DNA from: Escherichia phage UP19
Length of the DNA stretch: 64,000 nt
Sequence record: OX638288
Direction: 5' to 3' (one strand)
This document shows positions 1 through 64,000 of the stretch, one piece after another. The translations under genes were made by a program, and so were the position numbers. Numbering within the stretch: the stretch's first letter is position 1; each line of letters begins with the position of its first letter. Under the pieces are notes generated by a model. It worked only from the letters and a program-made list of their open reading frames with translations, searched no databases and was not told the origin of the DNA.

Positions 1-527
1 TTCGTTTTTATGTATCTTTTGCATGTACCTTTAACTTCCACAAGAATATGGAAATCATGGAAGGCAATGCTAAGATTATGAAGTTCATTGCACGTGATGA
101 ACAGCTTCACCTCAAGGGCACTCAGTACATTATTCGTCAACTTCAACTTGGCACTGATGGCGATGAATGGGTTAAAATTGCTCAAGAGTGTGAACAAGAA
201 GCAGTTGATATTTTCATGGAAGTTAACCGTCAAGAAAAAGAATGGGCTGCCCACCTATTCAAAGATGGTACTTGCCCTGGATTAAATACTCAGAACATGG
301 GTGCTTTTGTCGATTACCTGACAGTTTCTCGTATGAAGCAATGTGGCTTACCATGTCCTATTACTGATGCCCCTACTCGCCATCCATATCCTTGGATTCG
401 CGAATACCTGAACTCTGATGCCGTACAGGCTGCTCCTCAGGAAGTGGAAATCAGTTCTTACCTTGTAGCACAAATTGATAATGATGTCGATGAAAAAGTA
501 ATGGCATCATACAAGAAATATTTTTAA
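1..527 (+). CDS. nrdB: ribonucleotide reductase small subunit, C-terminal part (5' end lies outside window)
   Basis: Frame open from base 3 to stop at 525-527; C-terminal NrdB-like sequence (MEGNAKIM..ARDEqLHL..; ..APQEVEISSYLVAQID); followed by denA and rnlA as in T4. Confidence 0.85.
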   Translation, partial: RFYVSFACTFNFHKNMEIMEGNAKIMKFIARDEQLHLKGTQYIIRQLQLGTDGDEWVKIAQECEQEAVDIFMEVNRQEKEWAAHLFKDGTCPGLNTQNMGAFVDYLTVSRMKQCGLPCPITDAPTRHPYPWIREYLNSDAVQAAPQEVEISSYLVAQIDNDVDEKVMASYKKYF

Positions 528-532
528 GGAAC

Positions 533-546
533 GGGGCTTCGGCCCC
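533..546 (+). terminator. GC stem-loop GGGGC-TTCG-GCCCC after nrdB; weak U-tract, may be an RNA stability element rather than a terminator
   Basis: Perfect 5-bp GC stem with TTCG tetraloop directly after nrdB stop. Confidence 0.35.
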
Positions 547-554
547 TTATTGCT

Positions 555-968
555 ATGAAAGAAATCGCAGATGAATTTAGCTTTATCAAGTACGTTACAC
601 TGGAGCTCCAAACAGATGCTACTATAGCCCCTATCACAGTTCCAAATAAACAAAATGTCATATATGCTATAGCGGTTGATGATATACTAGTCTACATCGG
701 GAAGACTAAAAATCTTCGTAAGCGCATCAACTACTACCGAACAGCTATTAATCGTAAGGACCAAACGTCGGATTCGACCAAGTCCATTCTGATTCATGAA
801 GCATTAATGGCAGGTAAAAAGGTAGAGTTCTATGCTAGACAGTGCTTTAATCTGTCGATGACCAACGAACTTGGAACTATGTCAGTTGAGACCATGTCTC
901 TTGAAGAGCCAATGTTCATAAAGAAATTTAATCCACCTTGGAATACCCAACATAGGATAAAGCAATGA
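555..968 (+). CDS. denA: endonuclease II (GIY-YIG-like DNA endonuclease)
   Basis: 137 aa (T4 DenA is 136 aa); ..VYIGKTKNLRKRINYYR.. motif; position between nrdB and rnlA. Confidence 0.85.
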   Translation: MKEIADEFSFIKYVTLELQTDATIAPITVPNKQNVIYAIAVDDILVYIGKTKNLRKRINYYRTAINRKDQTSDSTKSILIHEALMAGKKVEFYARQCFNLSMTNELGTMSVETMSLEEPMFIKKFNPPWNTQHRIKQ

Positions 969-2113
969 TTGAATTATATGATAACTTAATGGGCCTGGTT
1001 AAAAACTCGACTAAATCTAAGTTCTTCTTTAAAGACTTTCAGAGTGCGCTAGGAGTCAACTATCGCATCTTTAGTTATAACTATGCATCGTACAGTGATT
1101 GGTTGGAAGACGGCGCACTAGAGTGCCGAGGCATTATGTTTGAAATGGACGAGAACGGTCCGGTACGTATTGCTGCTCGTCCTATGCAAAAGTTCTTTAA
1201 CCTCGACGAAAACCCGTTGACCATTGGTTTGGATTTATCACAAGGAAATATCGACCTCGTAATGGCTAAGGAAGATGGTTCCTTGATTTCTACCTTCATG
1301 GACCGACAATATCTTTCTGTTAAATCTAAAGGCTCTATCCATTCATCAATGGTGCATGATTCTTTACGTTTCCTTCGACTCCCTGAAAACGAGGCCTTCG
1401 CTGCTCGTTTAGAAGAAATTACTAAAGCAGGCTATACATGTAACCTCGAGTATGTTTCGCCTACTAACCGTATTGTGCTGGCTTACCAAGAAACAAACCT
1501 TATCTTACTTAACGTTCGTAATAACGAAACGGGTGAATATATCCCTTACGCTGAACTGTTTAAAGATGGCGCTCTGCGTAAGCATTTGGTTAAAAGCTAT
1601 GAACTCTCTGAAGGTGATTTTGTTGACAATATCCGTAAACAAGAGGGTATTGAAGGCTTTATCTTTGTACTTAAAGATGGCACGTTCTTTAAACTCAAAA
1701 CCGCTTGGTATAGCGCACTGCATCATACCAAAGATTCCATTAATAATAACGAACGTTTATTTGAAGTTGTAGTGGCTGGTGGAACTGATGACCTCCGAGG
1801 TTTGTTCAGTACGGATTCGTTTGCTATTGAGAAAATCAATACATTTGAACGTATCCATTTAGACTACTTAGAACAGTCCTTGGCTTTGTTAGAAGCAGCA
1901 TATTCTCAGCTCAAGGGCCGCGACCGTAAGGACTACGCTGTTACCGGTCAGTTAATCCTCAAAGACTTCCCAGGGCTGTTCTCTATTCTTATGCAGGCGT
2001 ACGTAGGCGGTATTAATTATGATACGGTCGTAGACCAGATTAACTCTGTGTTCTTGAAAAATCATAAGGCCCAAATCCCTGAAAAATATTTGAAAGAAAT
2101 TGTTATAGAGTAG
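965..2113 (+). CDS. rnlA: RNA ligase 1 (gene 63)
   Basis: 382 aa; N-terminal ..YRIFSYNYASYSDW..ALECRGIMFE.. and KEDGSL nucleotidyl-transferase motif; ATGA overlap with denA stop. Confidence 0.9.
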   Translation: MIELYDNLMGLVKNSTKSKFFFKDFQSALGVNYRIFSYNYASYSDWLEDGALECRGIMFEMDENGPVRIAARPMQKFFNLDENPLTIGLDLSQGNIDLVMAKEDGSLISTFMDRQYLSVKSKGSIHSSMVHDSLRFLRLPENEAFAARLEEITKAGYTCNLEYVSPTNRIVLAYQETNLILLNVRNNETGEYIPYAELFKDGALRKHLVKSYELSEGDFVDNIRKQEGIEGFIFVLKDGTFFKLKTAWYSALHHTKDSINNNERLFEVVVAGGTDDLRGLFSTDSFAIEKINTFERIHLDYLEQSLALLEAAYSQLKGRDRKDYAVTGQLILKDFPGLFSILMQAYVGGINYDTVVDQINSVFLKNHKAQIPEKYLKEIVIE

Positions 2114-2144
2114 TTTACATCTCCTCATGATGTGTTAGTATAGA
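2113..2144 (+). promoter_or_regulatory. T4-type early promoter (GTTTAC -35 at 2113-2118, TAGTAT/TATAGA -10 at 2136-2144) inside a 9-bp inverted repeat (2120-2128 / 2156-2164) that includes the SD
   Basis: GTTTACA ... 17 nt ... TAGTAT; TCTCCTCAT / ATGAGGAGA inverted repeat; ATG of alc at 2172. Confidence 0.55.
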
Positions 2145-2171
2145 CCTACCAACTAATGAGGAGAAAACAAA

Positions 2172-2672
2172 ATGAATATGCAAATGATTACTAACGAAAT
2201 GGTTGTTAAAGCTTTTGGTGATTCTACTGACGGTATCCAAGTTTTTAAAGGTTCTCGTGCGGTAGGTTACCTAACCGATCTTCGTGTTACTTTAGCCAAA
2301 AATGCTAAAAAGAAAATCAAGCAAAAAGAATATTCTACCCGTTATGCAGAAGAAAAGCGTGAAGCCATGCCTGAAGCTGTTAACTCTATGGTTGAGTTTC
2401 TCCAAAACAACCTTTCTAAGTATGATGCTGAGGTATTCATTAATATCAGTCAGCCTAATGTTAAAATCGCAGGAATCACATTCTATTTGATTTGCGACCC
2501 ATTAAGTGACAAGTTTAATCGCCTTGGCATTTCCAGCCCTTACCATACTGCTGAAGAATTGTGTGTGATGTTTGAAACATACAAAATTCAGTGTGAAAAT
2601 CCTAAAACGGTTCTTATCAACTCCCTGTCACGTGATGACATCATCGAGATTATTACCAAATGTCTAAATTAA
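2172..2672 (+). CDS. alc: Alc-like host transcription termination protein (by position and size)
   Basis: 166 aa (T4 Alc is 167 aa); lies between rnlA and pseT.3 as in T4; no motif verification possible. Confidence 0.55.
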   Translation: MNMQMITNEMVVKAFGDSTDGIQVFKGSRAVGYLTDLRVTLAKNAKKKIKQKEYSTRYAEEKREAMPEAVNSMVEFLQNNLSKYDAEVFINISQPNVKIAGITFYLICDPLSDKFNRLGISSPYHTAEELCVMFETYKIQCENPKTVLINSLSRDDIIEIITKCLN

Positions 2673-3013
2673 GTATTTACCTTTTAGCTGGAGCCATTGT
2701 AGTAGGTGCTTACAGTCTTATTTCGTATCAATCAAGCCGTATTGATACCCTTACTGAAGAACTGAAAACAACCCAGCAAACAGCTAAACAGAACGCTGAA
2801 GCTGTTGATGACCTTCGTGGTCAATACTCTGATATTGAATTCCGTACTACTGAAATGAATGCCCGAATGGATAAAATTAAGGCAGAAAATGAAAAGCTCC
2901 GTAAAGATTCGAAGAAGGCGCACGTGGTGGCAAGTAAGCCAGGATTGGTCGAAAAACAAATCAACAAGTCCTTCGATTCCTTTACAGAAGACTTCAGGAG
3001 CATCACAGAATGA
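2660..3013 (+). CDS. pseT.3: i-spanin (inner-membrane spanin subunit)
   Basis: 117 aa; N-terminal TM helix (LSIYLLAGAIVVGAYSLI) followed by charged coiled-coil periplasmic domain; followed by lipoprotein partner. Confidence 0.7.
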   Translation: MSKLSIYLLAGAIVVGAYSLISYQSSRIDTLTEELKTTQQTAKQNAEAVDDLRGQYSDIEFRTTEMNARMDKIKAENEKLRKDSKKAHVVASKPGLVEKQINKSFDSFTEDFRSITE

Positions 3014-3300
3014 TTAAATTGGCTGCTGTAATGTTATCTATTGGCTTGTTAGTTGGATGTGCCCAGGACATCCCTGTAGCGCCTAAGCAACAACTCCACC
3101 CTTCATGGCCACAACCTATTGCCGAACATAATGTTAAATGGCAGGTTAAGGTAATCGACGGTAAGGCTTGGGTTGGTATGCCATTTGAAGACTCGCAAGA
3201 ACACAGAATTTGGTTGAACGACGTAAAAAGATATGTACAAGACCAGAAATCTATGTTATGTTATTATCGTTCCGGACTAAAAGAGGAGAAGTGCAAATGA
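3010..3300 (+). CDS. pseT.2: o-spanin (outer-membrane lipoprotein spanin subunit)
   Basis: 96 aa; signal peptide with lipobox LLVGC; start overlaps i-spanin stop (ATGA). Confidence 0.7.
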   Translation: MIKLAAVMLSIGLLVGCAQDIPVAPKQQLHPSWPQPIAEHNVKWQVKVIDGKAWVGMPFEDSQEHRIWLNDVKRYVQDQKSMLCYYRSGLKEEKCK

Positions 3301-3404
3301 TTGAAGCCTGTATCGATGGGTGGGACGTTTTTAAATTCGGTGCTGCATGTTTTTGCTTTGGTATCGTGTTCAGCCTGTGTATGAATGGTATTTTTGGGAA
3401 GTAG
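3297..3404 (+). CDS. hypothetical 35-aa hydrophobic peptide (MIEACIDGWDVFKFGAACFCFGIVFSLCMNGIFGK)
   Basis: ATG overlaps pseT.2 stop (ATGA coupling); single predicted TM segment; below the 60-aa ORF-track cutoff. Confidence 0.3.
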   Translation: MIEACIDGWDVFKFGAACFCFGIVFSLCMNGIFGK

Positions 3405-3438
3405 TTTACAAACTCTTGGGAGCAGAGTATAATGCTCC
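3404..3438 (+). promoter_or_regulatory. T4-type early promoter (GTTTAC 3404-3409, TATAAT 3428-3433) with GGAGCA/TGCTCC inverted repeat bracketing the -10
   Basis: GTTTACA ... 18 nt ... TATAAT; inverted repeat 3419-3424 / 3433-3438. Confidence 0.55.
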
Positions 3439-3467
3439 TACGGATTATAAAAATTGAGGAAATTATT

Positions 3468-3946
3468 ATGACATTACGTGATAACAGTTTTGTGGCTAAG
3501 CCTGAATACATTTCAAGTATTAAATCTCCTGTATTACAAAAGCTCCTTAAACTAGGGTCCTGTGCAAGCACTCCTATTGAAAAGAAGGCAACTTTCGATT
3601 TTGCTTGGGCTATTGTGGACGGTATTGATGTAGTAAGACAGGTAACTTTTTATGCTCCAGGGTCTATTGAGCCTTCACAGATTATTAATTTGAACGGAAG
3701 TAATTATATTACCATCCAACAGTGGTATCGTATGATGCGACCTGTTTGGGAATACCCTGAATTCATTGAAGAGTACAATGAAAAAGAACGTATTCGTGAG
3801 CTAGTAAAAAGTTTTGAATACGCAGCTAAACGCCACGGCCAGATGCAGCAAGCTGTGGCTTTAGGTGATGTTGATGAAAAATCAGCATATGAAAGTGGTA
3901 AACTTCTGAAAACCTGTCGCGAAGAACTTTATAAGGAGCTTGGTGT

Positions 3947-3950
<4 letters not shown>
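3468..3950 (+). CDS. hypothetical protein (pseT-region accessory ORF)
   Basis: 160-aa ORF with SD GAGG 8 nt upstream of ATG 3468; follows the early promoter cassette. Confidence 0.55.
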
Positions 3951-5168
<1,218 letters not shown>

Positions 5169-5169
<1 letters not shown>

Positions 5170-5366
5170 TGAATAATATCGAAAAGATTTTTCGTACAAT
5201 CGAAGAAATTGAAAAACGTAAATGCTTTTTCTTCGGCGTATGGCCTTTAACTGATGGACGTATTGGCCTGGATGTTATGGACTATAAAGATGAGGACAAG
5301 GTCGATGGTGGTATTTTTAAATCCGCTCCTGAACTCCTTGCCTTCTTGGAAGAACATTATGTATAA
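5169..5366 (+). CDS. hypothetical protein
   Basis: 65-aa ORF, start overlaps pseT stop. Confidence 0.45.
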
Positions 5367-5574
5367 CAAACACCATGAAGTTGAAGAAGAAGCTTATAAA
5401 GAGCTTCAGAAACTGGTAGGTCAGAATATGTCTCCTACCCTCATTAACTCACTAGCGGCTCTCCGTAACGATTTGAATGAACGTTATAAAGGCGAGTACT
5501 ATGTTGAGTTCGTTCCTCTGACTGAAGTCGTTGACCGGTTTATTGTTAACGTGAAGGTCCATACAGTACACTGA
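5359..5574 (+). CDS. hypothetical protein
   Basis: 71-aa ORF starting at internal ATG 5359 of track ORF 5254..5574. Confidence 0.4.
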   Translation: MYNKHHEVEEEAYKELQKLVGQNMSPTLINSLAALRNDLNERYKGEYYVEFVPLTEVVDRFIVNVKVHTVH

Positions 5575-5581
5575 GGTAATT

Positions 5582-5860
5582 ATGTTCCCTACTTATTCCG
5601 AAATTGTTAAAGTAGTTTTTAGTCAGATTGTATCTGATTACCTATACGAACCCGTCGACACCTCGATTGAACTAAAAGTTCACGGACGTTTGTCTGCTAT
5701 TCTGGAAATCATGTTCCCGGATGCAGTTGATGCGATCACTGTCCAACTCACGTCTGGCGCAGCATTTGCAATTGTTCCATTTAAAATTGATAACCACATT
5801 TTGGCTATTTCATGCAAAATGGACTTCCAGAAACAAACGGTAGTTGTCGAAGCAATTTAA
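5582..5860 (+). CDS. hypothetical protein
   Basis: 92-aa ORF. Confidence 0.45.
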   Translation: MFPTYSEIVKVVFSQIVSDYLYEPVDTSIELKVHGRLSAILEIMFPDAVDAITVQLTSGAAFAIVPFKIDNHILAISCKMDFQKQTVVVEAI

Positions 5861-5862
5861 GT

Positions 5863-5901
5863 GTTTACATCATGGTAGGACTGTGGTATAGTAGTCCTAC
5901 C
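5863..5901 (+). promoter_or_regulatory. T4-type early promoter (GTTTAC 5863-5868, TATAGT 5887-5892) with its -10 in the loop of a perfect 9-bp inverted repeat (GGTAGGACT 5874-5882 / AGTCCTACC 5893-5901)
   Basis: Seen directly; followed by leader ..AAACAAATGAGGAA..ATG (5923). Confidence 0.55.
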
Positions 5902-5922
5902 GAAACAAATGAGGAAATCGAA

Positions 5923-6474
5923 ATGGGTAAGTTCTTTGAAGAGCGTAAGTTTTATAAGTTCATTAGCGAATACACTAAAAACAAATTCACTAATAACGGT
6001 GCTTATGCCCTCAATACAGCTTTTGCCAAGTATGTAGGTATGAATCCGTTTGAAGTTGAAATTGATTACCATAATGGGTGTGAACGTGTAAGCCGAATTC
6101 GTGTATATGACGAGATGATGTTTGTCGACCCTAGCAAAATCACCGGTAATCCTGATGATGCAAATACTGTTCTTTTTAATTCAACAGGCCTTTTTGGCCA
6201 TGAATTCGAATACTTCATTGAAGTAGTACGTCCACTGGCCTCGGTGAGTATTCCTGAAAATGGACCTAAACCAGTAAAAGCCACTGCTGATTGGAAAGTG
6301 CTTATTGTTAAAAATGGTAAGATTGAAGTCCATTCTCGCCATAACACAAAGGAACAAGCCGACCGTCAAGCCGAAGAGCTTTTGACCAGTTCGTTCCAAC
6401 AAGTGTGTTATATTGTTAAGGGCGACGTTACCCAAGCTACCACTACCAAACAACTTAAGTTGGAGACCATCTAA
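5923..6474 (+). CDS. hypothetical protein
   Basis: 183-aa ORF from ATG 5923 with SD GAGGAA; follows early promoter cassette. Confidence 0.55.
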   Translation: MGKFFEERKFYKFISEYTKNKFTNNGAYALNTAFAKYVGMNPFEVEIDYHNGCERVSRIRVYDEMMFVDPSKITGNPDDANTVLFNSTGLFGHEFEYFIEVVRPLASVSIPENGPKPVKATADWKVLIVKNGKIEVHSRHNTKEQADRQAEELLTSSFQQVCYIVKGDVTQATTTKQLKLETI

Positions 6475-6707
6475 TGCTGAGCGAACAACCTATTACTGTA
6501 GAGCAGTTCCAAGTTAAAGTTAAAGAATTTGCTCAGGCTCTGATTAATAAGGTTTCTGTACGTTTTCCTGATGCAACTCTGCGAGTAATTCAGGAATCAC
6601 CGCGTGCAGTATTGGTTATCGTTAATCCTAAAGATGGCGACCAGATTACCCAGTTGAAACTCGGTTCTGATGGTCTGGTCGAAGCACAGCGAGTGTATGT
6701 AGAATGA
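6474..6707 (+). CDS. hypothetical protein
   Basis: 77-aa ORF, coupled to flanking genes. Confidence 0.45.
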   Translation: MLSEQPITVEQFQVKVKEFAQALINKVSVRFPDATLRVIQESPRAVLVIVNPKDGDQITQLKLGSDGLVEAQRVYVE

Positions 6708-7249
6708 AAGCAAGCACATATCTTCAGATTGCATATCTTATTTCTCAGGAATCAAAATGTTGTTCATGGAAAGTGGGCGCGGTTATTGAAAAGAATGGCC
6801 GCATTATTTCTACAGGGTATAATGGTTCGCCGTCTGGTGGTGTTAACTGTTGTGACCATGCAGTGGAACAGGACTGGACTCGTGTTGTGTATGACACGGC
6901 CCGAATGTCCCATAAATCGATTCTTCTTAAAGAACATCGTATGGCTCATGCTGCATGGTCATCCAAAAATGAAATCCATGCTGAACTGAATGCTATCCTG
7001 TTTGCAGCTCGTACAGGAAGTTCTATTGACGGTGCTACGATGTATGTGACACTGTCCCCATGTGCAGATTGTGCTAAGTCTATTGCGCAGTCCGGAATTA
7101 AAACGCTGGTTTATGCTGAACTCTATGACCGAAATCCTGAAGGATGGGATGATATCCTCCGTGAATCGGGCATCGAAGTTATCCAGTATAACCGTACCGG
7201 TCTCCGTTCTCTGAACTGGGAATCAATTCAAAACTATTGTGGTGAATAA
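6704..7249 (+). CDS. cd: dCMP deaminase
   Basis: 181 aa; zinc-binding cytidine/deoxycytidylate deaminase motifs HAELNAI and PCADC. Confidence 0.9.
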   Translation: MKASTYLQIAYLISQESKCCSWKVGAVIEKNGRIISTGYNGSPSGGVNCCDHAVEQDWTRVVYDTARMSHKSILLKEHRMAHAAWSSKNEIHAELNAILFAARTGSSIDGATMYVTLSPCADCAKSIAQSGIKTLVYAELYDRNPEGWDDILRESGIEVIQYNRTGLRSLNWESIQNYCGE

Positions 7250-7482
7250 TGAAATTTCGTCTAGTTAAGTTTTCAGGTCTGAATTCAAAAGGTGAAAGCT
7301 TAGTAGCCTATTCAGTAGAATACAAAAAGTACTTTTTCTCTCGATGGAAATCGTACTATAAATCTGAGTGGGTTTATGCCAACATGAAATACAAAACGGT
7401 GCCTATTCTTGATAATTGCCATAGCCTATTAAGAGCTCTAAAAGAGCGTAATGCAACCACTATTAAAACTATTCTGGAATAA
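7249..7482 (+). CDS. hypothetical protein (31.2-like position)
   Basis: 77-aa ORF between cd and gene 31. Confidence 0.45.
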   Translation: MKFRLVKFSGLNSKGESLVAYSVEYKKYFFSRWKSYYKSEWVYANMKYKTVPILDNCHSLLRALKERNATTIKTILE

Positions 7483-7484
7483 TT

Positions 7485-7784
7485 ATGATTTTAACTGAAC
7501 AAGAAACTATTCGACTCCGTGAAAAAGCCAAGACTATTCTGTCTGTAGGTACTCACGAAGTTCTGTTTGAAAAGGCGGATGGTAGTGTTCGTCGTATGAC
7601 TTGTACTCGCGACCTGGACCTCCTCCCGTATAAAGAAATTCAAGCCCCGGGCCCAGAAGCTAATAAAGAACCGGTTAATTATATTCGTGTATTTGATACC
7701 AAGGTTAATGACTGGCGCTCGTTCCGTTTCGATAAACTGATTTCTATTAATGGGCTTCAGACTGAAACTCTGCTTGTCCTGTAA
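7485..7784 (+). CDS. hypothetical protein (31.1-like position)
   Basis: 99-aa ORF between cd and gene 31. Confidence 0.45.
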   Translation: MILTEQETIRLREKAKTILSVGTHEVLFEKADGSVRRMTCTRDLDLLPYKEIQAPGPEANKEPVNYIRVFDTKVNDWRSFRFDKLISINGLQTETLLVL

Positions 7785-7786
7785 TA

Positions 7787-7811
7787 TGCTTTAAGAATAG
7801 CGTGTTATTAT
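7787..7811 (+). promoter_or_regulatory. candidate T4 middle promoter (MotA box TGCTTTA 7787-7793, -10 TATTAT 7806-7811) for gene 31
   Basis: MotA-box consensus TGCTTtA about 12 nt upstream of an A/T-rich -10. Confidence 0.4.
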
Positions 7812-7842
7812 TAACCTATCAACAAAACAACATGGATTAAAT

Positions 7843-8166
7843 ATGGAACTTCCTATTAAAGCGGTCGGAGAATATGTTATTCTCGTTTCCGAACCAAAAC
7901 AAGCTGGTGATGAAGAAACTACTGCATCTGGTATCGTTATTGGCAAACTTCATCAAGGTGAAATCCCTGAACTTTGTGAAATTTATTCTGTAGGACCTGA
8001 TGTCCCTGAAGGTTTTTGTGAAGTAGGTGATTTGACTCCACTTCCTGTTGGTAAGATTGCTAACGTGCCCCATCCGTTGGTTGCATTGGGTATTAAACAG
8101 CCTAAAGAAATTAAACAGAAATTCGTTACCTGTCACTATAAAGCTATTCCGTGTCTTTATAAGTGA
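7843..8166 (+). CDS. 31: GroES-like co-chaperonin for major capsid protein folding (gp31)
   Basis: 107 aa; ..[18 protein letters not shown].. and C-terminal ..[17 protein letters not shown] matching T4 gp31. Confidence 0.9.
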
Positions 8167-8174
8167 TATAAATA
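8167..8174 (+). promoter_or_regulatory. late promoter motif TATAAATA upstream of rIII
   Basis: Exact TATAAATA immediately after gene 31 stop. Confidence 0.45.
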
Positions 8175-8312
8175 ATAATATGGATTGGCTGCCGGACTAG
8201 TTAGTTAACCGGAGAATCCTAAGCGGTGGACTACAACTGAGAGACTTGCCGAAAGGAAGTGAAATTCAGAAGAACGTGTCCACCAATCTTTATCTCGAAT
8301 CGAGAATTTAAA

Positions 8313-8561
8313 ATGAACAAACATCTGAATCACGCTCTTGAACTGCAACGCAACGCTTGGAACAACGGTCACGAAAACTACGGCGCATCTATTGATGTTG
8401 AAGCCGAAGCACTGGAAATCCTGCGTTATTTCAAACATCTTAATCCGGCTCAGGCTACTCTGGCTGCTGAACTGGAAGCAAAAGATGAACTGAAATATGC
8501 TAAGCCTTTGGCTTCAGCAGCTCGTAAAGCAGTACGTCATTTTATTATTACCCTGAAGTAA
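8313..8561 (+). CDS. rIII: RIII lysis-inhibition accessory protein
   Basis: 82 aa from ATG 8313 (MNKHLNH..ELQRNAWNNGHENYGASIDVEAEALEILRYFKHL..) matching T4 RIII. Confidence 0.85.
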   Translation: MNKHLNHALELQRNAWNNGHENYGASIDVEAEALEILRYFKHLNPAQATLAAELEAKDELKYAKPLASAARKAVRHFIITLK

Positions 8562-8913
8562 AATCGAGGAGCCGTCGAACTGTCTGATTAATGATTTGCG
8601 AATCATTATAGTTTTAAGACCCCAGCAGTTTTACGGTGTACCTCTTGAATGTATTTTATAGCGGCAAGTGCATGCTACCCCGAGGTGATGGCCAATCGGG
8701 AGTACGCCTCAAGGCCTATATATCCATCAGTATATATCTTATCCTCGAGAAATCGAACCCGGAACCTTTAAGCTAACGGTGTGCAACAGATAAGAGCTAT
8801 GATGACGAGGTTTACGGTTATCCTGTCGTTAAATATCTAAAACCTATGTTCCCCTTGAGGGCTTGCGCAGGCAATGTCAATAAGTCCTGCATCCTAATTT
8901 AAGAGATTTAAAA
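8562..8913. other. 352-nt ORF-free region with several stem-loops; candidate structured RNA, regulatory region or decayed gene
   Basis: No ORF of 60 aa or more on either strand and frequent stops in all frames; largest non-coding gap in the window. Confidence 0.4.
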
Positions 8914-9075
8914 ATGGCTAAGAAAGAAGTTAAAGTAGTTGACGGAACCTCTAAACGCGCTGGTTACAAGCGTGCGTCTAACAAGCGTATCAATCAGGTA
9001 GTTGATAAGCTTCAAGCTCGTGCTCGTGCAGTATTGCGTGCAGATGCTGCTTGCTTCGGTAAAGTTATTGCATAA
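8914..9075 (+). CDS. hypothetical small basic protein (53 aa)
   Basis: ATG 8914, stop 9073-9075, immediately followed by a strong intrinsic terminator. Confidence 0.45.
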   Translation: MAKKEVKVVDGTSKRAGYKRASNKRINQVVDKLQARARAVLRADAACFGKVIA

Positions 9076-9080
9076 GTTAT

Positions 9081-9104
9081 GGGACTCTTCGGAGTCCCAT
9101 TTTT
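9081..9104 (+). terminator. rho-independent terminator (GGGACTC-TTCG-GAGTCCC + T-run)
   Basis: 7-bp perfect stem, TTCG loop, TTTTT at 9100-9104. Confidence 0.8.
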
Positions 9105-9129
9105 GTTTCTAAATCTTTAAAAAAAAAGG

Positions 9130-9161
9130 GTATACATCTCCGGTAGGCATGATACTATAGA
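9130..9161 (+). promoter_or_regulatory. early promoter-like element (GTATAC -35-like, TACTAT/TATAGA -10) preceded by an A-tract; cassette A
   Basis: A9 tract then GGTATACA..17 nt..TACTATAGA. Confidence 0.45.
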
Positions 9162-9202
9162 CATGTACCAAATAATACGAAAACAAACTGGAGAATAAAA
9201 TG
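9158..9202 (+). repeat. 45-nt leader repeat copy A (TAGACATGTACCAAATAATACGAAAACAAACTGGAGAATAAAATG)
   Basis: 44/45 identical to 9564-9608; ends in start codon of ORF 9200. Confidence 0.9.
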
Positions 9203-9532
9203 AAAACTGTAAACCTGAATGCATCTGTTAAAGCTAAATGTTTCAACGGTGAATATCAAGAAACCATGTGGGTCCTGACTGCAGTTGAAGGTGATATCAT
9301 CGAAGTTGAAACAACTGAAGGTATGGGTACTGATTTCACATTTACCATCGAGCTTCACAACTTCTTTACAGGTTGGATTTATGAACTGAAAACTGTAATT
9401 ACTGGTCGTATCGAAGAAAACAAAATTGGTGAATTCTATTACGTTAATGCCCGTACACGTGCTGAACGTCTGATTGCTCAGATGAAAAAAGTTGGTAAAC
9501 TTGATATGAAAAATTGGAATGTTGTGAAATAA
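9200..9532 (+). CDS. hypothetical protein
   Basis: 110-aa ORF behind leader copy A. Confidence 0.55.
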   Translation: MKTVNLNASVKAKCFNGEYQETMWVLTAVEGDIIEVETTEGMGTDFTFTIELHNFFTGWIYELKTVITGRIEENKIGEFYYVNARTRAERLIAQMKKVGKLDMKNWNVVK

Positions 9533-9535
9533 ATG

Positions 9536-9576
9536 TTTTACTTTGGTACAGGTTGTGTTATTATAGACCTGTACCA
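9536..9576 (+). promoter_or_regulatory. early promoter-like element (TTTTAC 9536-9541, TATTAT 9559-9564) with its -10 in the loop of an 8-bp inverted repeat (GGTACAGG 9546-9553 / CCTGTACC 9569-9576); cassette B
   Basis: Seen directly. Confidence 0.45.
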
Positions 9577-9608
9577 AATAATACGAAAACAAACTGGAGA
9601 ATAAAATG
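9564..9608 (+). repeat. 45-nt leader repeat copy B
   Basis: 44/45 identical to 9158-9202; ends in start codon of ORF 9606. Confidence 0.9.
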
Positions 9609-9971
9609 AACTACATCAACTTCGAACGTAAATATGTTTCTAACGGTAACGCTGGTTCTTCTGAAGTTATTTGTCTGTGGAAACACAACAACGGCACAGT
9701 GTGCGAAATCGAACAGTGCATGACTCCTAACTACGTTTATATGCGCTTTGAAAATGGTATCACGGTTTCAATCACTATGGAAGGTTCTACTTTTAAAATC
9801 GCTTTGGATGATGATTTCCGTCAACGTGATTTAGGCACCCATCCTTGCTGGAACGGTGATAATCGTAAGCTTCTGGTTAAAACCTGGATTCGTCACATCC
9901 TGAGCAACCGTGCTAAACCTGAACACCTGGAAGCAATCTTTGTTGTAGTTCTGAATGAATTTGATATCTAA
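9606..9971 (+). CDS. hypothetical protein
   Basis: 121-aa ORF behind leader copy B; unrelated in sequence to ORF 9200. Confidence 0.55.
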   Translation: MNYINFERKYVSNGNAGSSEVICLWKHNNGTVCEIEQCMTPNYVYMRFENGITVSITMEGSTFKIALDDDFRQRDLGTHPCWNGDNRKLLVKTWIRHILSNRAKPEHLEAIFVVVLNEFDI

Positions 9972-9981
9972 TCTTAAAAAT

Positions 9982-10000
9982 GGAGGCTTCGGCCTCCTTT
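9982..10000 (+). terminator. stem-loop GGAGGC-TTCG-GCCTCC + TTT (terminator or attenuator)
   Basis: 6-bp GC stem with TTCG loop right after stop of ORF 9606. Confidence 0.6.
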
Positions 10001-10012
10001 GAGGAAAATATT

Positions 10013-10300
10013 ATGTTTATGACCACTTATTTCGATACTCGTAAAAATTTCTGTGAAGTTGTTTTCTCTAAGGCAGGTAAAGATGTTCCTGCTGACAAAC
10101 AGCCTACTCGTGAATCCATTAAGGCCTATGCTGATGTGGTTTGTCCAGTAGAATTCCGTACAGTCAATGGTCGTGACACCCTAGCAATCACTAAGCTCAA
10201 CCGCGATATTAACATCGACCCAAGTGTCGCCCGCGAAGTCAATACTTCTGACATCTACGGCGGTAATGTTAAATCACATGGATTTCAGATGAGGTTCTAA
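10013..10300 (+). CDS. hypothetical protein
   Basis: 95-aa ORF from ATG 10013 with SD GAGG; the track's earlier start at 9980 lies inside the terminator hairpin. Confidence 0.5.
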   Translation: MFMTTYFDTRKNFCEVVFSKAGKDVPADKQPTRESIKAYADVVCPVEFRTVNGRDTLAITKLNRDINIDPSVAREVNTSDIYGGNVKSHGFQMRF

Positions 10301-10494
10301 TGCAACTATTCTTATCACAAACCGTTCAGTTAAAAGGTATAGGTATTCCTGGTATGATTTCAAAGGTTCTACCTGCTTTTAAAATTAACGGTAAAGTAAT
10401 TAAAGAAGCCTATGCAGTCCTGTGGGTCGACGGAACTGAAGACGTGCGCATGGGTTCTGAATTGTCTGTAATCAAATGTTTGAAGCGAGGATAA
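10300..10494 (+). CDS. hypothetical protein
   Basis: 64-aa ORF, coupled. Confidence 0.4.
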   Translation: MQLFLSQTVQLKGIGIPGMISKVLPAFKINGKVIKEAYAVLWVDGTEDVRMGSELSVIKCLKRG

Positions 10495-10495
10495 T

Positions 10496-10711
10496 ATGGT
10501 CAAGAAACTGATTCAGAAATTGTTAGGTACGGAAATGGTTGAAGTGACTTATCGTGTGACTGATGTTTCTCCTCATACGGCGGACCATTTAGAACCTTAT
10601 ATCATGACAATTAAAATGCCTAAACATGACGGTGGTTTATCCATTGAAGACCGACTGCCTGGTTATGGTTATTGGGCTGATGTCGAAATTATAAGTGTCA
10701 AAGATGTCTGA
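10496..10711 (+). CDS. hypothetical protein
   Basis: 71-aa ORF. Confidence 0.4.
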   Translation: MVKKLIQKLLGTEMVEVTYRVTDVSPHTADHLEPYIMTIKMPKHDGGLSIEDRLPGYGYWADVEIISVKDV

Positions 10712-11162
10712 GTTAGAAATTAGAAGTAACTTTCCGTGGCCATCATGCGCATTAAGTAACTTTGCTAAATGGCCATTCGTTATGGATGGTATCCAATTTG
10801 GTGGACTCGAAGGATTCCTCCAAGGGTGTAAGGTGAAAAATGTTGAACAACAAAGACGTATATTTAGGATGTCCGGGTTAGACGCGCAAAAAGCTGGACG
10901 AGCTTATGCTAGGGCTCAGGACCGTGGCACGTTGTTCTGGCTTGGGACCCCGTTTTCAAGATATTCCGAAGCATGGAAAGAGCTTTACGAAAGTGCGTAT
11001 TTTGAAGCAGCACTCCAGAACAAAGGATTCCGAGAAGCTTTACAAGCCACTAAAGGTAAGGTTTTAAAGCATTCAATGGCAAGCCACCTCAAAGAATGTG
11101 ATACAATACTAACTGAAAAAGAGTTTATCGACATCCTAAACAAATTGAGAGATTTATTATGA
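10695..11162 (+). CDS. NADAR / YbiA-like (DUF1768) domain protein; putative ADP-ribose or N-glycoside hydrolase
   Basis: 155 aa; motif ..LSNFAKWPFVMDGIQFGGLEGFLQGCK.. resembles the YbiA/NADAR signature (FSNFxxWP...SEHyFQAxK) as I recall it; no profile search run. Confidence 0.45.
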   Translation: MSKMSELEIRSNFPWPSCALSNFAKWPFVMDGIQFGGLEGFLQGCKVKNVEQQRRIFRMSGLDAQKAGRAYARAQDRGTLFWLGTPFSRYSEAWKELYESAYFEAALQNKGFREALQATKGKVLKHSMASHLKECDTILTEKEFIDILNKLRDLL

Positions 11163-11797
11163 AACCAGTTATCTTAACAGATATCGATGGAGTATGTTTA
11201 AGTTGGCAGTCCGGCTTGCCTTATTTCGCACAGAAATATAATTTGCCTTTAGAACATATTTTGAATATGATTCAGGACGAACGTTTCTTATCTCCAGGCG
11301 AACTGTTTAATTGTGACGACGAATTAGGCGCACGTTTAATCGAGAAATATAACCAGTCAGATTTTATTCGTTATCTGTCACCTTACATGGACGCATTAAA
11401 ACACATCAACAAGCTCAAAAAAGACTTCGATTTTGTAGCTGTGACTGCGCTAGGTGACTCAATCGATGCTCTGCTGAATAGACAATTCAATTTGAATGCT
11501 TTGTTCCCTGGCGCATTCAAGGAGATTCTGATGTGTGGTCATTCAGAATCAAAAGAAGACCTGTTCATAAGAGCTAAAAATACGTACGGCAAACGCATTA
11601 AGTTTTATGTTGATGATTTGGCCCACCACTGTGATGCCGCATCTAATATTCTCATGGATATCCAAGTCTATTGGTTAGCCCGTGGTGAACGCGACTTTAA
11701 ACCTAATTTAGCTGTAAAGGTTAATTCATGGGACGATATTGCAGCTATAGAATCCCTTCGTAATAATGCGGCCGTTGAATGGATTGCACGAGGTTAA
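11159..11797 (+). CDS. HAD-superfamily hydrolase (phosphatase/nucleotidase-like)
   Basis: 212 aa; N-terminal HAD motif I ..ILTDIDGV..; C-terminal acidic ..YVDD..; ATGA-coupled to the NADAR-like ORF. Confidence 0.55.
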   Translation: MKPVILTDIDGVCLSWQSGLPYFAQKYNLPLEHILNMIQDERFLSPGELFNCDDELGARLIEKYNQSDFIRYLSPYMDALKHINKLKKDFDFVAVTALGDSIDALLNRQFNLNALFPGAFKEILMCGHSESKEDLFIRAKNTYGKRIKFYVDDLAHHCDAASNILMDIQVYWLARGERDFKPNLAVKVNSWDDIAAIESLRNNAAVEWIARG

Positions 11798-11798
11798 T

Positions 11799-12062
11799 AT
11801 GTTTGTTGTTCATACAATTACTGACGGAACCCCTAAATCCCATGATTACGGAAACGTTAGACAATTCCTTCGATTGAACCCTGTATATTTCCAAGCCAAA
11901 GATGAAGATATCTTTATCCAATGTGTTCGGCGTGGATTTATGTATGTTACTGAATATGATATTAAAGATAAGCGTATTATTTCGTATCACAAAACTTTAA
12001 ATGAGCTTTTAGATGAAGTAGCTTATAATAGAAGTACACAAACTGTAAGGACGGTAAAATGA
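11799..12062 (+). CDS. hypothetical protein
   Basis: 87-aa ORF from ATG 11799 with SD GAGG. Confidence 0.45.
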   Translation: MFVVHTITDGTPKSHDYGNVRQFLRLNPVYFQAKDEDIFIQCVRRGFMYVTEYDIKDKRIISYHKTLNELLDEVAYNRSTQTVRTVK

Positions 12063-13582
12063 TTTTAGATATTTTGAACGAAATTGCGGCTATCGATTCT
12101 ACTAAAGCTAAAGAAGCTATTATTGCTCGTGAAAAGGATAACGAGCTTCTGAAACGTGTTTATCGTATGGCTTATACTCGTCGTCTGAACTACGGTATTA
12201 AAAAGTGGCCAGAACCTGGATTTACGTCTCAATCCTTTGGTATGATTACACTTGAAGACCTTCTTGATTTCGCTGAGTTCACACTAGCCACCCGTAAGAT
12301 TACAGGTAATGCGGCTATTGAAGAACTTGCCCAAATTATTGCAGATGCTAAGGGTCCAGACGCTGAGGTACTACGTCGTGTAATGATGCGCGACCTTGAA
12401 TGTGGCGCATCGATTTCTATTGCTAACAAGGTTTGGAAAGGTTTAATCCCTGAACAACCTCAAATGTTGGCTAGTTCTTATGACGAAGCTTTGATTAAGA
12501 AAAATATTAAATGGCCTGCGTTCGCCCAATTAAAAGCTGACGGTGCCCGTTGTTTTGCTGAAGTTCGTAACGATGGCGTAACATTCCTTACTCGTGGTGG
12601 TAATGAATACCAAGGGCTTAATCTTTTGGCTGCTGAATTAATGGCTATGACCGAAGAAGCTAGACAGCGCCATCCTAATGGTGTTATGATTGACGGCGAA
12701 TTAGTTTACCACACTCCTAAAGTAGAACCTAAAGCGTCTAATGATTTGTTTAGTATGTTTGATGAGGAACTTCCTGAATTAAGTAAAGCCAAGGAATTCC
12801 AAACTGTCGCCGATCGTTCTACTTCAAACGGGCTAGCTAACAAGGCTCTTCAAGGAACTATTACTCCAACCGAAGCCGCAGGTATGGTATTACAGGCGTG
12901 GGATTATGTCCCATTGGATGTCGTATATTCCGAAGGTAAAATTAAAGGCGATAAGTATGATGTACGCTTTGCAGCCTTAGAACTTATGGTTGCTCATAAT
13001 GTCGTATTGCATGGTACAACTCGTGTTGAAGCTATCGAAAACCAGTGGGTTAATAATCTTGACGAAGCTAAAGTCGTTTATAAGAAATATGTCGACCAAG
13101 GCCTGGAAGGTATTATCCTTAAGAACATGGACTCCTACTGGGAAAACCGCCGTTCTAAGAATCTTATCAAGTTCAAAGAAGTAATCGATATCGCTTTAGA
13201 AGTGGTAGGTTATTATGAACACTCTAAAGACCCAAACAAACTTGGTGGTGTCGAGCTAGTATCGCGGTGTCGTCGAATTACATCTGATTGTGGTTCAGGC
13301 TTTAAAGATACCACCCATAAGAAAGATAAATCAGGTAAAAAGGTATTGATTCCATTAGAAGACCGCCCTGATTTAGACCGTGAACTTCTTATGAAACAAG
13401 CTCGTGAAGGTAAGTTGATTGGACGTATTGCTGACTGTGAATGTAATGGTTGGGTTCATTCTAAAGGACGTACTGATACTGTAGGTATTTTCCTTCCAAT
13501 TATTAAAGGTTGGCGTTTCGATAAAACTGAAGCTGATACATTTGAAGATGTATTTAGTGATTGGTCTCAAACTGGACTATAA
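12059..13582 (+). CDS. 30: ATP-dependent DNA ligase (gene 30)
   Basis: 507 aa; N-terminus MILDILNEIAAIDSTKAKEAII..; ligase motif I ..LKADGAR..; matches T4 gp30. Confidence 0.95.
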   Translation: MILDILNEIAAIDSTKAKEAIIAREKDNELLKRVYRMAYTRRLNYGIKKWPEPGFTSQSFGMITLEDLLDFAEFTLATRKITGNAAIEELAQIIADAKGPDAEVLRRVMMRDLECGASISIANKVWKGLIPEQPQMLASSYDEALIKKNIKWPAFAQLKADGARCFAEVRNDGVTFLTRGGNEYQGLNLLAAELMAMTEEARQRHPNGVMIDGELVYHTPKVEPKASNDLFSMFDEELPELSKAKEFQTVADRSTSNGLANKALQGTITPTEAAGMVLQAWDYVPLDVVYSEGKIKGDKYDVRFAALELMVAHNVVLHGTTRVEAIENQWVNNLDEAKVVYKKYVDQGLEGIILKNMDSYWENRRSKNLIKFKEVIDIALEVVGYYEHSKDPNKLGGVELVSRCRRITSDCGSGFKDTTHKKDKSGKKVLIPLEDRPDLDRELLMKQAREGKLIGRIADCECNGWVHSKGRTDTVGIFLPIIKGWRFDKTEADTFEDVFSDWSQTGL

Positions 13583-13583
13583 T

Positions 13584-13754
13584 ATGAAAGCTTATTTAGA
13601 AACAATTGTTGTAACAAACACAAATAACACTGCGGCCTCTCAAATCATCCTAGAGTTTGAGGATGAAATAGCTTTTGCCGATTTTAAAGACGTGTTTGAC
13701 GGCTATGAAAAAGGCCCGACATTCGAAGTATATCGTACGTTGCTACCACTTTAA
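13584..13754 (+). CDS. hypothetical small protein (56 aa)
   Basis: ATG 13584 overlapping ligase stop; ends in terminator. Confidence 0.4.
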   Translation: MKAYLETIVVTNTNNTAASQIILEFEDEIAFADFKDVFDGYEKGPTFEVYRTLLPL

Positions 13755-13770
13755 GGCCTTCGGGCCTTTT
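13753..13770 (+). terminator. rho-independent terminator (AAGGCC-TTCG-GGCCTT + TTTT)
   Basis: 6-bp stem, TTCG loop, T-run. Confidence 0.7.
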
Positions 13771-13804
13771 ATGGCATAAATACGGTTATTAAAGAGGAAT
13801 TATT

Positions 13805-15892
13805 ATGACCGAACAATTGAATGAGGTGTTTGAGTCCGAAGGCACCCTGCCTACTGTAAACTTAAACCCAAAACTTAAAGTACCCCAGATTTGGAAGATT
13901 GGCGACGCCGAATCCCAATTAGTTGCTCGTATGGTATCTTATGCCTCTGAAGGCGATGCTATTAAACAGGTTAAATTAGGTGATAAATATGCCCACGTTA
14001 TTTTGATGAGTTTATCAGCTAAAGGTACTCCAGCCGAACTTAAAGGTGGATTAGGCCTTACTCCTATTGATGCTATTAATACCATTTTCGACGTAGTATT
14101 CGAACAAGTTAAAAAGCTTCGTATGGATGCTGTGATGTTCCGTTTTCCAACCAAGAAAATGAAAGGACAAGGACCTATTGTCCAACGGATTATCCAACGT
14201 TTGGTAGCACAGAAAACCGGTGGACGTTTTAAAGTAGTTCCAGCCATGTACCAATTTACCGGTAAACATACTTATATCCTAGTAGTGCGTAAACAAGCTG
14301 ATATCGAAGATATCAAAGGTATGCCTGGAATTAATGCCGAATTATATACTAAGGTAGATTCTGATGTTGGTGAAGTTTATATTTCTAAAAAAGAAGGCGC
14401 TCAGGTTACTAAAGAAACCGCTATTGCCGGCAGTATTGCTAAAGTTGAAGAACGTCGCACTGATAAAATGGTTATAACCAAGACTAAGATTTCTCGTCGT
14501 GCGATTGCGGCAAGCCAGTCATTAGAAGCAGACCGTAATGAAGGTGAATTATTTCAGAAATATGAACAAACTGCCAATGAGTTCAGTGCGCCTGCTACGG
14601 CGGAATTAATTCCACAAGCAGTCGAAGTTGAATTATCATTATCATCCGAAACAGCTAAGGATAAGCTGGCTACGGCTATTGATTTTAAAATTTATAATAC
14701 TATGGATGATTCATTTAAATTTGCGGATGAAGTTTCTTACGGTGATAAAATTAACTCTTCTTTAGAAAAATTTGTCAAAAAAATTAAAAATGAAAAAACC
14801 ACGTCAGTTAAAGCTTTAGCCGCCTTTGTTGAAGCTGCTAATGAAATCGCAGAATCTATTAAAAGTGATTGGTTTGAAGATTATAGAAAAGACAATTTCC
14901 ATTTGGAAAAAGAGATATTGAATGAAAACAGTGAAAGAGTATGGAAACAACGTAAGTCTTCATTCTTGTCTAAGATAATGTATACATACGCTATAGAATC
15001 AACTAGAGAAATTCTTAATATAACAACATCTCGAGACCCTAAACAATATACACTTGCAGAAAAACGAGCTATCAGAGAATACGCCTCTTCAGCTTATATT
15101 GATATTAACAATGTCCTTCTTGGCCGTTATAAACCGGGCTTTTATGAAGTTTTGGACGAAAGCGAAGTTAAACGTGCTATTGATGGAATGGATTCTGCCT
15201 TTAAAAATGGTGACCGTTTACCTGAAGGAATAATGGTTTATAGAGCACAATCTTTGCGCGCGCCTATCTACGAAGCATTAGTTAAAAATAAGGTATTCTA
15301 TTTTAGAAACTATGTTTCAACCTCATTGGCCCCAATCATTTTTGGTGGCTTTAAAGAGAATGCGGCTATTGGTCTTGCTTCCGATGATGTTCGAAAAGAA
15401 TTAAACATTGATAATAATGACGAAGGCGTTACCATCTCGGCTAGTCAAGTGCGTACACATATGTATGCGCCGGATCAAATCCGTGTTGATGTTGGCTGGG
15501 CTATTAGTGGCGCTCATAAGGTTAACGTGATTTATCCTGGCCAATTAAGCATGCATGCCAACGAAAAGGAAATAATTTTACCACGCGGGCTACTTGTAAA
15601 AATAGATAAAATCGTGGATGCATCAGCCAATACTGGTTCTGGGGCGGTGTCTAACAATAAATTTATTCAAGCTGAAGTTATGACATCAGATGAGCTTCAA
15701 GAATCTGTAGTGTATGATGGTGACGTACTAATGGAAACCGGCGAGTTGGTTGTGTATCAAGATGATTTCGATACTTCCGAAAGCCCTGTATCTTTTGATT
15801 CATTTGTTAAATCTACACGGTTTGATGTACTGCCTCTTTTGGCTTCATGCATAGACCTCTATGGCATCCCAGAAAAATTCATCCAAGGGTAA
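13805..15892 (+). CDS. alt: Alt-type ADP-ribosyltransferase, paralog 1 (virion-packaged, RNA-polymerase-modifying family)
   Basis: 695 aa; Alt-like N-terminus; C-terminal R-S-E ART signature (..YRAQS.. / ..VSTSL.. / ..EIILPRGL..). Confidence 0.9.
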   Translation: MTEQLNEVFESEGTLPTVNLNPKLKVPQIWKIGDAESQLVARMVSYASEGDAIKQVKLGDKYAHVILMSLSAKGTPAELKGGLGLTPIDAINTIFDVVFEQVKKLRMDAVMFRFPTKKMKGQGPIVQRIIQRLVAQKTGGRFKVVPAMYQFTGKHTYILVVRKQADIEDIKGMPGINAELYTKVDSDVGEVYISKKEGAQVTKETAIAGSIAKVEERRTDKMVITKTKISRRAIAASQSLEADRNEGELFQKYEQTANEFSAPATAELIPQAVEVELSLSSETAKDKLATAIDFKIYNTMDDSFKFADEVSYGDKINSSLEKFVKKIKNEKTTSVKALAAFVEAANEIAESIKSDWFEDYRKDNFHLEKEILNENSERVWKQRKSSFLSKIMYTYAIESTREILNITTSRDPKQYTLAEKRAIREYASSAYIDINNVLLGRYKPGFYEVLDESEVKRAIDGMDSAFKNGDRLPEGIMVYRAQSLRAPIYEALVKNKVFYFRNYVSTSLAPIIFGGFKENAAIGLASDDVRKELNIDNNDEGVTISASQVRTHMYAPDQIRVDVGWAISGAHKVNVIYPGQLSMHANEKEIILPRGLLVKIDKIVDASANTGSGAVSNNKFIQAEVMTSDELQESVVYDGDVLMETGELVVYQDDFDTSESPVSFDSFVKSTRFDVLPLLASCIDLYGIPEKFIQG

Positions 15893-15895
15893 ATA

Positions 15896-18019
15896 ATGGA
15901 AAATTTAAACGAGGTTTTTGATAGTGATTCCGCTAAAAACTATCCAGTAACAAATCTTAAACCAGGTTCCGGTATTCCACAGATTTTCTCTATCCAAGCA
16001 CCAGGTAATGATAATCTGGTTGCTCGTATGGTATCTTATGCGTCTCAAGGAGACGCTATTAAAATGGTTAAGCCTGGCGACAAATACGTTCATGTTATTT
16101 TGATGAGTTTGTCTAGCAAGGGTGCTCCGGCTGAACTCAAAGGTGGCCTTGGTTCTGACCCACTTGGTACACTGAATACTATTTTCGATACTGTATACGA
16201 ACAAGTAAACAAACTTAAAATGGATGCAGTTTTGTTCCGTTTCCCTACCAAGAAAATGAAAGGTAAGGGTCCTACCGTTCAGCGTGTATTAGCTCGTTTG
16301 GTGATGGCACGTACCGGTGGTAAGTTTAAAGTTGTCGATGATATGTTCCAGTTTAGTGGTAAACATACATACGTTCTTTTAGTACGTCGTGGTTCTAATA
16401 TCGAAGATATCAAGGGTATGCCTGAAATTGATGCCGATCTTTATACCAAGGTTGAGTCTAAAGTTGGCGAAGTTTATGTTTCTAAGAAAACAGGCCAGGC
16501 CGTAAGTAAGGTCGAAGCCGTAGCGGCATCTATCGCCCAGGTTGAAGAAAAACGTACCGATAAGGCTGTCATCTCTCGTACTAAGATTTCCCGTCGTATG
16601 GCTGCAGCAGCGCAGTATTCTACTTCCGAACCTGAAACTTTATCCCCTAAAGAATTGCAGGTTTATAATGAGTTTGAAGCTTCTGTACCTGTTCATTCGG
16701 CTGAAGGTCCTGAGAACGAAGGTATTGAACAGATTAGCCAGAACTTTAAAAAAGGTGCTATTACTAAAATGCGTCAGGCCTCTCAGTTTAAATCTAAGAG
16801 TGAGGACCTTGCCAACTTTAGATACACCATTGCTCTCACGCACGCTTTAATGACTGATAGTAAATTTAAACTAAATTATGCTAATAGAGATAAACAAGGG
16901 TTTGAAATTTACTCTAATAATATGGCATTTTTTAATACAGAAGTCGATAGACTTTTAAGTGGCCTTTCTCAAATCAATACTACCAATAGTCTGGATATTA
17001 TTAAGAGAATTGTTAATAACCTGAGCGCCCGTTTTCAGGGATCTCCTTCAGAGAAAGCATCCCGAATTGCTTTCGCTATGGAAGCCGTTTATAAACTGAT
17101 TAACGATTCTATTGGCGATGCGTATGCTTATTCAGGTGAGCTCATTAAACCTAAGGGCTTGACTAAAGACGAAAGCAATGCTATTATTGAATATTGCGCA
17201 GCTGAATATGCTCCTATGAACTTATTCCTTTTAGGTAAACCTGAATCCGAAAACAATACAACGGCTATTAAATTGATTAAGGATTTAGACTCAGCATTTA
17301 CTAAGGGTATTAAACTCCCTAAGGGTACTATTTTGTATCGTGGTCAGGATTTGCCATACAAAATTCTGCGTCATAATATCGATAACAAAACATTTTACTT
17401 TAAGAACTTTGTGTCAGCCTCATTAAAGCCTAACATCTTTGGTGAATTCGGTAAAAATTATATGGCCCTCGACAACCAAGCCGTTTTTGTTGGTGGTGAA
17501 GGTTCTTTATCCTCCGCTGATGAGTTGTTTAAATTGGCTAGTGGTAGTTCATCTGATGTGGGTGAAGTCGATGACGAAGAGGTAGAATGGGAAGAAGACG
17601 AGTTTGGTAATCCAATTGCACCTGAAGGCCCTGCAGACAGGATTGCTGAAATCGGTATGGTTATTCGAGGTGCTGAAGCAGTTAAAGTTATCGCTCCTGG
17701 CGACCTTACAGAATATGCTGAAGAAGCAGAAATTATCCTTCCGCGTGGATTATTGATGAAGGTTGATAAAGTAGCGGCTTTTGCTATGAATGATAGGGTA
17801 TCTCACAAATACCTTATGGAAGCTACAGTGACGTCTCCTTCAGAACTCAGTGAATCCGTTTACGATGGCGACCATCTGATGGAAACTGGCGAAGTTAAAT
17901 TGATGAATGGGTTTAAAGAATTCCTAGTTTCAGAATCTGTTTCAGAAAGTAATGAGGCTATGGAAATCCTTGCTGCATCTTTGGACATCTCTTCTTTATC
18001 AAATAAATTCAAAATGTAG
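15896..18019 (+). CDS. Alt-type ADP-ribosyltransferase, paralog 2
   Basis: 707 aa; N-terminal 150 aa closely similar to paralog 1, divergent middle, R-S-E signature retained (..YRGQD.. / ..VSASL.. / ..EIILPRGL..). Confidence 0.85.
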   Translation: MENLNEVFDSDSAKNYPVTNLKPGSGIPQIFSIQAPGNDNLVARMVSYASQGDAIKMVKPGDKYVHVILMSLSSKGAPAELKGGLGSDPLGTLNTIFDTVYEQVNKLKMDAVLFRFPTKKMKGKGPTVQRVLARLVMARTGGKFKVVDDMFQFSGKHTYVLLVRRGSNIEDIKGMPEIDADLYTKVESKVGEVYVSKKTGQAVSKVEAVAASIAQVEEKRTDKAVISRTKISRRMAAAAQYSTSEPETLSPKELQVYNEFEASVPVHSAEGPENEGIEQISQNFKKGAITKMRQASQFKSKSEDLANFRYTIALTHALMTDSKFKLNYANRDKQGFEIYSNNMAFFNTEVDRLLSGLSQINTTNSLDIIKRIVNNLSARFQGSPSEKASRIAFAMEAVYKLINDSIGDAYAYSGELIKPKGLTKDESNAIIEYCAAEYAPMNLFLLGKPESENNTTAIKLIKDLDSAFTKGIKLPKGTILYRGQDLPYKILRHNIDNKTFYFKNFVSASLKPNIFGEFGKNYMALDNQAVFVGGEGSLSSADELFKLASGSSSDVGEVDDEEVEWEEDEFGNPIAPEGPADRIAEIGMVIRGAEAVKVIAPGDLTEYAEEAEIILPRGLLMKVDKVAAFAMNDRVSHKYLMEATVTSPSELSESVYDGDHLMETGEVKLMNGFKEFLVSESVSESNEAMEILAASLDISSLSNKFKM

Positions 18020-18048
18020 TTTACAACACCACAAGGATGTGGTACTAT
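18019..18048 (+). promoter_or_regulatory. T4-type early promoter (GTTTAC 18019-18024, TACTAT 18043-18048) with hairpin ACCACA-AGGA-TGTGGT (18028-18043) in the spacer
   Basis: Seen directly; leader ..ACAAACATGAGGAG..ATG (18077). Confidence 0.5.
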
Positions 18049-18076
18049 TACCTTACACAAACATGAGGAGAACATT

Positions 18077-18367
18077 ATGAAATCTGCATTCCGTTTTAAT
18101 GGTCAGGAACTGGTAGTTGAAAACGTTATCCCTGCTTCTGAAGAGTTCGACAGTGCAGTCGGTAATGAATTACGTCGAGTTTTCGGCGAAGACAAACAGT
18201 TCGACTTACGTCCGGTTGAAAATTTTTCACAACCTGAGCAAACCGAAAATATCTTTAATGGCGTAGTAACCGGTCAGCTTGAATCTGAAGCTCCTATTTC
18301 TATCACAGTCTTTGTTAAAAAGCAACCACTAATGACCGCAGCAGGTTTTATCTCGTTCCGTAAATAA
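18077..18367 (+). CDS. hypothetical protein
   Basis: 96-aa ORF with SD GAGGAG; between alt and gene 54. Confidence 0.5.
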   Translation: MKSAFRFNGQELVVENVIPASEEFDSAVGNELRRVFGEDKQFDLRPVENFSQPEQTENIFNGVVTGQLESEAPISITVFVKKQPLMTAAGFISFRK

Positions 18368-18374
18368 ACCCCTA

Positions 18375-18401
18375 AAGGAGAGCGTAAGCTCTCCTTTTTT
18401 T
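18375..18401. terminator. bidirectional rho-independent terminator (AAAGGAGAGC-GTAA-GCTCTCCTTT + T7) between converging transcripts
   Basis: 10-bp stem flanked by A-run and T-run; separates plus-strand early block from minus-strand gene 54. Confidence 0.8.
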
Positions 18402-18402
18402 G

Positions 18403-19356
18403 TTATAACAACCTGGATATTCCATTATTAATAGCACGCCCACCAAACGTATTAACCAATCCGGTCAATCCACTAGAAGCTCCTGAAAGTCTACTTAATT
18501 TAGCTACAGAAGAACTTAATGAGTTACTCTCACTTATGCCTGCTACGCCTTTAAGGACTTTATCTTCCAGCCATTCATAAGCAGCTTGTTTACCAACTGC
18601 ACCCGTCTGTACACTTCTATAAGCAAATGTAACATCAAACGAAGCAATCTGGTTATCGCCATCATAAGATAATTCCGGCGATGAAACACCTACAGGAACA
18701 CATCCATTAAGCATTACTACTGTATGTGGCAATCCATTACGAGAATGAAGGTTGACTTGGATGTCAGCTTCAACATCTTCAGGCAATGCTCTTAATTGTG
18801 TAATAGGGTCTTGGACACTATTGACCCAATCATTAAAAGCACGGTAGTTGGCAGCTTCAGAATCCATGCGGAAGCTTAATACCAATGGAGAATATTCTCT
18901 TCCGGTAATTTTGATATTAGGCGAGTTGTGGTTCAAATCCATTTCATAGTTCAAAGTATTATCCGGAATTTTAACGGCATGGACTAAAAGACCCGCCGTA
19001 GGATAAGCCATATTGAAAAAATCCATCAGATATGTACCTACTTCAAACTCACCTAGTAAGCTCTGCACAACCCTGGATGACATAGCTCCAATCAGATATT
19101 TACTTATACCTGACTTACGAATCAACTTCTGAGTGCCCGCTGTCACTAATGTCGTAACACCTTGGGTTAAATCTCCTTGGGTAATTCCAAACAAATCGGT
19201 ATTCAACGGGATATTGTTAAATAAAGCTCCACCGAACTGGTCGAGGAGCGCTTGGGATTTAGAAGAAGGAACTGTAGCAAATACTACACTAAACAGGTTA
19301 TTCCTTTGTAGGTCAATATTAATTGCCTGGTTTTGAAATTCTTGTAAAGTATACAT
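18403..19356 (-). CDS. 54: baseplate tail-tube initiator (gp54)
   Basis: 317 aa (T4 gp54 is 320 aa); T4 order alt-54-48-29-28-27-51. Confidence 0.85.
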   Translation of the reverse strand: MYTLQEFQNQAINIDLQRNNLFSVVFATVPSSKSQALLDQFGGALFNNIPLNTDLFGITQGDLTQGVTTLVTAGTQKLIRKSGISKYLIGAMSSRVVQSLLGEFEVGTYLMDFFNMAYPTAGLLVHAVKIPDNTLNYEMDLNHNSPNIKITGREYSPLVLSFRMDSEAANYRAFNDWVNSVQDPITQLRALPEDVEADIQVNLHSRNGLPHTVVMLNGCVPVGVSSPELSYDGDNQIASFDVTFAYRSVQTGAVGKQAAYEWLEDKVLKGVAGISESNSLSSSVAKLSRLSGASSGLTGLVNTFGGRAINNGISRLL

Positions 19357-20450
19357 TAGAATCCTTCCGTATAAAGTGAGCCACGGTTCAAAGTAATGAT
19401 TTCACGGAAAGTAACTTCTAAACTAAACGTGGATGGTAAGTTAGGAGCAATAGCCAAACCATTAAAATGTCCATCAGGAGTTTTATCAAATCGTATACTT
19501 TGGATTTGGCACGGTCCAAAAATATCTTCACGTCCGTCATATGAACTTGTATTACCAAAGTTTCGAATATACCAAATAGTTGGGTTACTTACCACAATAA
19601 CATTAGAAAGGAAACTTGTGATACCTTCTCCTAATAGCTTACCATCAAAGTTATCAATAGCTTCTTTTTTAAACGTGGAACGGTACCATGTATCAATCTT
19701 CTCTTTTAATTCGCCGGCGAAGGCAGAGTTGCCTGTTTCACCATAAGAATAGTAATTAAAGATTTCATATATTTTAATAATCTGAATAAGGTCTTGGGCG
19801 TTTCTAGGGGTCATTTCCCAAGTGAATACCTTAGTACGGTTATCTGGCCCTGCATACATACTACGTGCGGTTGTGTATATTTGCTCACCAGAATCGGCCA
19901 TTACACCGTTAGTTACAGATTCCAATGCACCAAATACAGCAGTACTGGCAACGTTACTCAAAATACCCGTAGCAGTACCACCACCTTTAGTGATTAATGA
20001 TTCGCCTACATCATTAAATTTATGCGTAACCGAATCAACATCAGATTTAGAACGTGGGAGCAAAATATTGGCTAAAGCCTGGCTATCAAATTTAACTCCT
20101 TTAGAGTTGTTACTAAACAGGTTTTTAACAGCACTGAACCCACCGGTATTACCGGTAAGTTTACCTGCAGCTTTTGAAAACTTTTTAGTCATTTGGCTCG
20201 AGCGGTCGTTACGTAAATCAGGTGATACGCGAGAGCTAAAATTATATGCCGTAAAAAGTAATCCATTTTTATATAAATCGTTTAACACCATATCTGTAGA
20301 GGTATCATTGCCCGAGGCCCTTTCGGCTGGATACTGGGCAGTTACCGTAGTTTGGGCCGGTTTAGCTTTAGATTGGCCTGCGGAGGTTTTTGAACCTCCT
20401 TTAAATAAGGAGGCTACGTCAATGTCAATTTCTTTTACTTTCATTATCAA
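19356..20450 (-). CDS. 48: baseplate tail-tube cap (gp48)
   Basis: 364 aa (T4 gp48 is 364 aa); gene order. Confidence 0.85.
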   Translation of the reverse strand: MIMKVKEIDIDVASLFKGGSKTSAGQSKAKPAQTTVTAQYPAERASGNDTSTDMVLNDLYKNGLLFTAYNFSSRVSPDLRNDRSSQMTKKFSKAAGKLTGNTGGFSAVKNLFSNNSKGVKFDSQALANILLPRSKSDVDSVTHKFNDVGESLITKGGGTATGILSNVASTAVFGALESVTNGVMADSGEQIYTTARSMYAGPDNRTKVFTWEMTPRNAQDLIQIIKIYEIFNYYSYGETGNSAFAGELKEKIDTWYRSTFKKEAIDNFDGKLLGEGITSFLSNVIVVSNPTIWYIRNFGNTSSYDGREDIFGPCQIQSIRFDKTPDGHFNGLAIAPNLPSTFSLEVTFREIITLNRGSLYTEGF

Positions 20451-20452
20451 TC

Positions 20453-22189
20453 CTAATTAACTTTAGTAGCTTGACGCATACCAGGAGCAGGAGTGGAAGA
20501 CTGAGGCGGCAAATTATAACTAGTCTTACTCGTTTTCTTGATATTCGTTTGCTGATTTATTTGAGTTGGAGCTTGCTGACTATATTTAGCATTTTCCTTT
20601 GCTCTCATTTGCTCGTCAACCTTTTTAACCTGGGTATTTTCAGGAGATTCCGCTACAGAAGCAGGTTTAGGCTTTTCAGCTTCGTTAAATTTCTCTAAAG
20701 ATTTATTCATCTTATCAAGTAATTGCTGGATATTAAGGTCTTTCGGTGCTCCACCTTTAGCCATAATAGGGTCAGCTAATTGTTTCTCGATATCCGCTTT
20801 AAATGCCTTAGCATTTTCGATATCTTTAGAATCGGGCTTCATTATATTATCGGCGGTTTGGGTTAAACGGATAATATCAGCCTGAGCTTTATCACGTTTC
20901 TTAAAATACTCTAAACGTTCTTCTTCAGGGAGGTCACGGAAGCTTGTGTCAATTCCGCCAGCGCGTAATTGGTCGGCTTGTTCTTTAGTAAGGTTACCGT
21001 ATTTCTCTGCCTGGTTTATAAGCTCAGGTTTACCCTTATACTTCTTATTCATTTTCTCGGCTGTTTCTAAAGCCTCAGCTGAACGTCTATCATGGTACTT
21101 GGCTACTTTAGTTTGGTCTTCGTCATCTAAAGTGGCTCCGGTATTTTGTTGATACGACATTAAAGCGGATGCCTCTACGTTTTCAGCCAAATCACCCATA
21201 CCAGGTATTTTACTTAAAATAGCAGAAATCAATTTAGAAATACCGAGCATTAACAGTTGTGCCATATTTTTGGTAAGATTAACCATACCGCGAATAATAG
21301 CTTCTGCCAGACCTAGCCAATTTCTTTCGCTAAACATAGCTTCAGCATTCTTGGCCCAGGTCATTAAGCCTTCAAGTACGGGTCCCCACTCTTTAAACTT
21401 ATCGTTAAATTTTTTCCATCCTTCATTAAATTGGTCCATGAAATATTGGAAGTATACACGAATAGCATCTATACCAAATATTAAAAGGGCTAGGCCTGCA
21501 GCCAGTTTAGCGGCTTCTGCAGCAGCAGTAATAGTATACTTAAAAAGCATACCTGAAATTCTATCAGCCACGCCCACAGAGGCTTTAAATCCTTTTTCGG
21601 TTATTTTTGTAAGGGCTTCGATTTTATCAGAAAGAGAAGACTTGTCACCTTCTTTACCTTCATTTGAATTTTTAGGAGGTTCTGGTACAAATTCAGCGTC
21701 AGGTTTATTATCTTCAGGCGGAAGAATATCTTCAATAACAGCAGGAACTTTAGGAGTTTCAGCCTTAGGTTCTTCAGGAATAGAGTCTTCAATAACCTTT
21801 AACGAGCTCCCTTCCGGCGGAATAGAAATACCAGAGAATTTAGCCTCCAACATATTAGAAAGCTTATTAATCTTTTCGTTTAATGCATCCGAAAGAGCTT
21901 TAGATTGTTGGGTTTGTTCTGATATAGCTTCGGCCGTTAATTCTGTTCCGGCGACAACATCTTGAACACTTTTATCTACTCGGTCTATAGAATTAATAAT
22001 CTGATTAGACTTTGTTTCAACAACTTCAGAGAGCAATTCAGACGCCGCCTGGGTTTCTGATAAAGCTTCTGTTATATTTCCTAATTCGTCGTTCTGGGTT
22101 TGGGCTAGCGCCTCAGCACGACGCTGAGGAGCCATTTCTTCAATCAGTTTATTGCGACGAAAACTATTCTGATTAGATTCATTCTTCAT
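20453..22189 (-). CDS. 29: baseplate hub / tail length tape-measure protein (gp29)
   Basis: 578 aa (T4 gp29 is 590 aa); extended, Ala/Glu/Lys-rich N-terminal half; gene order. Confidence 0.85.
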   Translation of the reverse strand: MKNESNQNSFRRNKLIEEMAPQRRAEALAQTQNDELGNITEALSETQAASELLSEVVETKSNQIINSIDRVDKSVQDVVAGTELTAEAISEQTQQSKALSDALNEKINKLSNMLEAKFSGISIPPEGSSLKVIEDSIPEEPKAETPKVPAVIEDILPPEDNKPDAEFVPEPPKNSNEGKEGDKSSLSDKIEALTKITEKGFKASVGVADRISGMLFKYTITAAAEAAKLAAGLALLIFGIDAIRVYFQYFMDQFNEGWKKFNDKFKEWGPVLEGLMTWAKNAEAMFSERNWLGLAEAIIRGMVNLTKNMAQLLMLGISKLISAILSKIPGMGDLAENVEASALMSYQQNTGATLDDEDQTKVAKYHDRRSAEALETAEKMNKKYKGKPELINQAEKYGNLTKEQADQLRAGGIDTSFRDLPEEERLEYFKKRDKAQADIIRLTQTADNIMKPDSKDIENAKAFKADIEKQLADPIMAKGGAPKDLNIQQLLDKMNKSLEKFNEAEKPKPASVAESPENTQVKKVDEQMRAKENAKYSQQAPTQINQQTNIKKTSKTSYNLPPQSSTPAPGMRQATKVN

Positions 22190-22700
22190 TTAAGATATCC
22201 ATGATTTTAAGCAATCCTTTAATAGGACCATTAGGACCAGGGATAGCTACAGTAGAAGTTATATCGTCGGCCCATGTAGCAACAAAGGCAGGCATATCCA
22301 GAAAATCTGGTACATCGTCCCCAAGGTAAAGGGATTGTAGTACACTATCAACAGGACCAAATGTTTGGAACGGTTCATGTGATTTAAATTTAAATGTTTT
22401 ACCTTGGAATTGGAATTCAAGACGTTGGCAGATATAAAGGTCATTTAGGTTATACGTAAACCCGTCCTTAGTTACCTTTTCTTTCAACCGTCCGTTGAAT
22501 TCTAAAAGATGAAGAGCAGCGAAATCGGTTTCGGCTGCAGTTAAACCCTTATAAATGGAACTCATTAATATATGAAGAGCTTTATAAGGGTCTTTTTCAT
22601 CTTTGACCAATTTTTGGTGTTTAAGACCCAATTTAGGAATGGAAATCTCTTTATCACCCAGCGTTATTTTCTTGATCGGGAGTATCAGTTTTAAGTTCAT
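22179..22700 (-). CDS. 28: baseplate hub distal subunit (gp28)
   Basis: 173 aa from ATG 22700 (T4 gp28 is 177 aa); track start 22742 would give 187 aa; start uncertain. Confidence 0.7.
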
Positions 22701-23823
22701 TTTTAACCTTCGGTGGCTCTTCAATCTTAATAGGCTTACCATTAGTAAACATATAAAGGTTTGTAATTGATGTATTGTTACTCACTTCATGAATAACTTC
22801 GTCTACATAAAAATCGTATTGGAATTGGTTTTTAGGGTCATAAAAATTAATCTTATCACCCGGAGTTAATTCAAAGTTCCCGTATACCTTGCAATGAGCG
22901 TACCCATCATACTGGGCCATTGTAACTAATCTATCAGCTTCTTCAAATCCATTTCGGTAGGTATAATCGGAATAACCACCAGAGCGAGAAACCAGTATAC
23001 TGTTTTGCCCATCACCAAAAGTAATTCGTGTGGCGTTTTTATCTAGGAACGAATGGGCGTATACTGTAGCATTTTCGTAAGGTTTTCGGGTATGTTGGTT
23101 AGCTTTAGTTAACCACTCAAAATCAAATGCAATAGGAGTATCCATATCTTGGACATATTGGCCTATTAAACGAGGCTCACCAACCACAAAATTGATAGGC
23201 TCCTGATTAACCATAAATTCGTAGTCCATAATAGAAATACCATCTATATCTTCCCAGACAAATACAAATTTATCGGATTCAACAGCCATACCAACTTCTC
23301 GTACAAATTCCATATATCTGTCCATAGAATCACACCACGGAACATTAGGAACATAAACGTTTATCCCGTTCAATGGAGGTGCAAGGAGTGGTCGGTCCTG
23401 GTAAATAACACCAATCATTTCTGTTAATGTTTCTTGAACACTAGGGAAGAACATACGTCCGAATTTAAGATTTTCTAAAAAGTGGATAGGGGCGAGTTGT
23501 ATTGTTATGATATTGTCGCCCTTAGAATCCACCCCTACTGCAAAGTGCTTACTTCCGTAAATTCTTGATTGGGTACGTTCCGAGTTGGCATTCTTAACAG
23601 AAACTTGGATAATTTGTTCACCATCCATTTTAGTATGAAGGTTTTTTGCATCATAAAACTGGAGCAATCCTTCATTATTACCATAAAGACCATCTCGCAT
23701 TGTTAGGGTAGTAAATGTTGCGCCTAGTTCAACAAAACGATGCTCTAACCAGGCGTCATAATCTTCGTAAAGGCGTATACTAATATTAGGAAAGCCTTCA
23801 CGCTGCATAGTTTTTGAACTCAT
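22654..23823 (-). CDS. 27: baseplate hub subunit (gp27)
   Basis: 389 aa (T4 gp27 is 391 aa); gene order. Confidence 0.85.
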
Positions 23824-24572
23824 TTCTTAAGGTCCTTTTCAACCAAAGACAAAGCAATACCGCGTTCGATTGGAATCATCTGCATAATGCTTTCTAATGA
23901 ATAATTGTTCTTTACCAGTAAATGGTTTATTTGGTAAAATAAAAATATCTCATCCGGATTGACTATAAGTTTAAACACTTCTAAAATGTCAGTGTATGTA
24001 ATTGTTCTACGATTACAGCATCCATATTTGAGCTCGAAATGAATAGGGCTTGTTTGTTTGACTATATCCTCTAAAGTAGATAAGTCTATAGCATCTATTA
24101 CGGCTAACTGGTCTTCTTCAGAAAGGTCTGTCCAGTTATAAACCCCATTTTCATCTTCTACTGACTGGATGGTATTCAAAATCAATTCAGATTTATCATG
24201 ATATTCTATTTCAGGGAATTTGAATGTCAATTTCAAGCCAGCCACTTCAATTGTAGGGTTATCTAACTTGGTCTGCTTCAAATTGAATAAAACTTGTCTA
24301 TCCTTTTCACACTTACTGCAAGTGTATCGGATAGGAATTTTGGTCTTGCCGAGAGATGACGTATACAATTCAATAAACATGTATGGACGCCATGACACAG
24401 GGTACTCACCAAAGTATTCTTCCAGTAACTCATCTAAAATTTGTTTTTGCTCTTCAGGTGATTTATTATTCATATCATTTCGAATCAAAATAAAATCACG
24501 ATAATCAGCTACTGTAAAAGGTTTAAATCGGTGGACTCCATCAGGCATTTCGCAACGTACTATATTAGCCAT
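23820..24572 (-). CDS. 51: baseplate hub assembly catalyst (gp51)
   Basis: 250 aa from ATG 24572 with SD AGAGGA (T4 gp51 is 249 aa); track start 24623 is a non-ATG codon. Confidence 0.8.
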
Positions 24573-24592
24573 AAGGTATCCTCTTATTGATG

Positions 24593-24604
24593 TATTTATA
24601 AATA
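24593..24604. promoter_or_regulatory. palindromic bidirectional late promoter TATTTATAAATA (TATAAATA on both strands) for divergent genes 51 and 26
   Basis: Perfect 12-bp palindrome containing the T4 late-promoter octamer in both orientations; 21 nt from gene 51 ATG and 19 nt from gene 26 ATG. Confidence 0.7.
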
Positions 24605-24622
24605 AGCTTAAAGGAGAAGACA

Positions 24623-25246
24623 ATGAATTATACTTTTGACGTAAAAATTAAAAACAAGACCATAAAATGCAGAGCATTTACCCTCAGAGAGTATAAGGAC
24701 TTGCTCCAAGCTAAATTAGAAGACAGAATAGAGCCCTTTATCAATGAACTCATTTTGAATTGCACAGATGCTCGTGGTTTAAACAAGCAAGAATCTGAGC
24801 TTCTGGTGATAAACCTGTGGGCTCATTCATTAGCTGAAGTGAATATAGAACGTGAGTGGGTTTGTAGTTGCGGTCGCTCACAGGTGGTCCCTATGACGTT
24901 AACTCGCGCTACATTAGGTAAAGAGCCTGATATTATTAAGGACTTCGGCAACTTTAAAATAGTGTTCAGATATCCTAAGCTCTTTGAAGACAAAAATAGG
25001 GCTATGATGGTTGCAGGATGTATCGATTATATTTTAACTTCTGCAGGCGAAAAGCTTCTTCTTTCTGATTTAAGTGATGCGGAACTAGACGACCTTTATT
25101 CTGTGATAACAGAAAAAGATGTAAAAGAAGTTTATGATGCTCTAGTCGCCCCTAAGCCTATTTTGGCCATACCTATTTCTTGTGAATGTGGTGAGCATAC
25201 CGTCCACGTTATTGAGGGACTTAAAGAGTTCTTTAAGGTGATGTAA
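24623..25246 (+). CDS. 26: baseplate hub subunit (gp26)
   Basis: 207 aa (T4 gp26 is 208 aa); divergent from gene 51. Confidence 0.8.
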   Translation: MNYTFDVKIKNKTIKCRAFTLREYKDLLQAKLEDRIEPFINELILNCTDARGLNKQESELLVINLWAHSLAEVNIEREWVCSCGRSQVVPMTLTRATLGKEPDIIKDFGNFKIVFRYPKLFEDKNRAMMVAGCIDYILTSAGEKLLLSDLSDAELDDLYSVITEKDVKEVYDALVAPKPILAIPISCECGEHTVHVIEGLKEFFKVM

Positions 25247-25635
25247 TGAATATCGATAAAATGTATTCAGATTTGGACCCTGAAATGAGGACGTCTTGGA
25301 ATAGAGACGTCGCTAAAGCTACAGGGGCCCGTGCAGTAAAAAATAGTTTGTTAGGCATTATTACTACTCGTAAGGGTTCTCGCCCTTTTATGCCTGAATT
25401 TGGTTGTGATATCAGTAATCAACTATTTGAAAATATTACCCCATTAATCACGGATACCATTAAGCGTAATATAGTTTCCGCCGTGCGGAACTTCGAACCC
25501 AGAATTTCTGCTCTTGCCGTAGGAGTTACCCCTGTTTATGATGACAACTCTATTATAGTAACCGTCCAGTTTAGTATTGTTGATGACCCGGATACATTAG
25601 AGCAAATTAGAATCCAGCTCTCACAGAGTGGTTAA
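25246..25635 (+). CDS. 25: baseplate wedge subunit (gp25)
   Basis: 129 aa (T4 gp25 is 132 aa); ATGA-coupled to gene 26. Confidence 0.85.
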   Translation: MNIDKMYSDLDPEMRTSWNRDVAKATGARAVKNSLLGIITTRKGSRPFMPEFGCDISNQLFENITPLITDTIKRNIVSAVRNFEPRISALAVGVTPVYDDNSIIVTVQFSIVDDPDTLEQIRIQLSQSG

Positions 25636-25637
25636 TT

Positions 25638-25662
25638 GCTGTTCAAATGAATAGTGTATAAT
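25638..25662 (+). promoter_or_regulatory. candidate middle promoter for uvsY (MotA-box-like TGCTGTT 25638-25644, -10 TATAAT 25657-25662)
   Basis: Imperfect MotA box 12 nt upstream of a consensus -10. Confidence 0.4.
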
Positions 25663-25693
25663 GGTCCTATGGTTATTACACAGGAAACATGCG

Positions 25694-26131
25694 ATGAGTA
25701 AAGAGATTGAATATAAATTGGAATCATTCCAAGATGCATTGGATGAAGATTTAAAGATTGATGGGACTCGTTTACAGTATGAAGTACAGAACAACGTTTT
25801 GCTGCACAGCAAATGGCTAAGGCTGTATACGAATTGTAAGAAAGAGATAATGCGATTAGAAATCCAGAAAAAGACCTCTCTTAAGAAGCGTTTAGATTTC
25901 TACACGGGACGTGGAGAGCCTGGTGATGAGGTTTGTATGGACCAATACGAGAAGTCAGAATTAAAGACCGTAATGGCCGCAGATTCTAGCGTGATTAAAA
26001 TAGATACATCAATCCAGTATTGGGCTTTATTACAGGACTTTTGTAGTTCAGCACTGGATGCAGTCAAAGCTAGAGGGTTCTCGTTAAAGAATATGTTGGA
26101 GCTCAGGAAATTTGAAGCAGGTGAAAAATGA
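25694..26131 (+). CDS. uvsY: recombination mediator protein UvsY
   Basis: 145 aa from ATG 25694; ..TRLQYEVQNNVLLHSKWLRLY.. and ..YEKSELKTVMAADSSVIKIDTSIQYW.. matching T4 UvsY. Confidence 0.85.
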   Translation: MSKEIEYKLESFQDALDEDLKIDGTRLQYEVQNNVLLHSKWLRLYTNCKKEIMRLEIQKKTSLKKRLDFYTGRGEPGDEVCMDQYEKSELKTVMAADSSVIKIDTSIQYWALLQDFCSSALDAVKARGFSLKNMLELRKFEAGEK

Positions 26132-26226
26132 GACGTACTAAAAATACCAAACCCATTAAAGTAGATGCCGATAAGATGAAACTTCTCCAAGAATTCATTA
26201 ATGCCGCTTTAGCAAGTAATAAATAG
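26128..26226 (+). CDS. hypothetical 32-aa ORF (uvsY.-1-like position)
   Basis: ATG overlaps uvsY stop (ATGA); below track cutoff. Confidence 0.3.
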   Translation: MRRTKNTKPIKVDADKMKLLQEFINAALASNK

Positions 26227-26254
26227 ATATGTAAGTTAAACTAAGGAGACAATC

Positions 26255-26422
26255 ATGTCAGATAAGATTTGCGTTGTCTGTAAAACTCCAATCGATGCTG
26301 CATTGGTTGTTGAAACAGAAAAAGGTCCGGTTCATCCGGGTTCATGTTATAATTACGTTCAAAGCCTGCCTGTTACGGAAAACACTGAAGAACAGCTGAA
26401 CGAAACCCAATTACTACTTTAG
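26255..26422 (+). CDS. hypothetical 55-aa Cys-containing protein (uvsY.-2-like position)
   Basis: SD AGGAG 7 nt upstream of ATG 26255; CVVC...C motif suggests a zinc ribbon; ends at terminator. Confidence 0.45.
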   Translation: MSDKICVVCKTPIDAALVVETEKGPVHPGSCYNYVQSLPVTENTEEQLNETQLLL

Positions 26423-26452
26423 TCTAGTGTGTATAGCCATTTTATGGTTATT

Positions 26453-26480
26453 GGCCCTTCCGAAAGGTTGGGCCTTTTTT
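26453..26480. terminator. bidirectional terminator hairpin (GGCCC..GGGCC) + T6 between converging uvsY-side and uvsW-side transcripts
   Basis: GC stem-loop followed by TTTTTT on the plus strand and A/T-rich on the minus strand. Confidence 0.65.
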
Positions 26481-26483
26481 GTT

Positions 26484-26711
26484 TTAGAACTCTTCTTGCT
26501 CTTCGTCATCCATAGATTCCAATTCAGCTCGTTTACCTGCTAAGGCATCACGAACACTGATATCGTCCGAATCTCGAAGTTCAGCTTCTTTACTACGAGT
26601 TTTGTAATACTTTTCCAATTCCTTCAAACCGTCCATGGTTTGACAAGAACTAATTTTAGACATGAAGCTCTCGATAGAGGCTTCATAGATAACTTCTTTA
26701 AAGGACTTCAT
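26484..26711 (-). CDS. small helical protein, UvsW.1-like by position
   Basis: 75 aa, acidic C-terminus; sits where UvsW.1 follows uvsW in T4 but separated from uvsW by the HNH gene. Confidence 0.45.
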   Translation of the reverse strand: MKSFKEVIYEASIESFMSKISSCQTMDGLKELEKYYKTRSKEAELRDSDDISVRDALAGKRAELESMDDEEQEEF

Positions 26712-27403
26712 AAATCCACCTGTTTCATTAAATTTCTGATTTTGTGACGAGAAAGACCCGTGGCTTCGGAAGCTTGTTTCATCGAGCCATATTCAACACC
26801 ATTTATAGTAACCTTTTTAGCTGCTGGGTTTTTAGATGGGTCTTTATATCTTTCTTTAGCTTTATCTGAAATTTTCTTAGAAGCTTCTGGCGTATGATTT
26901 TTACCATACATGCCGTTGCCAGCACCGGAATTTCTTTCAGATATAGCTTGACATTGTTCTTGCATGTATTTATAAGGATTCGCTTTTTTAGTTGCGGATA
27001 TTTTATCGCCCCATAAAATAGGCCTACCTTTAAATAAATTGCTCATGTATTCTTTATGGGCTTCAGTGTGGTGCTTACCATAAAATGGATTTCCTTCGCC
27101 AGTCTGAAGAATTGCCAATTGTCTACGTTCCCACCCGTATGATTTACTAAATTGTCTTTTATGGGTCCTGGAACTCATACCCATAGAAATAACAGCTTTT
27201 ATGAGACCGTAGTTATTTGGATAAATTTTAGCCAGTAATTTATGAGCTATAAAATGTTCTTCTGGGGTAAGGCGTACTCTATTTTCCCGAGTATCGGGCC
27301 CGCCCATACAAGTCGGGATTATATGATGGGACTCGGTGTACCCGAGAGGTTTAGAAGCCTTTCGGCTTCTAATTAAATTGTCATAAATCTTTTGATAATT
27401 CAA
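26708..27403 (-). CDS. HNH homing endonuclease with NUMOD3-like DNA-binding repeats
   Basis: 231 aa; HNH core ..ESHHIIPTCMGGPDTRENRVRLTPEEHFIAHKL..; repeated GxxxYGKxHTxEx(K)KIS motifs; ATGA-coupled on both sides. Confidence 0.85.
   Translation of the reverse strand: MNYQKIYDNLIRSRKASKPLGYTESHHIIPTCMGGPDTRENRVRLTPEEHFIAHKLLAKIYPNNYGLIKAVISMGMSSRTHKRQFSKSYGWERRQLAILQTGEGNPFYGKHHTEAHKEYMSNLFKGRPILWGDKISATKKANPYKYMQEQCQAISERNSGAGNGMYGKNHTPEASKKISDKAKERYKDPSKNPAAKKVTINGVEYGSMKQASEATGLSRHKIRNLMKQVDL
26708..27403 (-). mobile_element. free-standing HNH homing endonuclease gene inserted between uvsW and uvsW.1-like ORF
   Basis: Same ORF as above; intergenic insertion typical of T4-type homing endonuclease genes. 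Confidence 0.7.
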
Positions 27404-28896
27404 ATTTGGACCTCTTTCATTACGTAATTAAAACGTTCATCTGCGTAACGTTGAATACGTTCAAGACCATGTTTAAGAGCGTAGTTTAAATGAACATATT
27501 TCTTTTTAGCCATAGATGATTTAGGTTTCACACCCATATCATCAATAATATCAAATACCTGGGCTGTTGATTTGGAAGCATGCTTACGTAGTACACGACC
27601 TATGGTCTGAAGTACAATAATTTTTGATTTTACCGGATGAGCAAATACAACATGGTGAAGGTTCTTAACGGAAATACCAGTAGAGAACACACCGTAACTT
27701 GCCACAACAATAATACCCTTACCATTTTCCGCCATTACTTTCAGAGCATTACGCGTTTCGGTATTAACTTCACCTGATACGTAATAAACTTCTTTATGTT
27801 GCTCTTTAACCATTTCAAAAAGAGTTTTACCGTGTTCGATGTTTTTAAACATCAGGAATACATTCTCTTCTTTCTTAGCGAGTTTAACAGCTAAATTAGC
27901 AACCCATTTATTACGACGAGTAGCCTTAGTAATGACCTTTATTTCTGATTGATAATCTTTACCTTTCATCTTAACAGTGAATTCATCCGGATAACGAAGG
28001 AAAATACTGTTGATTTTAAGGTCTGTAACCTGTCCTTCTTCCATTAACTGCGAAGTGGATACCGGCTTAAACACATCACCAAACAAACCCATATATTGCA
28101 TTAAATTAGCTTTACCGTCTTTTAAAGAACCGGACAAACCGAATTTAAACATACAGTTGGTTAGGCCTTCGATGATGGTAGAAATTGATTTACCTGTCGC
28201 CAAATGGCATTCGTCATTCATAAACATACCAAACTGAGCAAACCATTCTTTAGGTTGTTTAATAGCCGTTTGATAAGTTGAAACATAAATCATTGCATCG
28301 GAATCACGTGCAGTACCTGAACGAATACCAAGCATAGCAGCTTTAGGGAACAAACGATAATCGATGAAGTCATTAATCATCTGGTCAACAAGGGCAGTAG
28401 TAGGAACTAAAATAAGGATTTTACCTTCATAGTTCTCAACATAATATCGACTCAGGAGCGCCTGAATCAATGATTTACCTGCGGATGTAGGTAAATTCAG
28501 AATTGCGCGACGTTTTGTCAGACCGTTGTATACGGCTTCATTCTGATACCAATGTGGCTCAATCTTGGTAGAACCCGAATAAATCTCTTGTGAGGCTACC
28601 CATGAGTCAAAATCTTCGCGAGAAATATCTTCCTGTTCAAGAATACGTGGGTCAATCCACAGAGAGTATTCAAACTGGTCAGCGAATTTTTTAATTTGTG
28701 GGACTAGACCATACGGAAGTTTACGGTTATAATCTAGAAGACGAATTCTCCCGTCCCATTGCCCGTACCGGTATTTAGGGTTAAATTTATATCCATCAGC
28801 TTCAAAGCTGAAATAGTCTCTGAGTTCGTAGAAGGTGGATTCATCACACTCAATACGAACATGACTAAAATTATCAAAATGTACTTGAATTTGCAT
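27400..28896 (-). CDS. uvsW: UvsW ATP-dependent DNA/RNA helicase
   Basis: 498 aa; N-terminus ..VHFDNFSHVRIECDESTFYELRDYFSFEADGYKFNP..; Walker A LPTSAGKS; DECH box. Confidence 0.95.
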   Translation of the reverse strand: MQIQVHFDNFSHVRIECDESTFYELRDYFSFEADGYKFNPKYRYGQWDGRIRLLDYNRKLPYGLVPQIKKFADQFEYSLWIDPRILEQEDISREDFDSWVASQEIYSGSTKIEPHWYQNEAVYNGLTKRRAILNLPTSAGKSLIQALLSRYYVENYEGKILILVPTTALVDQMINDFIDYRLFPKAAMLGIRSGTARDSDAMIYVSTYQTAIKQPKEWFAQFGMFMNDECHLATGKSISTIIEGLTNCMFKFGLSGSLKDGKANLMQYMGLFGDVFKPVSTSQLMEEGQVTDLKINSIFLRYPDEFTVKMKGKDYQSEIKVITKATRRNKWVANLAVKLAKKEENVFLMFKNIEHGKTLFEMVKEQHKEVYYVSGEVNTETRNALKVMAENGKGIIVVASYGVFSTGISVKNLHHVVFAHPVKSKIIVLQTIGRVLRKHASKSTAQVFDIIDDMGVKPKSSMAKKKYVHLNYALKHGLERIQRYADERFNYVMKEVQI

Positions 28897-28910
28897 GTCT
28901 AATTCTCAGT

Positions 28911-28932
28911 TATAAATATAACTATATTTATA
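28911..28932. promoter_or_regulatory. pair of face-to-face divergent late promoters: TATAAATA (plus, 28911-28918, for inh/hoc) and TATTTATA (minus-strand TATAAATA, 28925-28932, for uvsW)
   Basis: Both octamers exact; arranged so that the two 5' leaders would overlap. Confidence 0.6.
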
Positions 28933-28951
28933 CACCAACAAGAGACTAATT

Positions 28952-29623
28952 ATGGATACTCAATATATTGAAGAGCTTCGTGCACTCGAAGATAAAAAAG
29001 AAGCTAAAGCTAAGTTAATCGAATACGGCGAACAGTTCGGTTTAAAACTTAAGAAAACCCGTTCGTTTGATAATTTGGTTATCGATATCTCTGAAGGCCT
29101 TAAAGCCTTGGCTGATGAACCACATCCAGAAACCGAAGGTTTGTCTATTTCTGATTTGATTGATGCTGCCGACGAACTAACAGGCGCTAAAGAATTTGTT
29201 GATGGTGCTGAACCTGCCAAAGAAGAGGCTACCCTATTATTTGATGCCCCTGAAGCGGTAGTTGAAGTTATTGAGGTAGCCGAACTCCCTAAGGTAGAGA
29301 TTATTGAAGAAGATGTTCCTTTTGTCGAAGAGAAATTCAAAGAGGCTGTAGCCGAGGTTATTGAATCTGAAAAACCTGTATTCTCTTTGCCTGAAAACTT
29401 TAGTCCTAATCTTTTGCTTATTGGTAAAAACCCTGGTTACTGTACTGTTCCTTGGTGGATTTATCAATGGATTTCTGAAACCCCTGATTGGAAAGAACGT
29501 CCTAAAGATTTCCAACACCCTTCTGCCCACCAAACATTATTCAGTCTGATTTATTACATCAATCGTAATGGCTCAGTATTAGTACGTGAAACACGTAATT
29601 CATCTTTTGTAACTTTAAAATAA
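28952..29623 (+). CDS. inh: Inh-like protein (inhibitor of prohead protease) by position
   Basis: 223 aa; located immediately upstream of hoc as in T4; acidic Glu/Ala-rich middle. Confidence 0.5.
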   Translation: MDTQYIEELRALEDKKEAKAKLIEYGEQFGLKLKKTRSFDNLVIDISEGLKALADEPHPETEGLSISDLIDAADELTGAKEFVDGAEPAKEEATLLFDAPEAVVEVIEVAELPKVEIIEEDVPFVEEKFKEAVAEVIESEKPVFSLPENFSPNLLLIGKNPGYCTVPWWIYQWISETPDWKERPKDFQHPSAHQTLFSLIYYINRNGSVLVRETRNSSFVTLK

Positions 29624-29632
29624 GGGTAAACT

Positions 29633-30760
29633 ATGGCTTTTACTGTAAGTATAGCCGGCACAGCGTCTATTAAAATAGGCGAAAGTGCTAACTACACTGC
29701 TACCGCAACAGGTGCAGCTGTAGAAGGAACCATTACATATGTATGGTCTATTGATGGTGCTTCTAATCCAGAAGCAACCAATGTTTTGAAATATACAGGT
29801 GCTTCACCTGCAGGTAAGAAAGTTTTAAAAGTAGTAGCAACTTCTACTCCAGCTGAAGGCGAACCTGAGGTAGCTGAAGATACTTTTGAAGTTACCGTAG
29901 CTAATAAGACCATGTCTATTTCTTTGGCTTTGGACCCTATTTCTGTTTCTAAAGAAGTTGGCCAATCTCAAGTTGTTACTGCTAACGTGACGGGTGCACC
30001 TGCAGGTGCAACAATCGCTTATGTTTGGAAACGTAACACTAGCGTAATATCAGGTCAAACCGGTAAAACTATTACCATAACCGAAGCGGCGGAAGCAAAT
30101 TACACTTTGAACTGTGAAGTTACTGTTACCGCCCCTGAATATGACCCGGCTACCGCTACCAAAGGTGTTGCGGTAACTTTTGTTAAGAAAACTATGTCAG
30201 GTGTTTCTGTTACTTTAACGCCAACCTCTATTAATGTTCCTGAAGGAACTCCGGCTTCTTTTAAAGCTACCGTAGTCGGCGCACCTGCTGGTGCTACTTT
30301 TGCTTATTCTTGGAAGAAAGACGGTTCATCAGTCGCAGGTGCCACAGATACTTTAGTGGTTGATACTAGTGCTGAAGGTTCGCAGGTTATTGAAGTTTCT
30401 GTTGTTGTTTCGGCTACCAACTATAATCCTGTGACCGTCACAAAATCCGGTAATGTAACAATTACGGCTAAAGTCGCTCCTGAACCGGAAGGTGAACTAC
30501 CTTATGTACACCCACTTCCTGTTCGTAATTCAGCGTATATTTGGGCCGGCTGGTGGGTTATGGATGAAATCCAGAAAATGACCCTTGAAGGTAAAGACTG
30601 GAAAACTGATGACCCTGATAGCGATTATTATCTCCATCGCTATACTCTTCAAAAAATGGTTGCCGATTATCCAGAGGTTGATGTACAAGAATCACGTAAT
30701 GGAAGAATTATCCATCGCACCGCTTTAGAAGCTGGTATTATATACGATTACGTTTATTAA
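29633..30760 (+). CDS. hoc: Hoc outer capsid decoration protein (Ig-like domains)
   Basis: 375 aa (T4 Hoc is 376 aa); three repeated Ig-like modules (..YVWSIDG.. / ..YVWKRNT.. / ..YSWKKDG..); C-terminal ..ELPYVHPLP..WWVMDEIQKMT.. Confidence 0.9.
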   Translation: MAFTVSIAGTASIKIGESANYTATATGAAVEGTITYVWSIDGASNPEATNVLKYTGASPAGKKVLKVVATSTPAEGEPEVAEDTFEVTVANKTMSISLALDPISVSKEVGQSQVVTANVTGAPAGATIAYVWKRNTSVISGQTGKTITITEAAEANYTLNCEVTVTAPEYDPATATKGVAVTFVKKTMSGVSVTLTPTSINVPEGTPASFKATVVGAPAGATFAYSWKKDGSSVAGATDTLVVDTSAEGSQVIEVSVVVSATNYNPVTVTKSGNVTITAKVAPEPEGELPYVHPLPVRNSAYIWAGWWVMDEIQKMTLEGKDWKTDDPDSDYYLHRYTLQKMVADYPEVDVQESRNGRIIHRTALEAGIIYDYVY

Positions 30761-30764
30761 TTAA

Positions 30765-30784
30765 GGGCCGCAAGGCCCATTTTG
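30765..30784 (+). terminator. rho-independent terminator after hoc (GGGCC-GCAA-GGCCC + ATTTTG)
   Basis: 5-bp GC stem with GNRA-like loop and T-run. Confidence 0.65.
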
Positions 30785-30804
30785 CATTAAAGTACAAAAT
30801 TCCT

Positions 30805-30834
30805 GTTTACAAGTTAAAAATTCTATGTTAAGAT
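30805..30834 (+). promoter_or_regulatory. early-type promoter (GTTTAC 30805-30810; -10 about TAAGAT 30829-30834)
   Basis: GTTTACA -35 with A/T-rich -10 at 17-18 nt. Confidence 0.4.
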
Positions 30835-30863
30835 GGATTTACCAACTCAACTAGAGAATTGTT

Positions 30864-31073
30864 ATGGATAAGATTAAAGTACATTTTTTACACGAATCCG
30901 GGTTGAATTTTATAGAAATTGCTAAAAAAATGGGCGGGACCGCTAAAGACATGGCCAAAACATGGGTTGATGTGGAACAAGCCAAAGAGAAATTTAAAAC
31001 AAAAGAGAAAGTGGTATATCGTAAACGTCTAATCAATAAGGTTCGGCGCAAAGCGCGTTCTAGTTCAAAGTAA
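30864..31073 (+). CDS. hypothetical small basic protein (69 aa)
   Basis: ORF with Lys/Arg-rich C-terminus; between hoc and rnlB (24.2/24.3-like position). Confidence 0.45.
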   Translation: MDKIKVHFLHESGLNFIEIAKKMGGTAKDMAKTWVDVEQAKEKFKTKEKVVYRKRLINKVRRKARSSSK

Positions 31074-31075
31074 TA

Positions 31076-31101
31076 TGCTTTAAATTTACGTGTGTTATAA
31101 T
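31076..31101 (+). promoter_or_regulatory. candidate middle promoter for rnlB (MotA box TGCTTTA 31076-31082, -10 TATAAT 31096-31101)
   Basis: Consensus MotA box 13 nt upstream of consensus -10. Confidence 0.5.
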
Positions 31102-31187
31102 GGGTCTAGGTCCTTCCGTTAAACCATTTGGCTTGGTGACAGAAGATTACTAGCTCTTCTATTTAATTATATTTATTATGGTGATTT

Positions 31188-32195
31188 ATGTTCAAGAAAT
31201 ATAGCAGTCTCGAAAACCACTACAACAATAAGTTTATCGAAAAACTCCGTACCAATGGTTTGACTGGCGGTGAATGGGTAGCACGTGAGAAGATTCATGG
31301 AACCAACTTTAGTTTAATCATAGAACGTGACGCAGTCACATGCGCCAAGCGCACTGGCCCAATTCTCCCAGCCGAAGATTTCTTTGGTTATGAAATTGTT
31401 TTAAAGAATTATGCTGATTCCATTAAAGCAGTACAAGATATCATGGAAACTTCAGCTGCTGTATCTTATCAAGTTTTTGGTGAACTAGCCGGGCCTGGCA
31501 TTCAGAAGAATGTTGATTATGGTGATAAAGATTTTTATGTATTTGACATTATTGTTACCACAGAAAGTGGCGATGTGACTTATGTCGATGATTATATGTT
31601 GGAATCATTCTGTAAGACATTTCGATTTAAAGTTGCCCCACTTTTAGGCCGTGGTAAATTTGAAGACCTTATTAAATTGCCAAATGATTTAGATTCTGTC
31701 GTCCAAGATTATAATTTTATGGTAGATAATGTTGGGCTAATCGAAGCTAACGCTCATGTGTGGAATGCCGAAGCAAAAGGCGAAGTATTTACCGCTGAAG
31801 GGTACGTATTAAAACCCTGTTATCCACTCTGGCTCCCTAATGGAAATCGTGTAGCGATTAAATGTAAGAACTCTAAATTCAGTGAGAAGAAAAAATCTGA
31901 TAAGCCTATTAAAGTTGCAGTGGTTTTATCCCAAGATGATATGGATTTGATGTGGCAATTCACTGATTATGTGACTGTTAACCGTATTAACAACGTTATC
32001 AGTAAGATTGGTGAAGTATCTAAAAAGGATTTTGGAAAGGTAATGGGACTGACAGTCCAAGATATTTTGGAAGAAGCAGCCCGTGAAGAATTAGAATTAA
32101 CCGATGCAGAAAATCCTGTTGAAGTTAAAAAGCAGCTCGTTGAGTGTGTAAAAGATACCTTAAGAGCCGTATGGATTGAACTAGTATCCAAATAA
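31188..32195 (+). CDS. rnlB: RNA ligase 2 (gp24.1)
   Basis: 335 aa; ..[17 protein letters not shown].. (motif I KxHG), matching T4 Rnl2. Confidence 0.9.
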
Positions 32196-32200
32196 ACAAT

Positions 32201-32229
32201 AAAGGGACCTTACGGTCCCTTTTATTTTT
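32201..32229. terminator. bidirectional terminator (AAAGGGACC-TTAC-GGTCCCTTT + T-run) between converging rnlB and gene-24 paralog
   Basis: 9-bp stem with flanking A-run and T-run. Confidence 0.8.
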
Positions 32230-33502
32230 CTAGTGGTGGAAGTTTAACACCAAGATAAGAACTCAACTGGCTTTGGTTAGCCATTTTGTCCATATCAGAG
32301 CCATCAATAATGCGGGCTTCTTTATAGTCCTTAGCGACGGTATAAGGGTTTGCAGTCAATGCATAACGAGCAAGCAATGCTACTGTAGGTTGTAAGCTTT
32401 CCGGGTCAACAATAACCTTAAATTCACCTACTGAAGTATCCCCTTCCTCATCAACCTCATTCAAACCTTCCGTATAAGGCGCATAATATAAAGATGCGAC
32501 TGTCTGTCCTTCACCCATCTGAGCATTTACACCAACAATAACATAATCACATGGACTATTCATATCAGCATAAAGAGGCAGACCATTCTTTAATACACCA
32601 TAAGCCAGTTCGTCCTGGTCTTCCTTTTTCTCAACCCAACCAGAAGCGGCGAGAATAGCAGCACAACGAGAACTAGCTACTGCATAAGTCCCGGCGAAAG
32701 AAGTTTGACGTTGGACGGCAGAGTTCATCTCACACATGTAATAATATAATGTACGAGCACGGTCCTGGGCATTATCGTAACGTGGGTTGGTAAGGTCTAA
32801 TACACCCTTTTCAGAAACACCCTGGACTTTAAAACGAGAACTCACCGTAATTAATGACTGCAATACGTCCTTATTAATTTCTTCTGCCATTTGAATGCCT
32901 AGCAGATTTTCAACGAAATTAGGAGCATTAAACCCATTTGATTCTAGGTCTTGGGCCAATTCGACTGTCAAAGAAGTTTTCAGTTTACGTGATTTAACCT
33001 CAGATTGCCATTTATCAATACGGAAGCCTGCTTCAGCAATTTCAGGGTGACCTTGTTCAAATTTAGAAGTAATAGCAGCATCTGATACCATACGAATATG
33101 CCCAGCGGCCACTGCTTCAGAAATAACTTCACCGAGGTCGGTTTCTGTGGTTCCGGCGAAAGGAGATGCTTCTAGAACTTTAAACACTACACTTTCAAAT
33201 TGGAACATATCGCCGGCTGCATAAGCTGTAGACGAATCGGTAAATTCAGGAATATTTTCACGTTCCGACATACCAATCTGGCCTGCAAATGTAGCGCCAC
33301 CAAGATAAGTCATTTTGTCGTCGGGATTAAGTACACGAATCCCGTACAGAGCGGCAACAGGTTGGCTTGTTTTTTGTTCAGCAACTAGGGCTTTAAAGAT
33401 TCGTTTATTAGTTGCTTGGGTGTATGAAAGAAGAGCAGGACGGCCAACCGAGTTGGCAGCCGTCAATGTGGATTCTTTAATTAGGTCTATAATCTTAGAC
33501 AT
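32222..33502 (-). CDS. head vertex protein paralog (second gp24-like gene)
   Basis: 426 aa; alignable end to end with adjacent gp24 (shared blocks RKLKT.LTVELAQD.ESNGF.AP.F.E.LL...MA.EINKDVLQSLITVS; YAPYTEGL; VIVDP.SLQP). Confidence 0.8.
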   Translation of the reverse strand: MSKIIDLIKESTLTAANSVGRPALLSYTQATNKRIFKALVAEQKTSQPVAALYGIRVLNPDDKMTYLGGATFAGQIGMSERENIPEFTDSSTAYAAGDMFQFESVVFKVLEASPFAGTTETDLGEVISEAVAAGHIRMVSDAAITSKFEQGHPEIAEAGFRIDKWQSEVKSRKLKTSLTVELAQDLESNGFNAPNFVENLLGIQMAEEINKDVLQSLITVSSRFKVQGVSEKGVLDLTNPRYDNAQDRARTLYYYMCEMNSAVQRQTSFAGTYAVASSRCAAILAASGWVEKKEDQDELAYGVLKNGLPLYADMNSPCDYVIVGVNAQMGEGQTVASLYYAPYTEGLNEVDEEGDTSVGEFKVIVDPESLQPTVALLARYALTANPYTVAKDYKEARIIDGSDMDKMANQSQLSSYLGVKLPPLEK

Positions 33503-34785
33503 TAATCAGCCTCGTAAATAATTGCTGGAAGTTTAACACCAAGCAGATAAGACATATTGCTCTGACCAGCCATTAAATCCATATTGGTTGCATCGATAAC
33601 ACGAGCTTCTTTATCGTCTTTAGCTACGGTGTACGGGTTAGCGGACAGTGCATAACGAACCATCAGAGAAATAGAAGGCTGTAATGAATCAGGGTCGACA
33701 ATAACCTTATAAGCACCAACGTGTTCTTGGTCATCTAAATCCAGGCCTTCTGTGTATGGGGCATAGAAAATAGAACCGACAACTTCATTACCTCCATAGT
33801 TCTCTTTAACACCTACGATAACATAATCCAATGGGCTGTTAACGTCACAGAACAGAGGTAATCCATTCAACAAATAACCATAGGCAGTTTCTGGGAGCCA
33901 ATTATTATCTTCAGGTTTATGTTTTAACCAGCCAGAACCTGCAAGCATTGCAGCCACACGACTTGAAGCCACAACAAACGTGCCGGAATAAGAAGTAGTT
34001 TTCTGGATTTCAGAATTCATCTCACAAACAATTTCATAAAGTTTACGTGCGGATTCCGGAGCACTGGCATAAGTCAAATCGATGATGCCATTATCAGATA
34101 CACCAGTAACTTTATAGCGTTTAGATACGGTTATTAGAGATTGCAGAACGTCTTTATTAATTTCATCTGCCATTACTGTAGCCAGGAGGTCTTCTAAGAA
34201 TGCAGGGGCGTCGAAGCCATTTGATTCCATATCCTGTGCCAATTCTACGGTCAAAGCAGTCTTCAATTTACGGGTCTTAACAGGAGCATTCCATTTATTA
34301 ACCTGGAATACGGCGTCAGAGATTTCTACATCACTCGCTTCGAATTTAGTGGTATGAGCAGCGTCCGGAACCAGACGACATGTTAATGACACCAAACCTT
34401 CTTGAAGAGCATCAGCCAATCCTGTAGCGCTAGTAGATGCGAGTGGGCTTGCTTGAAGAGCCTTATAAACCACATTCTGATACTTAAAGTAGTCACCCTT
34501 GGCAATAGCCTGGGCTTTATCTGTGAGTTCCTGGATAGTTTCACGGTCTTTAGAACCAACTTCACCACCATAAACAGCACCAGTTTGGAAACTGAATTCA
34601 TTATCAGGGGTAAGATATTTGACACCATACAATGCAGCAATAGGCTGACTAGTACGTTGTTCAGCGATGATATCGCGATAAATTAGTTTAGTGGTAGCAC
34701 GGGTCAAAGCAACAAGATTAGGGCGACCCAATGAGTTGCTGGTAGTAGTTGTTGACTCGCGCAGTAATTCGTTAATCTTTGCCAT
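33502..34785 (-). CDS. 24: head vertex protein gp24
   Basis: 427 aa (T4 gp24 is 427 aa); N-terminus MAKINELLRESTTT..; gene order 23-segD-24. Confidence 0.9.
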   Translation of the reverse strand: MAKINELLRESTTTTSNSLGRPNLVALTRATTKLIYRDIIAEQRTSQPIAALYGVKYLTPDNEFSFQTGAVYGGEVGSKDRETIQELTDKAQAIAKGDYFKYQNVVYKALQASPLASTSATGLADALQEGLVSLTCRLVPDAAHTTKFEASDVEISDAVFQVNKWNAPVKTRKLKTALTVELAQDMESNGFDAPAFLEDLLATVMADEINKDVLQSLITVSKRYKVTGVSDNGIIDLTYASAPESARKLYEIVCEMNSEIQKTTSYSGTFVVASSRVAAMLAGSGWLKHKPEDNNWLPETAYGYLLNGLPLFCDVNSPLDYVIVGVKENYGGNEVVGSIFYAPYTEGLDLDDQEHVGAYKVIVDPDSLQPSISLMVRYALSANPYTVAKDDKEARVIDATNMDLMAGQSNMSYLLGVKLPAIIYEAD

Positions 34786-34813
34786 TGCGCTTTCCTTATT
34801 GAGGGTATATGTT

Positions 34814-34821
34814 TATTTATA
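34814..34821 (-). promoter_or_regulatory. late promoter TATAAATA (minus strand) for gene 24
   Basis: Plus-strand TATTTATA 29 nt upstream of gene 24 ATG. Confidence 0.6.
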
Positions 34822-34827
34822 AAAGTT

Positions 34828-34860
34828 GTTTACAGCAAGGTTCCCACGTGTTACTATAGT
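34828..34860 (+). promoter_or_regulatory. T4-type early promoter (GTTTAC 34828-34833, TACTATAGT 34852-34860)
   Basis: Same architecture and leader (..AAAACATGAGGAG..ATG) as cassettes at 2113, 5863 and 18019. Confidence 0.5.
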
Positions 34861-34886
34861 CCTATCAAAACATGAGGAGATTAAAA

Positions 34887-35156
34887 ATGGACAAGTTAAA
34901 CTTTATTCGTACTACTCTTTCAGCTCTTGATAAAGACATCAAAGCCTTGGTAGAAAAATATGGTTCCAATCCTAATGGTAATGCAGTGAACGCGTTAGTT
35001 AAGAAATACGAAACCATGGCTTATGCTACTGACTTCTGGTGGAATGGTGAATACTCTACCCATACCAAAGACAAATCCGGTAACTGGCTGAAAATCCAAG
35101 AAAATCGTATTGACTTCCGTGATATCATCAACCGCCGGGTCAAAGTAGAGGCCTAA
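34887..35156 (+). CDS. hypothetical protein (89 aa)
   Basis: ATG 34887 with SD GAGGAG; immediately upstream of the GIY-YIG gene. Confidence 0.5.
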   Translation: MDKLNFIRTTLSALDKDIKALVEKYGSNPNGNAVNALVKKYETMAYATDFWWNGEYSTHTKDKSGNWLKIQENRIDFRDIINRRVKVEA

Positions 35157-35159
35157 AAT

Positions 35160-35819
35160 ATGAATTATTTAATTTATAAAATAACTAATCTCATTAATAA
35201 CAAGATTTATGTTGGAGCCCATGCAACCGTAGATATCAACGATTCTTATATGGGCTCCGGGGTTAACGTAGTAAAATCCATAAAGAAATACGGATTGGAG
35301 AATTTTAAAAAGGAAATCCTTTTCAATTTCGAAACATCTGAAGAGATGTATGCTAAAGAAGCCGAACTAGTTGATGAGGCTTTTGTCATGAGAACAGATA
35401 CCTATAATGCGGCCATAGGCGGTAAGGGTAATCCTGTTATAGTAGCTTTACAGGAACCTGGGTATCGTGAGATGTTATCCAAAAAGACTAAGGCCGGTAT
35501 GACTGAAGAAGTTCGGGCCAAAATATCTAAAAAGAAATTAGGTTCTAAAGAATCTAAAGAACATCGAGAAAACAAATCTATAGCAAATAAAAAGTTTTAT
35601 AAAAATAGAGATTCTCATCTTAAAGGTAGAAAACTATCAGAAGAGCATAAAGCAAAAATTAGAAAGAATTCTAATAAAGGTAAGAAATTTGTATTTGTGG
35701 ATATTTCTATTAAAGGTCATGAATTTAACCACTACGATTACGCTGCCGAATTCTTTAACGTATCCGCAAAAACTATAAGAAATTGGATTAATGAACGCGA
35801 TGATTGTTTTAAGCTATAG
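35160..35819 (+). CDS. segD: GIY-YIG homing endonuclease (SegD-like)
   Basis: 219 aa; N-terminal GIY-YIG module ..YLIYKITNLINNKIYVGA..; C-terminal NUMOD3-like repeats (..TEEVRAKISKK.. / ..SEEHKAKIRKNS..); between genes 23 and 24 as T4 segD. Confidence 0.85.
   Translation: MNYLIYKITNLINNKIYVGAHATVDINDSYMGSGVNVVKSIKKYGLENFKKEILFNFETSEEMYAKEAELVDEAFVMRTDTYNAAIGGKGNPVIVALQEPGYREMLSKKTKAGMTEEVRAKISKKKLGSKESKEHRENKSIANKKFYKNRDSHLKGRKLSEEHKAKIRKNSNKGKKFVFVDISIKGHEFNHYDYAAEFFNVSAKTIRNWINERDDCFKL
35160..35819 (+). mobile_element. segD: free-standing GIY-YIG homing endonuclease gene between genes 23 and 24
   Basis: Same ORF as above; opposite orientation to flanking late genes. Confidence 0.7.
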
Positions 35820-35829
35820 AAACAAGAAT

Positions 35830-35847
35830 GGGAGACCGGAGTCTCCC
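35830..35847. terminator. terminator hairpin GGGAGAC-CGGA-GTCTCCC after gene 23 (minus) and segD (plus)
   Basis: 7-bp stem; T-rich flank on the minus strand. Confidence 0.6.
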
Positions 35848-35876
35848 ATAAGGTTATGTATTTTAACGTTAAAGCA

Positions 35877-37436
35877 TTAAATTCCTTTAACGTAGACGCG
35901 TCTAAAGTAACCATTCAGACCAAGGCTATTAACAATGTCCGGCATGCCGTTCTGAATGCGCTTGGTCGGAGCCTGAGCAGCAGGGTCAGCAAACGGGTTA
36001 ATACCGATACCGTAACGAGTTTTGAAGCCCATTACCGGCTGGAAGTTCTTCGGATCGGAACCGCGCAGTGGGGTCAGTGCAACGTAAGGAGCGTAGTAGA
36101 TACCTGCGTCCATTTCGTTGGAACCTTTATAACCGATAGTGAAGTAATCAGCACGGGCATACTGGTCGATGTAAACGCGATATTTACCACCAAGAACACC
36201 GGCAAATACTGCTTTAGTGGTGTCAACGTTGAAACCTTGACCCAGACCCTGAGCGGCATAACTTACAGAAGTATCAACTGCAGCCAGTACGTTAACTACG
36301 TTACGGGAAGCGATGATGAAGTTACCAGCACCACGACCGGTCTGACGAGCGATTTCGGCTGCTTCTTTATCAATCTGGAACAGAAGGGCTTTAAAGCTCT
36401 CACCGGCCCAACGAGCACCACGGATATCAATCGGGTCCTGGAAGTCAAACACACCAGCTTTAGCGCCAACGGTGTTGGTCATACCGGATTTACCAACCTG
36501 TGCAGAGTAGTTAATCCAATCGATAACTTCACGGTTGATTTCCAGCATAATTTCGGTAGCCAGAATACCACTCAATTCAGCATCTGCATCCATACCGTGT
36601 ACTGCACGAAGGTCCTGTGCCAGTTCGATGGAGTAGCTTGCTTTCAGCTGACGGGATTTAGCTTCGATAACTTGTTTATCGATACGGAAGCCCATTTCGT
36701 TCCACGGGTTATCAGTAGAACCGTTGAAGCCTTCCTGAAGTTCAGCGATAGAAGTAGCCATACCTTCAGCCAATTCAGCCAGCTGACCAGCTTCTAACAG
36801 AGCGGTTACGGCAACATCCAGTTTAGCGGCATCGGTAGCAGCGGCATCAACGGTTACGGCTTCAACAGCCTGGAAGTGTGCAGAACCGGTAGCTTCGAAG
36901 AAGTGAGAATAAATTTTACCAACTTCCAGAACTTTACCTGCAGCCAGTGCTTCAAAAGTCTGAGCAGCACCCTGACCAGAGAACATAGCATTCGGAGCAT
37001 ACATCGGGTGGAAAGCTTCTTTAGCACCAGCAGCGATAGGGTCTTTACCGTATACTGCACGCAGTGCAAATACCTGGCCGGTAGGGTTATTCAGAGGCTG
37101 AACACCACAAATATCAAAAGCAATCAGATGAGGAATAGCACGACGAACCATACCCATTACTGCCGGCCCAATCTGAGTTACAGCACCAGAGGTCTGGCCA
37201 GCTGCGATATTGGTAGCATCATAACCGTGGTCACCACCGATTTCAGCTTCAGTCAGGAAAGAACCAAATGCTTCGGAGATTTTTTCGTCACGATATTCAG
37301 GAGCGGTCAGAATATCTTGTTCCTGGTTTTCAAAGATTTTAGCGATGATAGCTTGTTTAGAAGCACCAACGATTTCAGGAAGAGCTTCGTTTTCCAGCAG
37401 AGCGGACCATTTTTGAACTAATGCATTCTTTTTCAT
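35877..37436 (-). CDS. 23: major capsid protein gp23
   Basis: 519 aa (T4 gp23 is 521 aa); gene order 22-23-segD-24. Confidence 0.95.
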   Translation of the reverse strand: MKKNALVQKWSALLENEALPEIVGASKQAIIAKIFENQEQDILTAPEYRDEKISEAFGSFLTEAEIGGDHGYDATNIAAGQTSGAVTQIGPAVMGMVRRAIPHLIAFDICGVQPLNNPTGQVFALRAVYGKDPIAAGAKEAFHPMYAPNAMFSGQGAAQTFEALAAGKVLEVGKIYSHFFEATGSAHFQAVEAVTVDAAATDAAKLDVAVTALLEAGQLAELAEGMATSIAELQEGFNGSTDNPWNEMGFRIDKQVIEAKSRQLKASYSIELAQDLRAVHGMDADAELSGILATEIMLEINREVIDWINYSAQVGKSGMTNTVGAKAGVFDFQDPIDIRGARWAGESFKALLFQIDKEAAEIARQTGRGAGNFIIASRNVVNVLAAVDTSVSYAAQGLGQGFNVDTTKAVFAGVLGGKYRVYIDQYARADYFTIGYKGSNEMDAGIYYAPYVALTPLRGSDPKNFQPVMGFKTRYGIGINPFADPAAQAPTKRIQNGMPDIVNSLGLNGYFRRVYVKGI

Positions 37437-37457
37437 GTGTTGTATAACCTTATTAAA

Positions 37458-38273
37458 TTAAGAAATTCGTGATGCTGCGATTGCAGACAGGTCCGCGAAG
37501 GACAGGGTAGGCTTAGCGCCTTTTTCTTCAACTGCTTCCGAAATATAATTCAGTGCTGCAGCATCGTCTTCAGTTTTATTTATAGCGGCTTCGGTGATTG
37601 GTTTTTCAACGTCAGTCTGGCCTTTAACCATTTCAACGATAGCGCCAATTTTTTTACCAAATGCATCGGAATAATCCATGCCTTCTACCAGAGAACTAAC
37701 TTTTTCTTTCTGAGATTCAGTCAGGTCTTTAGTTGCTTCCATAACAGCTTGTTCACGCTGTACGTAATTAATATATGCGTCACGCTTGCCAACTTCTTCG
37801 AACAAACGAGCGGTTTCGGCTTTCTGTTCAGCCAATTCTTCTTCCATTTCAGAAACAACGTCTACTGCTTCTTCTGGAACAACCACGTTATGTTCAACAA
37901 ACAGTTCTTTCATACCCATCAACATGGATTCGAACAGTTCGGCTTTAATACCTTTATCAACAGCCAGCTGGTTTTCAGCCATCCATTCTTTAGCGACGTG
38001 GTCAAGGAAACGACCAGCAGCTTCTTGGATTTTCTTATCAGCTTTTTCTTCAGCTTCTTCTTTATTTTTCTCAACTTCTTCTTCCGCTTTTTCAGCGATT
38101 TTAGCGATGTGAGATTCCGCCAGTTTAACGGCGTGTTGCTTGACGGTAGCTTCGAATACAGTGCCGAAAGTTTCTTTTGCTTCCGGAGAAATATTAACTG
38201 ATTCGAAAATACTGTCAAGAGCAACGGAAGCATCAATATTCTGTGCTTCGGCGATCAGTTGTTCTTTAAGCAT
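37458..38273 (-). CDS. 22: prohead core scaffold protein gp22
   Basis: 271 aa (T4 gp22 is 269 aa); highly charged, Glu/Lys/Ala-rich helical protein. Confidence 0.9.
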   Translation of the reverse strand: MLKEQLIAEAQNIDASVALDSIFESVNISPEAKETFGTVFEATVKQHAVKLAESHIAKIAEKAEEEVEKNKEEAEEKADKKIQEAAGRFLDHVAKEWMAENQLAVDKGIKAELFESMLMGMKELFVEHNVVVPEEAVDVVSEMEEELAEQKAETARLFEEVGKRDAYINYVQREQAVMEATKDLTESQKEKVSSLVEGMDYSDAFGKKIGAIVEMVKGQTDVEKPITEAAINKTEDDAAALNYISEAVEEKGAKPTLSFADLSAIAASRIS

Positions 38274-38300
38274 TTTGTAGTCCTGTTGTTTAGATAATAA

Positions 38301-38308
38301 TATTTATA
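38301..38308 (-). promoter_or_regulatory. late promoter TATAAATA (minus strand) for gene 22, overlapping gene 21 stop
   Basis: Plus-strand TATTTATA 28 nt upstream of gene 22 ATG. Confidence 0.6.
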
Positions 38309-38939
38309 ACGCTTTTTTCATGGCCTCTGCGAGAGCCATAAAGGCGTCATCGGCACTGGTATCGGTATCTACCGTTTGTGATTCTGTAATTTGTTTAGGA
38401 GTTACATAAGCATCAGGAGCAGATGGACCCCATACTGCATCAACACCGACGGTTAATTTATAACCTTCGTTTACACGCTTATATCCTTTATTGGTTTCGG
38501 TTAAAGAACCTAGACCACGAGAACTAACACCAGGCACCCAACCGGCTCTAATATTAGCAGCTAGTTTATCACCAGGACCATGGTCGCCTTCAATAATACG
38601 AGCACGTCCATAAACGTCATTACCTTTCCACCACATATCTTCAATAATAATAGCGGCTTGCATAGGGTCGACGTTAGCGCGAGGCGGATGATTTAATTCT
38701 CCTAAAGCTTGTTTAGTAGCAACCTGTTCTGCCATATAATCAGCAACAGCTTTTTCCAAAATAGGTTTTGGATAAAGGCGTTTATTACGGTTAACCACTT
38801 CGGCTTGCATGAATATGCCTTCTATATAAAGGCCCGGGGCAAGTCCAGAATCTTTTCCATCATGAGATTCCAACATCGGAACCCCATCGATAATTTCACC
38901 TGGTTGTCCCCAATGTTCGATGAGCAATTCAGGTTTCAT
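38304..38939 (-). CDS. 21: prohead core protease gp21
   Basis: 211 aa (T4 gp21 is 212 aa); gene order. Confidence 0.9.
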   Translation of the reverse strand: MKPELLIEHWGQPGEIIDGVPMLESHDGKDSGLAPGLYIEGIFMQAEVVNRNKRLYPKPILEKAVADYMAEQVATKQALGELNHPPRANVDPMQAAIIIEDMWWKGNDVYGRARIIEGDHGPGDKLAANIRAGWVPGVSSRGLGSLTETNKGYKRVNEGYKLTVGVDAVWGPSAPDAYVTPKQITESQTVDTDTSADDAFMALAEAMKKAL

Positions 38940-39367
38940 TAGTTAAGTCCAAAGGCTTTACGTTTAGAACGAGCTTTCTTACGCTTACGTTCGGCACGTA
39001 CTTGAATAGATGGATTAGCACGTTTGGTTTTAGATGCTTTGCGAGCAATCTGACGGCGTTTTGCTTTAGACAACCCGGTCGTTTGATAAGCGTTGCGTTG
39101 ACGGGTTTTAATATCTTTAGTACGAGTAAGCTCACCTTTAGAAGAGACGTGCTTAACGATAAATTCGTTAAGAGCCATATTTTCATTCAAAGAGGCGATG
39201 GCAATAGCTGTATCGATATCGCCATCAGCAATCATGTTCTCTACAAGATTATTTATATCGCTTTTCTCGAGGGCTTCAGAAAGAGTAGCAAAACGTCCCT
39301 GTGCTTCTGGAATTTTGGCCTCTACGCTTTCTAGAGTTAATTCGTAATCATCAGGGATAAGGAACAT
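38939..39367 (-). CDS. 68: prohead core protein gp68
   Basis: 142 aa (T4 gp68 is 141 aa); gene order. Confidence 0.8.
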
Positions 39368-39642
39368 TATTCGTCGTCCTCGTCGTCTTCATCATCGTCA
39401 TCACCTTCATCCGCATCGTCAGATTCTTTTTTGTCTTTCTTATCTGCTTTATCGGATTTTTCGTCTTTATCTTCGTCTTCGTCATCTTCGTCGGCTTCTT
39501 CGCCTTCAATCATAACGGAGCGAGCAATTTCTGCTTTACGGGCTTCAATCAAAGCGGCTACTCGAGATTCGATAAGCGGGGCTGCTGCTTTACGAACTGC
39601 TACGAGGTCGTTTGATTTAATAGCTTCGATTAAATCTTCCAT
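39367..39642 (-). CDS. 67: prohead core protein gp67 with poly-acidic C-terminal tail
   Basis: 91 aa; position between genes 20 and 68; C-terminal 40 aa almost entirely Asp/Glu/Lys. Confidence 0.75.
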
Positions 39643-41216
39643 TAGAAATCCTCTTCTTCATCATCTGGGTTTTGGAAACGAGCCTCTTTAGACTCTTCTT
39701 CAATTTGCTTAGCTTCTTGATTAATTTCTTCGTCAGTCATCTGAAGGAAATCTTTCATAGCCGTTTGATGCGAAATATACTTACCAATAAATGGTTCAGC
39801 CATCGTTAGCATATTGATTCTGCGTTCCATGATTTCCGCATCTTTCATTTCACTGAAATAGCTATCACGGTTGAACGTAACTTTAATATTATTTATTTCT
39901 CTTTCCCACTCATCTTCTGTAATAATCTTTTTAAGAATGAGGTTTGTTTTTAATGGGTCTAAGAAAATTTCTTCAAATTTATTTTGGAGCTGTCGAATCC
40001 ATTTAGCAAATTTCAACTCATCACGAGTTATAGCCGTACCAGCATCAAACATAACACCGGAATTAGATTCACTAGGGATACGTGACTCCGGGATACGCAG
40101 CGCACGATAAAGTGCTGTGCGGAAATAAAGAACGTCATCCATATCACTCATACCTGTGGCACCAGGCATGGTATCAACTTCTGTTACCGCTTTACCGTCT
40201 CGACGTTGCAACCAATAGTCTTCAGTCATCGACATATTATGTTGCTGGTTTTTAATTTTACCGGTCGAAGCATCATATACCACACGGTTTTTCATCGTGT
40301 TCATGATATGTTGCATTTGTGCCGCAGCCTTACGAGAAGGCATATTTCCTGTATCGATATAAAATACACGACGGTCAGGAGCACGGGTAATACGATAGAT
40401 GACCATTGCATCTTCCATCAATTTAAGCTGGTTTGCAGGCTTAATAGCACGTTGCAAATAGCCAATGATGTTTTTACCACAGCAATCCAATAACCCAGAA
40501 TGTGCATAAACTACAGCAGCACGAGGAATTTTAACTTTAGTCCCAGCTGAATAAATGCGTCCATCAGCACAATAACTTTCATGACCAGTATCGTAAACGA
40601 AAAACTCGCGGTACCCATCTACAATTTTAACACCATCTTCCATACGTGTAACAATTTCACGAATGTATTGGACTTGGCGCGGGTCTAAGCGTCGAAGCTC
40701 TTGTACGCCATCTTTCATTTTTTTAGGGTTTATAATTTTATGAAAGAATATTCTCGAGTCTACATACCAACGTTGGAAATGGTCAGTGCCTTTACGTTGG
40801 AAATTTAAAAGATTCAAAACTTCACTAAATTCAGCCAAAATTTTATCTTTAATTGATTGACTGAACTCCGTCCCGTCTAAATTTAATGCAACTACTTCTT
40901 TATCATCCTCGTAGACAATAGCGTCAGACACAATTTCTTGAACTGCGTTATCGACTTCATAGTTGTTCATCAAATTACGGTAGGTATCAATGAGTTCCCT
41001 GGTGTTTTTAACTTCAGGCTCATTACTACCAAACATTTGTTGCATAAGAGCGTTATAAGGAATATTTTGCTCTTGGGTTTCAATTTCGCGAGCGCCATCA
41101 TCAAGCTTAGGTGCAGTGACAGACTCTAAATTGTTATTAATTTGTTGTTTATATTCTTTTTCGTCTTCATTAGCCCATGGCTTAAGAAAACTTAATATTG
41201 TATTAAAGTTTGCCAT
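39642..41216 (-). CDS. 20: portal vertex protein gp20
   Basis: 524 aa (T4 gp20 is 524 aa); gene order. Confidence 0.95.
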
Positions 41217-41264
41217 TAGAGTCTCCGATGAATGGGATAAGGAGCCGAAGCTCCTTTATAATTC

Positions 41265-41272
41265 TATTTATA
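41265..41272 (-). promoter_or_regulatory. late promoter TATAAATA (minus strand) for gene 20, followed by a 5'-UTR hairpin (41239-41256)
   Basis: Plus-strand TATTTATA directly after gene 19 stop; hairpin AAGGAGC-CGAA-GCTCCTT lies in the leader. Confidence 0.55.
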
Positions 41273-41273
41273 C

Positions 41274-41765
41274 TCATTCCCACCAATCGATAGCGAACGT
41301 AGATTCGAAAGTTTCTACCTCGTTGTTTGAATCCCAATCCATCTGGACTTCACCAACGTTAGTAGGCCATAAGCCATAAATTGTAACTTCTTTAGTCACA
41401 GTCTTACCGTCACGATGGAACTGACGAACAACTGCTTGTTTCTTATATTCTGCAGGTGCTGCACCTGTAATTTCATTGGTCATACCATGGCAGAGGTTTT
41501 GCCAATCGACAATTGCCTGACGGGTGTCATGGGCATCATCGTTGTAAATGGTAATGGTCCAATCATCAAACGTACGGTCGCCAGCTACGTTAATTTTACG
41601 GTTCATGTAGCCAACCGGTACTTTTTCTACAATGCCTGCCGGCATAGGTGCTGCTTTACATTTAAAGCTAAAGTTTTTACCAAGAAATGGAATTTCCACT
41701 TCGAAAAGGTTAGGGCGTGCAAAGTCACCTGACTCAAACGCACGAGTGATATCTGTCAACTCCAT
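41274..41765 (-). CDS. 19: tail tube protein gp19
   Basis: 163 aa from ATG 41765 with SD GAGG (T4 gp19 is 163 aa); ..DITRAFESGDFARPNLFEVEI.. Confidence 0.9.
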   Translation of the reverse strand: MELTDITRAFESGDFARPNLFEVEIPFLGKNFSFKCKAAPMPAGIVEKVPVGYMNRKINVAGDRTFDDWTITIYNDDAHDTRQAIVDWQNLCHGMTNEITGAAPAEYKKQAVVRQFHRDGKTVTKEVTIYGLWPTNVGEVQMDWDSNNEVETFESTFAIDWWE

Positions 41766-41783
41766 GGGAGGCCTCATAAGTCA

Positions 41784-41825
41784 GTTCCTGGCCACACCAG
41801 GAACGTTCTGATTAATTTATTTATA
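41784..41825 (-). promoter_or_regulatory. late promoter TATAAATA (minus strand, plus coordinates 41818-41825) followed by 5'-UTR hairpin GTTCCTGG-CCACA-CCAGGAAC (41784-41804) upstream of gene 19
   Basis: Exact octamer; perfect 8-bp stem directly downstream in transcript orientation. Confidence 0.55.
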
Positions 41826-41972
41826 ACAGTTGATAAATCATATTCCTGATAGTTAATCACTCCCAGGCGCAATTCTACGTGATATACGCTGTAACCAAAC
41901 ACATGGTATAATGGTTTTAGGTTCTTTATATTACAGCCTGGGATAATAGATTATACTAATAATATAATTTAT

Positions 41973-42614
41973 TTAGGATAGTAAGTCCCATAAGTCTATT
42001 GAACTAGACTTACTTTTAGCTCTATTAGATTCCCAAGTGATTATTTCTAAATTTGATAGTTGGGCTATCATTTCAGGAGGAAGATGATTATAAAATCCGT
42101 AAGCTATAGAAACCTTATGGTCTAATTGATACGCACCTTCAACTCCACATCGCCCTATTTTATCCGCATTTTCCCAAGTCATCCAAATCTTTTTAAGTTT
42201 AGGAGACCTAGTCAAAGCATGGACCCTTCCTGCATAAAGGTCGAATTCCTTTCTATTACCTTTCCATCTAGAATGCCCTTCTCCAATTTGCCAAGGCCTT
42301 GGCTTACCTGCTTGGGTTTTAGAATTGGTCTTATTAGCTTGTTTTCTAGAACACTCAAAACAGTGATGCTTATCGGCCCTATTTAAAAGTTGAAGACTTC
42401 TAGTAAATTTTAATCCGCACTCATCACAAGAAGCTTCTACCTCTTTATTAGAGTTTTTAGGGACCAAATGTATAGGAACCTCTATTACATCAGAATAATT
42501 TACAAGATATCCCAATATTTGACTCCATCTTTTGCAGTTGTTTCTTGGATATACTGTAACAAATTTAGAAATAATCACTTTAGAAATCCTTGCGCGTATT
42601 GTGTATACGCGCAT
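41973..42614 (-). CDS. HNH endonuclease with N-terminal Cys4 zinc-finger-like motif
   Basis: 213 aa; ..CDECGLKF..HHCFECS..; HNH core ..GAYQLDHKVSIAYGFYNHLPPEMIAQLSNLEIITWESNRAK.. Confidence 0.8.
   Translation of the reverse strand: MRVYTIRARISKVIISKFVTVYPRNNCKRWSQILGYLVNYSDVIEVPIHLVPKNSNKEVEASCDECGLKFTRSLQLLNRADKHHCFECSRKQANKTNSKTQAGKPRPWQIGEGHSRWKGNRKEFDLYAGRVHALTRSPKLKKIWMTWENADKIGRCGVEGAYQLDHKVSIAYGFYNHLPPEMIAQLSNLEIITWESNRAKSKSSSIDLWDLLS
41973..42614 (-). mobile_element. free-standing HNH homing endonuclease gene inserted between tail sheath (18) and tail tube (19) genes
   Basis: Same ORF as above; non-structural gene interrupting a conserved late operon, with a 195-nt structured spacer downstream. 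Confidence 0.65.
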
Positions 42615-42642
42615 TATATTATAAAGCTTAGAGCAAGTAAAC

Positions 42643-44625
42643 TTAAACTAAAGGTCCAATCAACTCGTCAAAATCCGCACCGGTGGATGTAGCCACGAAA
42701 TTTAAAGTTATGTAATTTATCGATCTCGCAGGTTTAACATAGATATTAGCAATAAACTCATTACGGTCGATAACCGCAGGGGTGTTCACTGTAGTATCAC
42801 AAACCACACGTCCTTCATAAATCCCACCAAGTGCCTTAATACCATCTAAGTACTGAGAAACTTCCATACGGAAGCTTGAACGAGTGAAGTTATCGTTCAA
42901 TTCAAACAGTTTATATTTAGAGGCATCACCGATATTTTTCTTAAGCATGTTGAACAGACGGCGAACGTTAATGTGGTCCATCGGAGATGGAACTTTAGTT
43001 GCAGTCTTATCACCAAACAATACGAAACCATCACCACCAGCAAAACCAACAACTGGGTTAATAGCTTCCTGGTACATGCGGTCGCGTTGTGCTTGACGCG
43101 GTTCAATTGCCAATTTCAGAACGTTAAGAATCTGACCACGGTTATAACCGGCAGGAGACATCCAAGGCTGAGACACATCATCAGTACGTGCACACAAACC
43201 AGCCAAATCGGCAGCCAGTGGTACCCAACGGTTTACGTCGTTATATTTGTCGTATTGATATTTATAGTTACCATCAATAGCGGCATAAGTGGTACTGATG
43301 TTCATGTTGTTGGCATCGAAATTACCGGCACCGGTACGCCAGTCAATAAGGTTATCTACTGCACGAGTCAGTGGAACGTTAACCAACAGACCTTTAGGAG
43401 GAGAAATAAATGCTAAGCAATCCTGTCGTTCATCAGCAATACTCACAACGTGTTTCTGAACAGTAGAAGCCACTTCATCGCCTTCACCGGCAACAGCACC
43501 AGCAATAAGCAGGTTAATATGGAGTGCTTCACGGTCGGCAAACAAATCCCAACCCTGCATCAAATCGCCTGCAGTAACTTTATCGTTGGCGGAAATACCA
43601 CCAGACAGATTAATGATACCACTAAATCCTTTTGGCCAGTTTAACGAGGTAGCATAGATGTAATTAGAAGTACCTTTAGCGAAATAATCATCAAGATAAA
43701 TGTTATTACCGTAAACGTCTTTTTCACCTTCTTTGGTGGAAAGTACGACTGATTCTACGATAGCACCATCGCGACGAACGATAATGGCATATTGGTCATC
43801 TGTTTGAGGTCCGTAATTAAATACTGCCTTGACAATAGAAGCACGGGTACCGCCACCAGGATAAACATCCAACATTTTAGAAGAACCAGCTTCATAAGCT
43901 GCTTTAGAAACGATTTCTACTTCCAGAGTAGAACCAATTTCACCAGGATAAAGGGCCACTACGCCTGGCATAGCAAATTTCTTAAGGGCCGCTTGGAATT
44001 CAAGAGAAGTAATAGCTTCTTCACTATTCTCAGCTTCAGTCAAAAGAATACCGGAATCGGTAACAATTCGGCCGACGGTAATAGTACCGGAAACACCCGA
44101 AGAGGCAGAAGTAACTTCAGCAGTCCAAGCCGGGCCTAGGGTAGGATACTGGTTTAAAGAACGCGCGTAAGCAATAATTTTTGCTGACGGAATAAACACA
44201 GAGAGAATTTTACCGTCTGTATCTACAGAAGTCACACGACCTTCAGATTCGACTACAGTTTGGTTATATTTAATATTAATTTTATCGCCTACAGCGTAGT
44301 TGGAACCAGCCGTAGTAATAGTGGTTTCGATATTACCAGCGACAGGAGATGCGTTTTTAGCAAATTCGCGACTAACAACACGAACTGTACGAAGGTCATT
44401 ACCATACTGGAGGAAGTTCATACCAGACATAAAGTAATCTGCTACTTCGTTATTAGGACCTCCAAACAAATCAACCAGTTCAACTTCATTGGTAATCTGA
44501 GTTACCTGGAAAGCAGGGCCCCACTGGAATTTACCAACCAGCGCTGCACGACCCGTTGCGTTACGAACGACAGTACTCTGTACGGACGTTTCTTTGAGCT
44601 CAATGCCCGGTGATAATAAAGCCAT
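42643..44625 (-). CDS. 18: tail sheath protein gp18
   Basis: 660 aa (T4 gp18 is 659 aa); gene order. Confidence 0.95.
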   Translation of the reverse strand: MALLSPGIELKETSVQSTVVRNATGRAALVGKFQWGPAFQVTQITNEVELVDLFGGPNNEVADYFMSGMNFLQYGNDLRTVRVVSREFAKNASPVAGNIETTITTAGSNYAVGDKINIKYNQTVVESEGRVTSVDTDGKILSVFIPSAKIIAYARSLNQYPTLGPAWTAEVTSASSGVSGTITVGRIVTDSGILLTEAENSEEAITSLEFQAALKKFAMPGVVALYPGEIGSTLEVEIVSKAAYEAGSSKMLDVYPGGGTRASIVKAVFNYGPQTDDQYAIIVRRDGAIVESVVLSTKEGEKDVYGNNIYLDDYFAKGTSNYIYATSLNWPKGFSGIINLSGGISANDKVTAGDLMQGWDLFADREALHINLLIAGAVAGEGDEVASTVQKHVVSIADERQDCLAFISPPKGLLVNVPLTRAVDNLIDWRTGAGNFDANNMNISTTYAAIDGNYKYQYDKYNDVNRWVPLAADLAGLCARTDDVSQPWMSPAGYNRGQILNVLKLAIEPRQAQRDRMYQEAINPVVGFAGGDGFVLFGDKTATKVPSPMDHINVRRLFNMLKKNIGDASKYKLFELNDNFTRSSFRMEVSQYLDGIKALGGIYEGRVVCDTTVNTPAVIDRNEFIANIYVKPARSINYITLNFVATSTGADFDELIGPLV

Positions 44626-44654
44626 TTTGAATCCTCTTGGTTATGCTTTATTGT

Positions 44655-46964
<2,310 letters not shown>

Positions 46965-46968
<4 letters not shown>

Positions 46969-47831
46969 GGGTTTCTCCTTGGTGCTGGAGGTTCTGGTTC
47001 AACAGGCACCGGAATATCTTGTGAATACGTTTGAATGGACTTGCCGTCCCATTCTTTTTCTTCTACACCTCTAGGAACTACTTCGCTATCAACCGATTCA
47101 AAATTACCTTCAGGAGCGAGTTCTTTAGAGTTGGCAAAGAAATCAAGATAAATGGTTTTGATTTCGCCTTCCATTTCTTTAACAGGAGGATATAGCCATC
47201 CATTAACCTCAAACATCATAGACCATTCTAAGCGACGACGTGAAGTGGTATCGCCTTCTAATTGTTCGTCCATTGCTATAGATTGGAACACAATACGAAT
47301 ATCACGGTCAAATTTAATTTCGTTTGTATAGAGTTCGGTAATTGTTGTATTAAAGTGAGGTTGGAAATACGGCATAATTTGTTCCACAATCTGGAACATA
47401 TCATCTTGAGTTCTAGTGTAAATACCCAGTTCAAAAATCATTTTTACTGGAGTAGGAGAATATTGGCTGACTCGTTTACGAGGGTCTCCATTCTCAAATT
47501 GAATTTGTGTTCTATTTTGAAGAGCTGTTTTGTATTGTGAGTTATAAAGCATGTCAACCATTTGGAGGTTCATACGTGGAAGAACAGTTTCCACCTTAGC
47601 TTTTTGTTCAGCCCTTTCTTTTGGCGTCATATTAGGATTTGGGATATTCTGTACTGCCGTCCATTTGCCTAAGTTAGCCATAAATCTTTCTTTAGAAGCA
47701 TACGTAATAGGAACCTTAATAAATTTAAGCCCTGTATCTTCTCTTTGACGTGCTACTTGAACATGGGAAAATAAATCACCCATCAAAACAATATAGCGAC
47801 GTAGCGAACTATTATACCAATGTCCAAACAT
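46965..47831 (-). CDS. 15: tail sheath stabiliser / tail completion protein gp15
   Basis: 288 aa from ATG 47831 with SD AGGAGG (T4 gp15 is 272 aa). Confidence 0.85.
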
Positions 47832-47845
47832 CAAACCTCCTAAAA

Positions 47846-47862
47846 TGGCGCGGGATGCGCCA
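47846..47862 (-). terminator. stem-loop TGGCGC-GGGAT-GCGCCA + TTTTA between genes 14 and 15 (minus strand)
   Basis: 6-bp GC stem followed by U-rich tract in transcript orientation. Confidence 0.45.
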
Positions 47863-47870
47863 TGTATTAT

Positions 47871-48644
47871 TTAATCATCTAAAAAAGCATCATCAAATGC
47901 TGTAGGAGGAGCATCTTCTCCTCTACCGTTAATCACTACATAAGGGTGTACGAATTCCGCCGCTTCAGCATTAATCTCATTAACCTCTTCATATTGGATA
48001 TCAGAGATATCAGCCAACCCATCAATATTCTTAACAGGCATTAAATCAAGCTCACTGAATTCAGGAATATTAATGCCTTCATTTCTCTGTAATTCAGGAC
48101 GAAGTTCTTCACCATTATAAATGAACTTGGTAGCAGTAATGCGACGCTGGACGTTTGTACCGACTTGATAGAATGGGTCATAAGGTTGCACCCAATTAAT
48201 TTCAAATAGACTGTTGTCCATTGGGAAATAAATCAAATCACCTGAAACAGGTTCAGTACCGTTGCATTGATGTTTAAAAAGGTTAGGGTTAATTGTGATT
48301 GTTACTTCATCATTAACCATCATACCGAACTTACTGAAATAAGTATTGTCACCGGAATAACCTTCAAAGGAATCCAAATAACCCGCAAACTTCCAGGCTT
48401 TAGTAAATTTGTTCTGAAGGTCTTCGCCAAATAGCTGGTCAGGATTAACGTATTCGCGTGGTATATAATAAAGCTCGATACCACGCATTTGAATAGACTC
48501 AGCAACTAAAGCATCAGCCAATGTTTGAGTGTTCTCATGGCGATAAAAGTTGACGAAAGGGTTCATTATTTCAGTTTCGTTCGTGTTAGCATAGCCGGTG
48601 TTATTTTCCAGCTTAGCAAATAAACTCGAATCGAAAGTAGCCAT
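47871..48644 (-). CDS. 14: neck protein gp14
   Basis: 257 aa (T4 gp14 is 256 aa). Confidence 0.9.
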
Positions 48645-48646
48645 AA

Positions 48647-49582
48647 TTATCCAATTAAAATAGGTGTTGGTGGGTCGAGCAAATCTAATTCTTCGCGAAG
48701 ACGTTCTTTTTCTAAACGAGCTTCTTCAATCAATCGAATGCCATCTACAGTGGTTCCGCCGGCTAATTGCATGCCTTGGTGTTTGGCTAAAATATTACCA
48801 TTGACCTCTTTAACTAATGCCGTAGCGTAATCTTTGACCCAACGGTTATTATACGCGCCATCTTGTAGTCCAAGGTCCTCACCAGCTCTCATTCCAGAAA
48901 TTCGACGCGCAGGATTGTCCCAAATAGCCCCAGGACTCCATTCATTTTCGTCACAGCCACCAGAAGCATATCCATATCCTGCTGTATTCCCGACCATGGA
49001 ATCAACGCCATTAAATGAACGGGTATAAACTTCAATTACAATAAAGTCGCCTTTAACAAAGTTGCCCATTACCTTCAATTGTTCAGTGGCATCATTATAC
49101 CAATAATCAGGCAGCGGAACCAAAAGGTCTTGCATCATAGAACGATATTGCATTAATTGTGTAAAATAACCAAGGTCAGCGCCGAAGGCATTAGGTCCAA
49201 AACTATTACATGAAGACCCAAGACCACCATTAATACCTGCCAAACCTAGTACAAAATCTGTAAACCATGGATAAGTTGCTTGCCCGTCCATAGATGTTAA
49301 AGAGCCAACGTTAGTTCTCAAAATTTGTGTTACTGCAAATATATTACGTCCTTTAAGGTCGAATACACCATTACGGAATTTTTCTTCATCGTCATGGCCA
49401 ATATAAAAAGCCTGATAACCTTTGTTATACCCGTTATAATGGTATTCGCCGTAGAGCTCTAGAGCACGCTGGATGCAATCATATACTTGGTCTGTAGTTA
49501 CTTCAATATTTGTAATCGGTGCACCCAGGCGGCGCAGGATAGCGTCCTTGAGTTGCTTAGGGTTAAATGATTCGCTTGCCAT
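48647..49582 (-). CDS. 13: neck protein gp13
   Basis: 311 aa (T4 gp13 is 309 aa). Confidence 0.9.
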
Positions 49583-49603
49583 ATTTTATTCCTCTAATAA
49601 CCG

Positions 49604-49611
49604 TATTTATA
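49604..49611 (-). promoter_or_regulatory. late promoter TATAAATA (minus strand) for gene 13
   Basis: Plus-strand TATTTATA 22 nt upstream of gene 13 ATG, SD GAGG in between. Confidence 0.6.
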
Positions 49612-49615
49612 GCAA

Positions 49616-49635
49616 AAAAGGGCCGAAGCCCTTTT
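49616..49635 (-). terminator. terminator hairpin AAAAGGGC-CGAA-GCCCTTTT after wac
   Basis: 8-bp stem with T/A runs on both sides. Confidence 0.6.
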
Positions 49636-49636
49636 A

Positions 49637-51841
49637 TTATGGTGCTGAGTTTAAAGTCACAAAATCAGACAATAATACCCATGCGTTATCAACCAGAACA
49701 TACGGGAGTCCGTCTGCAGCAGGAGCCACTGGTGGACGTTTAGCTAATTCTGTTTCTAAGGCCGTAATTTTACCTTCGGCAGCGGTTAAACGGATTCCTA
49801 AATCGGCAACTTTATCAGATTCAACTTTAACTGCGGCCAAACCTGTTTCAAGAGTACCAACTTTACCTTCGACCGTGCCTAAACGGGTATTGATTCCTGC
49901 TACTTTATCTGATTCGACTTTAACAGCAGCTAAACCTGTTTCAAGAGTACCAACTTCACCTTCAACAGCGGCTAAACCAGACTCAAGGGTAGTTATTTTA
50001 CCTTCAGCTGTGGTCACACGAGTTGTTAAAGGAGCTATTTTAGCGGTATCTAATTTAATATCAGTAATTTCGCCTTCATTAGCTGCTACTCGCCCGGTTA
50101 AAGTAACGATATCACCTTTATTCTTGGTTATATCGGCTTTAATAGGGGTTAATTGTGATTCTATAGAACTCACATCTAAAGCCAAAGCCGTAACATCAGA
50201 ATCGGTTGTATCCGTCTTGGTTTCCAATGCGGTTATTTTGCCATTAATAGTTACGTCACTTTCTTCCAAAGCAGTAATACGATTATCTTGCTCGGTGTCT
50301 TTGGATTTTAGCAAAACGACATCTGCTTTAATTTCTCCTACCGAAGTGTTTAAAGCACCAGTTCTAGTATCAAGAGAAGAAATGGAGGCGTCATTAGTAT
50401 CGACTCTGGAAGTTAAAGCGGTCACTTTACCATTGGTAACAACCAAATCGGCTTTAACAGTTTCTATTTCTGTGGAATTATTAACAACTTCAGCCCATGC
50501 CGCATTTCGACGTGCATAGAGTTTACCATCAGAAGGTGCATCACCCAATTTACCTTGCATCTGGGTTTCTAAAGAAGTAACCGCATTAATAAGACCACGT
50601 TCTTCTACGGTAGCTCCGTTAGGGTTCGTCCCGTCAACCTTATTTGTGAGCTTAAGCAAAGTACCTTTTATACCGGATTGGTTGTTACCAATTTCTACCT
50701 GAATATCCTGGATGGATGAGGTAGATTGGTTTGCTTGAATAATAACATCATTCAAACGCTTATTAATTGTGCCAGCAGCAGGAGACACTTCACTACCAAG
50801 GCGTCGATTAATATCGGAAACCTGGAAACGAAGCCCTTCACTAGAACTATTACCAACAACGGTTTTTAAATCATTTACATCAGTACGAAGTCCACTTAAA
50901 CGTCCATTAATAGATGCCGGTGCAGACTCAGAACCGATTTGAGTTTCTATAGAAGTTACTCTAGGTTTTAAATCATCGTTAACTGAATTTTCTAAGGTAA
51001 AGGTTTTGCTTTCTAAAGTAGTTACTCGGTCCTTTATAGGCATACCAGAGAAATCAATATTATCCTTAATTTCGTCAATAGCCGTATTAAAATTAACTGC
51101 AGCCGTTTCTAATACTGAAATTCGGGTATATGCAGGTTGTTTACCTACCGTATCAGAATGTGGTCCTAATTCGGCACGAATTTCATTTAGTTTAATACCT
51201 AATTGCCCAACATCAGAATCTTCATAGTTTCTTTCAAGGGTATCAATACGAAGACGGTGGTCCACCAATTCAGTGGTATTATCCATGATGCGGCGTTTTA
51301 TACCAGTGGCTTCGCTAGTTTCACCCGGAGGTAAAGGATTACCGTTTATATCCTGGTCCTCATAGTGACCAATTTCATTTTTAAGAAGAACAATATTTTC
51401 ACGTACAGTTAAATATGGGCCGTCTTGTAAAGGGTCATGGTATCCAACATCTTCACGCAAGAAATCAAAATTGGTTGTTAAGGTGTCCAATTTTTCTGTT
51501 GTATCTTCAGTGACTTTTTTAAGGTCTACAATATCAACACGGTTTTTCTCTATTTGTTGAATGATAGAAATATCTGTTGACATTTCTAAAGCGTCATTGA
51601 TATTATTAACGTTTTCTATAAGCTCATTAACTTTATCAGCAGTTTTTAAATCGTTGGCATCAAGAGCTTCTACGTTTTTCTGAACTCCTAAAGCAGCAGC
51701 GTTCAAATTACCTTCATTGCCGTATTTTGTTTTTGCTGCAGACATACAATCACCCTCGCGTATCCATTGGATACGCTTTTGAGGAGCATCAGGTACGCCG
51801 TCAACAAATGGTAACTCACTAAGTTCCAATTTGTTAATCAT
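49637..51841 (-). CDS. wac: fibritin (whisker/collar protein), expanded coiled-coil variant
   Basis: 734 aa (T4 fibritin is 487 aa); N-terminus ..LPFVDG.PDA.QKRIQWI..; heptad-rich rod with internal tandem repeat; C-terminal foldon-like ..DGLPYVLVDNAWVLLSDF.. Confidence 0.9.
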   Translation of the reverse strand: MINKLELSELPFVDGVPDAPQKRIQWIREGDCMSAAKTKYGNEGNLNAAALGVQKNVEALDANDLKTADKVNELIENVNNINDALEMSTDISIIQQIEKNRVDIVDLKKVTEDTTEKLDTLTTNFDFLREDVGYHDPLQDGPYLTVRENIVLLKNEIGHYEDQDINGNPLPPGETSEATGIKRRIMDNTTELVDHRLRIDTLERNYEDSDVGQLGIKLNEIRAELGPHSDTVGKQPAYTRISVLETAAVNFNTAIDEIKDNIDFSGMPIKDRVTTLESKTFTLENSVNDDLKPRVTSIETQIGSESAPASINGRLSGLRTDVNDLKTVVGNSSSEGLRFQVSDINRRLGSEVSPAAGTINKRLNDVIIQANQSTSSIQDIQVEIGNNQSGIKGTLLKLTNKVDGTNPNGATVEERGLINAVTSLETQMQGKLGDAPSDGKLYARRNAAWAEVVNNSTEIETVKADLVVTNGKVTALTSRVDTNDASISSLDTRTGALNTSVGEIKADVVLLKSKDTEQDNRITALEESDVTINGKITALETKTDTTDSDVTALALDVSSIESQLTPIKADITKNKGDIVTLTGRVAANEGEITDIKLDTAKIAPLTTRVTTAEGKITTLESGLAAVEGEVGTLETGLAAVKVESDKVAGINTRLGTVEGKVGTLETGLAAVKVESDKVADLGIRLTAAEGKITALETELAKRPPVAPAADGLPYVLVDNAWVLLSDFVTLNSAP

Positions 51842-51850
51842 TTTTTACCC

Positions 51851-53377
51851 TTATTCTACTTTAATAATAAAAAGAACGGACATTGTCCAAGGACGTGTTT
51901 CATTTGCAATAAGTCCTTCACTATTCAGTGTGGTATGGCCATCACGGTTCCAAGGTTCAGTGGTCTCAAACCCTTCGTTAGTATAATAACTACGGTTATC
52001 CCAGTCAAGTCCTTTACGAGTACCAACATACCCAGAGTTAGCGGTGTTACCAAAAGCACCATAGTTATCATGTTCACCAAAACCACCGGCGTGTTTATGA
52101 TAACGTAATGCTTGGGCTTGAACAGAAGATTGTGGGAACGAACCTACACCGTTACCTAAACGGGCTTTACCTTTACCGTCTTCTCCTCGGTTACCGGCAA
52201 TATGTGGGTTAACTTCACCTTCAGAATATCCACCAACCATGTTAGCACCGCGAGGATACAATCCACGGAAATCTGGAATAGCACCCCACCATCCCCAACG
52301 TCCGCCAACAGCATTTAAATATGCACCACCAGTATAAGTCCCACCTACACAAGCTCGCCATTTGCCCGGGATATTACCTTCATGTCCACCCCACATACAA
52401 ATAGTACCTACCGGAACGCTATCTGATAATTGGTCGTGGGTAACAACATCAACACCATTACGACGTAATGCGCCATTAACGTTTAAAGTACCCCATATTT
52501 CACCACCTGAAGTAGAAATAACGTTAGCATTATAAGCCAGGGCCGTATTACCATCGCCTTGTCCTACTGTAGTAGTTAAACGCACCAAGCCAATTCGTCC
52601 TGTATTACCTGTACGAGCTAGCAAAGATGCCGGAGTAACAGCGGCGGTATGGTCAGTACCATTAGATACCATATCCCAACCTGCGAGTTTAATAATACCA
52701 CTTCTGGCTTCGGTGGAAGTTAATGTGGCTAATCCGGCTGGAGAAATAGCAATACCTACCGAAAGACTTCCATTGCCAACTTCAGCATTAGTAGCTAAAC
52801 GAACCAAACCTTCATTTGTGGTCGTTGCCGTAGAATAAACCGGTAACGCTGCTGTGGCCGCACCAATTGCTTGAGATACTTTAAGTGGGGTCATTGCTGT
52901 GGTATCATCGGTACCAGCTAATGCAGCAGGCGTAGTTGAAATCTTGATAACGCCTGTAGTGTTCTCTGTTGATAAACGGTTCTCAAATGTATAATCCATT
53001 ACCGCTTTCAAAGAGGTTGCTACGATTGCAGCCTGGGGCTCTGTGCCTGCTATAGCTTCAGCATTAGTAGCATAACGGGTAATACCTACATAAGTTTCTG
53101 ATGCCTGAGTAGGAATATCTAAACGTGCTTTTAAAGTTGCAGGGGTCACTGCACTATAAGCATCCAACCCATCCATTACTTCTTGTGTTGTGGCAAGACG
53201 AATAATACCTTGGGATGTTTCTGTGGCTGAAGGAACATTACCTGTGACACCGATTAATGAAATAGCCGCCAATGCTTCTTGAACATTAGTAATATCAGGC
53301 GGGAAATTCGACCCAGTAGGGTCGAATGATTTGAATTCCGATTTATCACTAATGTGTTTTAGTGTGTTTGTTGACAT
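51851..53377 (-). CDS. 12: short tail fibre protein gp12
   Basis: 508 aa (T4 gp12 is 527 aa); ..FDPTGSNFPPDITNVQEA.. Confidence 0.9.
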   Translation of the reverse strand: MSTNTLKHISDKSEFKSFDPTGSNFPPDITNVQEALAAISLIGVTGNVPSATETSQGIIRLATTQEVMDGLDAYSAVTPATLKARLDIPTQASETYVGITRYATNAEAIAGTEPQAAIVATSLKAVMDYTFENRLSTENTTGVIKISTTPAALAGTDDTTAMTPLKVSQAIGAATAALPVYSTATTTNEGLVRLATNAEVGNGSLSVGIAISPAGLATLTSTEARSGIIKLAGWDMVSNGTDHTAAVTPASLLARTGNTGRIGLVRLTTTVGQGDGNTALAYNANVISTSGGEIWGTLNVNGALRRNGVDVVTHDQLSDSVPVGTICMWGGHEGNIPGKWRACVGGTYTGGAYLNAVGGRWGWWGAIPDFRGLYPRGANMVGGYSEGEVNPHIAGNRGEDGKGKARLGNGVGSFPQSSVQAQALRYHKHAGGFGEHDNYGAFGNTANSGYVGTRKGLDWDNRSYYTNEGFETTEPWNRDGHTTLNSEGLIANETRPWTMSVLFIIKVE

Positions 53378-54042
53378 TAATATAATCTCTTATAGTAATA
53401 TAAAGGAATCGTGCCGTTAACTGTACCACCTGCTAACGATTGGGTAGAGTTACCTAAGTATTCCCACTTACCATATCCGGCCCTTGGCTGCTGGACTATA
53501 GTATGGGAAATTGTACAACCCGATTGTTTATATGGTGAAAAAATATGATTCTGATAGTCATTGTATTTAATATTCAAGGTAGATTGGTCTAAGGCGTCAA
53601 TAGCTGTTTCGGCTAAAATATAGCTATTAGCAATGGCGTCTAAAAATACATCATTTACTTTAGATGCAACCAATACAGATGAATCACCAACTAAGACCTC
53701 TACAGGAAGTCCAAACACTTTAATAATAACCGGGTCGCCAAGTTCGCCGCCTGAAGAAATAGAACCGGTAAATGTAATTTTATCAGATTGTTGGATAAAT
53801 CCAGGTGCTCTGTTTTCTGTGGTAATAATAACAGAGTTCACAGGAAGCTCTGTTCTAAATGCAATATCATCTATTGCACTTTGGACTGTAGGAAAATAAA
53901 CACCCTTCTGGGTTTGGTTTGCAGAAGGGCCACCGATAGGTCGTTGGTCAGCGACAGCAGTAGGCTTGTCACTGGTGTAAGATAATTCCAAATAGTCAGC
54001 TAAGCGGGATTTTAACCCGCTTTTCATTTCAGTTAAAGTCAT
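53377..54042 (-). CDS. 11: baseplate wedge protein gp11 (short-fibre attachment)
   Basis: 221 aa (T4 gp11 is 219 aa). Confidence 0.9.
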   Translation of the reverse strand: MTLTEMKSGLKSRLADYLELSYTSDKPTAVADQRPIGGPSANQTQKGVYFPTVQSAIDDIAFRTELPVNSVIITTENRAPGFIQQSDKITFTGSISSGGELGDPVIIKVFGLPVEVLVGDSSVLVASKVNDVFLDAIANSYILAETAIDALDQSTLNIKYNDYQNHIFSPYKQSGCTISHTIVQQPRAGYGKWEYLGNSTQSLAGGTVNGTIPLYYYKRLY

Positions 54043-55853
54043 TATGCAATCCTCATCCAGCGATGAACAGTTAAGTATGGTGGTAGAGTATTAACCGGGA
54101 TAGGAGTGGTCCCTTGAGCCTTATTAATACTGGCTTTATCTTCACGATATTTTGTATAAGCCGGTCCTTGTGAATCAGGGTCAACTAAACATCCACCTAC
54201 AAAAATAGGGCCATCATTATCTGCAATAAGGACTTTATCATCTGTATTAAGTTCTGGGATATTCTCATATTTCAAATTAGCCACATGAGCACCACCGGTC
54301 CCGCCTGCAGTTGATTGTGGAACACCCGCTGAATCCAGGTCGTTATTATTTGCATTAAACAAAGAACTAGCGTCAGGAGACCAACCTACCAAGAACACAT
54401 CAGATAAACGCTTCCATGAACCAAAGCCCATATAAGTTTTAGGGTTATTAGGATTCACCGTGTTCTCATAGATGGTTCCTACAGGGTAAATTAAATCAAA
54501 AAATGTCGATGCCGTATCTATTGTAATATTAGATGGGGCGACAGGTTCAACGTTAGGTGCAAAAGGATTATCTACATCAGTGATACGAACCTGGCCTGAT
54601 ATATCAATAGAAGGGCCTTTAGAAATATAGATGTTGTTGGTATAATCCAAAATCTCATCAATTTCCATGGTAGTGCCGATATCGTTATTGTACCAAATTA
54701 CCGTAAGAATATCGCCATGTTCAAAGTCACGTCCAAATTCGATGGATTCAATCTTATCTTCAGGGGTCAAATTAAAAATATAGTCTGATTTAGATTGAGT
54801 CCATTGCCCACCTGCATTAAAACACTCGGTAGCAGTACGTCCGTCGGCACCTTCACAATAAAACGAAGGAAGGCCTGCAGTACCAGCTTGATGAAGTAAT
54901 GTGCTATTAAGCATGACTTGGCAAGCATTTGGGTTGATAGGACTGTTAACGGAAATATTCAAATCAGCTGCTGATATAACATGTGAAGTACTCAAATCAC
55001 CCACGAAAGAAGAACCAGGAACAGAAACGTCTTTAGTCAATTCTGAACTTTTGATTGTTATATCACGGCGGTTATAAGAACTGCGCCATTGGGCAAGTCC
55101 GTCATTATACGATTTGATAATAACAGTATCACCTGCTTCGCATGGATATTTTAAACGGATGTCCTTACCATTCAAGGCAACCAATTCACCTGGTTGAGCA
55201 CCTGGAGAACCAAACTCTGCGGTAGCAGCATCAAAAATATCATCAACACCATAGAACAAATTGTTACCACGTTGCGAAACGCTTAAACTTGCTACGTTGT
55301 AAGAAAGGCCAGGGAAAACATCTAGAAAATCTGTTTGACCTTCAGTAGCAATAAACTGCTTGGTTGCTACGGTAGCAAGGTCGTTATTTGGAATACGGTT
55401 TACTTGCTTATTTTCAACATATTCCCAACGACCAGGCGCACAATAAACCAATTCAAGGTCAGAGAAGTTGCGAGCAATTTCAACTTGAGTAGCTGAACCC
55501 TTAATGGTATCACCTGTGGCAGGGATTAAGGTTACTGGGTTAGCTTGCCATGAAGAATACACATCACGTACACGGATAACAAAGTTATATTCTTCAGGAG
55601 AGCCTTTAGGAAGCTGGACGTTAATACGCCCACCCTGGGTATTAAGGGTATAGCTATGGCCCATTACGGCATTCAACAAAGCACCGTCTTCAGTAGAATG
55701 TTGTTTCCAAGCGCCTGCGGCATGTGGGTTATTGCCGTCGCCTAATTGGTAATAAAGCTCATTGAAGTTGTTATTAATTTTAAGACCACCTGCACGCAGG
55801 TAATCACCGGACCCGTCATCAACAGCGGAACCTACTTTTAAGTCTTGTTTCAT
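54042..55853 (-). CDS. 10: baseplate wedge protein gp10
   Basis: 603 aa (T4 gp10 is 602 aa). Confidence 0.9.
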   Translation of the reverse strand: MKQDLKVGSAVDDGSGDYLRAGGLKINNNFNELYYQLGDGNNPHAAGAWKQHSTEDGALLNAVMGHSYTLNTQGGRINVQLPKGSPEEYNFVIRVRDVYSSWQANPVTLIPATGDTIKGSATQVEIARNFSDLELVYCAPGRWEYVENKQVNRIPNNDLATVATKQFIATEGQTDFLDVFPGLSYNVASLSVSQRGNNLFYGVDDIFDAATAEFGSPGAQPGELVALNGKDIRLKYPCEAGDTVIIKSYNDGLAQWRSSYNRRDITIKSSELTKDVSVPGSSFVGDLSTSHVISAADLNISVNSPINPNACQVMLNSTLLHQAGTAGLPSFYCEGADGRTATECFNAGGQWTQSKSDYIFNLTPEDKIESIEFGRDFEHGDILTVIWYNNDIGTTMEIDEILDYTNNIYISKGPSIDISGQVRITDVDNPFAPNVEPVAPSNITIDTASTFFDLIYPVGTIYENTVNPNNPKTYMGFGSWKRLSDVFLVGWSPDASSLFNANNNDLDSAGVPQSTAGGTGGAHVANLKYENIPELNTDDKVLIADNDGPIFVGGCLVDPDSQGPAYTKYREDKASINKAQGTTPIPVNTLPPYLTVHRWMRIA

Positions 55854-56713
55854 TATACTGGAACTCCAATAGTTTGGGTTTCTACGACCTTAATTGCAAG
55901 CCTCATAGGGTTGACAGAAGAAACGGTCGCGATAATATAGTTTGATGTATCGAATTTAAAATCCATGGAATAAATTTCATCATCATCTGAAGTTTGTCCA
56001 CGTTTAATAACTGCGTATTCAGTGGAATAAATCTTTTTAGCTTGGTTGTCAATAAACACAAGATATTCTGAAGCTTTGTAAATGGTTTCGTTGGCATTCA
56101 CCGCCGTAACTAAAAGTTTGACCAATGAATACTGGCCTGAATAAACCACCGGGATATCACGAGCTACAGAAGATATATTATATGTCTTATTTAATGGAAC
56201 TCGTTTATCGCCAAACATGCTTTCAATTGAATAATCCCATACAGCCACACCGTTTGTATCCGATACACACCATAAAAGAACTCGTGTATAAGGTGTTACA
56301 ATACGCAGGGTTGAAGTAGGATGACTTGCAAAAGTATCTAATATGCGGATTTCAAGATAATTAGTAGAAGAAATACTTCCATTAGAGTTGATAATCTCTA
56401 TTCCTTCACCAACGGCACCTTTTACAGTAGTCAGTACAATAGAACCGGTAGAAGCATCAATATCCACCAAAGAGCCTAAATCAACAGAACTTGCTTGGTC
56501 GGTATCTCCGAATTTTTGATAGTATCCTGTGGCGTGTAATTTCTGGCCGGTCAATTCACCGGTTAAAGCGGTTTTACGTTGGTCGCCAAAAGTATTATAG
56601 ATGTTATTTAAGTCGGTGTTCAGTTTAACACCACCATCATAAAGGATGTCGCCGGTGCTGGCATTACCAATTTCACCGACGTCAATTAGTTCTTTACCAG
56701 TTTGCTTAATCAT
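55853..56713 (-). CDS. 9: baseplate wedge protein gp9 (long tail fibre socket)
   Basis: 286 aa (T4 gp9 is 288 aa). Confidence 0.9.
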   Translation of the reverse strand: MIKQTGKELIDVGEIGNASTGDILYDGGVKLNTDLNNIYNTFGDQRKTALTGELTGQKLHATGYYQKFGDTDQASSVDLGSLVDIDASTGSIVLTTVKGAVGEGIEIINSNGSISSTNYLEIRILDTFASHPTSTLRIVTPYTRVLLWCVSDTNGVAVWDYSIESMFGDKRVPLNKTYNISSVARDIPVVYSGQYSLVKLLVTAVNANETIYKASEYLVFIDNQAKKIYSTEYAVIKRGQTSDDDEIYSMDFKFDTSNYIIATVSSVNPMRLAIKVVETQTIGVPV

Positions 56714-56755
56714 AGGTATGCCTCATTATTGATATACTGTATTTATTAAACCCGA

Positions 56756-56773
56756 AAGGGCCTTGCGGCCCTT
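56756..56773 (-). terminator. stem-loop AAGGGCC-TTGC-GGCCCTT after gene 8
   Basis: 7-bp stem; followed in transcript orientation by TTTAATAAATA (near-consensus late promoter) and SD for gene 9. Confidence 0.5.
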
Positions 56774-56774
56774 A

Positions 56775-57779
56775 TTAGAATTCGAAGACAATGTTAATTT
56801 CTTCTGTTTGGTCCATGGAACGAATAACCGGAGGACGGTTTTCCATATAAATCATTTCACCGGAATGGCGGGAGAGGTCTATAACATCATAGTACTCTTT
56901 TTCGGCTTTGATGATCGGGTCGGATGGGTGGGCTTTAGCTTCTAACGGGTTAGAAATTATCGAAAGCTGTCTAAAACCTTTGTTTCCTGGGAGACTAAAT
57001 TCAGGGAAATAAACCGAATCTAAGAATGCTTTAAAGCGAATAGTATTGGCTTTAATACGGTAAATTAACCCATAATCGTCTTGTTGCCAAGTGAGGTTAT
57101 TCTCGTATCCCCAACGTTCTGGGTCCTCAGCAATTTCTTCTGGCCATGGAACTACAATATATTCATTAGTGCATCGGTTAATACTTACATCAGGTGGAAT
57201 CTCATACAAATATTCCCAGAGATATCCGTCACCAGTATCCACCATACCTTCCGTATCACCCTGTCCTGCCGGGGCTTTAACTGATTGCACATTTGAAGTC
57301 CATTTGCCACCAAGTTTAACACACTCGGTTTTATTATCAAGGGTCAAAATAGAACATGTACCTGATTCAGGAATATCTACACAACGATAAACCATCCACC
57401 CAGCACCTACATCAGTACGGTTTTGTGGCTGGCTATTCGCTACCACAATTTCGCCGATCTGGAAAGTAAATGGGTTAGGATAAGTTGTGTCACCCCAGTC
57501 TTTGCGTGGGACAACACAATCCAGCATACTCTTATAAACCTTAACACAACCCATCATGTTGGTCCAGACGTCTTCTACGCCTTCAGAATCATCTACAGGA
57601 TAGGGTGGTGCAAAACCAGGGTCATTTTCGTTATCGGCCCACGGTCGGGCCCTTCCGAAAGATACATACATAGTGTTCTGGTCTTCACCGTCACCTATTG
57701 TTCTGTAAAAGTTGTACATTTTTTCCGTTCTAAATTTTGAAGTAACAATAGAACGATAAACTACTGTAGAATTAATCAT
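56775..57779 (-). CDS. 8: baseplate wedge protein gp8
   Basis: 334 aa (T4 gp8 is 334 aa). Confidence 0.9.
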   Translation of the reverse strand: MINSTVVYRSIVTSKFRTEKMYNFYRTIGDGEDQNTMYVSFGRARPWADNENDPGFAPPYPVDDSEGVEDVWTNMMGCVKVYKSMLDCVVPRKDWGDTTYPNPFTFQIGEIVVANSQPQNRTDVGAGWMVYRCVDIPESGTCSILTLDNKTECVKLGGKWTSNVQSVKAPAGQGDTEGMVDTGDGYLWEYLYEIPPDVSINRCTNEYIVVPWPEEIAEDPERWGYENNLTWQQDDYGLIYRIKANTIRFKAFLDSVYFPEFSLPGNKGFRQLSIISNPLEAKAHPSDPIIKAEKEYYDVIDLSRHSGEMIYMENRPPVIRSMDQTEEINIVFEF

Positions 57780-60700
57780 TAATTTTTACCTGAGTTGGAA
57801 CTTTAGGGTCTCTAGGATTTCCAATATCGTCTTTAAGACGCTTATCAACCAGTGCCCGCCAATTGGCAAAAGTCACAGCACTTTGGTCAAACAATGGACT
57901 ATGCTTTTTAATACGTTCGTGTGGTAATTGACCTTGGAATACAGAGAAATCATTTTCTGCATCATAATCAGCAGGAATATCAAACGGTTCACCTGCTTTA
58001 GGTCCAACGTTGTACATCGGAGCACCTGTACGAGGGTCTCGTTCTATATTACCATCAAAACCTATTACAGCAACTCTATCATACCATTCAGATGGCAAAC
58101 CTGAGTCCCATTTATAGTTCTTAAGGATATTAATAATGGTTTCTGTATGTTTTAGTGTTAAACCAACGTTAACAAACATAGAAAGCAAAGTTATACCTAT
58201 AAAGCCGAAACCTACCGGGTGAACAAATCTCAAAACGTCGTTGCGATAACGAGAGGTTGGGAGATTAGACTTAATAGTCATCACATAGTAAGAACGGTTA
58301 CGGTTGATATAATCGATATTGTTACTCAAAAGCTCTTTGCCGCGAACACCTTGAACAATCATACCCTTAAATGAAGTACGTTCAGATTTGATTTCCTGAC
58401 CGACTATAAAACGACCTAAAAGATTATGAATGGTTAAACGCCATTGCAATTTACCATCTTTGTAATTTCGTTCTATATAAGTAACATTACTTCTTCCTGT
58501 AGGAGTATAAATCGTTTGGCCTACGATATCTTCACTGATATTGTCGGATTCTACGATGATATCATATTCGATAGAGTTCTTGGACTCGATATCAATTTCG
58601 ACATCTTCATTATAAAGCAATTTAAACAGGAATTTATATGAAGCTTCAGTACCTTTAGTTGACCAAAAATCAGACTGACGAGCTTGGAAAAATCTAACAA
58701 CTTCGTCGCGTTTTTCTTTTGACAAATAGATATTACGTTTATAAATTTCAGACCATAGGTATTCCCATGAGTCTTCTTCACGAGGATACTGATTACGAAT
58801 AAGGTTTAACAAATTATTATAATGAGTACCAGAACCATCACTAATAAACTGTAGATAATATTCGCAGAATTTTTCAAAATTGGAATCTTGGAGTAAATAA
58901 CTATCCGGAACCATTTTGACCAATAACGGTTTCAAATCAGGGTCTTGTTCGCCAGTCTCTTCTTTAGGGGCCCATGGAATTTCATGCTCTTGGTTTTGGA
59001 GCTCTGCCGTAAACATAATTTCTTTAGGCTTCCAAATAACACGAACTTCATCACGCACACGATAGTCGAATTCAAAATAACCAACTAATTCACCCGTAGA
59101 TTTGTGAATCATCATACCGGAGGAATATTTTTTAAAGCCATTAAATTCGATATTAGGGGACGTAACTTTGCAAAATCCTTTATTCCAAATCTCATGAACA
59201 ATACGTTCTGGTGATGAACCACTATTAAGGTCGATTACTTTCTGATACAAAGCATCGTTATAAACAACCATCGCATGGTCACCTGTAGTAATCCAAGAAC
59301 GGGTTCCATCACGACGTGACCAACTGAAGAATGGTTCAGCATAATAAGCCATACGGCCTGGTTTAAATTCTTTAAAATCTGATTTAGAGTTGGACCTAAA
59401 GCTCATCATCAAATAATGCTTATTATGAATCCACTGTTCGTCTTTAACGTATTTAACGGCCGAAGTAACAATTTCAGGATATTTCCAAGGAAGTTCAGAA
59501 TCAACCTCTACTTCGTATCTAAAGTTGCTTGAACTGAAAAATAATTCTTCACCATCTGTAGACATGCTAGTATATCCATGCTCTATACGACGACGTTCTT
59601 CTTCAGTATTTCCGAATACACGAGTCCAAGTATCTGTTTCTACATCCAACCAATAGACACCTTTAGATTCAGAATCAATTACGTTAGCCTCTACTGTAGG
59701 GTCCATTTTTTCTTCTTTAACTTCGCCTGTAATTAAAGCAAACGTATGCCCTTGGATAGAATCTAATTTATAGCAAACAGCTTTAGGGTTCCCTGTGATA
59801 GTTGAATATCCGCTTTCAAATATCTTCTCGCCGTAAGTTGGTGAGCTAGGGTCAGTGTCTATAGGGGCCTCGGATGTTTTTGCTTTATAAACTCTGTCTC
59901 TACCCGCAACATAAATGAAATCGTCAGAAGCACACATAGCTTCGGCAATAGTGGAAATAGGCAATGGGAGTTTTGCGTATGACCCAAATATTTCTATTTC
60001 AAACGGAAGGTCGATATCACTACCGATTTTAGCAAATGTTACATCCTGAGAACTAAAGCGAACGTCATCAGCAGACCATCTAATATCACTTGATTTACGC
60101 CCGTAAAATATTTGGTCATAACCTAGTACATATGTAGTAGTTTCTGTTTGGTAATGAGCCGTTCTAGATACCGGATTACCCACTCTATCGTTAAACAATC
60201 TAATATAGTGCCAGTTTTGTCCTTTATCATTAGAAACTTTAGCTGTGCTTTGGAATCTTTCTAAAAGATACAGAACTCCACCAAGTTCCATTAAAATAGA
60301 ACGTCTAGGGTCTTTACAAACTGCTTGAATGCTTCCTTGGATTTCATGGAATCGGTCGGCTTTTAAAACATAATTTGATATAGATGACAAATGTGAATAC
60401 GCCGGCGTAAAGTTAAAATCTTCCGTCATTAAGGAAGCCATAATGGCATCAGTATTAAAGTTCACATAATTCTGATTATTTTTTGTGAATTTTTCTTCAA
60501 TAAATTTATTAGACAATGTGAATTCACGCATATGCTCAAATGTATATGCGTTGGTAGAGAAAGTTTCAAATTCTTCAGTGTAAACCCACTCAGACTGCTC
60601 AAACCCCTGAGCAGCGACCGCAACTCGCATTTTATAAAATGAATTAGGAGAAATGAATGCCTCTTCAAACCATTCGTTATTAGGGGTGTAACCTAAATTT

Positions 60701-60867
60701 CTCCAAAATAATCTATCGTCGGGAATTTCTACACCCGCATCCTTCGTTTGGGCCAGTTCTACGAAATAATAGAAGTTGGCGCCTACGTCATCCCAAAGAA
60801 TGCTCACATGGTTAGCCGAGAGCTTATCAATTCTCAGACTAGTAACATAAGGCGCTTGTACAGACAT
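57772..60867 (-). CDS. 7: baseplate wedge initiator gp7
   Basis: 1031 aa (T4 gp7 is 1032 aa). Confidence 0.9.
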   Translation of the reverse strand: MSVQAPYVTSLRIDKLSANHVSILWDDVGANFYYFVELAQTKDAGVEIPDDRLFWRNLGYTPNNEWFEEAFISPNSFYKMRVAVAAQGFEQSEWVYTEEFETFSTNAYTFEHMREFTLSNKFIEEKFTKNNQNYVNFNTDAIMASLMTEDFNFTPAYSHLSSISNYVLKADRFHEIQGSIQAVCKDPRRSILMELGGVLYLLERFQSTAKVSNDKGQNWHYIRLFNDRVGNPVSRTAHYQTETTTYVLGYDQIFYGRKSSDIRWSADDVRFSSQDVTFAKIGSDIDLPFEIEIFGSYAKLPLPISTIAEAMCASDDFIYVAGRDRVYKAKTSEAPIDTDPSSPTYGEKIFESGYSTITGNPKAVCYKLDSIQGHTFALITGEVKEEKMDPTVEANVIDSESKGVYWLDVETDTWTRVFGNTEEERRRIEHGYTSMSTDGEELFFSSSNFRYEVEVDSELPWKYPEIVTSAVKYVKDEQWIHNKHYLMMSFRSNSKSDFKEFKPGRMAYYAEPFFSWSRRDGTRSWITTGDHAMVVYNDALYQKVIDLNSGSSPERIVHEIWNKGFCKVTSPNIEFNGFKKYSSGMMIHKSTGELVGYFEFDYRVRDEVRVIWKPKEIMFTAELQNQEHEIPWAPKEETGEQDPDLKPLLVKMVPDSYLLQDSNFEKFCEYYLQFISDGSGTHYNNLLNLIRNQYPREEDSWEYLWSEIYKRNIYLSKEKRDEVVRFFQARQSDFWSTKGTEASYKFLFKLLYNEDVEIDIESKNSIEYDIIVESDNISEDIVGQTIYTPTGRSNVTYIERNYKDGKLQWRLTIHNLLGRFIVGQEIKSERTSFKGMIVQGVRGKELLSNNIDYINRNRSYYVMTIKSNLPTSRYRNDVLRFVHPVGFGFIGITLLSMFVNVGLTLKHTETIINILKNYKWDSGLPSEWYDRVAVIGFDGNIERDPRTGAPMYNVGPKAGEPFDIPADYDAENDFSVFQGQLPHERIKKHSPLFDQSAVTFANWRALVDKRLKDDIGNPRDPKVPTQVKIND

Positions 60868-60894
60868 TAAATCTCCTTAAACCTCCGAAGAGGC

Positions 60895-62853
60895 TTATAT
60901 TGTAATTGGTTCCAACTCTATAGTTGTGTACTGAGGACGAAGGTCATCTTCAAATACGATTAAAGAGCCGTCTTTGGTAAAGATGTTGTCTTGGTCTGGT
61001 CCTGCATAAAGTTCAATAGACTGGACTTCAAAACGGTCGGAAGTAAGGCCTATTGCGGCGATATCCCAGAAAATAAAGTCTGAGTAATAATCAATTTCGC
61101 CAATAACATAGTAGACCGATTGGTCTGCAGGAGCTGCCATTTTATCGAAGTCATCTCCGGTATAAGGTTGGATGTATTGGTTTTCAATTACATCACCTGG
61201 ACGGAAAGGACCTATAACCATTTTACCATCGCCTCGTTCGTCTTTATCTGTAGCAACAATACGTACGTTATAAGATTTAATATCATCTGATACGTTTGTT
61301 GGGACGAACTCAAATTCACTAGAAGTTACAGAACGGTTGGTGTATTGATTATAGTATTTAATACCCGCTTCAGGTGTTTTGAAGAAGTTTAATACCTCGC
61401 GAACCATTGTTACCGTGGCCGAAGAGCCAAGGATACTGTGGTCTGCGTTATCAATATAAGTCAGCATTTTAGACTTGGCAAATCCATGGTTGAATATTTC
61501 AACTTCGTTAATATAATAACGGTCTATTTGGGAAAGGATTTGAGCCGTTAGCCATTGTTCGGATTCCTGTAATTTGTTCAGTGCATATGAAACCTTAATT
61601 TTATGCTTTAAGAACAAGTAGTCCGGAGAAATAACCGAAGGAGTAATAGGCGCCAAGTTAAATTCTGAAAGATAATTTTGGATATCTTCACGTTGAACCG
61701 CTGTCAAATACAATCCTGATTTTGGTTTAATAGTAACAAAGGCGTAACCTGGTTTATTTGGGTCTGTAAAGGTTTGTACTGCTTGTACAATAGAACCAAA
61801 TCGTTCTGAAACGAATGTATCATAATCTGTACCGGTTACGGCACGCATCTGGGCTTCGCGTTTAACTACAGCCAGTTCACGAATACGTTCGATATCTTCA
61901 GGGTCACCGCCACCATCAGCACCTACATAATCCGGATTCCCATCATAGTTTTCTGTAATTTTTTCAACCGTAATATATGCCAAAGAATCCGCATAACTAA
62001 AGTCCACAGCTCCGTTAGCAACTTCACCATCGGTACGAAGATATTCTATAACAATGGTAGCATCTTTAACAGGTTTTAAACCACCAATATAGTTAGCTTC
62101 TAATACACCACCCGCAACTGATTTTTCGGCAACGCCTTCACCAAAGAAGAATTCAGTATTACCATCTACGGTTTCACGCATATAGTAAATGGTTGATGTA
62201 CTACCAGCATGAACCATGGATTTATTAGTCCAGTTAGTCCATTCTGCACCATCGACATAAAGTTTAACTTCTTGTCTATCAATATCCGGGTCACGAATAA
62301 GAATAGGGGTTTTAGGGTCATACTTAAGTTCAGTACGAATAATACGACCTTGTGCTAAAGATACAATAGGGAGATATTGGTTATTAACATCACGTACGGC
62401 AATAACGTTTTCCGTGGTAACAAAAGCATACGGGTCTGCCGAAGTATCACGAGCATAGGCCAAGAATTTAGTACCACGTGGAATACGAATATTCTTTTCA
62501 TTAAGGGCCTGAGTACAGGTCAACATAATACTTGTTTTTGCCGCTGATTTAGAACTAGGAAGATATCCGTTATCTTGTGCAGCCTGGACAACCGAAGAAC
62601 GAAGGTTTGCCGTTCCTATAAAAGACTCGTATAAAGCTGTGTTAGCAAATTGCTGTATATAAAGAGTATTATAAGCAAGCATATCAATAAGGATATTCAT
62701 TCGAGAACCAACGAAATCGTAATCCTTAAATTCTTCCTGGCTGGAAAGCCAGTCTATAATATTCTTTTTAATTTCTTCAAACGTAGCTCCCACAAATACT
62801 TTTGGGATAGCGTTAACGGTTCTTGTTAATTGGTAATTCGTAGGAGTAGCCAT
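60895..62853 (-). CDS. 6: baseplate wedge protein gp6
   Basis: 652 aa (T4 gp6 is 660 aa). Confidence 0.9.
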   Translation of the reverse strand: MATPTNYQLTRTVNAIPKVFVGATFEEIKKNIIDWLSSQEEFKDYDFVGSRMNILIDMLAYNTLYIQQFANTALYESFIGTANLRSSVVQAAQDNGYLPSSKSAAKTSIMLTCTQALNEKNIRIPRGTKFLAYARDTSADPYAFVTTENVIAVRDVNNQYLPIVSLAQGRIIRTELKYDPKTPILIRDPDIDRQEVKLYVDGAEWTNWTNKSMVHAGSTSTIYYMRETVDGNTEFFFGEGVAEKSVAGGVLEANYIGGLKPVKDATIVIEYLRTDGEVANGAVDFSYADSLAYITVEKITENYDGNPDYVGADGGGDPEDIERIRELAVVKREAQMRAVTGTDYDTFVSERFGSIVQAVQTFTDPNKPGYAFVTIKPKSGLYLTAVQREDIQNYLSEFNLAPITPSVISPDYLFLKHKIKVSYALNKLQESEQWLTAQILSQIDRYYINEVEIFNHGFAKSKMLTYIDNADHSILGSSATVTMVREVLNFFKTPEAGIKYYNQYTNRSVTSSEFEFVPTNVSDDIKSYNVRIVATDKDERGDGKMVIGPFRPGDVIENQYIQPYTGDDFDKMAAPADQSVYYVIGEIDYYSDFIFWDIAAIGLTSDRFEVQSIELYAGPDQDNIFTKDGSLIVFEDDLRPQYTTIELEPITI

Positions 62854-62861
62854 TTTAATTC

Positions 62862-63155
62862 CTATTTTATGAATACTTTAGATGAGGCTTGTGCGACTGT
62901 ATCTCCGCACGAAATAGGGTCTGCCATTTGGACAGCCTTTTTGCCTGTAACATATACCTTTGATGTTCTAGGTTGGGTTACCCCACCGTGGGTTTCATAT
63001 GGTTTTTTAATTTCTGTATGAGGAGTTATTGGGTCCCCATCGACTAATACAGGAATGCCGCCTGTAAATACTTTACCCTGGGTGGCATTTATTACTGTAG
63101 GAGGCCATGCTTCATGACCTGCCGTTACGCATTGGTTATAACTTAAGCCCGACAT
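62862..63155 (-). CDS. 5.4: PAAR-repeat spike-tip protein gp5.4
   Basis: 97 aa (T4 gp5.4 is 97 aa); PAAR-like ..[15 protein letters not shown].. Confidence 0.85.
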
Positions 63156-63652
63156 TATGGCCTCGCATATACATATTCTCTGAGTTGATTAGCCCATTTG
63201 CTCCAATTACCCACTATAACCTTGGTATAAACCTTAGTAAGAGTTTTTCTTACCGGTGCTGGAGGAGGGTCGGTTTCGTTACCGGCTCTAGAATTACTTC
63301 CTCCTGAGCTCCCTGTATCACCTCCTGATGACTCTTCCTGAAAGTCATAGATTAATGTGACGCTATAGGAAAAAGTCTTCTGAAGATTACCAGGGGCTTT
63401 CCAGAGGTATAATTGAGTGCTCTTGTCCTCTGGTAAATCTTTCCATGAACCTGCGGTTTTAAATTCATCACCTAATCGATATTTTAACGCATCTTCAGAG
63501 AATCCAAATACCGATTCATAGGTTCCGTATAAACGAGCCCCATCGACAATAATGCCTTCTGTTGGCTCATATTCTGTTATATTTATTTCAACTAATGTTT
63601 CGTTTGTTTCTAATTGAGCGGTAAACGTAACATCGATTGAGGCTCCTTCCAT
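63155..63652 (-). CDS. 5.1: baseplate-associated protein gp5.1-like
   Basis: 165 aa from ATG 63652, the only in-frame start with a good SD (AGGAG); track start 63736 would overlap gene 5. Confidence 0.6.
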
Positions 63653-63686
63653 GGAGTCTCCTAAATCCGTGCTCATAGGTAAAATA

Positions 63687-64000
63687 TTAGCCAATGTCAA
63701 TCCTCGAACCATCAATAGTATATTGACCGGACGCAATAGAACTCATAGTCGACATAGTTTCAGACCAATTACCGGCAACAGTCATATCAACGTTTCCGTT
63801 TACCGACCATTTAACGTTTCCATTTACTGTATAATCATGGTTGCCTTCGACTAATGTTTTTGCATCACCTTTAACAGTTATATCAGCATTGCCTTCAACA
63901 ATAACCGTAACATTTCCTTTAACAATAAGGGCCCCGTCGCCTTCTACCGTTTTGGTTTCATTACCACGAATATGGATGCTTTCAGAACCGTCAGTCTGAC
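63687..64000 (-). CDS. 5: baseplate central spike / tail lysozyme gp5, C-terminal beta-helix part (5' end outside window)
   Basis: Minus-strand frame open to window edge; translation shows octapeptide beta-helix repeats (..VEGDGALIVKGNVTVIVEGNADITVKGDAKTLVEGNHDYTVNGNVKWSVNGNVDMTVAGN..) ending ..GSRIDIG. Confidence 0.85.
   Translation of the reverse strand, partial: QTDGSESIHIRGNETKTVEGDGALIVKGNVTVIVEGNADITVKGDAKTLVEGNHDYTVNGNVKWSVNGNVDMTVAGNWSETMSTMSSIASGQYTIDGSRIDIG

Follow-up and report, generated by a model that had tools for sequence, protein, structure and literature searches.

Two genes that share four bases in the genome of Escherichia phage UP19 (sequence record OX638288) raise the question of what each of them encodes and whether their products work together. 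An earlier note, made from the sequence, had described the first as a NADAR (YbiA)-like hydrolase and the second as a HAD-superfamily phosphatase, upstream of the DNA ligase and Alt ADP-ribosyltransferase genes. It had read their ATGA junction as a sign of co-expression and had offered counter-defence, self-immunity or regulation of ADP-ribosylation as the possible purpose of the pair. Here we present an analysis of this pair in its surroundings, the window being the whole stretch of 64,000 nucleotides of UP19 DNA that was analysed. Both open reading frames exist as described, one of 155 residues counted from a GTG (10695..11162) and one of 212 residues (11159..11797); the ATGA junction between them is real, and the ligase and Alt genes do follow downstream (Table 1).

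In a DNA comparison, positions 10300-12100 matched Escherichia phage JS98 and its relatives at ~97% identity; the phage that hosts both genes is a JS98-like T-even phage (Dhakavirus, Tevenvirinae). According to the JS98 and T4 annotations, the gene run reads 30.9 ... 30.4, 30.3, 30.2, 30.1, 30 (DNA ligase), alt.1, alt. The start of 30.3, hereafter adfN, is almost certainly the ATG at 10704, not the GTG at 10695, judging from sequence comparison, because the T4 and JS98 annotations agree on it and residues 1-152 align with T4 gp30.3 without a gap; the reading frame of the earlier note thus stands, with a product of 152 rather than 155 residues. Both proteins are encoded at 100% identity in an unannotated GenBank record, PQ561418.1 ('phage Ec2-ASingh', 63,988 bp), despite a match of only 96.7% to our 1.8-kb DNA query.

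Table 1. Features of the 30.4-to-alt region of phage UP19, in window coordinates.
Feature	Position	Strand	Basis
Gene 30.4 ortholog, 71 aa	10496..10711	+	phrog_2042; JS98 annotation; stop overlaps adfN start by 8 bases
In-frame GTG-initiated extension, probably not translated	10695..10703	+	Annotated start in T4 and JS98, and start of all homologs, is the ATG (MSELEIRS...)
adfN (gene 30.3 ortholog), predicted NADAR-family DNA ADP-ribosylglycohydrolase, 152 aa	10704..11162	+	PF08010; T4 gp30.3 identity; fold; function from T4 ortholog (PMC11257639)
ATGA stop/start overlap, 30.3/30.2	11159..11162	+	Sequence; same 4-base overlap in T4 and JS98
Gene 30.2 ortholog, predicted HAD-superfamily phosphatase with helical C1-type cap, NT5C-like, 212 aa	11159..11797	+	Motifs D8xD10, T96, K132, D152-D153
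Gene 30.1 ortholog (DUF3045), between HAD gene and ligase	11799..12062	+	Pfam PF11243, E 2.4e-20; JS98 annotation
Gene 30, ATP-dependent DNA ligase	12059..13582	+	JS98 and T4 annotation
Alt-type ADP-ribosyltransferase paralogs, tandem pair, 695 and 707 aa	13805..15892, 15896..18019	+	JS98 annotation 'alta'

The first gene encodes a NADAR-superfamily enzyme. Its product matched Pfam family PF08010 (Phage_30_3) over profile positions 2-138 of 138 (219 bits, cutoff 36) and is 85% identical to T4 gp30.3/AdfN over all 152 residues. For both proteins of the pair, single-sequence searches of the PDB gave marginal matches only, so that family profiles and a fold search were needed. YbiA was found in the PDB at E=0.77 by single-sequence phmmer and at E=0.006 with the family profile, and the phmmer alignment laid LSNFAKWP...EGFLQGCK of the window protein onto FSNFAAWP...EHYFQAQK of YbiA; the family profile reached YbiA through this same motif. 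The resemblance that the earlier note had pointed out is therefore real, and weak if taken alone. Of the 58 aligned family members, 13 match the profile PF08719 (NADAR; best 1.5e-7), and the window protein itself has no match to it. The predicted fold confirmed the NADAR assignment. An AlphaFold2 model (pLDDT 93.4) had as its best three Foldseek matches in the PDB YbiA (2b3w; E 1.5e-5, TM 0.67), the Phytophthora enzyme PnNADAR (8bau) and the Geobacter (G. lovleyi) NADAR (8bat), all of them NADARs, with every remaining match at E>2. Furthermore, E36, K43 and H123 are all kept in the window protein and invariant in an alignment of 58 homologs, H123 coming directly after a predicted strand at residues 120-122. 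Searches against NCBIfam and PADLOC yielded nothing useful, PADLOC having no match for adfN.

What such a protein does has been worked out in T4, and both the NADAR identity and the anti-DarT role are already known, having been published in 2023-2025. NADARs were defined as guanine-ADP-ribose hydrolases by Schuller et al. in 2023 (PMC11543638), and at the third catalytic position phage NADARs have His, BC4488 has Asp and YbiA has Glu (PMC11543638, PMC11125620). Cihlova et al. found in 2024 that the T4 gp30.3 protein is active in vitro (PMC11125620), where it hydrolyses guanine-linked ADP-ribose on DNA (PMC11125620, PMC11257639). [quoted passage not shown] Deletion of adfN from T4 or T2 sensitised these phages ~10^4-fold, and the E36A and K43A substitutions abolished AdfN function; RB69, whose gp30.3 has lost its final 15 residues through a frameshift, is DarTG1-sensitive and was rescued by ectopic AdfN (PMC11257639). 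Transposon sequencing of T4 under DarTG1 gave the same picture, with 30.3 at a log2FC of -7.25 and q=0 (HIDEN-SEQ preprint, 10.1101/2025.11.20.689424). The suggestion of a counter-defence against DarT-type systems has thus been established experimentally for the T4 ortholog (PMC11257639; 10.1101/2025.11.20.689424). In contrast, the statement that the pairing is not characterised in T4 no longer stands for its NADAR half, on which there is bioinformatic, biochemical and genetic work. No functional work on gp30.2 was found in the literature on gp30.2, on 30.1/30.2/30.3 in T4 or on HAD nucleotidases in T4-like phages; AdfN comes up only briefly in the NARP3 paper, which does not deal with HAD enzymes.

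The copy in the window is a functional-looking ortholog of this anti-defence enzyme, since it is full length and has all catalytic residues; the gapless T4 alignment runs to residue 152, so that the C-terminal 15 residues are present. With 85% identity, the three catalytic residues and the C-terminus conserved, we infer its mechanism in UP19 from that of the T4 protein. As the Dhakavirus ortholog of T4 AdfN, it would be made during infection as a stand-alone NADAR, would hydrolyse the N-glycosidic bond that joins ADP-ribose to guanines of the phage DNA, and would so undo the modification made by the host DarT1 toxin, allowing replication to proceed in DarTG1-carrying bacteria. It would be, in effect, an orphan antitoxin. 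In keeping with the description of AdfN, the gene is an orphan antitoxin-like one: no DarT1 toxin gene adjoins adfN, whose neighbours are 30.4 and 30.2.

Several further features of this gene deserve mention. Within adfN, in another frame, lies an ORF of 53 codons (10906-11067, +) whose product is 49% identical to the annotated T4 internal gene 30.3'; its conservation may simply be a consequence of the conserved adfN sequence that it overlaps. PF08010 is fused to PF11097 in some database proteins. Shortened gp30.3 variants of 126, 109, 91 and 89 residues are found in the databases in several phages, e.g. SV76, UGJNEcP4 and NR1; this suggests, on sequence grounds, recurrent decay of adfN, as in RB69, and phages with such variants are predicted to be DarTG1-sensitive. 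Additionally, T4 30.4 was depleted under DarTG1 (log2FC -1.79, adjusted p 0.014; 10.1101/2025.11.20.689424); since this gene overlaps the adfN start by 8 bases, the effect is probably polar, and a real contribution of 30.4 is possible.

The second gene encodes a HAD-superfamily protein, as the earlier note had proposed from its DIDGV motif, and motifs II to IV are present as well. Motif I of the 212-residue protein, which belongs to phrog_420, reads D8-I-D10-G-V, with the predicted nucleophile D8, the predicted general acid/base D10 and G11 all invariant. At the positions of motifs I-IV, the 59 homologs show no change at D8, D10, K132, D152 or D153 and keep T96 in at least 90% of cases, and D8, D10, K132 and D153 remain invariant once marine T4-like relatives (~25% identity) are added. 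An Asp at the second position after the nucleophile of HAD motif I marks phosphotransferases. The confident model (pLDDT 93.3) shows a Rossmannoid HAD core that bears a helical cap. This cap is inserted between the first two strands and comprises ~70 residues after motif I, with helices between residues 16 and 86; W16, N65, D78, R108, N111 and F120 are the invariant residues associated with it. No curated model passed its threshold with the gp30.2 ortholog, and NCBIfam gave no match. The window protein itself stayed below the threshold of the NT5C family (PF06941), with 12.9 bits where 24.8 are required (E=0.1), and 29 of the 59 members of the extended family matched it at E<=0.01 (best 3.8e-10). 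Profile matches of the extended family in the PDB were mainly nucleotidases: the mitochondrial and cytosolic 5'(3')-deoxyribonucleotidases, XMP phosphatase and SDT1. The earlier note had reasoned that a known deoxynucleotidase would speak against a link with ADP-ribose, and this came out halfway, in that the closest characterised relatives are 5'(3')-deoxyribonucleotidases and the family itself is not a characterised enzyme. The protein is thus related to NT5C, its membership of that family not being demonstrated.

On these grounds gp30.2 is most likely an NT5C-like, capped, small-molecule HAD phosphatase, and most likely a nucleotidase. It would act as a Mg2+-dependent phosphomonoesterase with a capped active site and would likely dephosphorylate a small molecule; the NT5C affinity points to a (deoxy)nucleoside monophosphate as the most likely substrate class. 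Many of its homologs have 270-300 residues, against 212 in the window, and in one metagenomic homolog of 302 residues (P0012) the DUF3045 (gp30.1) domain is fused to the HAD domain.

Members of the family are found in ~1400 phage genomes as well as in marine viruses of the T4-like type, and its cap is strongly conserved and distinctive. The HIDEN-SEQ tables show no phenotype of T4 30.2 on K-12, under DarTG1, or in LB versus M9 (10.1101/2025.11.20.689424). One unlikely reading is that gp30.2 is an unrecognised phage enzyme whose substrate derives from a nucleotide and bears on host immunity or on the product of AdfN, the role of gp30.2 being masked in standard laboratory hosts; that substrate could be an ADP-ribose-derived metabolite, a nucleotide used in signalling, or a non-canonical dNMP that, if left in place, would contaminate the synthesis of hydroxymethyl-C DNA. 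A subtle accessory role alongside AdfN strikes us as quite unlikely.

The stronger form of such a link, in which the two genes make up a two-enzyme module, is very doubtful. AdfN would free ADP-ribose from DNA, gp30.2 would dephosphorylate ADP-ribose or a breakdown product (ribose-5-phosphate, AMP) for disposal or to block re-use, and coupling through the ATGA would keep the two in proportion. That the overlap is kept in T4, JS98 and the window favours this, as does the neighbourhood of the two genes elsewhere: among 80 NADAR-seeded loci, 21 have a HAD gene downstream (14 abutting), with order and strand the same in all 21 loci that carry both, and for bacterial systems it has been suggested that an ADP-ribosylglycohydrolase can be coupled to a phosphatase (PMC9503650). 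The same survey, however, found no HAD gene in the other 59 loci. Seeding on the HAD gene instead, a gp30.3-type NADAR lay within 4 kb in 12 of 27 T4-like viral loci (6 abutting), leaving 15 without, and in none of 53 marine loci. In some genomes the genes are tens of kb apart, as in two IMG/VR phage genomes (~58 kb) and in Yersinia phage TG1 (~50-58 kb). Co-occurrence at genome level is close (1437 versus 1510 phage records, with host genera matching), which could be counted in favour of a module; any pair of broadly conserved genes of T4-like phages would, however, be expected to show it.

The junction itself is generic. The + strand of the window has 7 ATGA junctions, 8 TAATG junctions and 2 eight-base overlaps among ORFs of at least 60 residues, and seven consecutive junctions from 30.6 to alt.1, including those flanking the unrelated DNA ligase gene, have spacings of -8 to +1 bases. 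Translational coupling through the ATGA was considered as a sign of co-function and rejected, as junctions of this type abound in the genome. A scan for promoters and terminators turned up nothing convincing between 30.3 and 30.2 or immediately before them, promoter-like sites being scarcer than in shuffled sequence, and thus added nothing beyond the co-orientation of the two genes. Further upstream, directly after the 30.9 ORF, a strong terminator-like hairpin (9079-9100, +; 9-bp stem, TTCG loop, T-run) may be the upstream limit of a transcription unit that spans 30.8 through ligase. Against a module stand also the affinities of the HAD sequence, which are with deoxyribonucleotidases, and the behaviour of T4 under DarTG1, where insertions in 30.3 are lost and those in 30.2 are neutral (log2FC -0.12, q=1; 10.1101/2025.11.20.689424). 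With generic junctions, adjacency confined to a subset of T4-like phages and this neutrality, co-function as read from the ATGA junction is not supported, and we take the pairing to be synteny, not pathway. We picture 30.3 and 30.2 as gap-free syntenic neighbours in the tightly spaced run from 30.6 to alt.1 that would not form a two-step pathway.

The most constant neighbour of the HAD gene is another one. In 26 of the 27 T4-like loci the DNA ligase gene lies 0.6-2.1 kb downstream, and an Alt homolog follows in 24 of the 27 (L002-L028); set against 12 of 27 for the NADAR, this makes HAD-(30.1)-ligase the conserved block. One could also picture gp30.2 as a DNA-end 3'-phosphatase that heals ends before the ligase seals them, in the manner of the phosphatase domain of T4 polynucleotide kinase, itself a HAD domain; this idea, too, we rate as very unlikely. 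A helical cap is typical of HAD enzymes that act on small molecules, those acting on macromolecules being capless, and the model of gp30.2 has such a cap, of ~70 residues; Pnkp aligns to the core only (~125 residues), and the sequence affinities are with NT5C nucleotidases. T4-like genomes are broadly syntenic, hence adjacency to the ligase is weak evidence, and at the 53 marine homolog loci the ligase is absent from the vicinity. These marine contigs (L029-L081) carry distant HAD genes of the gp30.2 family (~25% identity) amid T4-like core genes, with neither NADAR nor ligase close by in any of the 53; their neighbours include PhoH-like, clamp-loader gp44-like and gp31-like co-chaperonin genes, as judged from representative sequences and not from a family search.

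Alt and Mod modify arginine in proteins, a linkage other than guanine-ADP-ribose. That the NADAR protects the phage from its own Alt/ModA/ModB ADP-ribosyltransferases, or tunes them, is extremely improbable: two Alt paralogs do follow adfN at a distance of 2.6 kb and in the same orientation, yet T4 30.3 is dispensable on K-12 without DarTG1 (27 of 28 TA sites hit) with Alt, ModA and ModB all present, carries no cost in LB versus M9, and alt insertions are neutral under DarTG1 (log2FC -0.01; 10.1101/2025.11.20.689424), while the NADARs assayed hydrolyse guanine-ADP-ribose in DNA and not thymidine-ADP-ribose (PMC11125620). From this dispensability and this specificity it follows that the self-immunity or regulation proposed in the earlier note is not supported. 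The tandem Alt paralogs of the window are 41% identical, with 3 bases between them; T4 has one full alt gene and the duplication remnants alt.-1 and alt.-2.

We thus return to the explanation that we hold with good confidence for the locus as a whole, in which adfN encodes an anti-DarT1 NADAR, 30.2 encodes a nucleotidase-like phosphatase, and the pair are neighbours only. The gene deserves the name adfN, being still a 'hypothetical protein' in JS98-type records. With an intact copy, the phage is predicted to resist DarTG1-type defence; because truncated (RB69-like) copies leave a phage sensitive, the state of adfN should be useful for host-range prediction and for the selection of phages for therapy. 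The gp30.2 family, a widespread, well-folded and nucleotidase-like predicted HAD phosphatase, is a reasonable if ordinary target for enzymology and of modest interest.

Among known systems, T4 gp30.3 is the nearest to the first gene, with the same length of 152 residues, 85% gapless identity, E36/K43/H123 and an intact C-terminus. Its slot is also the same, with 30.4 overlapping by 8 bases upstream and 30.2 by the ATGA downstream. The two proteins differ by 23 substitutions, mostly outside the conserved motifs, and the present copy belongs to a Dhakavirus, against the Tequatrovirus T4, and is known here from its sequence. With the DarG1 or BC4488-type NADAR antitoxins of DarTG1 and the YbiA-type NADARs (PF08719; 2b3w, 8bau, 8bat) the adfN product shares the fold and the Glu and Lys pair, and presumably the hydrolysis of guanine-ADP-ribose in DNA, as carried out by its T4 ortholog (PMC11543638, PMC11125620). 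Unlike them, it is an orphan without a DarT partner, has His at the third catalytic position, and is shorter, without N-terminal extensions.

For the second gene, the closest characterised systems are the cdN/mdN 5'(3')-deoxyribonucleotidases (PF06941, NT5C; PDB 2jao, 1mh9, 1q92), which likewise have a HAD core with a helical cap and a DxDGV motif I and which, at the level of sequence, are the best PDB and Pfam relatives of the gp30.2 family. The invariant W16 of gp30.2 aligns with the cdN/mdN Phe eight residues past the nucleophile, a residue that stacks on the nucleobase in those enzymes. In contrast to these enzymes, gp30.2 is a predicted nucleotidase only, with ~15-18% identity to them, a score below the Pfam threshold and other cap residues. 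Finally, the uncharacterised T4 gp30.2 (278 residues, phrog_420) is 75% identical to the window protein over 194 residues and occupies the same slot between 30.3 and 30.1, whereas the window protein, with its 212 residues, is without the C-terminal tail.

Follow-up and report, generated by a model that had tools for sequence, protein, structure and literature searches.

The alt locus of this JS98-like T4-type phage consists of two adjacent, intact alt genes, alta and altb; such pairs are common in T-even phages. T4 Alt (gpAlt) is a head-packaged NAD+:arginine ADP-ribosyltransferase, about 40 copies of which are packaged per head and injected with the DNA. With a probability of about 0.75, we read alta and altb as ancient Alt paralogs whose products, judging from sequence and from analogy with T4, would be co-expressed, packaged, trimmed and injected to act on different host targets, and whose effector cassettes are swapped between phages. 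The pair is not in itself a discovery, since it is already annotated (EF469154) and published. Descriptions of alt genes duplicated in tandem go back to 2006, and an Alt pair of this kind, at 43% identity, is presented in a paper of 2026 (PMC13600099) with the same interpretation as that of an earlier note on this DNA. As first reported, the pair was nothing new; the gain lies in a finer picture, namely an old pair, strong constraint, cross-genus cassette swaps and a lineage-bound N-terminal domain (N domain).

The alt locus and its neighbors

The window, by which we mean the whole 64,000-nucleotide stretch of Escherichia phage UP19 (OX638288) that was analyzed, belongs to the genus Dhakavirus and is 97.5-97.8% identical to JS98, EcWhh-1 and MN04. 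As the earlier note had claimed, it contains two adjacent full-length Alt open reading frames (ORFs), both on the + strand and 3 nt apart: alta, or copy A (13805-15892; 695 aa, 77.6 kDa), and altb, or copy B (15896-18019; 707 aa, 77.7 kDa). Pfam, PHROG and BLASTP place both in the Alt family of ADP-ribosyltransferases. Copy A matches PF03496 with an E-value of 1.3e-28 and phrog_802 over residues 1-694 (1e-256); copy B matches PF03496 at 3.3e-18, split in two stretches, and phrog_802 over residues 1-707 (6e-251). T4 Alt aligns with both over their whole length, at 43% identity for A and 33% for B, and shares with them the five-part architecture, the R-S-ExE motif and the position in the genome. 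The slot that holds the pair, between DNA ligase/alt.1 and alt.-3/gene 54, is a conserved position, and both copies lie in the span from gene 30/alt.1 to alt.-3/gene 54 that is typical of the family.

Upstream are the DNA ligase gene, gene 30 (12059-13582), and a conserved small ORF of 56 aa (13584..13754, + strand; phrog_1976, E = 6e-24), an alt.1 homolog whose syntenic ORF is annotated as alt.1 in JS98. These are followed on the same strand by a hairpin, GGCC-TTCG-GGCC plus a T-run (13755-13770), by CATAAATA (13775-13782), which lies 22 nt ahead of the alta start codon (ATG), and by the alta Shine-Dalgarno sequence AAAGAGGAA (13791-13799). The hairpin, read directly from the sequence, is a putative terminator; a conserved terminator upstream of alt has been described in T4-like phages (Nolan 2006, PMC1524935). 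Also read directly from the sequence, CATAAATA is a candidate promoter that differs by one base from the T4 late-promoter box, TATAAATA; near the alt locus no exact TATAAATA box was found, CATAAATA standing alone upstream. Because altb starts 3 nt past the alta stop codon, with AAGGG upstream, the two genes probably share a transcript and are coupled in translation; a common transcript would also be expected by analogy with T4 Alt. The + strand block ends with a 96-aa alt.-3 homolog (18077..18367; phrog_1739, E = 9e-43, and JS98 annotation), and a terminator-like hairpin with a 10-bp stem and a T-run (18374..18397, + strand) lies between it and the convergent gene 54.

The same genes occur in the same place in JS98 (EF469154; Dhakavirus), JS10 and IME08, and it is the JS98 record that names them alta and altb. 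Across 4.9 kb, the JS98 locus is 97.5% identical in DNA to the window, with the same neighbors (gene 30, alt.1, alt.-3 and gene 54). At the protein level, JS98 alta is 99.7% identical to A, and the altb products of JS98 and JS10 are 98.4% and 98% identical to B. JS98 altb is annotated one codon longer (ATG ATG), where the window has ATA ATG.

Domain architecture and predicted processing

Each protein comprises five parts, all coordinates being on the + strand. An N-terminal propeptide of 6-7 residues ending in L-N-E (MTEQLNE in A, 13805..13825; MENLNE in B, 15896-15913) precedes an alpha/beta domain of roughly 230 aa that is specific to the phage genus (the N domain; aa 8-238 of A, 13826..14518, from sequence comparison and tree; aa 7-240 of B, 15914..16615). 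A helical middle domain and a C3/VIP2-type R-S-ExE ART domain, the latter with a long variable loop before E-x-E, together make up the putative effector cassette, which spans 14519..15703 in A (aa 239-410 and 411-633) and 16616..17854 in B (aa 241-418 and 419-653). Directly after an L-x-E motif comes the last part, an acidic C-terminal propeptide of 54-62 aa; that of A (15704..15889) has 62 aa and a net charge of -9 and starts SVVYDGDVLMETGE, and that of B (17855..18016) has 54 aa and starts SVYDGDHLMETGE.

Motifs of the gp21 type, L/I-x-E, are found at both ends of both copies. The predicted cut sites, LNE-7 and LQE-633 in A and LNE-6 and LSE-653 in B, align with those of T4 Alt, ITE-6 and LTE-619, the latter of which removes 63 aa (PMC5694885). 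Applied to T4, the cut rule gives the published mass of 68.2 kDa, and it predicts mature proteins of 69.9 kDa and pI 7.75 for A (residues 8-633) and of 71.1 kDa and pI 5.96 for B (residues 7-653). The expected processing enzyme for both, a homolog of the prohead protease gp21 (38304..38939, - strand; phrog_207, E = 7e-76), is encoded in the window and adjoins the scaffold protein gp22 (37458-38273; phrog_237, E = 4.5e-89). If T4 is a guide, both Alt proteins would be incorporated into the core of the prohead and lose their two termini to the phage gp21 protease. The mature forms would then enter the host along with the DNA and would each ADP-ribosylate a different set of its proteins, with target specificity residing in the middle domain and in the loop of the ART domain. 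Mass spectrometry has detected an A-type Alt that shares 73% identity with A in the virions of a Mosigvirus (PMC6563131), and an Alt homolog has been detected in virions of Morganella phage MP1 (PMC5384007); in the literature searched, we found no proteomic evidence for a B-type Alt in virions.

A domain-only AlphaFold model of the copy B N domain (pLDDT 86) has a GNAT-like alpha/beta fold, the likeness being weak. By eye, a conserved L-K-G-G-L-G (B residues 81-86) falls at the position of the acetyl-CoA motif (Q/R-x-x-G-x-G/A), without its Q/R, and the N-terminal domain returns no Pfam match even at E-values up to 10. The domain is possibly a GNAT-like pseudo-enzyme or a second enzyme.

Divergence of the two copies

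BLASTP aligns A with B at 41% identity over their full length (E = 6e-151). Segment identities bear out a conserved N-terminal region with diverged middle and distal parts, as had been described from the sequence: 66-67% in the N domain, 12-16% in the middle domains, which are essentially unalignable, 36-39% in the ART domain and 38% in the C-terminal part. The loops between S-x-S and E-x-E also differ. Of the long identical DNA runs reported for the pair, the shared 23-mer stands, GTTGCTCGTATGGTATCTTATGC occurring exactly twice in the window (13922 and 16019) and in none of 100 shuffles, but 'long' was an overstatement: the exact runs, counted in register at an offset of 2097, are 23, 17, 17, 16, 11 and 11 nt. 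The DNA of the N-terminal segment is about 66-74% identical. Synonymous sites are near saturation in all segments (pS 0.64-0.69, dS 1.4-1.9), including the N domain taken alone (pS 0.65, dS 1.49).

These near-saturated synonymous sites, together with the positional ortholog of each copy in T2, show the duplication to be old rather than recent. The model implied by the first description was instead a recent tandem duplication in this lineage with fast distal divergence, in which N-terminal homology still drives unequal crossing-over. Such a model would account for copies that lie head to tail with a 2097-nt period, for the 23-mer common to both and for the occurrence of one, two or three alt genes among relatives, in which content varies as well as number. 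It is nevertheless very improbable, given synonymous sites that approach saturation in the N domain too, a DNA identity that leaves one exact run above 20 nt, and the fact that the closer relative of each copy is in another genus, at the same position and with the same C-terminal ending. The direct repeats, put forward as substrates for copy-number change, are poor ones for unequal crossing-over within this genome, at ~70% identity and with a single exact run of 23 nt. The breakpoints seen in relatives are consistent with phages exchanging DNA through the conserved flanks that the N domain and the C-terminal part provide.

Catalytic residues and the acidic insert of copy B

The R-S-E signature attributed to both copies is present in each, all catalytic codons having been checked by translation. 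In A it consists of R480 (15242-15244), S505-T-S (S505 at 15317-15319) and E587-K-E589 (15563-15565 and 15569-15571), and in B of R482 (17339-17341), S507-A-S509 (17414-17422) and E610-A-E612 (17723-17731). The 'YR' and 'E-x-E-[IV]-[IL]-LPR' stretches of the Alt copies align to motifs of C3, C3larvin and CPILE-a, and both the catalytic residues and the ART fold are those of the R-S-E clade (PF03496, C3/VIP2-like). No inactivating substitution was found in the catalytic residues of A or B, so that, at the sequence level, neither is the disabled copy that the earlier note had named as the outcome contrary to its reading. Among 55 homologs, the S and both E residues are invariant, and R and S-T-S are each conserved in at least 90%; copy B departs from the latter in its central residue (S-A-S).

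The acidic insertion described in the second copy was also recovered, as EVDDEEVEWEEDEFG at B residues 557-571 (17564..17608, + strand), inside a loop between S-x-S and E-x-E that is 103 aa long with a net charge of -17. The insert (23 aa) is probably disordered, B residues 526-578 having pLDDT below 50 and being modeled as disordered. Because of the S-A-S and this insert, the activity of copy B could be altered. A stronger version of this idea makes A the sole working enzyme and B a weakened or non-catalytic head-internal protein, for example a decoy, an acidic protein resembling DNA mimics or a structural passenger; the departure from S-T-S, the charge of the loop and the weaker, split Pfam match (E = 3e-18) would all suit it. 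Against close relatives, however, dN/dS is 0.04-0.07 across the segments of both copies, indicating strong purifying selection, and of the four copy B segments the ART domain has the lowest value (0.03). With R482, S507, E610 and E612 all retained, and with every examined Dhakavirus B copy carrying both S-A-S and the insert, we regard a non-catalytic B as unlikely. Its ortholog, T2 copy 2, has a normal S-T-S and lacks the acidic insert.

Different targets or redundancy

That both copies are active, injected and directed at different targets, as the earlier note proposed, is plausible in view of the conserved gp21 motifs, the dN/dS values, the low identity of the ART domains and the different loops. 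For different targets in particular, the case consists of sequence divergence and of one preprint on other Alt variants, those of T4 and Bas37, which are not interchangeable against the Mokosh type I defense (bioRxiv 10.1101/2025.11.20.689424). The two copies might instead be redundant, both modifying the RNA polymerase alpha subunit and being kept for dosage or robustness: they belong to the same family, both are named 'RNA polymerase ADP-ribosylase' in databases, and T4 manages with a single copy that is itself non-essential (PMC9026906). Redundancy is hard to square with ART and middle domains as divergent as these, with the failure of Alt variants to substitute for one another in the anti-defense assay, or with the maintenance of both types as distinct lineages across genera, the full B-type cassette being carried by 461 phage records. 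We therefore think it improbable.

Orthology and cassette exchange among relatives

T2 and many other Tequatroviruses (e.g. pSs-1 and 6phi13) likewise have a pair of full-length alt genes, arranged in the same order, with products that end in ...KFVQG (first gene) and ...KFKM (second gene); A-type proteins end in ...KF[IV]QG, and copy B, like T2 copy 2, ends in ...NKFKM. In their middle, ART and C-terminal parts, the T2 genes are positional orthologs of A and B, with identities of 33%, 61% and 54%, respectively, for A against T2 copy 1 and of 46%, 59% and 61% for B against T2 copy 2. Neighbor-joining trees of 21 sequences recover clades of cassette type with 100% bootstrap support in both the ART and the middle domains. 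The N-domain tree, by contrast, gives genus clades, also at 100%. N-domain identity is 67% between A and B and 68% between T2 copies 1 and 2, compared with 42-47% for cross-genus pairs; at only 47% identity to T2 copy 1, the N domain of A is thus genus-specific. The A/B split predates the Dhakavirus/Tequatrovirus split, and the N domain (the N-terminal 240 aa) follows the phage lineage in its evolution. The latter pattern could stem from gene conversion long ago, from duplications that arose independently or from co-evolution of the domain with proteins of the head.

Copy A has a cassette of type 'A1', common to KIT01 copy 1 and the Mosigvirus Alt, and copy B one of type 'B', orthologous to that of T2 copy 2. 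The cassette of T4 Alt is a third type, 'A3', common to pSs-1 copy 1 and Bp7 copy 2. T4 has lost its second copy; what is left of this B-type gene is alt.-1 and alt.-2, which match residues 1-56 and 62-116 of T2 copy 2 at 96% identity.

The middle and ART domains together behave as a cassette that phages exchange through recombination in the conserved sequences on either side. JS10 and IME08 have an alta cassette different from that of the window. JS10 alta is 98% identical to A in the N domain and 98% in the C-terminal part, with 35% in the middle and 60% in the ART domain, and the sliding identity profile drops between about 14500 and 15660. Its ART domain is instead 94% identical in amino acids and 89% in nucleotides to that of T2 copy 1 (dS 0.48). 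The same block is replaced in alta of Bp7 and WG01 as well as JS10, and in Bp7 copy 2 a B-like N domain (92%) is joined to a cassette of the T4 Alt type (79% in the ART domain). Some Dhakaviruses have three alt copies; in one of these, KIT01, the junction of A C-terminus and B N-terminus (window 15713-16624) occurs twice, flanking the extra cassette. The mosaic pattern of the alt loci is itself an observation.

A broader and more tentative reading, for which we would put the odds somewhat short of even, is that the T-even alt locus is an array of one to three slots for exchangeable injected effectors. The N domain and C-terminal propeptide would serve both as packaging handles and as recombination flanks, and cassettes would circulate among Dhakavirus, Mosigvirus and Tequatrovirus, each type matched to a different host target or defense system. 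If this is true, the cassette set of a phage would help to decide which defended hosts it can infect. Alt cassette content may then be a practical marker of the range of defended E. coli strains open to infection by a T-even phage used in therapy, and the conserved alt flanks may offer a natural design for putting other payloads into T4-type heads.

Comparison with other effector systems

T4 internal proteins, with their capsid-targeting sequence (a 10-aa peptide), and polymorphic toxin systems are modular delivered effectors. By analogy, they share with Alt a conserved delivery part joined to a recombining variable payload. The conserved part of Alt is a folded domain of 230 aa plus a C-terminal propeptide, in contrast to the 10-aa targeting peptide of the internal proteins, and the Alt locus, unlike polymorphic toxin systems, is without an immunity gene. 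The R-S-E toxins of the C3/VIP2/iota type (PF03496) lack the extra 400-aa N-terminal part and the head-packaging propeptides of Alt, and they are delivered by secretion rather than by a phage capsid. Within the ART domain, Alt differs from these toxins by an insertion of 50-70 aa between S-x-S and E-x-E.

Two full-length Alt paralogs in tandem

Two genes lie head-to-tail on the plus strand, alta (copy A, 13805-15892, 695 aa) and altb (copy B, 15896-18019, 707 aa). Both products match PF03496 and the phrog_802 family 'Alt-like RNA polymerase ADP-ribosyltransferase', which covers each of them end to end, and they are 41% identical to one another over the full length (E 6e-151), bearing out the tandem of full-length Alt reading frames described in the earlier note. 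An alignment of the two copies, which that note had proposed as a check, returns 67% identity in the N domain versus 16% in the middle domain and 39% in the ART domain. The wording 'long identical DNA runs' was generous. The quoted 23-mer does occur exactly twice in the window, spaced 2097 nt apart, but it is the longest of the exact in-register runs (23, 17, 17, 16, 11 and 11 nt), and the N-terminal segment common to both copies reaches no more than about 66-74% DNA identity.

Over 4.9 kb, the region matches Escherichia phages EcWhh-1, MN04 and JS98 at 97.5-97.8% identity; all three are Dhakavirus members of the Tevenvirinae. In the JS98 GenBank record, on which the prior annotation of the pair rests, the two genes carry the names alta and altb and are flanked by gene 30 (DNA ligase) and alt.1 on one side and by alt.-3 and gene 54 on the other; the neighbors in the window are the same. 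A full-length alt duplication in phage 44RR was described by Nolan et al. 2006 (PMC1524935), and a 2026 paper, whose interpretation is that of the earlier note, reports a Tequatrovirus with two Alt paralogs 43% identical to each other (PMC13600099). A tblastn search with copy A against 50,697 phage records found 1,834 places in 1,221 records, and 461 records hold a full-length B-type cassette (the middle and ART domains together); multi-copy alt loci are therefore common. The alt pair is thus already annotated, published and widespread, and what is added here is a segment-wise picture, in which a delivery part bound to the phage lineage is joined to a mobile enzyme cassette.

Age of the duplication and exchange of the cassette

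To obtain this picture, the Alt proteins of the window and those of ten related phages, 21 in all, were aligned and split into N, middle, ART and C-terminal segments. In the last three of these (middle/ART/C-terminal), copy A is 33/61/54% identical to T2 copy 1 and copy B is 46/59/61% identical to T2 copy 2, whereas A and B share only 16/39/38%, below either cross-genus pairing. In trees of the ART and middle domains, clades defined by cassette type and spanning genera receive bootstrap values of 100%, the middle-domain bootstrap having been computed on p-distances, and the protein endings differ by type in both genera (…KF[IV]QG versus …KFKM). Synonymous sites compared between A and B are close to saturated in all segments (pS 0.64-0.69, dS 1.4-1.9). 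The cross-genus orthology and the saturated synonymous sites together place the duplication before the Dhakavirus/Tequatrovirus split; it is not recent.

The N domain shows the opposite pattern to the other three segments. Over the N-terminal 230 residues, identity within a genome is 67% for A and B and 68% for the two T2 copies, while cross-genus pairs reach only 42-47%, and the genus clades of this domain have 100% bootstrap support. Recent gene conversion between A and B was considered as the source of the N-domain similarity and rejected, as N-domain pS (0.65) and dS (1.49) are barely under the cross-genus values.

The block made up of the middle and ART domains has been exchanged between phages. 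For instance, the alta product of JS10 is 98% identical to window copy A in the N domain and C-terminal tail, but 35% in the middle domain and 60% in ART; its ART domain is instead 94% identical to that of T2 copy 1 (89% at the DNA level, dS 0.48). DNA identity of the window to JS10 and Bp7, profiled along the sequence, drops from 90% or more to 33-66% across about 14500-15660 and then recovers. Copy 2 of Bp7 combines a B-like N domain (92%) with an ART domain of the T4 Alt type (79%), and window copy A itself shares its cassette type with Mosigvirus Alt (ART 81%). In the case of KIT01, which has three copies, the equivalent of window 15713-16624 (the end of A and the start of B) occurs twice, flanking the extra cassette. 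Compared with KIT01, the A cassette of the window has a dS of 0.03-0.06 but the A N domain one of 0.5, which indicates that this cassette arrived separately from its flanks. The earlier note's expectation that recombination alters alt copy number and content thus holds among relatives, but the events seen are exchanges between phages at conserved flanks, and the A/B repeats within the UP19 genome would be too diverged to serve as good recombination substrates. No published description of Alt cassette shuffling was found in the literature searched, although one may exist.

Catalytic residues, acidic insert and selection

The R-S-E signature claimed for both copies is complete in each, with R480, S505-T-S and E587-K-E589 in A and R482, S507-A-S and E610-A-E612 in B. 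Across 55 aligned sequences, neither the Ser nor the two Glu residues vary, and conservation of the Arg is 90% or higher; the Arg and second Glu align with catalytic residues of C3-type toxins. The sole deviation of B is Ala for the Thr of S-T-S. The acidic stretch EVDDEEVEWEEDEFG was correctly assigned to the second copy, occupying residues 557-571 in the long loop between S-x-S and E-x-E. This loop is 103 aa long with a net charge of -17 in B, versus 82 aa and -3 in A, and in B it is disordered in the model. Both S-A-S and the acidic insert are fixed in all Dhakavirus B copies, and T2 copy 2 has neither.

Comparison with close relatives gives a dN/dS of 0.04-0.07 for the two genes as wholes, with values of 0.03-0.12 when the four segments are taken one by one. 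A and B are under strong purifying selection, including their propeptides, the terminal pieces predicted to be cut off by the prohead protease gp21. At the sequence level both genes are functional, and it is reasonable to read the pair in general terms as two intact, probably active Alt paralogs. Divergence in the middle domains and in the ART loops suggests different targets for A and B. In work on other Alt variants, a preprint shows that T4 Alt counters the Mokosh type I defence and that the Alt of phage Bas37 is unable to replace T4 Alt in this role (10.1101/2025.11.20.689424).

Sequence searches of PDB chains with full-length A gave no match at E up to 0.01, and ART-only queries gave weak matches to C3-type and iota-like toxins only, with no phage Alt among them. 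When the N and middle domains were scanned by themselves, Pfam gave no meaningful match. A second Pfam family, PF26846, is listed for all Alt homologs in the protein database and presumably represents the Alt N-terminal or middle region.

Probable head packaging and processing by gp21

About 40 copies of T4 Alt are built into the prohead core and later injected with the DNA, and gp21 cuts the protein after ITE-6 and LTE-619, removing 63 C-terminal residues (PMC9026906, PMC5694885). At the positions aligned to these cuts, L-x-E is kept in both copies (LNE-7 and LQE-633 in A, LNE-6 and LSE-653 in B), and a near-invariant S-V-(V)-Y-D-G-D-x-L-M-E-T-G-E directly follows each C-terminal site. The same cut rule yields the published 68.2-kDa mature T4 Alt and predicts mature products of 69.9 kDa (pI 7.75) for A and 71.1 kDa (pI 5.96) for B. 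The genes for gp21 and the scaffold protein gp22 are also in the window. By analogy with T4 Alt, A and B are probably incorporated into the prohead, trimmed by gp21 and injected with the DNA. In a Mosigvirus, mass spectrometry of virions detected an A-type ortholog, which supports its packaging (PMC6563131); no equivalent virion evidence for a B-type protein was found in the literature searched.

Putative transcription signals and the downstream gene

Just upstream of alta (13755-13782) is a terminator-like hairpin with a T-run, followed within 5 nt by CATAAATA (13775-13782), a near-match to the T4 late promoter box, and then by a ribosome-binding site. Neither copy is preceded by a perfect T4 late promoter TATAAATA within the locus, where only CATAAATA was found; a sigma-70 scan gave sites no more numerous than in shuffles, and a tRNA scan of the window found no tRNA genes. 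The altb start, preceded by AAGGG, lies 3 nt past the alta stop. Directly downstream of altb, on the plus strand, is a homolog of alt.-3 (18077-18367, 96 aa), with a strong terminator-like hairpin at its 3' side. The 3-nt gap, the putative signals upstream of alta and the terminator-like hairpin after alt.-3 make co-transcription of alta, altb and alt.-3 likely. The hairpin and CATAAATA would shield alta and altb from transcription coming from the ligase gene and lead to late expression of the kind seen for head genes. T4 can escape the CmdTAC defence when its Alt.-3 is extended at the C terminus, which blocks CmdA degradation (PMC11618068).

Alt genes in T2, T4 and WG01

The number of alt copies is one in Mosigviruses, two in T2, pSs-1, JS10 and Bp7, and three in KIT01 and WG01. 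The cassette has also been swapped between the classic laboratory phages T2 and T4: identity between T2 copy 1 (3504-5597) and T4 Alt (1504-3552 in OL964735) is 99% for the N domain and 94% for the C-terminal tail, but drops to 31% for the middle domain and 64% for ART. T4 also has alt.-1 (61 aa) and alt.-2 (67 aa) at 3556-3941, which Nolan et al. 2006 called paralogous to alt (PMC1524935). The two small ORFs match residues 1-56 and 62-116 encoded by T2's second Alt gene (5601-7658) at 96% identity, which makes them the 5' remnant of a disrupted B-type alt and not genes in their own right. WG01 has an extra first alt gene (1617-3512, 631 aa) with a distinct cassette (ART 32-38% identical to A and B), an unrelated C-terminal end (…EKLANLFK) and no match to the S-x-S pattern used here; this gene could represent a fourth type of effector or a copy in decay.

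What the first reader, a model, noticed from the sequence alone, without database searches (positions are those of the whole stretch)
24593..24604. Perfectly palindromic late promoter serving divergent baseplate genes 51 and 26
TATTTATAAATA reads as the late octamer TATAAATA on both strands, 21 and 19 nt from the two divergent start codons. One 12-bp element therefore appears to drive both hub-assembly operons, which would couple their expression.
Basis: seen in the sequence. Interest (0 to 1): 0.4.

Follow-up and report, generated by a model that had tools for sequence, protein, structure and literature searches.

The report
Overlapping divergent T4-type late promoters
The 12-bp palindrome between baseplate genes 51 and 26 is two back-to-back copies of the T4-type late promoter box sharing four bases, an arrangement present letter for letter in phage T4 and most of its relatives, so it is real and functional-looking but already known.

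Summary
TATTTATAAATA lies at 24593-24604, once in the window (0.06 expected). It sits in the 50-bp gap between gene 51 (- strand, ATG 24572) and gene 26 (+ strand, ATG 24623) of a JS98/JS10-like Dhakavirus. It holds TATAAATA on both strands, the two boxes sharing TATA. Phage T4 has the identical 12-mer in its own 50-bp 26/51 gap. One Tequatrovirus GenBank record annotates two overlapping 8-bp promoters there. From memory, the T4 pair was mapped in 1989 (Scarlato et al., Virology 171:475). The 12-mer is identical in 46 of 54 related IMG/VR loci (29 of 35 distinct gaps), while the bases beside it are nearly random. Ac42 and Morganella MP1 keep both octamers in another palindrome (TATAAATATTTATA), so the octamers are what is selected. 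Predicted starts are A24610 (+) and A24587 (-), 23 bp apart; these are inferred, not measured. The two open complexes would use the same DNA, so occupancy should be mutually exclusive, and sliding-clamp activation depends on strand. The operons therefore share timing, not firing. Extra: gp51 and gp26 are paralogs, so the promoters lie on the axis of an old inverted duplication. Verdict: already known; low interest.

The parts
24593..24604 (.). 12-bp perfect palindrome TATTTATAAATA, made of two late-promoter octamers overlapping by 4 bp (TATA, 24597-24600)
   Evidence: identical in T4 and in 46/54 related IMG/VR loci
24597..24604 (+). P26: late-promoter box TATAAATA (positions -13..-6) for the gene 26-25(-uvsY) unit
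   Evidence: octamer position -13..-6 from PMC2988020 and PMC1524935; 18 nt to ATG 24623
24593..24600 (-). P51: late-promoter box TATAAATA (positions -13..-6) for the gene 51-27-28-29-48-54 cluster
   Evidence: 20 nt to ATG 24572; no other octamer or ATAAATA heptamer on the - strand below 24593 in the window, which includes the whole cluster
24610..24610 (+). Predicted transcription start of the gene 26 late mRNA (A), giving a 13-nt leader. Inferred, not measured.
   Evidence: Sixth base after the octamer (octamer = -13..-6, PMC2988020). This position is A in 26 of 30 distinct orthologous gaps.
24587..24587 (-). Predicted transcription start of the gene 51 late mRNA (A on the - strand), giving a 15-nt leader. 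Inferred, not measured.
   Evidence: Same rule as above. The mirror position is A on the - strand in 26 of 30 distinct gaps.
24611..24616 (+). Shine-Dalgarno AAGGAG of gene 26, 6 nt before the ATG
   Evidence: a purine-rich block is conserved at this place
24579..24585 (-). Shine-Dalgarno AAGAGGA of gene 51
   Evidence: reverse complement of tcctctt
23820..24572 (-). Gene 51 (baseplate hub assembly protein, 250 aa; PF12322)
24623..25246 (+). Gene 26 (baseplate hub protein, 207 aa; PF12322, a paralog of gp51)
18403..23823 (-). Downstream genes 27, 28, 29, 48 and 54, with no further consensus late box; probably co-transcribed from P51
   Evidence: Genes 27 and 28 are named from the JS10 annotation. 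Genes 29, 48 and 54 are named by T4 gene order and ORF size only.
25246..26131 (+). Genes 25 and uvsY downstream of gene 26 on the + strand

Best explanation
The palindrome is a pair of back-to-back, gp55-dependent T4-type late promoters, P51 and P26. Each is an exact TATAAATA box at -13..-6. They lie on opposite strands and overlap by their first four bases, which is possible because TATA is its own reverse complement. Late in infection, host RNA polymerase carrying the phage sigma factor gp55 (with gp33 and the gp45 sliding clamp) would open the DNA at one box or the other. It would then start at about A24610, reading rightward into genes 26-25, or at about A24587, reading leftward into genes 51-27-28-29-48-54. 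Each mRNA would have a 13-15-nt leader that begins almost at the Shine-Dalgarno sequence. The shared 4 bp are -13..-10 of both promoters, and each polymerase footprint covers the other site, so one DNA molecule should host only one open complex at a time. The clamp activates only the promoter whose non-transcribed strand carried the loading nick, so the two directions are fed by oppositely oriented clamps. Shown here: the sequence, its position, its identity to T4, its conservation, and the lack of alternative consensus boxes. Inferred: the start sites, gp55 dependence in this phage, operon extents and mutual exclusion.
For: There is an exact consensus on both strands at 18 and 20 nt from the start codons. 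The 12-mer occurs once against 0.06 expected. The window is a Dhakavirus, 98.7% identical to JS10 across this locus, and JS10 encodes gp55. T4 has the same 12-mer in its 50-bp gene 26/51 gap. Record MT682714 annotates two overlapping 8-bp promoters at exactly these positions. The exact 12-mer is present in 14 of 18 sampled loci, spanning 10 named genera plus two unclassified phages. It is also present in 46 of 54 IMG/VR loci, or 29 of 35 distinct gaps, in phages whose gp26 is as little as 33-37% identical to the nearest reference gp26 and 33-34% identical to the window's. Bases next to the 12-mer carry only 0.07-0.47 bit, and the predicted +1 is A in 87% of gaps on each side. Ac42 and MP1 keep both octamers in another overlap. 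The octamer is at -13..-6 (PMC2988020, PMC1524935). The bubble spans -12..+2 and gp55 reads the non-template strand (PMC7892883). [quoted passage not shown] From memory, Scarlato et al. 1989 (Virology 171:475) mapped overlapping divergent late promoters in the T4 baseplate cluster.
Against: No transcript 5'-end data for this phage or for T4 could be read here. The T4 dRNA-seq start-site table of 10.1101/2024.04.04.588121 is not among the held supplements. The Scarlato paper is not in the library, so the claim that the T4 pair was mapped rests on my recollection. The T4 GenBank records carry no promoter features at this site. RB49-like phages have a 1-nt insertion that spoils the gene 26 octamer. 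Tulanevirus phages of Aeromonas have TATTTAAATA, one mismatch on each strand. The exact arrangement is therefore not obligatory.
Confidence: 0.9

Rival explanations
1. Only one of the two octamers is a working promoter. The other is a by-product of AT-rich sequence, and the second operon is transcribed from elsewhere or by read-through.
For: A second octamer needs only 4 extra bases (TATT) next to the first. RB49-like phages keep only the gene 51 octamer intact. Not all 50 listed T4 late sites are proven active (PMC2988020).
Against: All 12 positions are unchanged in 30 distinct orthologous gaps while the adjacent positions are nearly random. Ac42 and MP1 rearranged the site yet kept both octamers. 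No other consensus box lies upstream of either gene. Both sides have A at the predicted +1, followed by a Shine-Dalgarno sequence.
Confidence: 0.05
2. The 12-bp palindrome is mainly an operator for a dimeric DNA-binding protein, for example an AT-site binder such as DsbA, that regulates both operons. Its resemblance to the promoter box would then be secondary.
For: Perfect palindromes are typical of dimer binding sites. DsbA has been reported to bind AT-rich sites overlapping two late promoters, though weakly (PMC2988020).
Against: The palindrome follows automatically from two overlapping inverted octamers. Ac42 and MP1 changed the palindrome to TATAAATATTTATA while keeping the octamers, and RB49 breaks the symmetry with an insertion. 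Conservation stops exactly at the octamer edges. No candidate protein was identified.
Confidence: 0.03
3. It is a chance AT-rich palindrome, or a sigma-70 (early/middle) promoter, with no late-promoter role.
For: The window is 60% A+T. The pattern CTCC..TATTTATAAATA..GGAG also turns up in 60 of the 80 returned IMG/VR loci with no detectable gp26/gp51 homolog beside it, in contigs of many kinds.
Against: Only 0.06 copies are expected per window. The site sits in a 50-bp gap and is conserved with orthologous genes across genera. The sigma-70 scan finds no -35/-10 pair at the site.
Confidence: 0.02

Closest known systems
Phage T4 late promoters of genes 26 and 51 (overlapping, divergent; Scarlato et al. 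1989, Virology 171:475, cited from memory; annotated in GenBank MT682714)
   Same: Same genes on both sides, the same 50-bp gap length and the identical 12-bp sequence TATTTATAAATA. The gene order 28-27-51 | 26-25-uvsY is the same.
   Different: Only the flanks differ: the leaders and Shine-Dalgarno contexts diverge, and gp26 is 48% identical. This is an orthologous copy in a Dhakavirus, not a new element.
Generic T4-type late promoter (TATAAATA at -13..-6, recognised by gp55, activated by gp33 and the gp45 clamp)
   Same: There is an exact octamer and no conserved -35 region. A short leader runs to a late structural gene. The lineage encodes gp55 (PMC2988020).
   Different: Two such promoters share 4 bp on opposite strands, so they cannot be occupied independently.
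Bacterial bidirectional promoters that arise from -10 element symmetry (Warman et al., bioRxiv 10.1101/2020.01.31.928960; NAR 2026, PMC12825309)
   Same: Boxes of the -10 type on opposite strands overlap and base-pair, and the divergent starts lie close together. The predicted 23-bp offset is one of the preferred spacings they list (29, 23, 18, 12, 10, 7). One polymerase binding excludes the other.
   Different: The sigma factor is phage gp55, not sigma-70. The box is 8 bp and no -35 element is used. Activation comes from a strand-oriented sliding clamp. The commonest bacterial spacing is 18 bp, not 23.
Second divergent late-promoter pair in this window (inh | uvsW, 28911-28932)
   Same: Two exact TATAAATA boxes lie on opposite strands in a 55-bp gap between divergent genes.
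   Different: The boxes face each other across a 6-bp spacer, so each lies in the other's leader. The predicted starts are only 5 bp apart.

Membership tests
T4-type late promoter | Match to the 8-bp consensus TATAAATA | tested here: met
   Exact match on both strands
T4-type late promoter | Sits just upstream of a late (virion) gene, with the box about one helical turn before the start site | tested here: met
   The boxes lie 18 and 20 nt before the ATGs of baseplate genes 26 and 51. The start sites themselves are only predicted.
T4-type late promoter | No conserved -35 element or upstream sequence | tested here: met
   Flanking positions carry 0.07-0.47 bit in 30 distinct orthologous gaps. 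No sigma-70 -35/-10 pair is found.
T4-type late promoter | The phage encodes the late sigma factor gp55 | tested here: met
   Gene 55 is not in the window, but JS10, which is 98.7% identical across this locus, has it annotated.
T4-type late promoter | Transcription depends on gp55, gp33, gp45 and DNA replication, and starts about 6 nt after the box | not testable with these tools
   This needs RNA 5'-end mapping in wild-type and gene 55-defective infections.
Ortholog of the T4 P26/P51 overlapping promoter pair | Lies in the gap between divergent genes 26 and 51 | tested here: met
Ortholog of the T4 P26/P51 overlapping promoter pair | Same sequence and the same overlap register as in T4 | tested here: met
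   T4 has the identical 12-mer in a 50-bp gap. Promoter features in MT682714 fall on the same bases.
Bidirectional promoter by -10 symmetry (Warman et al.) | Boxes of the -10 type on opposite strands overlap or base-pair | tested here: met
   4-bp overlap at 24597-24600
Bidirectional promoter by -10 symmetry (Warman et al.) | Divergent start sites measured 7-29 bp apart | not testable with these tools
   A 23-bp separation (24587 / 24610) is predicted from the -13..-6 rule. No start-site data were available.
Bidirectional promoter by -10 symmetry (Warman et al.) | Recognition by the host housekeeping sigma factor | tested here: inconclusive
   No sigma-70-type -35/-10 pair lies at the site. 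By homology the box is read by gp55. It works like this class but is not a typical member.

The most novel reading that the evidence does not exclude
The overlap may be more than compaction. It could be a competition switch on the symmetry axis of an ancient inverted duplication, since gp51 and gp26 are paralogs. Only one polymerase can sit on the shared TATA, and the gp45 clamp activates only the promoter whose non-transcribed strand carried the nick. The ratio of 51-27-28-29-48-54 transcripts to 26-25 transcripts would then be set by which strand is discontinuous, that is, by the direction in which replication forks pass the locus. That would tie hub-protein stoichiometry to replication geometry.
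Probability: 0.12. Interest if true: 0.45.

Novelty: already known. Interest (0 to 1): 0.12.

Why it matters
The finding correctly identifies the start signals of two essential baseplate-hub operons, but it repeats a textbook T4 arrangement in a close relative. The modest added value is comparative. The 12-mer is among the most conserved non-coding sites of the locus across Straboviridae. Two lineages switched to another allowed overlap of the same boxes. The flanking genes are paralogs. Together these make the site a clean natural case for testing polymerase competition and clamp polarity at a phage bidirectional promoter.

Tried and rejected
- Prior art: four literature searches for the Scarlato 1989 paper or any paper citing it found nothing in the held library. 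Miller et al. 2003 (PMC150520) is not held. The prior-art citation therefore rests on memory.
- T4 annotation: the T4 records NC_000866 and AF158101 carry no promoter features at this site. Only MT682714 does.
- T4 start-site data: a T4 dRNA-seq study exists (10.1101/2024.04.04.588121), but its start-site table is not among the held supplements.
- Locus search: the search for related loci with a 12-sequence gp26 alignment failed because no stretch was conserved enough. A gp25 alignment worked instead.
- Sigma-70 reading: the scan found no such promoter at the site.
- Cruciform or hairpin role: not pursued. The element is a 12-bp all-A/T palindrome with no loop, and it lies outside both predicted transcripts.
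- Extended DNA symmetry: the repeat finder found no inverted repeat flanking the palindrome. The gp51/gp26 duplication survives only at the protein level.
- IMG/VR pattern scan: 20 of the 80 returned loci were T4-type gene 51/26 loci and 60 had no detectable gp26/gp51 homolog beside the 12-mer. Eight neighbouring proteins from four of those 60 loci had mixed Pfam hits (SLT, CsgF, DUF6267) or none. This gave no coherent second family and was not pursued.

Full report
**What is there**

The window reads ...CAT AAGGTATCCTCTTATTGATG TATTTATAAATA AGCTTAAAGGAGAAGACA ATG.... The 12-mer at 24593-24604 is a perfect palindrome. TATAAATA lies on the + strand at 24597-24604 and on the - strand at 24593-24600, and the two copies share TATA at 24597-24600. 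The 12-mer occurs once in 64 kb against 0.06 expected. The octamer occurs 16 times against 7.8 expected, with 0 of 100 shuffles reaching 16. Most copies lie 14-48 nt upstream of a long ORF on the same strand. That corresponds to 20 and 18 intervening bases.

**Context**

The region is 98.7-98.8% identical to Escherichia phages MN04 and JS10 (Dhakavirus, T4-type Straboviridae). The JS10 annotation gives genes 28, 27 and 51 on the - strand and genes 26, 25 and uvsY on the + strand, with the same start codons. Pfam confirms these identities: PF12322 for gp51 and gp26, GPW_gp25 for gp25, and Phage-tail_1/2 for gp27. JS10 encodes gp55, the late sigma factor. No other TATAAATA octamer or ATAAATA heptamer lies on the - strand anywhere below 24593 in the window. 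That stretch includes the whole cluster down to the ORF at 18403-19356, called gene 54 from T4 gene order. On the + strand, the nearest such box upstream of gene 26 is more than 10 kb away. The site is therefore the only consensus late signal for both gene sets.

**Comparison with T4 and relatives**

T4 has a 50-bp gap between genes 26 and 51 that reads CAT AGATGCTCCTTTTATTC TATTTATAAATA TGATAAATAAAGGAGCTAAAT ATG. The 12-mer is the same although gp26 is only 48% identical. The Tequatrovirus record MT682714 annotates two 8-bp 'promoter' features on opposite strands that fall exactly on these octamers.

- In a spread sample of annotated phages, 14 of 18 loci have the exact 12-mer. They span Tequatrovirus, Dhakavirus, Gaprivervirus, Kanagawavirus, Karamvirus, Gelderlandvirus, Muldoonvirus, Bragavirus, Lasallevirus and two unclassified phages (one of Klebsiella, one of Acinetobacter).
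- Among IMG/VR loci found through gp25, 46 of 54 have it, which is 29 of 35 distinct gaps.
- When 30 distinct gaps are anchored on the 12-mer, the four bases on either side carry only 0.07-0.47 bit.
- The sixth base after each octamer, the predicted +1, is A in 87% of gaps on each side, and Shine-Dalgarno blocks follow.
- The gaps are 45-67 bp long, with 15-24 nt to the gene 51 start codon and 16-33 nt to the gene 26 start codon.

**Informative exceptions**

Acinetobacter phage Ac42 and Morganella phage MP1 carry TATAAATATTTATA instead. Both octamers are kept but overlap by 2 bp in the opposite order. RB49-like phages have TATTTATAAAATA, a 1-nt insertion that leaves only the gene 51 box exact. 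Tulanevirus phages of Aeromonas have TATTTAAATA, which reads TTTAAATA on both strands. What persists is one late box per strand, not the particular 12-mer. This argues against a dimeric-operator reading and for two promoters.

**Mechanism**

In T4 the box occupies -13..-6 (PMC2988020; PMC1524935). The bubble spans -12..+2, and gp55 reads flipped non-template bases at -12, -9 and -8 (PMC7892883). Applying that here predicts starts at A24610 (+) and A24587 (-). They are 23 bp apart, with leaders of 13 and 15 nt that begin almost at the Shine-Dalgarno sequences. These starts are inferred.

The shared TATA is -13..-10 of both promoters, and the A at -12 of one lies in the template strand of the other's bubble. 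The upstream DNA that gp33 and gp45 occupy for one promoter is the transcribed side of the other. One DNA molecule should therefore hold only one open complex at a time. [quoted passage not shown] P26 and P51 should therefore be activated by oppositely oriented clamps. The two operons share the late class, but 'coupling' in the sense of joint firing is not supported. The 23-bp offset is one of the symmetric spacings listed for bacterial bidirectional promoters (10.1101/2020.01.31.928960).

**Novelty**

From my own knowledge, Scarlato, Storlazzi, Gargano and Cascino (Virology 171:475, 1989) described 'overlapping promoters direct divergent transcription of the base plate gene cluster' in T4. 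The paper is not in the held library, so I could not re-read it. Independently of that, the identity to T4 and the public annotation show the feature is known. The window holds an orthologous copy.

**Side findings**

- gp51 and gp26 are paralogs. Both match PF12322 end to end. Pairwise BLASTP gives E = 3e-5 in the window and 2e-6 in T4. A profile-profile comparison gives probability 99.3% and E = 1.3e-20 over 192 colinear columns starting at residue 5 of both proteins. gp51 adds about 47 C-terminal residues. The promoter pair therefore lies on the axis of an ancient inverted duplication. No DNA-level symmetry beyond the promoter survives.
- A second divergent late pair lies at 28911-28932 between inh and uvsW.

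**Limits**

I had no RNA 5'-end data for this phage or for T4. The conservation counts come from related genomes, so they are not independent events. The anchored profile includes only gaps that contain the 12-mer.

Noticed in passing
window 23820-24572 (-) and 24623-25246 (+): gp51 and gp26, the two genes flanking the palindrome, are paralogs. Both match Pfam PF12322 end to end, and hhalign gives probability 99.3% and E = 1.3e-20, colinear from residue 5 of both. gp51 has an extra ~47-aa C-terminal tail. The locus looks like an ancient inverted duplication with the promoter pair on its axis. No paper discussing this was found in the held library.
   Followed up: partly
window 28911-28932: There is a second divergent late-promoter pair, TATAAATA-TAACTA-TATTTATA, in the 55-bp gap between uvsW (-, ATG 28896) and inh (+, ATG 28952). 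The boxes face each other, so each lies in the other's leader, and the predicted starts (28924 + / 28919 -) are 5 bp apart. In T4 the homing endonuclease gene segE sits between these two genes.
   Followed up: partly
L034 (Acinetobacter phage Ac42) and L066 (Morganella phage MP1), gene 51/26 gap: These two unrelated lineages replaced TATTTATAAATA with the other perfect overlap of the same boxes, TATAAATATTTATA. The predicted starts are 13 bp apart instead of 23.
   Followed up: partly
L011, L067, L068, L071 (RB49-like) and L015, L016, L069, L070, L072 (Aeromonas Tulanevirus and relatives): RB49-like phages have a 1-nt insertion (TATTTATAAAATA) and a 70-bp gap that contains ACTAAATA, which may be a variant gene 26 promoter. 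The Aeromonas phages have the 10-bp palindrome TATTTAAATA, which reads TTTAAATA on both strands.
   Followed up: no
L014 / L054 (Proteus phage phiP4-3), gene 51/26 gap: Almost the whole 45-bp gap is an inverted repeat (AGTGTCTCCT...TATTTATAAATA...AGGAGACACT), so the symmetry reaches the Shine-Dalgarno sequences and start codons.
   Followed up: no
L101-L179 (IMG/VR loci from the pattern scan): 60 of the 80 returned loci matching CTCC..TATTTATAAATA..GGAG have no gp26/gp51 homolog beside the 12-mer. In 34 of the 56 that could be scored, the 12-mer lies between divergent ORFs. Two of these contigs have 58-62% G+C (L149, L151), where an all-A/T 12-mer is unexpected. Neighbouring proteins are mixed (SLT transglycosylase, CsgF-like, DUF6267, small membrane proteins). 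These may be sigma-70 bidirectional promoters or chance matches.
   Followed up: partly
window 26708-27403 (-): A 231-aa ORF lies between uvsW and the small uvsY-side ORFs in the window. By coordinate mapping, the corresponding stretch of JS10 is annotated as part of a 498-aa uvsW. T4 has segE beside uvsW. I did not examine this ORF.
   Followed up: no

Follow-up and report, generated by a model that had tools for sequence, protein, structure and literature searches.

A probable MobE-like HNH homing endonuclease gene at the uvsW/uvsW.1 overlap of Escherichia phage UP19

In Escherichia phage UP19, an additional open reading frame of 231 codons separates the helicase gene uvsW from the small gene uvsW.1, which raises the questions of what this gene encodes, how it was accommodated between two neighbors that are joined directly in related phages, and whether it belongs to an element that still moves. 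We addressed these questions in a stretch of 64,000 nucleotides of sequence record OX638288, referred to below as the window. UP19 is a Dhakavirus, and the UvsW protein encoded in the window matches UP19 UvsW exactly. The three genes lie on the minus strand in the order uvsW, 231-aa ORF and uvsW.1 (Table 1), and are chained by four-nucleotide overlaps: TTGA, where the uvsW stop codon TGA meets the start of the second gene, and ATGA, where the stop of the second gene meets the start of uvsW.1. The initial annotation had described overlapping start and stop codons with an endonuclease gene placed between uvsW and a small uvsW.1-like ORF, and the ORF list, the sequence and Pfam agree on this arrangement. 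The 75-aa ORF is indeed uvsW.1, as it contains the UvsW-1 domain (PF11637, 86 bits against a cut-off of 25, E 1.9e-24), and its position downstream of uvsW matches the synteny of T4-like phages. In agreement with the initial annotation, T4 itself was found to have no gene at this junction. The span originally annotated, 26484-27403, includes uvsW.1 as well as the endonuclease gene, which by itself covers 26708-27403. Beyond uvsW.1, a GC hairpin precedes the convergent gene uvsY.-2; it was not called by the terminator scan, and a conserved bidirectional terminator has been described at its position in T4-like phages (PMC1524935). From the sequence evidence set out below, we consider it highly probable that the 231-aa ORF encodes a free-standing MobE-like HNH homing endonuclease, carried by a 692-bp cassette that sits precisely at the uvsW/uvsW.1 overlap.

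Table 1. Positions of the genes, motifs and repeats discussed in the text, numbered from the first letter of the window.
Feature	Position	Strand	Basis or remark
uvsW helicase gene, 498 aa	27400-28896	minus	Pfam UvsW_N 1.1e-43, ResIII, Helicase_C
MobE-family HNH homing endonuclease gene (probable), 231 aa, TTG start	26708-27403	minus	PHROG 655, MobE homology
uvsW.1, 75 aa	26484-26711	minus	Pfam UvsW-1
T4-type late-promoter motif TATAAATA upstream of uvsW	28925-28932	minus	motif match only; 29 nt upstream of uvsW ATG
TATAAATA inside endonuclease ORF	26967-26974	minus	motif match; 256 nt upstream of uvsW.1 ATG
GC-rich hairpin, nt +32 to +53 of endonuclease ORF	27351-27372	minus	9-bp stem, GAAA loop, z -4.3
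HNH catalytic motif YTESHHIIPTCMGGPDTRENRVRLTPEEHFIAH, residues 22-54	27242-27340	minus	McrA HNH motif alignment
First NUMOD3 repeat, around residues 100-125		minus	Pfam PF07460
Second NUMOD3 repeat, residues 152-179	26867-26950	minus	Pfam PF07460
C-terminal region like I-TevI DNA-binding domain (helix-turn-helix), residues 188-221	26741-26842	minus	sub-threshold Pfam, profile
5' copy of direct repeat	27399-27422	minus	variant uvsW tail …VMKEVQI*, SD AAGAGG, endonuclease TTG
3' copy of direct repeat	26707-26730	minus	native uvsW tail …MKQVDL*, now endonuclease C-terminus
Hyperdivergent uvsW 3' tract adjoining insert	27403-27640	minus	candidate co-conversion/immunity tract, presumed target region
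GC hairpin between convergent genes uvsW.1 and uvsY.-2	26453-26474		sequence reading

The identity of the protein as a homing endonuclease is not new, since public records already give it that name, including an exact match (CAI9865852.1, 'homing endonuclease [Escherichia phage UP19]'). The protein also matches PHROG 655 ('homing endonuclease', 8.4e-54) and is 36% identical to T6 MobE over about 86% of the length in BLASTP (E 4e-27), and hhalign relates it to MobE with a probability of 99.9% (E 6e-33). Pfam recognizes NUMOD3 (PF07460) in two stretches (E 1.6e-11; 44.3 bits, cut-off 20.4). The N-terminal motif aligns with the HNH motif of McrA (6ghc) at E 0.038 as a single sequence and at 4.4e-4 as a profile, and residues H25, H26, N40, H49 and H53 are invariant in an alignment of nine orthologous sequences. 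The Pfam HNH family (PF01844) gives no match to the UP19 endonuclease at E <= 0.1; its orthologues score 17-19 bits, below the cut-off of 21.4 that MobE (24.4) and the UGJNEcP3 endonuclease (26.8) pass. Since this threshold is missed, the protein is assigned to the HNH family by its homology to MobE and by the HH/N/H/H motif, which together with the two NUMOD3 stretches uphold the original description of an HNH endonuclease with NUMOD3 repeats. At the C-terminus, the likeness to the I-TevI DNA-binding domain falls under the Pfam cut-off (PF20987, 13.5 bits, cut-off 27) and is seen with an orthologue profile against PDB 1i3j (E 8.9e-4). This helix-turn-helix is the sole confidently folded part of a single-sequence AlphaFold2 model, in which mean pLDDT is 44 and residues 1-179 remain below 50.

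A start codon other than ATG and the absent Pfam HNH match are features that a decaying, inactive endonuclease remnant might also display, and T4 is known to carry defunct endonucleases such as I-TevIII (PMC2790892). Such a remnant is nevertheless very improbable here, given that the 231-codon ORF is intact in all five close copies, that the gene evolves under purifying selection with dN/dS of 0.05-0.10, even at dS 1.4, and that the catalytic residues are invariant; a loss of HNH residues, which the initial annotation had named as the mark of a degenerate gene, is not what is found. The start position, too, is kept across the compared phage groups, being TTG, GTG or ATG in the orthologues of other groups. 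In UP19, TTG is the sole start-like codon between the upstream in-frame TAA and the HH motif, and this lone candidate together with the conserved start position indicates that the 231-aa reading is right. The records of SP18 and UPEC01 begin the CDS at an internal ATG, by which the HH residues are lost from the annotation.

The distribution of the gene is patchy. Carriers account for 8 of the 687 matching phage records, and the closest relatives of UP19 are without the endonuclease: in NC-G, JS10, JS98, WG01, AnYang and most other Dhakaviruses uvsW and uvsW.1 are joined directly by ATGA, and the junctions of VR7 and T4 are likewise insert-free. The insert-free alleles presupposed by a reading of the gene as an insertion were accordingly found by comparing junctions. 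Orthologues of 58-84% amino acid identity are found at this junction in four further groups, namely the genera Gaprivervirus, Tequatrovirus (T6) and Bragavirus, and Klebsiella phage Roth16, for which the record names no genus; within Tequatrovirus, T6 and about 49 more records seem to possess one. Several of these orthologues are annotated but uncharacterized, namely T6 KMB99_gp215, ACG-C40 'MobE', PST 'mobD', SP18_gp197, PM2 gp183 and that of Roth16; they share with UP19 the orientation, the NTGA overlap with uvsW, the domain order and the position of a 5' hairpin, whereas the T6-type copies differ in having a short hairpin-bearing spacer before uvsW.1. In UGJNEcP3/4, the junction contains another endonuclease, the C-terminal part of which is unrelated. 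Scans of IMG/VR and JGI metagenomes with the UP19 protein returned only distant relatives, with neither further carriers nor donors of the uvsW tract described below; the best full-length matches reached 58% (T6-type), and the remainder covered the N-terminal domain only. Literature searches found no paper on an endonuclease at the uvsW/uvsW.1 junction.

The boundaries of the insert show how both neighbors were spared. The 692 bp lie between imperfect 24-nt direct repeats of the uvsW tail (75% identity, spacing 692 in a repeat search). The 5' end of the cassette provides a replacement for the last approximately seven uvsW codons, its own Shine-Dalgarno sequence and the TTG that overlaps the new uvsW stop, and at the other end the endonuclease ORF continues in frame through the original uvsW tail codons and their stop. 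Because the replacement tail stands at the 5' end and the original tail is read by the endonuclease, the length of UvsW is unchanged, at the 498 aa found in insert-free phages. The 3' repeat copy is identical to the uvsW end of the insert-free phages NC-G, JS10 and WG01 and retains the Shine-Dalgarno sequence and the ATGA overlap for uvsW.1, which is now formed with the stop codon of the endonuclease and not with that of uvsW. SP18 has perfect repeats of 19 bp, and removing the insert with one copy recreates the VR7 junction.

This architecture also bears on the idea that the endonuclease is encoded by an intron or belongs to a group I intron or an intein, which is suggested by the label 'group I intron endonuclease' in the UPEC01 record and might also be drawn from the likeness to the I-TevI DNA-binding domain and from a match of TIGR01453 to the C-terminal half (32 bits). 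That match lies below the 56-bit cut-off and concerns the DNA-binding half only, the endonuclease is out of frame with uvsW and overlaps complete ORFs by 4 nt on both sides, and UvsW has its full length. Moreover, no Rfam intron or other RNA family was detected in 26300-27800 at E <= 1, and the intron is therefore rejected; we assign this explanation almost no probability.

Expression of the gene is likely to depend on its neighbors. T4 uvsW is a late gene, and a T4-type late-promoter motif TATAAATA stands upstream of uvsW in UP19, with no other copy between it and the endonuclease start. This motif is presumed to be the source of a transcript that spans uvsW, the endonuclease gene and uvsW.1, and the upstream motif and the TTGA overlap agree with the proposal of the initial annotation that late transcription of uvsW carries the endonuclease gene along. 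The second copy of TATAAATA, embedded in the endonuclease ORF, is kept only in the copies of Dhakavirus and Gaprivervirus and is a possible, if weak, candidate for a late promoter of uvsW.1. The TTG start implies low expression of the endonuclease. A 5' hairpin, differing in sequence, is found at the same ORF position in all six junction lineages (z -1.9 to -4.3); as it is followed by a poly(U) tract in none of them, it need not terminate transcription. We rejected this hairpin as a trait of the whole family, most of 61 wider family members being without one. Sequestration of the ribosome-binding site was also considered and rejected: the only fold in which the Shine-Dalgarno sequence pairs with an upstream CUCUU is rare (ensemble frequency 0.015), and a downstream CCUCU anti-Shine-Dalgarno sequence is not conserved in PSD2002 or ESCO10.

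The clearest trace of possible mobility lies next to the insert, in the 3' end of uvsW. In UP19, this tract is 78-84% identical to NC-G and JS10, as against 97-100% for the rest of uvsW, and between UP19 and NC-G dS reaches 1.43 within the tract but only 0.11 across the uvsW body. The same holds for PSD2002 compared with WG01, where dS is saturated in the tract and 0.06 in the body, and for T6 compared with T4 (0.66 and 0.07). In the Dhakavirus and Tequatrovirus carriers, the hyperdivergence covers the last 150-250 nt of uvsW; on the uvsW.1 side, the sequence is 100% identical to insert-free JS10 and JS98, with no hyperdivergent tract. The T6-type tract is present at >= 95% identity in 49 records and reaches at most about 80% in the non-carriers sampled. 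As the hyperdivergence is confined to the uvsW side, it points to a target on that side; of the two places in which the initial annotation had thought the cleavage site likely to lie, the 3' end of uvsW and uvsW.1, it tentatively favors the former.

The origin of the tract is less simple. Among the Dhakavirus carriers, the uvsW 3' tracts are 73-86% identical to each other and the endonuclease genes 95-97%, which is not as co-conversion from one donor predicts. When the UP19 and PSD2002 tracts were compared by blastn with 50,697 phage records, nothing above 85-86% was found except the query's own record. A simple mosaic of donor and recipient sequence does not emerge cleanly either: of the 48 tract differences between UP19 and JS10, at most 23 are common to any one compared phage, and 4 are unique to UP19 among the phages compared. 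Furthermore, the carrier SP18 and the non-carrier VR7 have the same uvsW 3' tract, so that part of the presence/absence pattern may reflect loss and not gain. This last observation, along with the perfect SP18 repeats whose deletion yields exactly the VR7 junction, is what would be expected if the endonuclease gene were a long-standing resident that has lost its mobility, is lost repeatedly and precisely between direct repeats, and is retained where it carries signals required by uvsW.1 or has another function. The divergence of the orthologues roughly follows that of the phages, and the late-promoter motif within the endonuclease ORF would fit as well. Even so, we consider it unlikely that the element is a mere resident, because Dhakavirus and Tequatrovirus carriers, set against their nearest non-carriers, show immediately beside the insert a sharply bounded, synonymously saturated tract, which is a mark of gene conversion and not of deletion, because the T6-type tract accompanies the insert in its 49 records, and because strong purifying selection acts over the whole protein, catalytic residues included.

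The reading of the gene as a MobE-like homing endonuclease can be set beside known systems. MobE of T4 and T6 is a free-standing HNH homing endonuclease encoded between nrdA and nrdB (Wilson & Edgell 2009, PMC2790892), whose activity has been demonstrated in vivo, where it nicks the downstream gene nrdB, and the intragenic 5' hairpin terminator of T4 mobE has been characterized (PMC2790892). In both proteins, an N-terminal HNH part is followed by NUMOD3; both genes overlap the upstream stop with their start and the downstream start with their stop, and within both ORFs lie a 9-bp hairpin with a 4-nt loop, about 30 nt from the beginning, and a motif for a promoter of the next gene (PMC2790892, PMC2988022). 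The expression signals predicted for the uvsW-junction endonuclease mirror in this way those of T4 mobE. The two differ in their site, nrdA/nrdB as opposed to uvsW/uvsW.1, in the C-terminus, which is a Cys/His-rich tail in MobE and a probable I-TevI-like helix-turn-helix in UP19, in the hairpin, which is followed by poly(U) in mobE only, and in the start codon, ATG in mobE and TTG in UP19. MobE, moreover, nicks the downstream gene, whereas the footprint in UP19 appears to point to the upstream one. The NUMOD3 repeats and the probable I-TevI-like helix-turn-helix of the UP19 protein further recall the modular, 'beads on a string' endonucleases I-TevI and I-HmuI, both of which are intron-encoded and the first of which has a GIY-YIG nuclease; no sequence-level match to I-HmuI was found. 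I-HmuI, like MobE, nicks one strand. By analogy with these enzymes, the UP19 endonuclease is predicted to act as a monomer, to bind a long asymmetric site and to cut some distance away from it.

In the mechanism that we propose, the endonuclease gene would have no promoter of its own and would be transcribed late from the uvsW promoter, its translation occurring at a low level by coupling from the weak TTG codon. The conserved hairpin, 31 nt into the ORF, would damp expression in a manner comparable to the internal terminator of T4 mobE, and the embedded TATAAATA may restore transcription of uvsW.1. During mixed infection, the NUMOD3 and helix-turn-helix modules would bind the long site, and the endonuclease would nick or cut the insert-free allele inside the last approximately 150-250 nt of uvsW. 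Recombination-dependent repair off the carrier genome would then copy the cassette together with the adjoining uvsW 3' tract (co-conversion).

A more far-reaching version, which we put forward tentatively and consider rather unlikely, is that the mobile unit is composite, consisting of a recoded, immunity-giving uvsW 3' tract of about 240 nt, the replacement tail and the endonuclease, and that the uvsW 3' end is contested by two or more lineages of endonuclease whose DNA-binding parts are unrelated. If this were true, their competition at this site would cause the C-terminus of a conserved helicase to be recoded to synonymous saturation, and would have given each Dhakavirus carrier a tract haplotype of its own. 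Endonuclease insertions that reshape a host gene and leave it functional have been described before, reportedly also by Bonocora et al. in 2011. The T4 cassette of mobA and gene 60 and the mobE insertion in nrdA of Aeh1 are such insertions (review PMC2988022). In these cases, as in UP19, the endonuclease travels with adjoining host-gene sequence by which the interrupted gene stays functional; in UP19 this is the replaced tail of uvsW and perhaps also its recoded 3' tract. They differ from UP19 in that uvsW is unsplit and involves no translational bypass, and only its last approximately seven codons are duplicated.

The UP19 gene joins the many free-standing HNH homing endonuclease genes already known in T4-like phages, and its junction shows how insertion between two translationally coupled genes can leave both undamaged, by duplication of the last few codons of the upstream one. 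With exact insert boundaries, a candidate target within about 240 nt of uvsW, and near-identical pairs of carriers and non-carriers (UP19 with JS10 or NC-G, PSD2002 with WG01, SP18 with VR7), the locus may serve as a clean natural model of the Mob (nicking HNH) endonucleases, which are poorly understood. It also places uvsW among the targets of selfish elements as a gene struck by three of their classes, seg, mob and intein.

The endonuclease gene is tied to both neighbours by overlapping start and stop codons, as the initial annotation had proposed: a TTGA overlap joins the uvsW stop to the endonuclease start and an ATGA overlap joins the endonuclease stop to the uvsW.1 start, both read in the sequence. 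Pfam supports the assignment of the small ORF to the uvsW.1 position and recovers the NUMOD3-like repeats noticed earlier. The interval first given for the endonuclease, 26484-27403, does include it, but takes in uvsW.1 as well. The start is TTG, with no other start-like codon from an in-frame TAA up to the HH motif, and orthologues carry TTG, GTG or ATG at the homologous codon.

Features at and around the uvsW/uvsW.1 junction in the window
Feature	Position	Strand	Details
uvsW	27400-28896	-	498 aa; ORF list and sequence; Pfam UvsW_N, ResIII, Helicase_C
Endonuclease ORF	26708-27403	-	231 aa; two Pfam NUMOD3 stretches
uvsW.1 ORF	26484-26711	-	75 aa; Pfam UvsW-1, E 1.9e-24
Insert			692 bp; flanked by a 24-nt direct repeat, 18/24 identical
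Direct repeat, 3' copy	26707-26730		identical to the native uvsW end in phages without the insert (…ATGAAACAGGTGGATTTATGA, …MKQVDL*)
Direct repeat, 5' copy	27399-27422		variant (…ATGAAAGAGGTCCAAATTTGA, …MKEVQI*)
TATAAATA, T4-type late-promoter motif	29 nt upstream of uvsW		motif
Second TATAAATA	26967-26974		inside endonuclease ORF, 256 nt upstream of uvsW.1 ATG
Hairpin in endonuclease ORF	27351-27372		nt +32 to +53; 9-bp GC-rich stem, GAAA loop; z -4.3

The endonuclease is of a well-known kind and has already been annotated. It matches exactly NCBI CAI9865852.1 ("homing endonuclease", Escherichia phage UP19), as UvsW does CAI9865853.1 ("DNA helicase", same phage), and falls into PHROG 655 ("homing endonuclease", 8.4e-54); its 90%-identity cluster holds just five members among ~15 billion proteins (UP19, PSD2002, ESCO10 and two fragments). 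T6 MobE is 36% identical (E 4e-27) and aligns with a profile of nine sequences at an hhalign probability of 99.9%. Over residues 22-54 (YTESHHIIPTCMGGPDTRENRVRLTPEEHFIAH) the protein aligns with the HNH motif of nucleases whose structures have been solved, McrA among them, and the C-terminal third resembles the DNA-binding domain of I-TevI (profile against 1i3j, E 8.9e-4). The Pfam HNH model does not match the window protein and scores orthologues below threshold, so that homology to MobE and the motif are what assign it to the family. AlphaFold2, run on the single sequence, gave a model of too low quality to use. The initial annotation had considered a gene degenerate through loss of HNH catalytic residues, but the motif is intact, with H25, H26, N40, H49 and H53 invariant in all aligned sequences, and purifying selection acts on the gene (dN/dS 0.05-0.10, comparisons at dS ~1.4 included). 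Our literature search found no paper on an endonuclease at the uvsW/uvsW.1 junction, which is known from genome annotation only.

In the flanks, identity to Dhakavirus phages (for example NC-G, dhaeg and JS10) is 95-96%, and the gene occurs in only eight of the 687 phage records that match the region: PSD2002 and ESCO10 (Dhakavirus), and TH40, pEC-M719-6WT.2, SP18 (two records), UPEC01 and DK-13 of an SP18-like group, in which SP18 and UPEC01 were confirmed as Gaprivervirus. Insert-minus alleles are found among the closest Dhakaviruses, where uvsW adjoins uvsW.1 directly through an ATGA overlap, and in T4, which indeed has nothing at this junction. The insertion is exact. The 3' repeat copy, read in the same frame, now encodes the endonuclease C-terminus (…RNLMKQVDL*) and preserves the ATGA overlap, while the 5' copy closes UvsW at its normal 498 aa and provides the Shine-Dalgarno sequence and TTG of the endonuclease. 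In T6, the endonuclease ends in KTVNL*, the native UvsW tail of insert-free Tequatrovirus, and UvsW itself in KEVKL*. SP18 has a perfect 19-bp repeat with copies 692 bp apart, and removal of one copy and the insert yields the junction of insert-free VR7.

Full-length orthologues occupy the same junction in Gaprivervirus (84% amino acid identity), Klebsiella phage Roth16 (62%), Proteus phage PM2 (Bragavirus; 60%) and Tequatrovirus (T6, ACG-C40, PST and others; 58%). The Dhakaviruses UGJNEcP3/4 carry a different, 260-aa endonuclease there. Its 5' junction is the same (…MKEVQL*, TTGA) and its HNH domain is related (53% over 64 aa), but the rest of the protein is not. The SP18 (L003, 1989-2684) and UPEC01 (L009, 1988-2683) records annotate the endonuclease from an internal ATG as 199 aa, which drops the HH of the HNH motif; a conserved TTG 96 nt upstream restores the full 231-aa protein. 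The UPEC01 record names it 'group I intron endonuclease'.

Beside the insert, on the uvsW side only, lies a divergent tract. Between the window and NC-G/JS10, uvsW is 97-100% identical up to ~240 nt before the stop and 78-84% thereafter, with dS rising from 0.11 in the body to 1.43 in the tract and the protein conserved throughout. The same drop is seen for PSD2002 against WG01 of the same species (98-100%, then 70-83%), for UGJNEcP3 against WG01, and for T6 and ACG-C40 against T4 (last ~150 nt); the pairs of non-carriers compared show none. On the uvsW.1 side there is no such tract, where the sequence across the 3' junction is 100% identical between the window and JS10, JS98 and ESCO10.

By analogy with MobE, the endonuclease would be expressed late and at a low level from the uvsW transcript, would bind a long site through its NUMOD3 and helix-turn-helix modules, and would nick or break insert-free uvsW within its last 150-250 nt, whereupon recombination-dependent repair would copy the cassette together with the adjoining tract. 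Among 49 records the T6-type tract shows 95% identity or more, against no more than ~80% in sampled non-carriers; such linkage would be expected of a tract that travels with the endonuclease. Two observations run against this simple picture: the tracts of the four Dhakavirus carriers differ from one another (73-86%) and match no database sequence above 86%, while three of the four endonuclease genes are 95-97% identical; and carrier SP18 and non-carrier VR7 have the same tract.

No further TATAAATA occurs between the motif upstream of uvsW and the endonuclease start. The second motif, kept only in Dhakavirus and Gaprivervirus copies, is possibly an embedded late promoter, a tentative reading from sequence. 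All lineages at this junction carry a hairpin in the same position, of different sequence each time, coinciding with the most variable protein stretch; T6 mobE has TTCCCGAGC-TCAG-GCTCGGGAA at the corresponding position. The T4 mobE hairpin is a weak intrinsic terminator, compensated for the downstream gene by a promoter inside mobE (PMC2790892, PMC2988022), whereas no poly(U) follows the window hairpin, so that termination is not implied. Most other MobE-family genes lack a strong hairpin; a minority (IMG/VR loci L030, L039, L041, L051, L083 and L086) have one of -16 to -18 kcal/mol soon after the conserved NYQKIYD codons, at ~nt +25 to +75 of the endonuclease ORF.

Further mobile elements and annotation irregularities were observed nearby. 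PM2 uvsW (L012, 4183-6915), annotated as three CDS, looks as if it contains an intein, with Pfam Hint/Intein_splicing domains closing the N-terminal piece and opening the C-terminal one and a weak TnsA-like endonuclease match in the 291-aa middle ORF, besides the HNH endonuclease at its uvsW/uvsW.1 junction. In T6 (L010, 5415-6032), ACG-C40 (L011, 5415-6032) and T4 (L118, 558-1175), a GIY-YIG SegE-type endonuclease gene separates inh from uvsW, so that T6-type uvsW has a different homing endonuclease gene on either side; in the window merely 55 nt separate inh and uvsW, with no SegE-type gene. Window 25998-26200 (uvsY 3' end and following spacer) is another small mosaic patch, 92-93% identical to UGJNEcP3 and only 60-82% to other Dhakaviruses compared, and at 29600-30400, where the hoc-like gene region begins, JS10 alone is close (83-95%; other Dhakaviruses compared ~50-80%). 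In the T4 reference NC_000866, uvsW and uvsW.1 still appear fused into a single CDS of 1764 nt (L118, 1178-2941), a known sequencing error (PMC1524935, PMC6486255). Product names are clearly displaced in ESCO10 (L005, 1781-4193; uvsW as 'tail completion protein', uvsY.-2 as 'major capsid protein'), and AnYang (L119, 2228-2518) has an opposite-strand ORF annotated in place of uvsW.1.

Details worth keeping are the hairpin, which resembles that of mobE, and how diverse the Dhakavirus tracts are. One junction is common to two endonucleases with different DNA-binding parts, and duplication of the uvsW tail is how a cassette can enter a coupled gene pair harmlessly.

Follow-up and report, generated by a model that had tools for sequence, protein, structure and literature searches.

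The uvsW-inh intergenic region

In the stretch of 64,000 nucleotides of sequence record OX638288 (Escherichia phage UP19) that was analysed here, called the window in the following, the divergently oriented genes uvsW (minus strand, ATG at 28896) and inh (plus strand, ATG at 28952) are separated by a gap of 55 bp. Read from uvsW to inh, this gap has the sequence gtctaattctcagt-TATAAATA-taacta-TATTTATA-caccaacaagagactaatt. Its centre is a 22-bp AT-rich near-palindrome of the form TATAAATA-N6-TATTTATA, in which two late-promoter octamers of opposite orientation are held 6 bp apart by the spacer TAACTA (28919-28924). The features of the gap and of the genes on either side are the following; the mRNA starts are predicted ones.

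27400..28896, minus strand: uvsW, 498 aa; Pfam UvsW_N (1e-43) and helicase domains; PHROG DNA helicase
28904..28908, minus strand: Shine-Dalgarno-like UGAGA, 7 nt before the uvsW ATG
28911..28918, plus strand: late-promoter octamer TATAAATA for inh-hoc; perfect octamer, predicted -13..-6
28919, minus strand: predicted uvsW mRNA start; A on the minus strand (T on the plus strand), with T at -1 and T at +2
28919..28924, no strand: shared spacer TAACTA (T-R-N-N-T-R), equal to -5..+1 of both promoters
28924, plus strand: predicted inh-hoc mRNA start; A, with T at -1 and T at +2, 6 nt past the octamer
28925..28932, minus strand: late-promoter octamer TATAAATA for uvsW and, after it, a homing-endonuclease gene and uvsW.1; reads TATTTATA on the plus strand, predicted -13..-6
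28940..28945, plus strand: Shine-Dalgarno-like AAGAGA, 6 nt before the inh ATG
28952..29623, plus strand: inh, 223 aa, inhibitor of prohead protease; PHROG 'minor head protein inhibitor of protease' (5e-91)
29633..30760, plus strand: hoc-like gene for head decoration, the second in the rightward unit; PHROG (1e-111)
30765..30778, plus strand: terminator-like GC hairpin followed by a T-rich tail, from the terminator scan

The hairpin at 30765..30778 is likely the end of the inh-hoc unit. The closest relative of the window is Escherichia phage CLB_P2 (Dhakavirus, Tevenvirinae), with 97.6% identity over 1.1 kb (28400-29500); homologues of gp55 are reported for all sequenced T4-related genomes in the T4 late-transcription review.

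The two octamers that the original prediction had placed at 28911-28918 (plus strand) and 28925-28932 (minus strand) are borne out by the sequence, and each does lie nearer to the gene that it does not serve, the plus-strand octamer at 14 nt from the ATG of uvsW and the minus-strand octamer at 19 nt from that of inh. TATAAATA occurs 16 times in the 64-kb window, against 7.8 +/- 2.5 expected, and a count of at least 16 was reached in 0 of 100 shuffles. Among 300 first-order Markov simulations of the window, a single one had a leftward octamer 0-20 bp past a rightward one, and a gap of exactly 6 bp never occurred; as the pair is conserved across genera (see below), a chance origin is in any case irrelevant. 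Upstream of inh, the inh-directed octamer is the sole promoter-like element within the 55-bp gap: no sigma-70-like promoter was detected there (the regional count of such promoters being below the shuffle expectation), and no Rfam family matched the gap, the best hit, an S15 leader at E = 0.38, scoring well under the gathering threshold.

Over the window as a whole, 13 of the 16 TATAAATA octamers are on the minus strand, clustered between 34.8 and 49.6 kb. By its position and orientation, this cluster is consistent with a long leftward-transcribed block of late structural genes.

Predicted start sites and leaders

The T4 late-transcription review describes the commonest variant of the octamer as carrying 'A(-13) in place of T'; the octamer thus spans -13 to -6. 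Combined with the sequence of the gene 23 promoter P23 used in the cryo-EM study, which reads TATAAATActcctG, this numbering puts the start at the sixth base past the octamer. In the gp55 open complex seen by cryo-EM, the DNA is unwound from -12 to +2, with A-12, A-9, and A-8 flipped out. At the same offset from the 14 other octamers of the window, +1 is a purine in 13 cases (A in 11), -1 is T in 10, and +2 is T in 8. The pair between uvsW and inh shows T-A-T at -1/+1/+2 on both strands, and so matches this initiator signature twice.

With the octamers at -13 to -6, the starts fall at 28924 on the plus strand and at 28919 on the minus strand, 5 bp apart, and the two RNAs therefore diverge without any common sequence: the rightward RNA covers position 28924 and those above it, the leftward RNA position 28919 and those below it, and the 4 bp at 28920-28923 are in neither. 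The original prediction had expected the late transcripts to carry complementary 5' ends; the predicted RNAs share no nucleotide, and the pairing of antisense leaders that was to follow is ruled out by the geometry of octamers at -13 to -6. Shifting both starts by 1 nt still yields no overlap, for which a spacer of at least 11 bp is required. The expectation that each transcript starts inside the promoter of the other does stand, as each predicted start is position -5 of the opposite promoter, between the octamer and the start of the latter. Each octamer is thus transcribed as +2 to +9 of the opposite mRNA, so that both mRNAs are predicted to begin with AUAUUUAUA. The promoters, which had been described as face to face, do face each other in their octamers; by their starts, however, they are divergent and overlapping, not convergent.

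The predicted leaders measure 28 nt for inh (28924-28951) and 23 nt for uvsW (28919 down to 28897), values within the range of 13-43 nt found where other late promoters of the window are closely followed by the start of a gene. Neither folds better than its shuffles (z = +0.9 for inh, +0.5 for uvsW), and both appear unstructured; an RNA reading through the palindrome would form an A-U hairpin of only -4 kcal/mol. Motifs of the GAG or AGGA type occupy the Shine-Dalgarno position of uvsW in the relatives.

The T4 and RB69 counterparts

In the reference T4 sequence, the orthologous element reads AATAAATA-TATCTA-TATTTATA in the orientation of the window. The inh and segE/uvsW late promoters of T4 have the same position, the same genes, the same arrangement of octamers, and the same 6-bp spacing as the pair in the window; they differ in the insertion of the homing-endonuclease gene segE, which separates the pair from uvsW, and in that the inh-directed octamer is the A(-13) variant, whereas both octamers are perfect in the window. 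A further AATAAATA is found within the 3' end of segE. For T4, a late promoter upstream of inh has been described, as has a promoter located in non-coding sequence ahead of segE, and UvsW is expressed from a late promoter. The window pair is thus orthologous to late promoters that have been catalogued for T4, but belongs to a different T-even genus.

The time-resolved transcriptome and proteome of T4 classifies inh, segE, and uvsW all as late-RNA/late-protein, with the proteins of all three appearing at one common time point. The original prediction had named the use of only one of the two octamers in vivo as the outcome that would contradict it; at the resolution of genes, this is not what is seen in T4, both directions being late. 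In RB69, Nolan et al. (2006) predicted the uvsW-directed late promoter (Pl:114694) and did not predict the variant inh-directed one. Literature searches returned no data at the resolution of transcription start sites for the T4 orthologues, no discussion of the interleaved geometry of the T4 pair was found in the literature searched, and the T4 records NC_000866 and AF158101 carry no annotated promoter features.

Conservation among T-even relatives

Loci around uvsW were taken from IMG/VR and from annotated phage genomes; 52 of them have divergent, adjacent inh and uvsW genes, corresponding to 36 distinct intergenic regions. In 28 of the 36, at UvsW identities of 64-100%, TATAAATA (or AATAAATA) is followed after exactly 6 bp by TATTTAT(A/T). 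Annotated carriers of this N6 arrangement are T4 (Tequatrovirus), RB69 (Mosigvirus), UTI-K4 (Jiaodavirus), X20 (Winklervirus), EnC15 (Karamvirus), and MY02 (Marfavirus), and at least seven genera keep the interleaving. In the N6 relatives without an inserted endonuclease gene, the gap between inh and uvsW is estimated at 52-83 bp.

The uvsW-directed octamer is perfect in every N6 relative, and the inh-directed position is occupied by TATAAATA or AATAAATA; this invariance among the 28 is partly circular, as the set was selected by that very pattern. Evidence free of this circularity is provided by the frequency of 28 in 36, the fixed length of the spacer, its T-R..T-R ends, and the match to the initiator. 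The spacer is T-R-N-N-T-R in all 28 N6 regions, which yields a pyrimidine at -1 and a purine at +1 on both strands: the inh start position is a purine in 28/28, and at the uvsW start the plus strand carries T in 28/28 with a purine as the adjoining base (28/28), that is, Y(-1)A(+1) on the minus strand. T-R at both ends of the spacer is what two Y(-1)/R(+1) initiators on opposite strands require. Throughout the 28 distinct sequences the spacer length is invariant, the two central bases vary freely, and indels are confined to the flanks, where substitutions occur as well.

The symmetry of the palindrome is broken in the T4 and RB69 groups, where the inh-directed octamer is AATAAATA. This is the commonest natural variant of the late promoter (9 of 50 T4 sites). 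Where symmetry is lost, it is thus lost to a functional variant, which argues that promoter function, and not symmetry, is conserved.

More distant relatives show opposed octamers in other layouts, with a spacer of 11 bp in Krischvirus, a spacer of 12 bp in locus L026, and an overlapping TATTTATAAATA in locus L040; in the Acinetobacter Lazarusvirus, the octamers are truly back-to-back in a longer gap of 81 bp. Only the uvsW-directed octamer is recognisable, at up to one mismatch, in Aeromonas, RB16-like, and Slopekvirus-like phages. In the 64 kb of the window, and in the approximately 2.4-7.5 kb covered per related locus, inh/uvsW is the only place where the N6 arrangement occurs; a scan of IMG/VR for TATAAATA-N6-TATTTATA is unselective, with giant-virus and other AT-rich contigs among the matches listed. 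Taken together, these patterns indicate that a pair of late promoters has been selected for within very little space, with N6 interleaving as the solution fixed in Tevenvirinae.

Bases just outside the octamers (window positions 28908-28910 and 28933-28935) are conserved in the 28 N6 loci as well. On the outer side of the uvsW-directed octamer the sequence is GTG, the two nearest positions being G in 25/28 and T in 24/28; on the outer side of the inh-directed octamer it is AC, at 26/28 each. The GTG and AC flanks are asymmetric to one another, no such preference is seen at the other late promoters of the window, and promoter rules leave them unexplained.

A probable bidirectional late promoter

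We consider it probable that the element consists of two canonical T4-type late promoters, dependent on gp55, gp33, and gp45, which are interleaved to form a compact bidirectional late promoter. The plus-strand promoter would start the inh-hoc mRNA at A28924 and the minus-strand promoter the uvsW mRNA at A28919 (minus strand), the two RNAs diverging without overlap. As the spacer makes up -5 to +1 of both promoters, neither its length nor its T-R...T-R ends can change, whereas its centre is free. The simplest rationale would be the saving of space, since both promoters and both leaders, ribosome-binding sites included, would fit into about 50-60 bp, against the 81 bp taken by the back-to-back layout of the Acinetobacter phage.

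Given the extent of unwinding in the gp55 open complex, the plus-strand promoter would melt 28912-28925 and the minus-strand promoter 28918-28931; the two bubbles would have 8 bp in common, and would use opposite strands as template. With these 8 bp shared, two open complexes could not coexist on one DNA and initiation would have to alternate; by this analysis, the two open complexes should be mutually exclusive. The promoter interference of the original prediction thus remains plausible in the form of such mutual exclusion, but not as collision, since the polymerases move apart. In the bidirectional promoters of E. coli, basal transcription is too low for polymerases to compete, and interference arises only upon strong activation of one direction.

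The gp45 clamp activates only a promoter whose non-transcribed strand bears a nick or primer end. Activation is thus specific for orientation, and the two directions would be served by clamps of opposite orientation. It could be argued from this that the sliding clamp reads the interleaved pair as a switch of direction, the orientation of the arriving clamp setting the choice between uvsW and inh-hoc, a proposal that we regard as quite unlikely. The orientation of the clamp would follow from the strand that is discontinuous when a fork or a recombination intermediate passes, and the strictly kept 6-bp spacing would enforce the mutual exclusion. If this were true, the output of the origin-silencing helicase relative to the capsid proteins would be coupled to the mode and direction of replication.

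That only one of the octamers works, the other being a by-product of the palindrome or a piece of AT-rich, easily melted downstream DNA, is very doubtful. Such a reading could draw on the single, uvsW-directed promoter of the RB69 prediction (Nolan et al., 2006), on the several distant relatives in which the uvsW-directed octamer stands alone, and on the caution, given in the T4 late-transcription review, that not all of the 50 listed T4 late promoters have been proven in vivo. Beyond the gap, however, the DNA upstream of each gene is the antisense of its neighbour's coding sequence; with only this upstream, and with no other candidate in the 55 bp, each gene needs a promoter of its own within the gap. 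The expression of T4, late in both directions at the level of RNA and of protein and with similar timing, runs against a single working octamer, as do the T-A-T initiator at the correct offset from both octamers and the functional AATAAATA variant that results where symmetry is lost. Nor would a role in melting account for the second octamer: unwinding reaches only +2, so that just one base of the partner octamer is melted.

The near-palindrome might instead be mainly a site of protein binding or cleavage, for a dimeric regulator or as the target of SegE, and owe its conservation to this. The cleavage site of SegE is reported to lie between hoc.1(inh) and uvsW in phages that are without segE, an endonuclease gene immediately follows the pair in T4 and in locus L028, and the GTG and AC flanks are conserved for reasons that promoter rules do not give. 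Homing endonucleases, however, make use of sites that are conserved already and are not the reason for that conservation; the palindrome varies freely at its centre and has lost its symmetry in the T4 and RB69 groups, and two late promoters explain every conserved position inside the element. We therefore hold conservation for protein binding or cleavage to be highly improbable, and we know of no candidate regulator for the near-palindrome. Protein binding may form an additional layer on top of the promoters, although the conservation inside the element can be explained without it.

Hardly credible, finally, are promoters that are convergent in effect, with complementary 5' ends and regulation by antisense leaders or colliding polymerases: the octamers are indeed directed towards one another, and each start does fall within the opposite promoter, but the starts at 28924 (plus) and 28919 (minus) have no nucleotide in common and send the polymerases apart, the Y(-1)R(+1) pairs at the ends of the spacer fix them there in 28/28 relatives, and of the relatives only two have spacers, of 11 or 12 bp, that are long enough for an overlap, which would amount to 1-2 nt.

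Comparison with known promoter arrangements

On both strands, the pair between uvsW and inh has TATAAATA about one helical turn upstream of the predicted start with no -35 element, an AT-rich stretch from -5 to +2, and a purine start 6 nt past the box; the leaders in front of the two genes are short (28 and 23 nt), and the T4 orthologues of these genes are late. At the level of sequence, the pair thus has every feature by which T4 late promoters are recognised.

With the bidirectional promoters of Warman/Grainger, the pair shares a short, pseudo-symmetric, AT-rich element between divergent genes that accepts polymerase in either orientation and gives rise to two mRNAs, and in which one binding event excludes, or in the window would exclude, the other. 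Those promoters depend on sigma-70 and have a shared or overlapping -10 hexamer; the distance between their starts is mostly 18 bp, in other cases 10 or 23 bp, and by definition 7-25 bp. The pair in the window, in contrast, has two separate gp55 octamers that lie outside the starts, no -35 element, and orientation-specific activation by a sliding clamp. With 5 bp from one predicted start to the other (28919 and 28924), it falls short of the 7-25 bp range, and in place of a single shared, near-symmetric -10 element it has two octamers with 6 bp between them, each beyond the start of the other. In the way it works, the pair resembles a bidirectional promoter, but the definition of the Warman/Grainger class does not cover it.

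Convergent promoter pairs have nothing but facing recognition elements in common with the pair in the window, whose starts have already passed each other, leaving neither overlap nor collision; the complementary, overlapping transcripts of convergent promoters are not formed by the predicted RNAs.

A second compact arrangement of two divergent late promoters within one short AT-rich element is TATTTATAAATA, which is found between genes 26 and 51 of T4 (locus L003, 6951-6962) and in the window at 24593-24604. It differs from the pair at inh/uvsW in that the octamers overlap and lie between predicted starts about 23 bp apart, so that neither leader contains the octamer of the other. In the window, TATTTATAAATA brings together two late octamers on opposite strands, back-to-back and overlapping by 4 bp, and the divergent ORFs on either side have predicted leaders of 13 and 15 nt.

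These comparisons reveal no new kind of system; what is mildly notable is the strict 6-bp interleaving across genera, a tidy natural case of two promoters for a sigma-like factor that share one melting region. The main value of the analysis lies in correction and in a clean annotation of the promoters, predicted starts, and leaders of uvsW and inh-hoc, which removes a tempting but mistaken antisense model. The element could also provide a compact system in which to study competition between polymerases and the rule of orientation that governs transcription activated by the clamp.

Endonuclease genes around uvsW

In the window, a gene for an HNH-type homing endonuclease of 231 aa is located between uvsW and uvsW.1 (26708-27403, minus strand), identified by PHROG 'homing endonuclease' (8e-54), a Pfam NUMOD3 motif, and a ...SHHIIP... 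motif. Its TTG start overlaps the stop codon of uvsW (ATTTGA), and its stop codon overlaps the ATG of uvsW.1 (ATGA). CLB_P2 lacks this gene, and has uvsW.1 directly after uvsW. The insertion is distinct from segE, which in T4 is located on the other side of uvsW. A perfect TATAAATA at 26967-26974 (minus strand) lies within the endonuclease gene, about 250 nt upstream of uvsW.1 (26484-26711), and could be an embedded late promoter that restores the expression of the displaced uvsW.1; embedded late promoters have been described for segE, segG, and others in T4.

Just past uvsW.1, at about 26453-26480, is a GC-rich hairpin (GGCCCAACCTTTCGGAAGGGCC on the minus strand). It is preceded on the minus strand by a run of A6, equivalent to T6 after it on the plus strand; it fits the conserved bidirectional terminator downstream of uvsW.1 (Nolan et al., 2006), and is absent from the output of the simple terminator scan.

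In T4 (locus L003, 2509-2557), segE starts 13 nt past the octamer pair and has taken over the promoter that serves uvsW in phages lacking segE. Locus L028 has a similar insertion of about 740 bp, with an endonuclease gene directly after the pair and a perfect TATAAATA near the 3' end of the insertion. The record MZ375356 (locus L001), a mutant clone named 'T4_583L', has deletions and odd annotation in this region and is unsuitable as a T4 reference: compared to the reference T4 sequence, its segE measures 378 instead of 618 nt and its hoc 393 instead of 1131 nt, and its uvsW is extended upstream.
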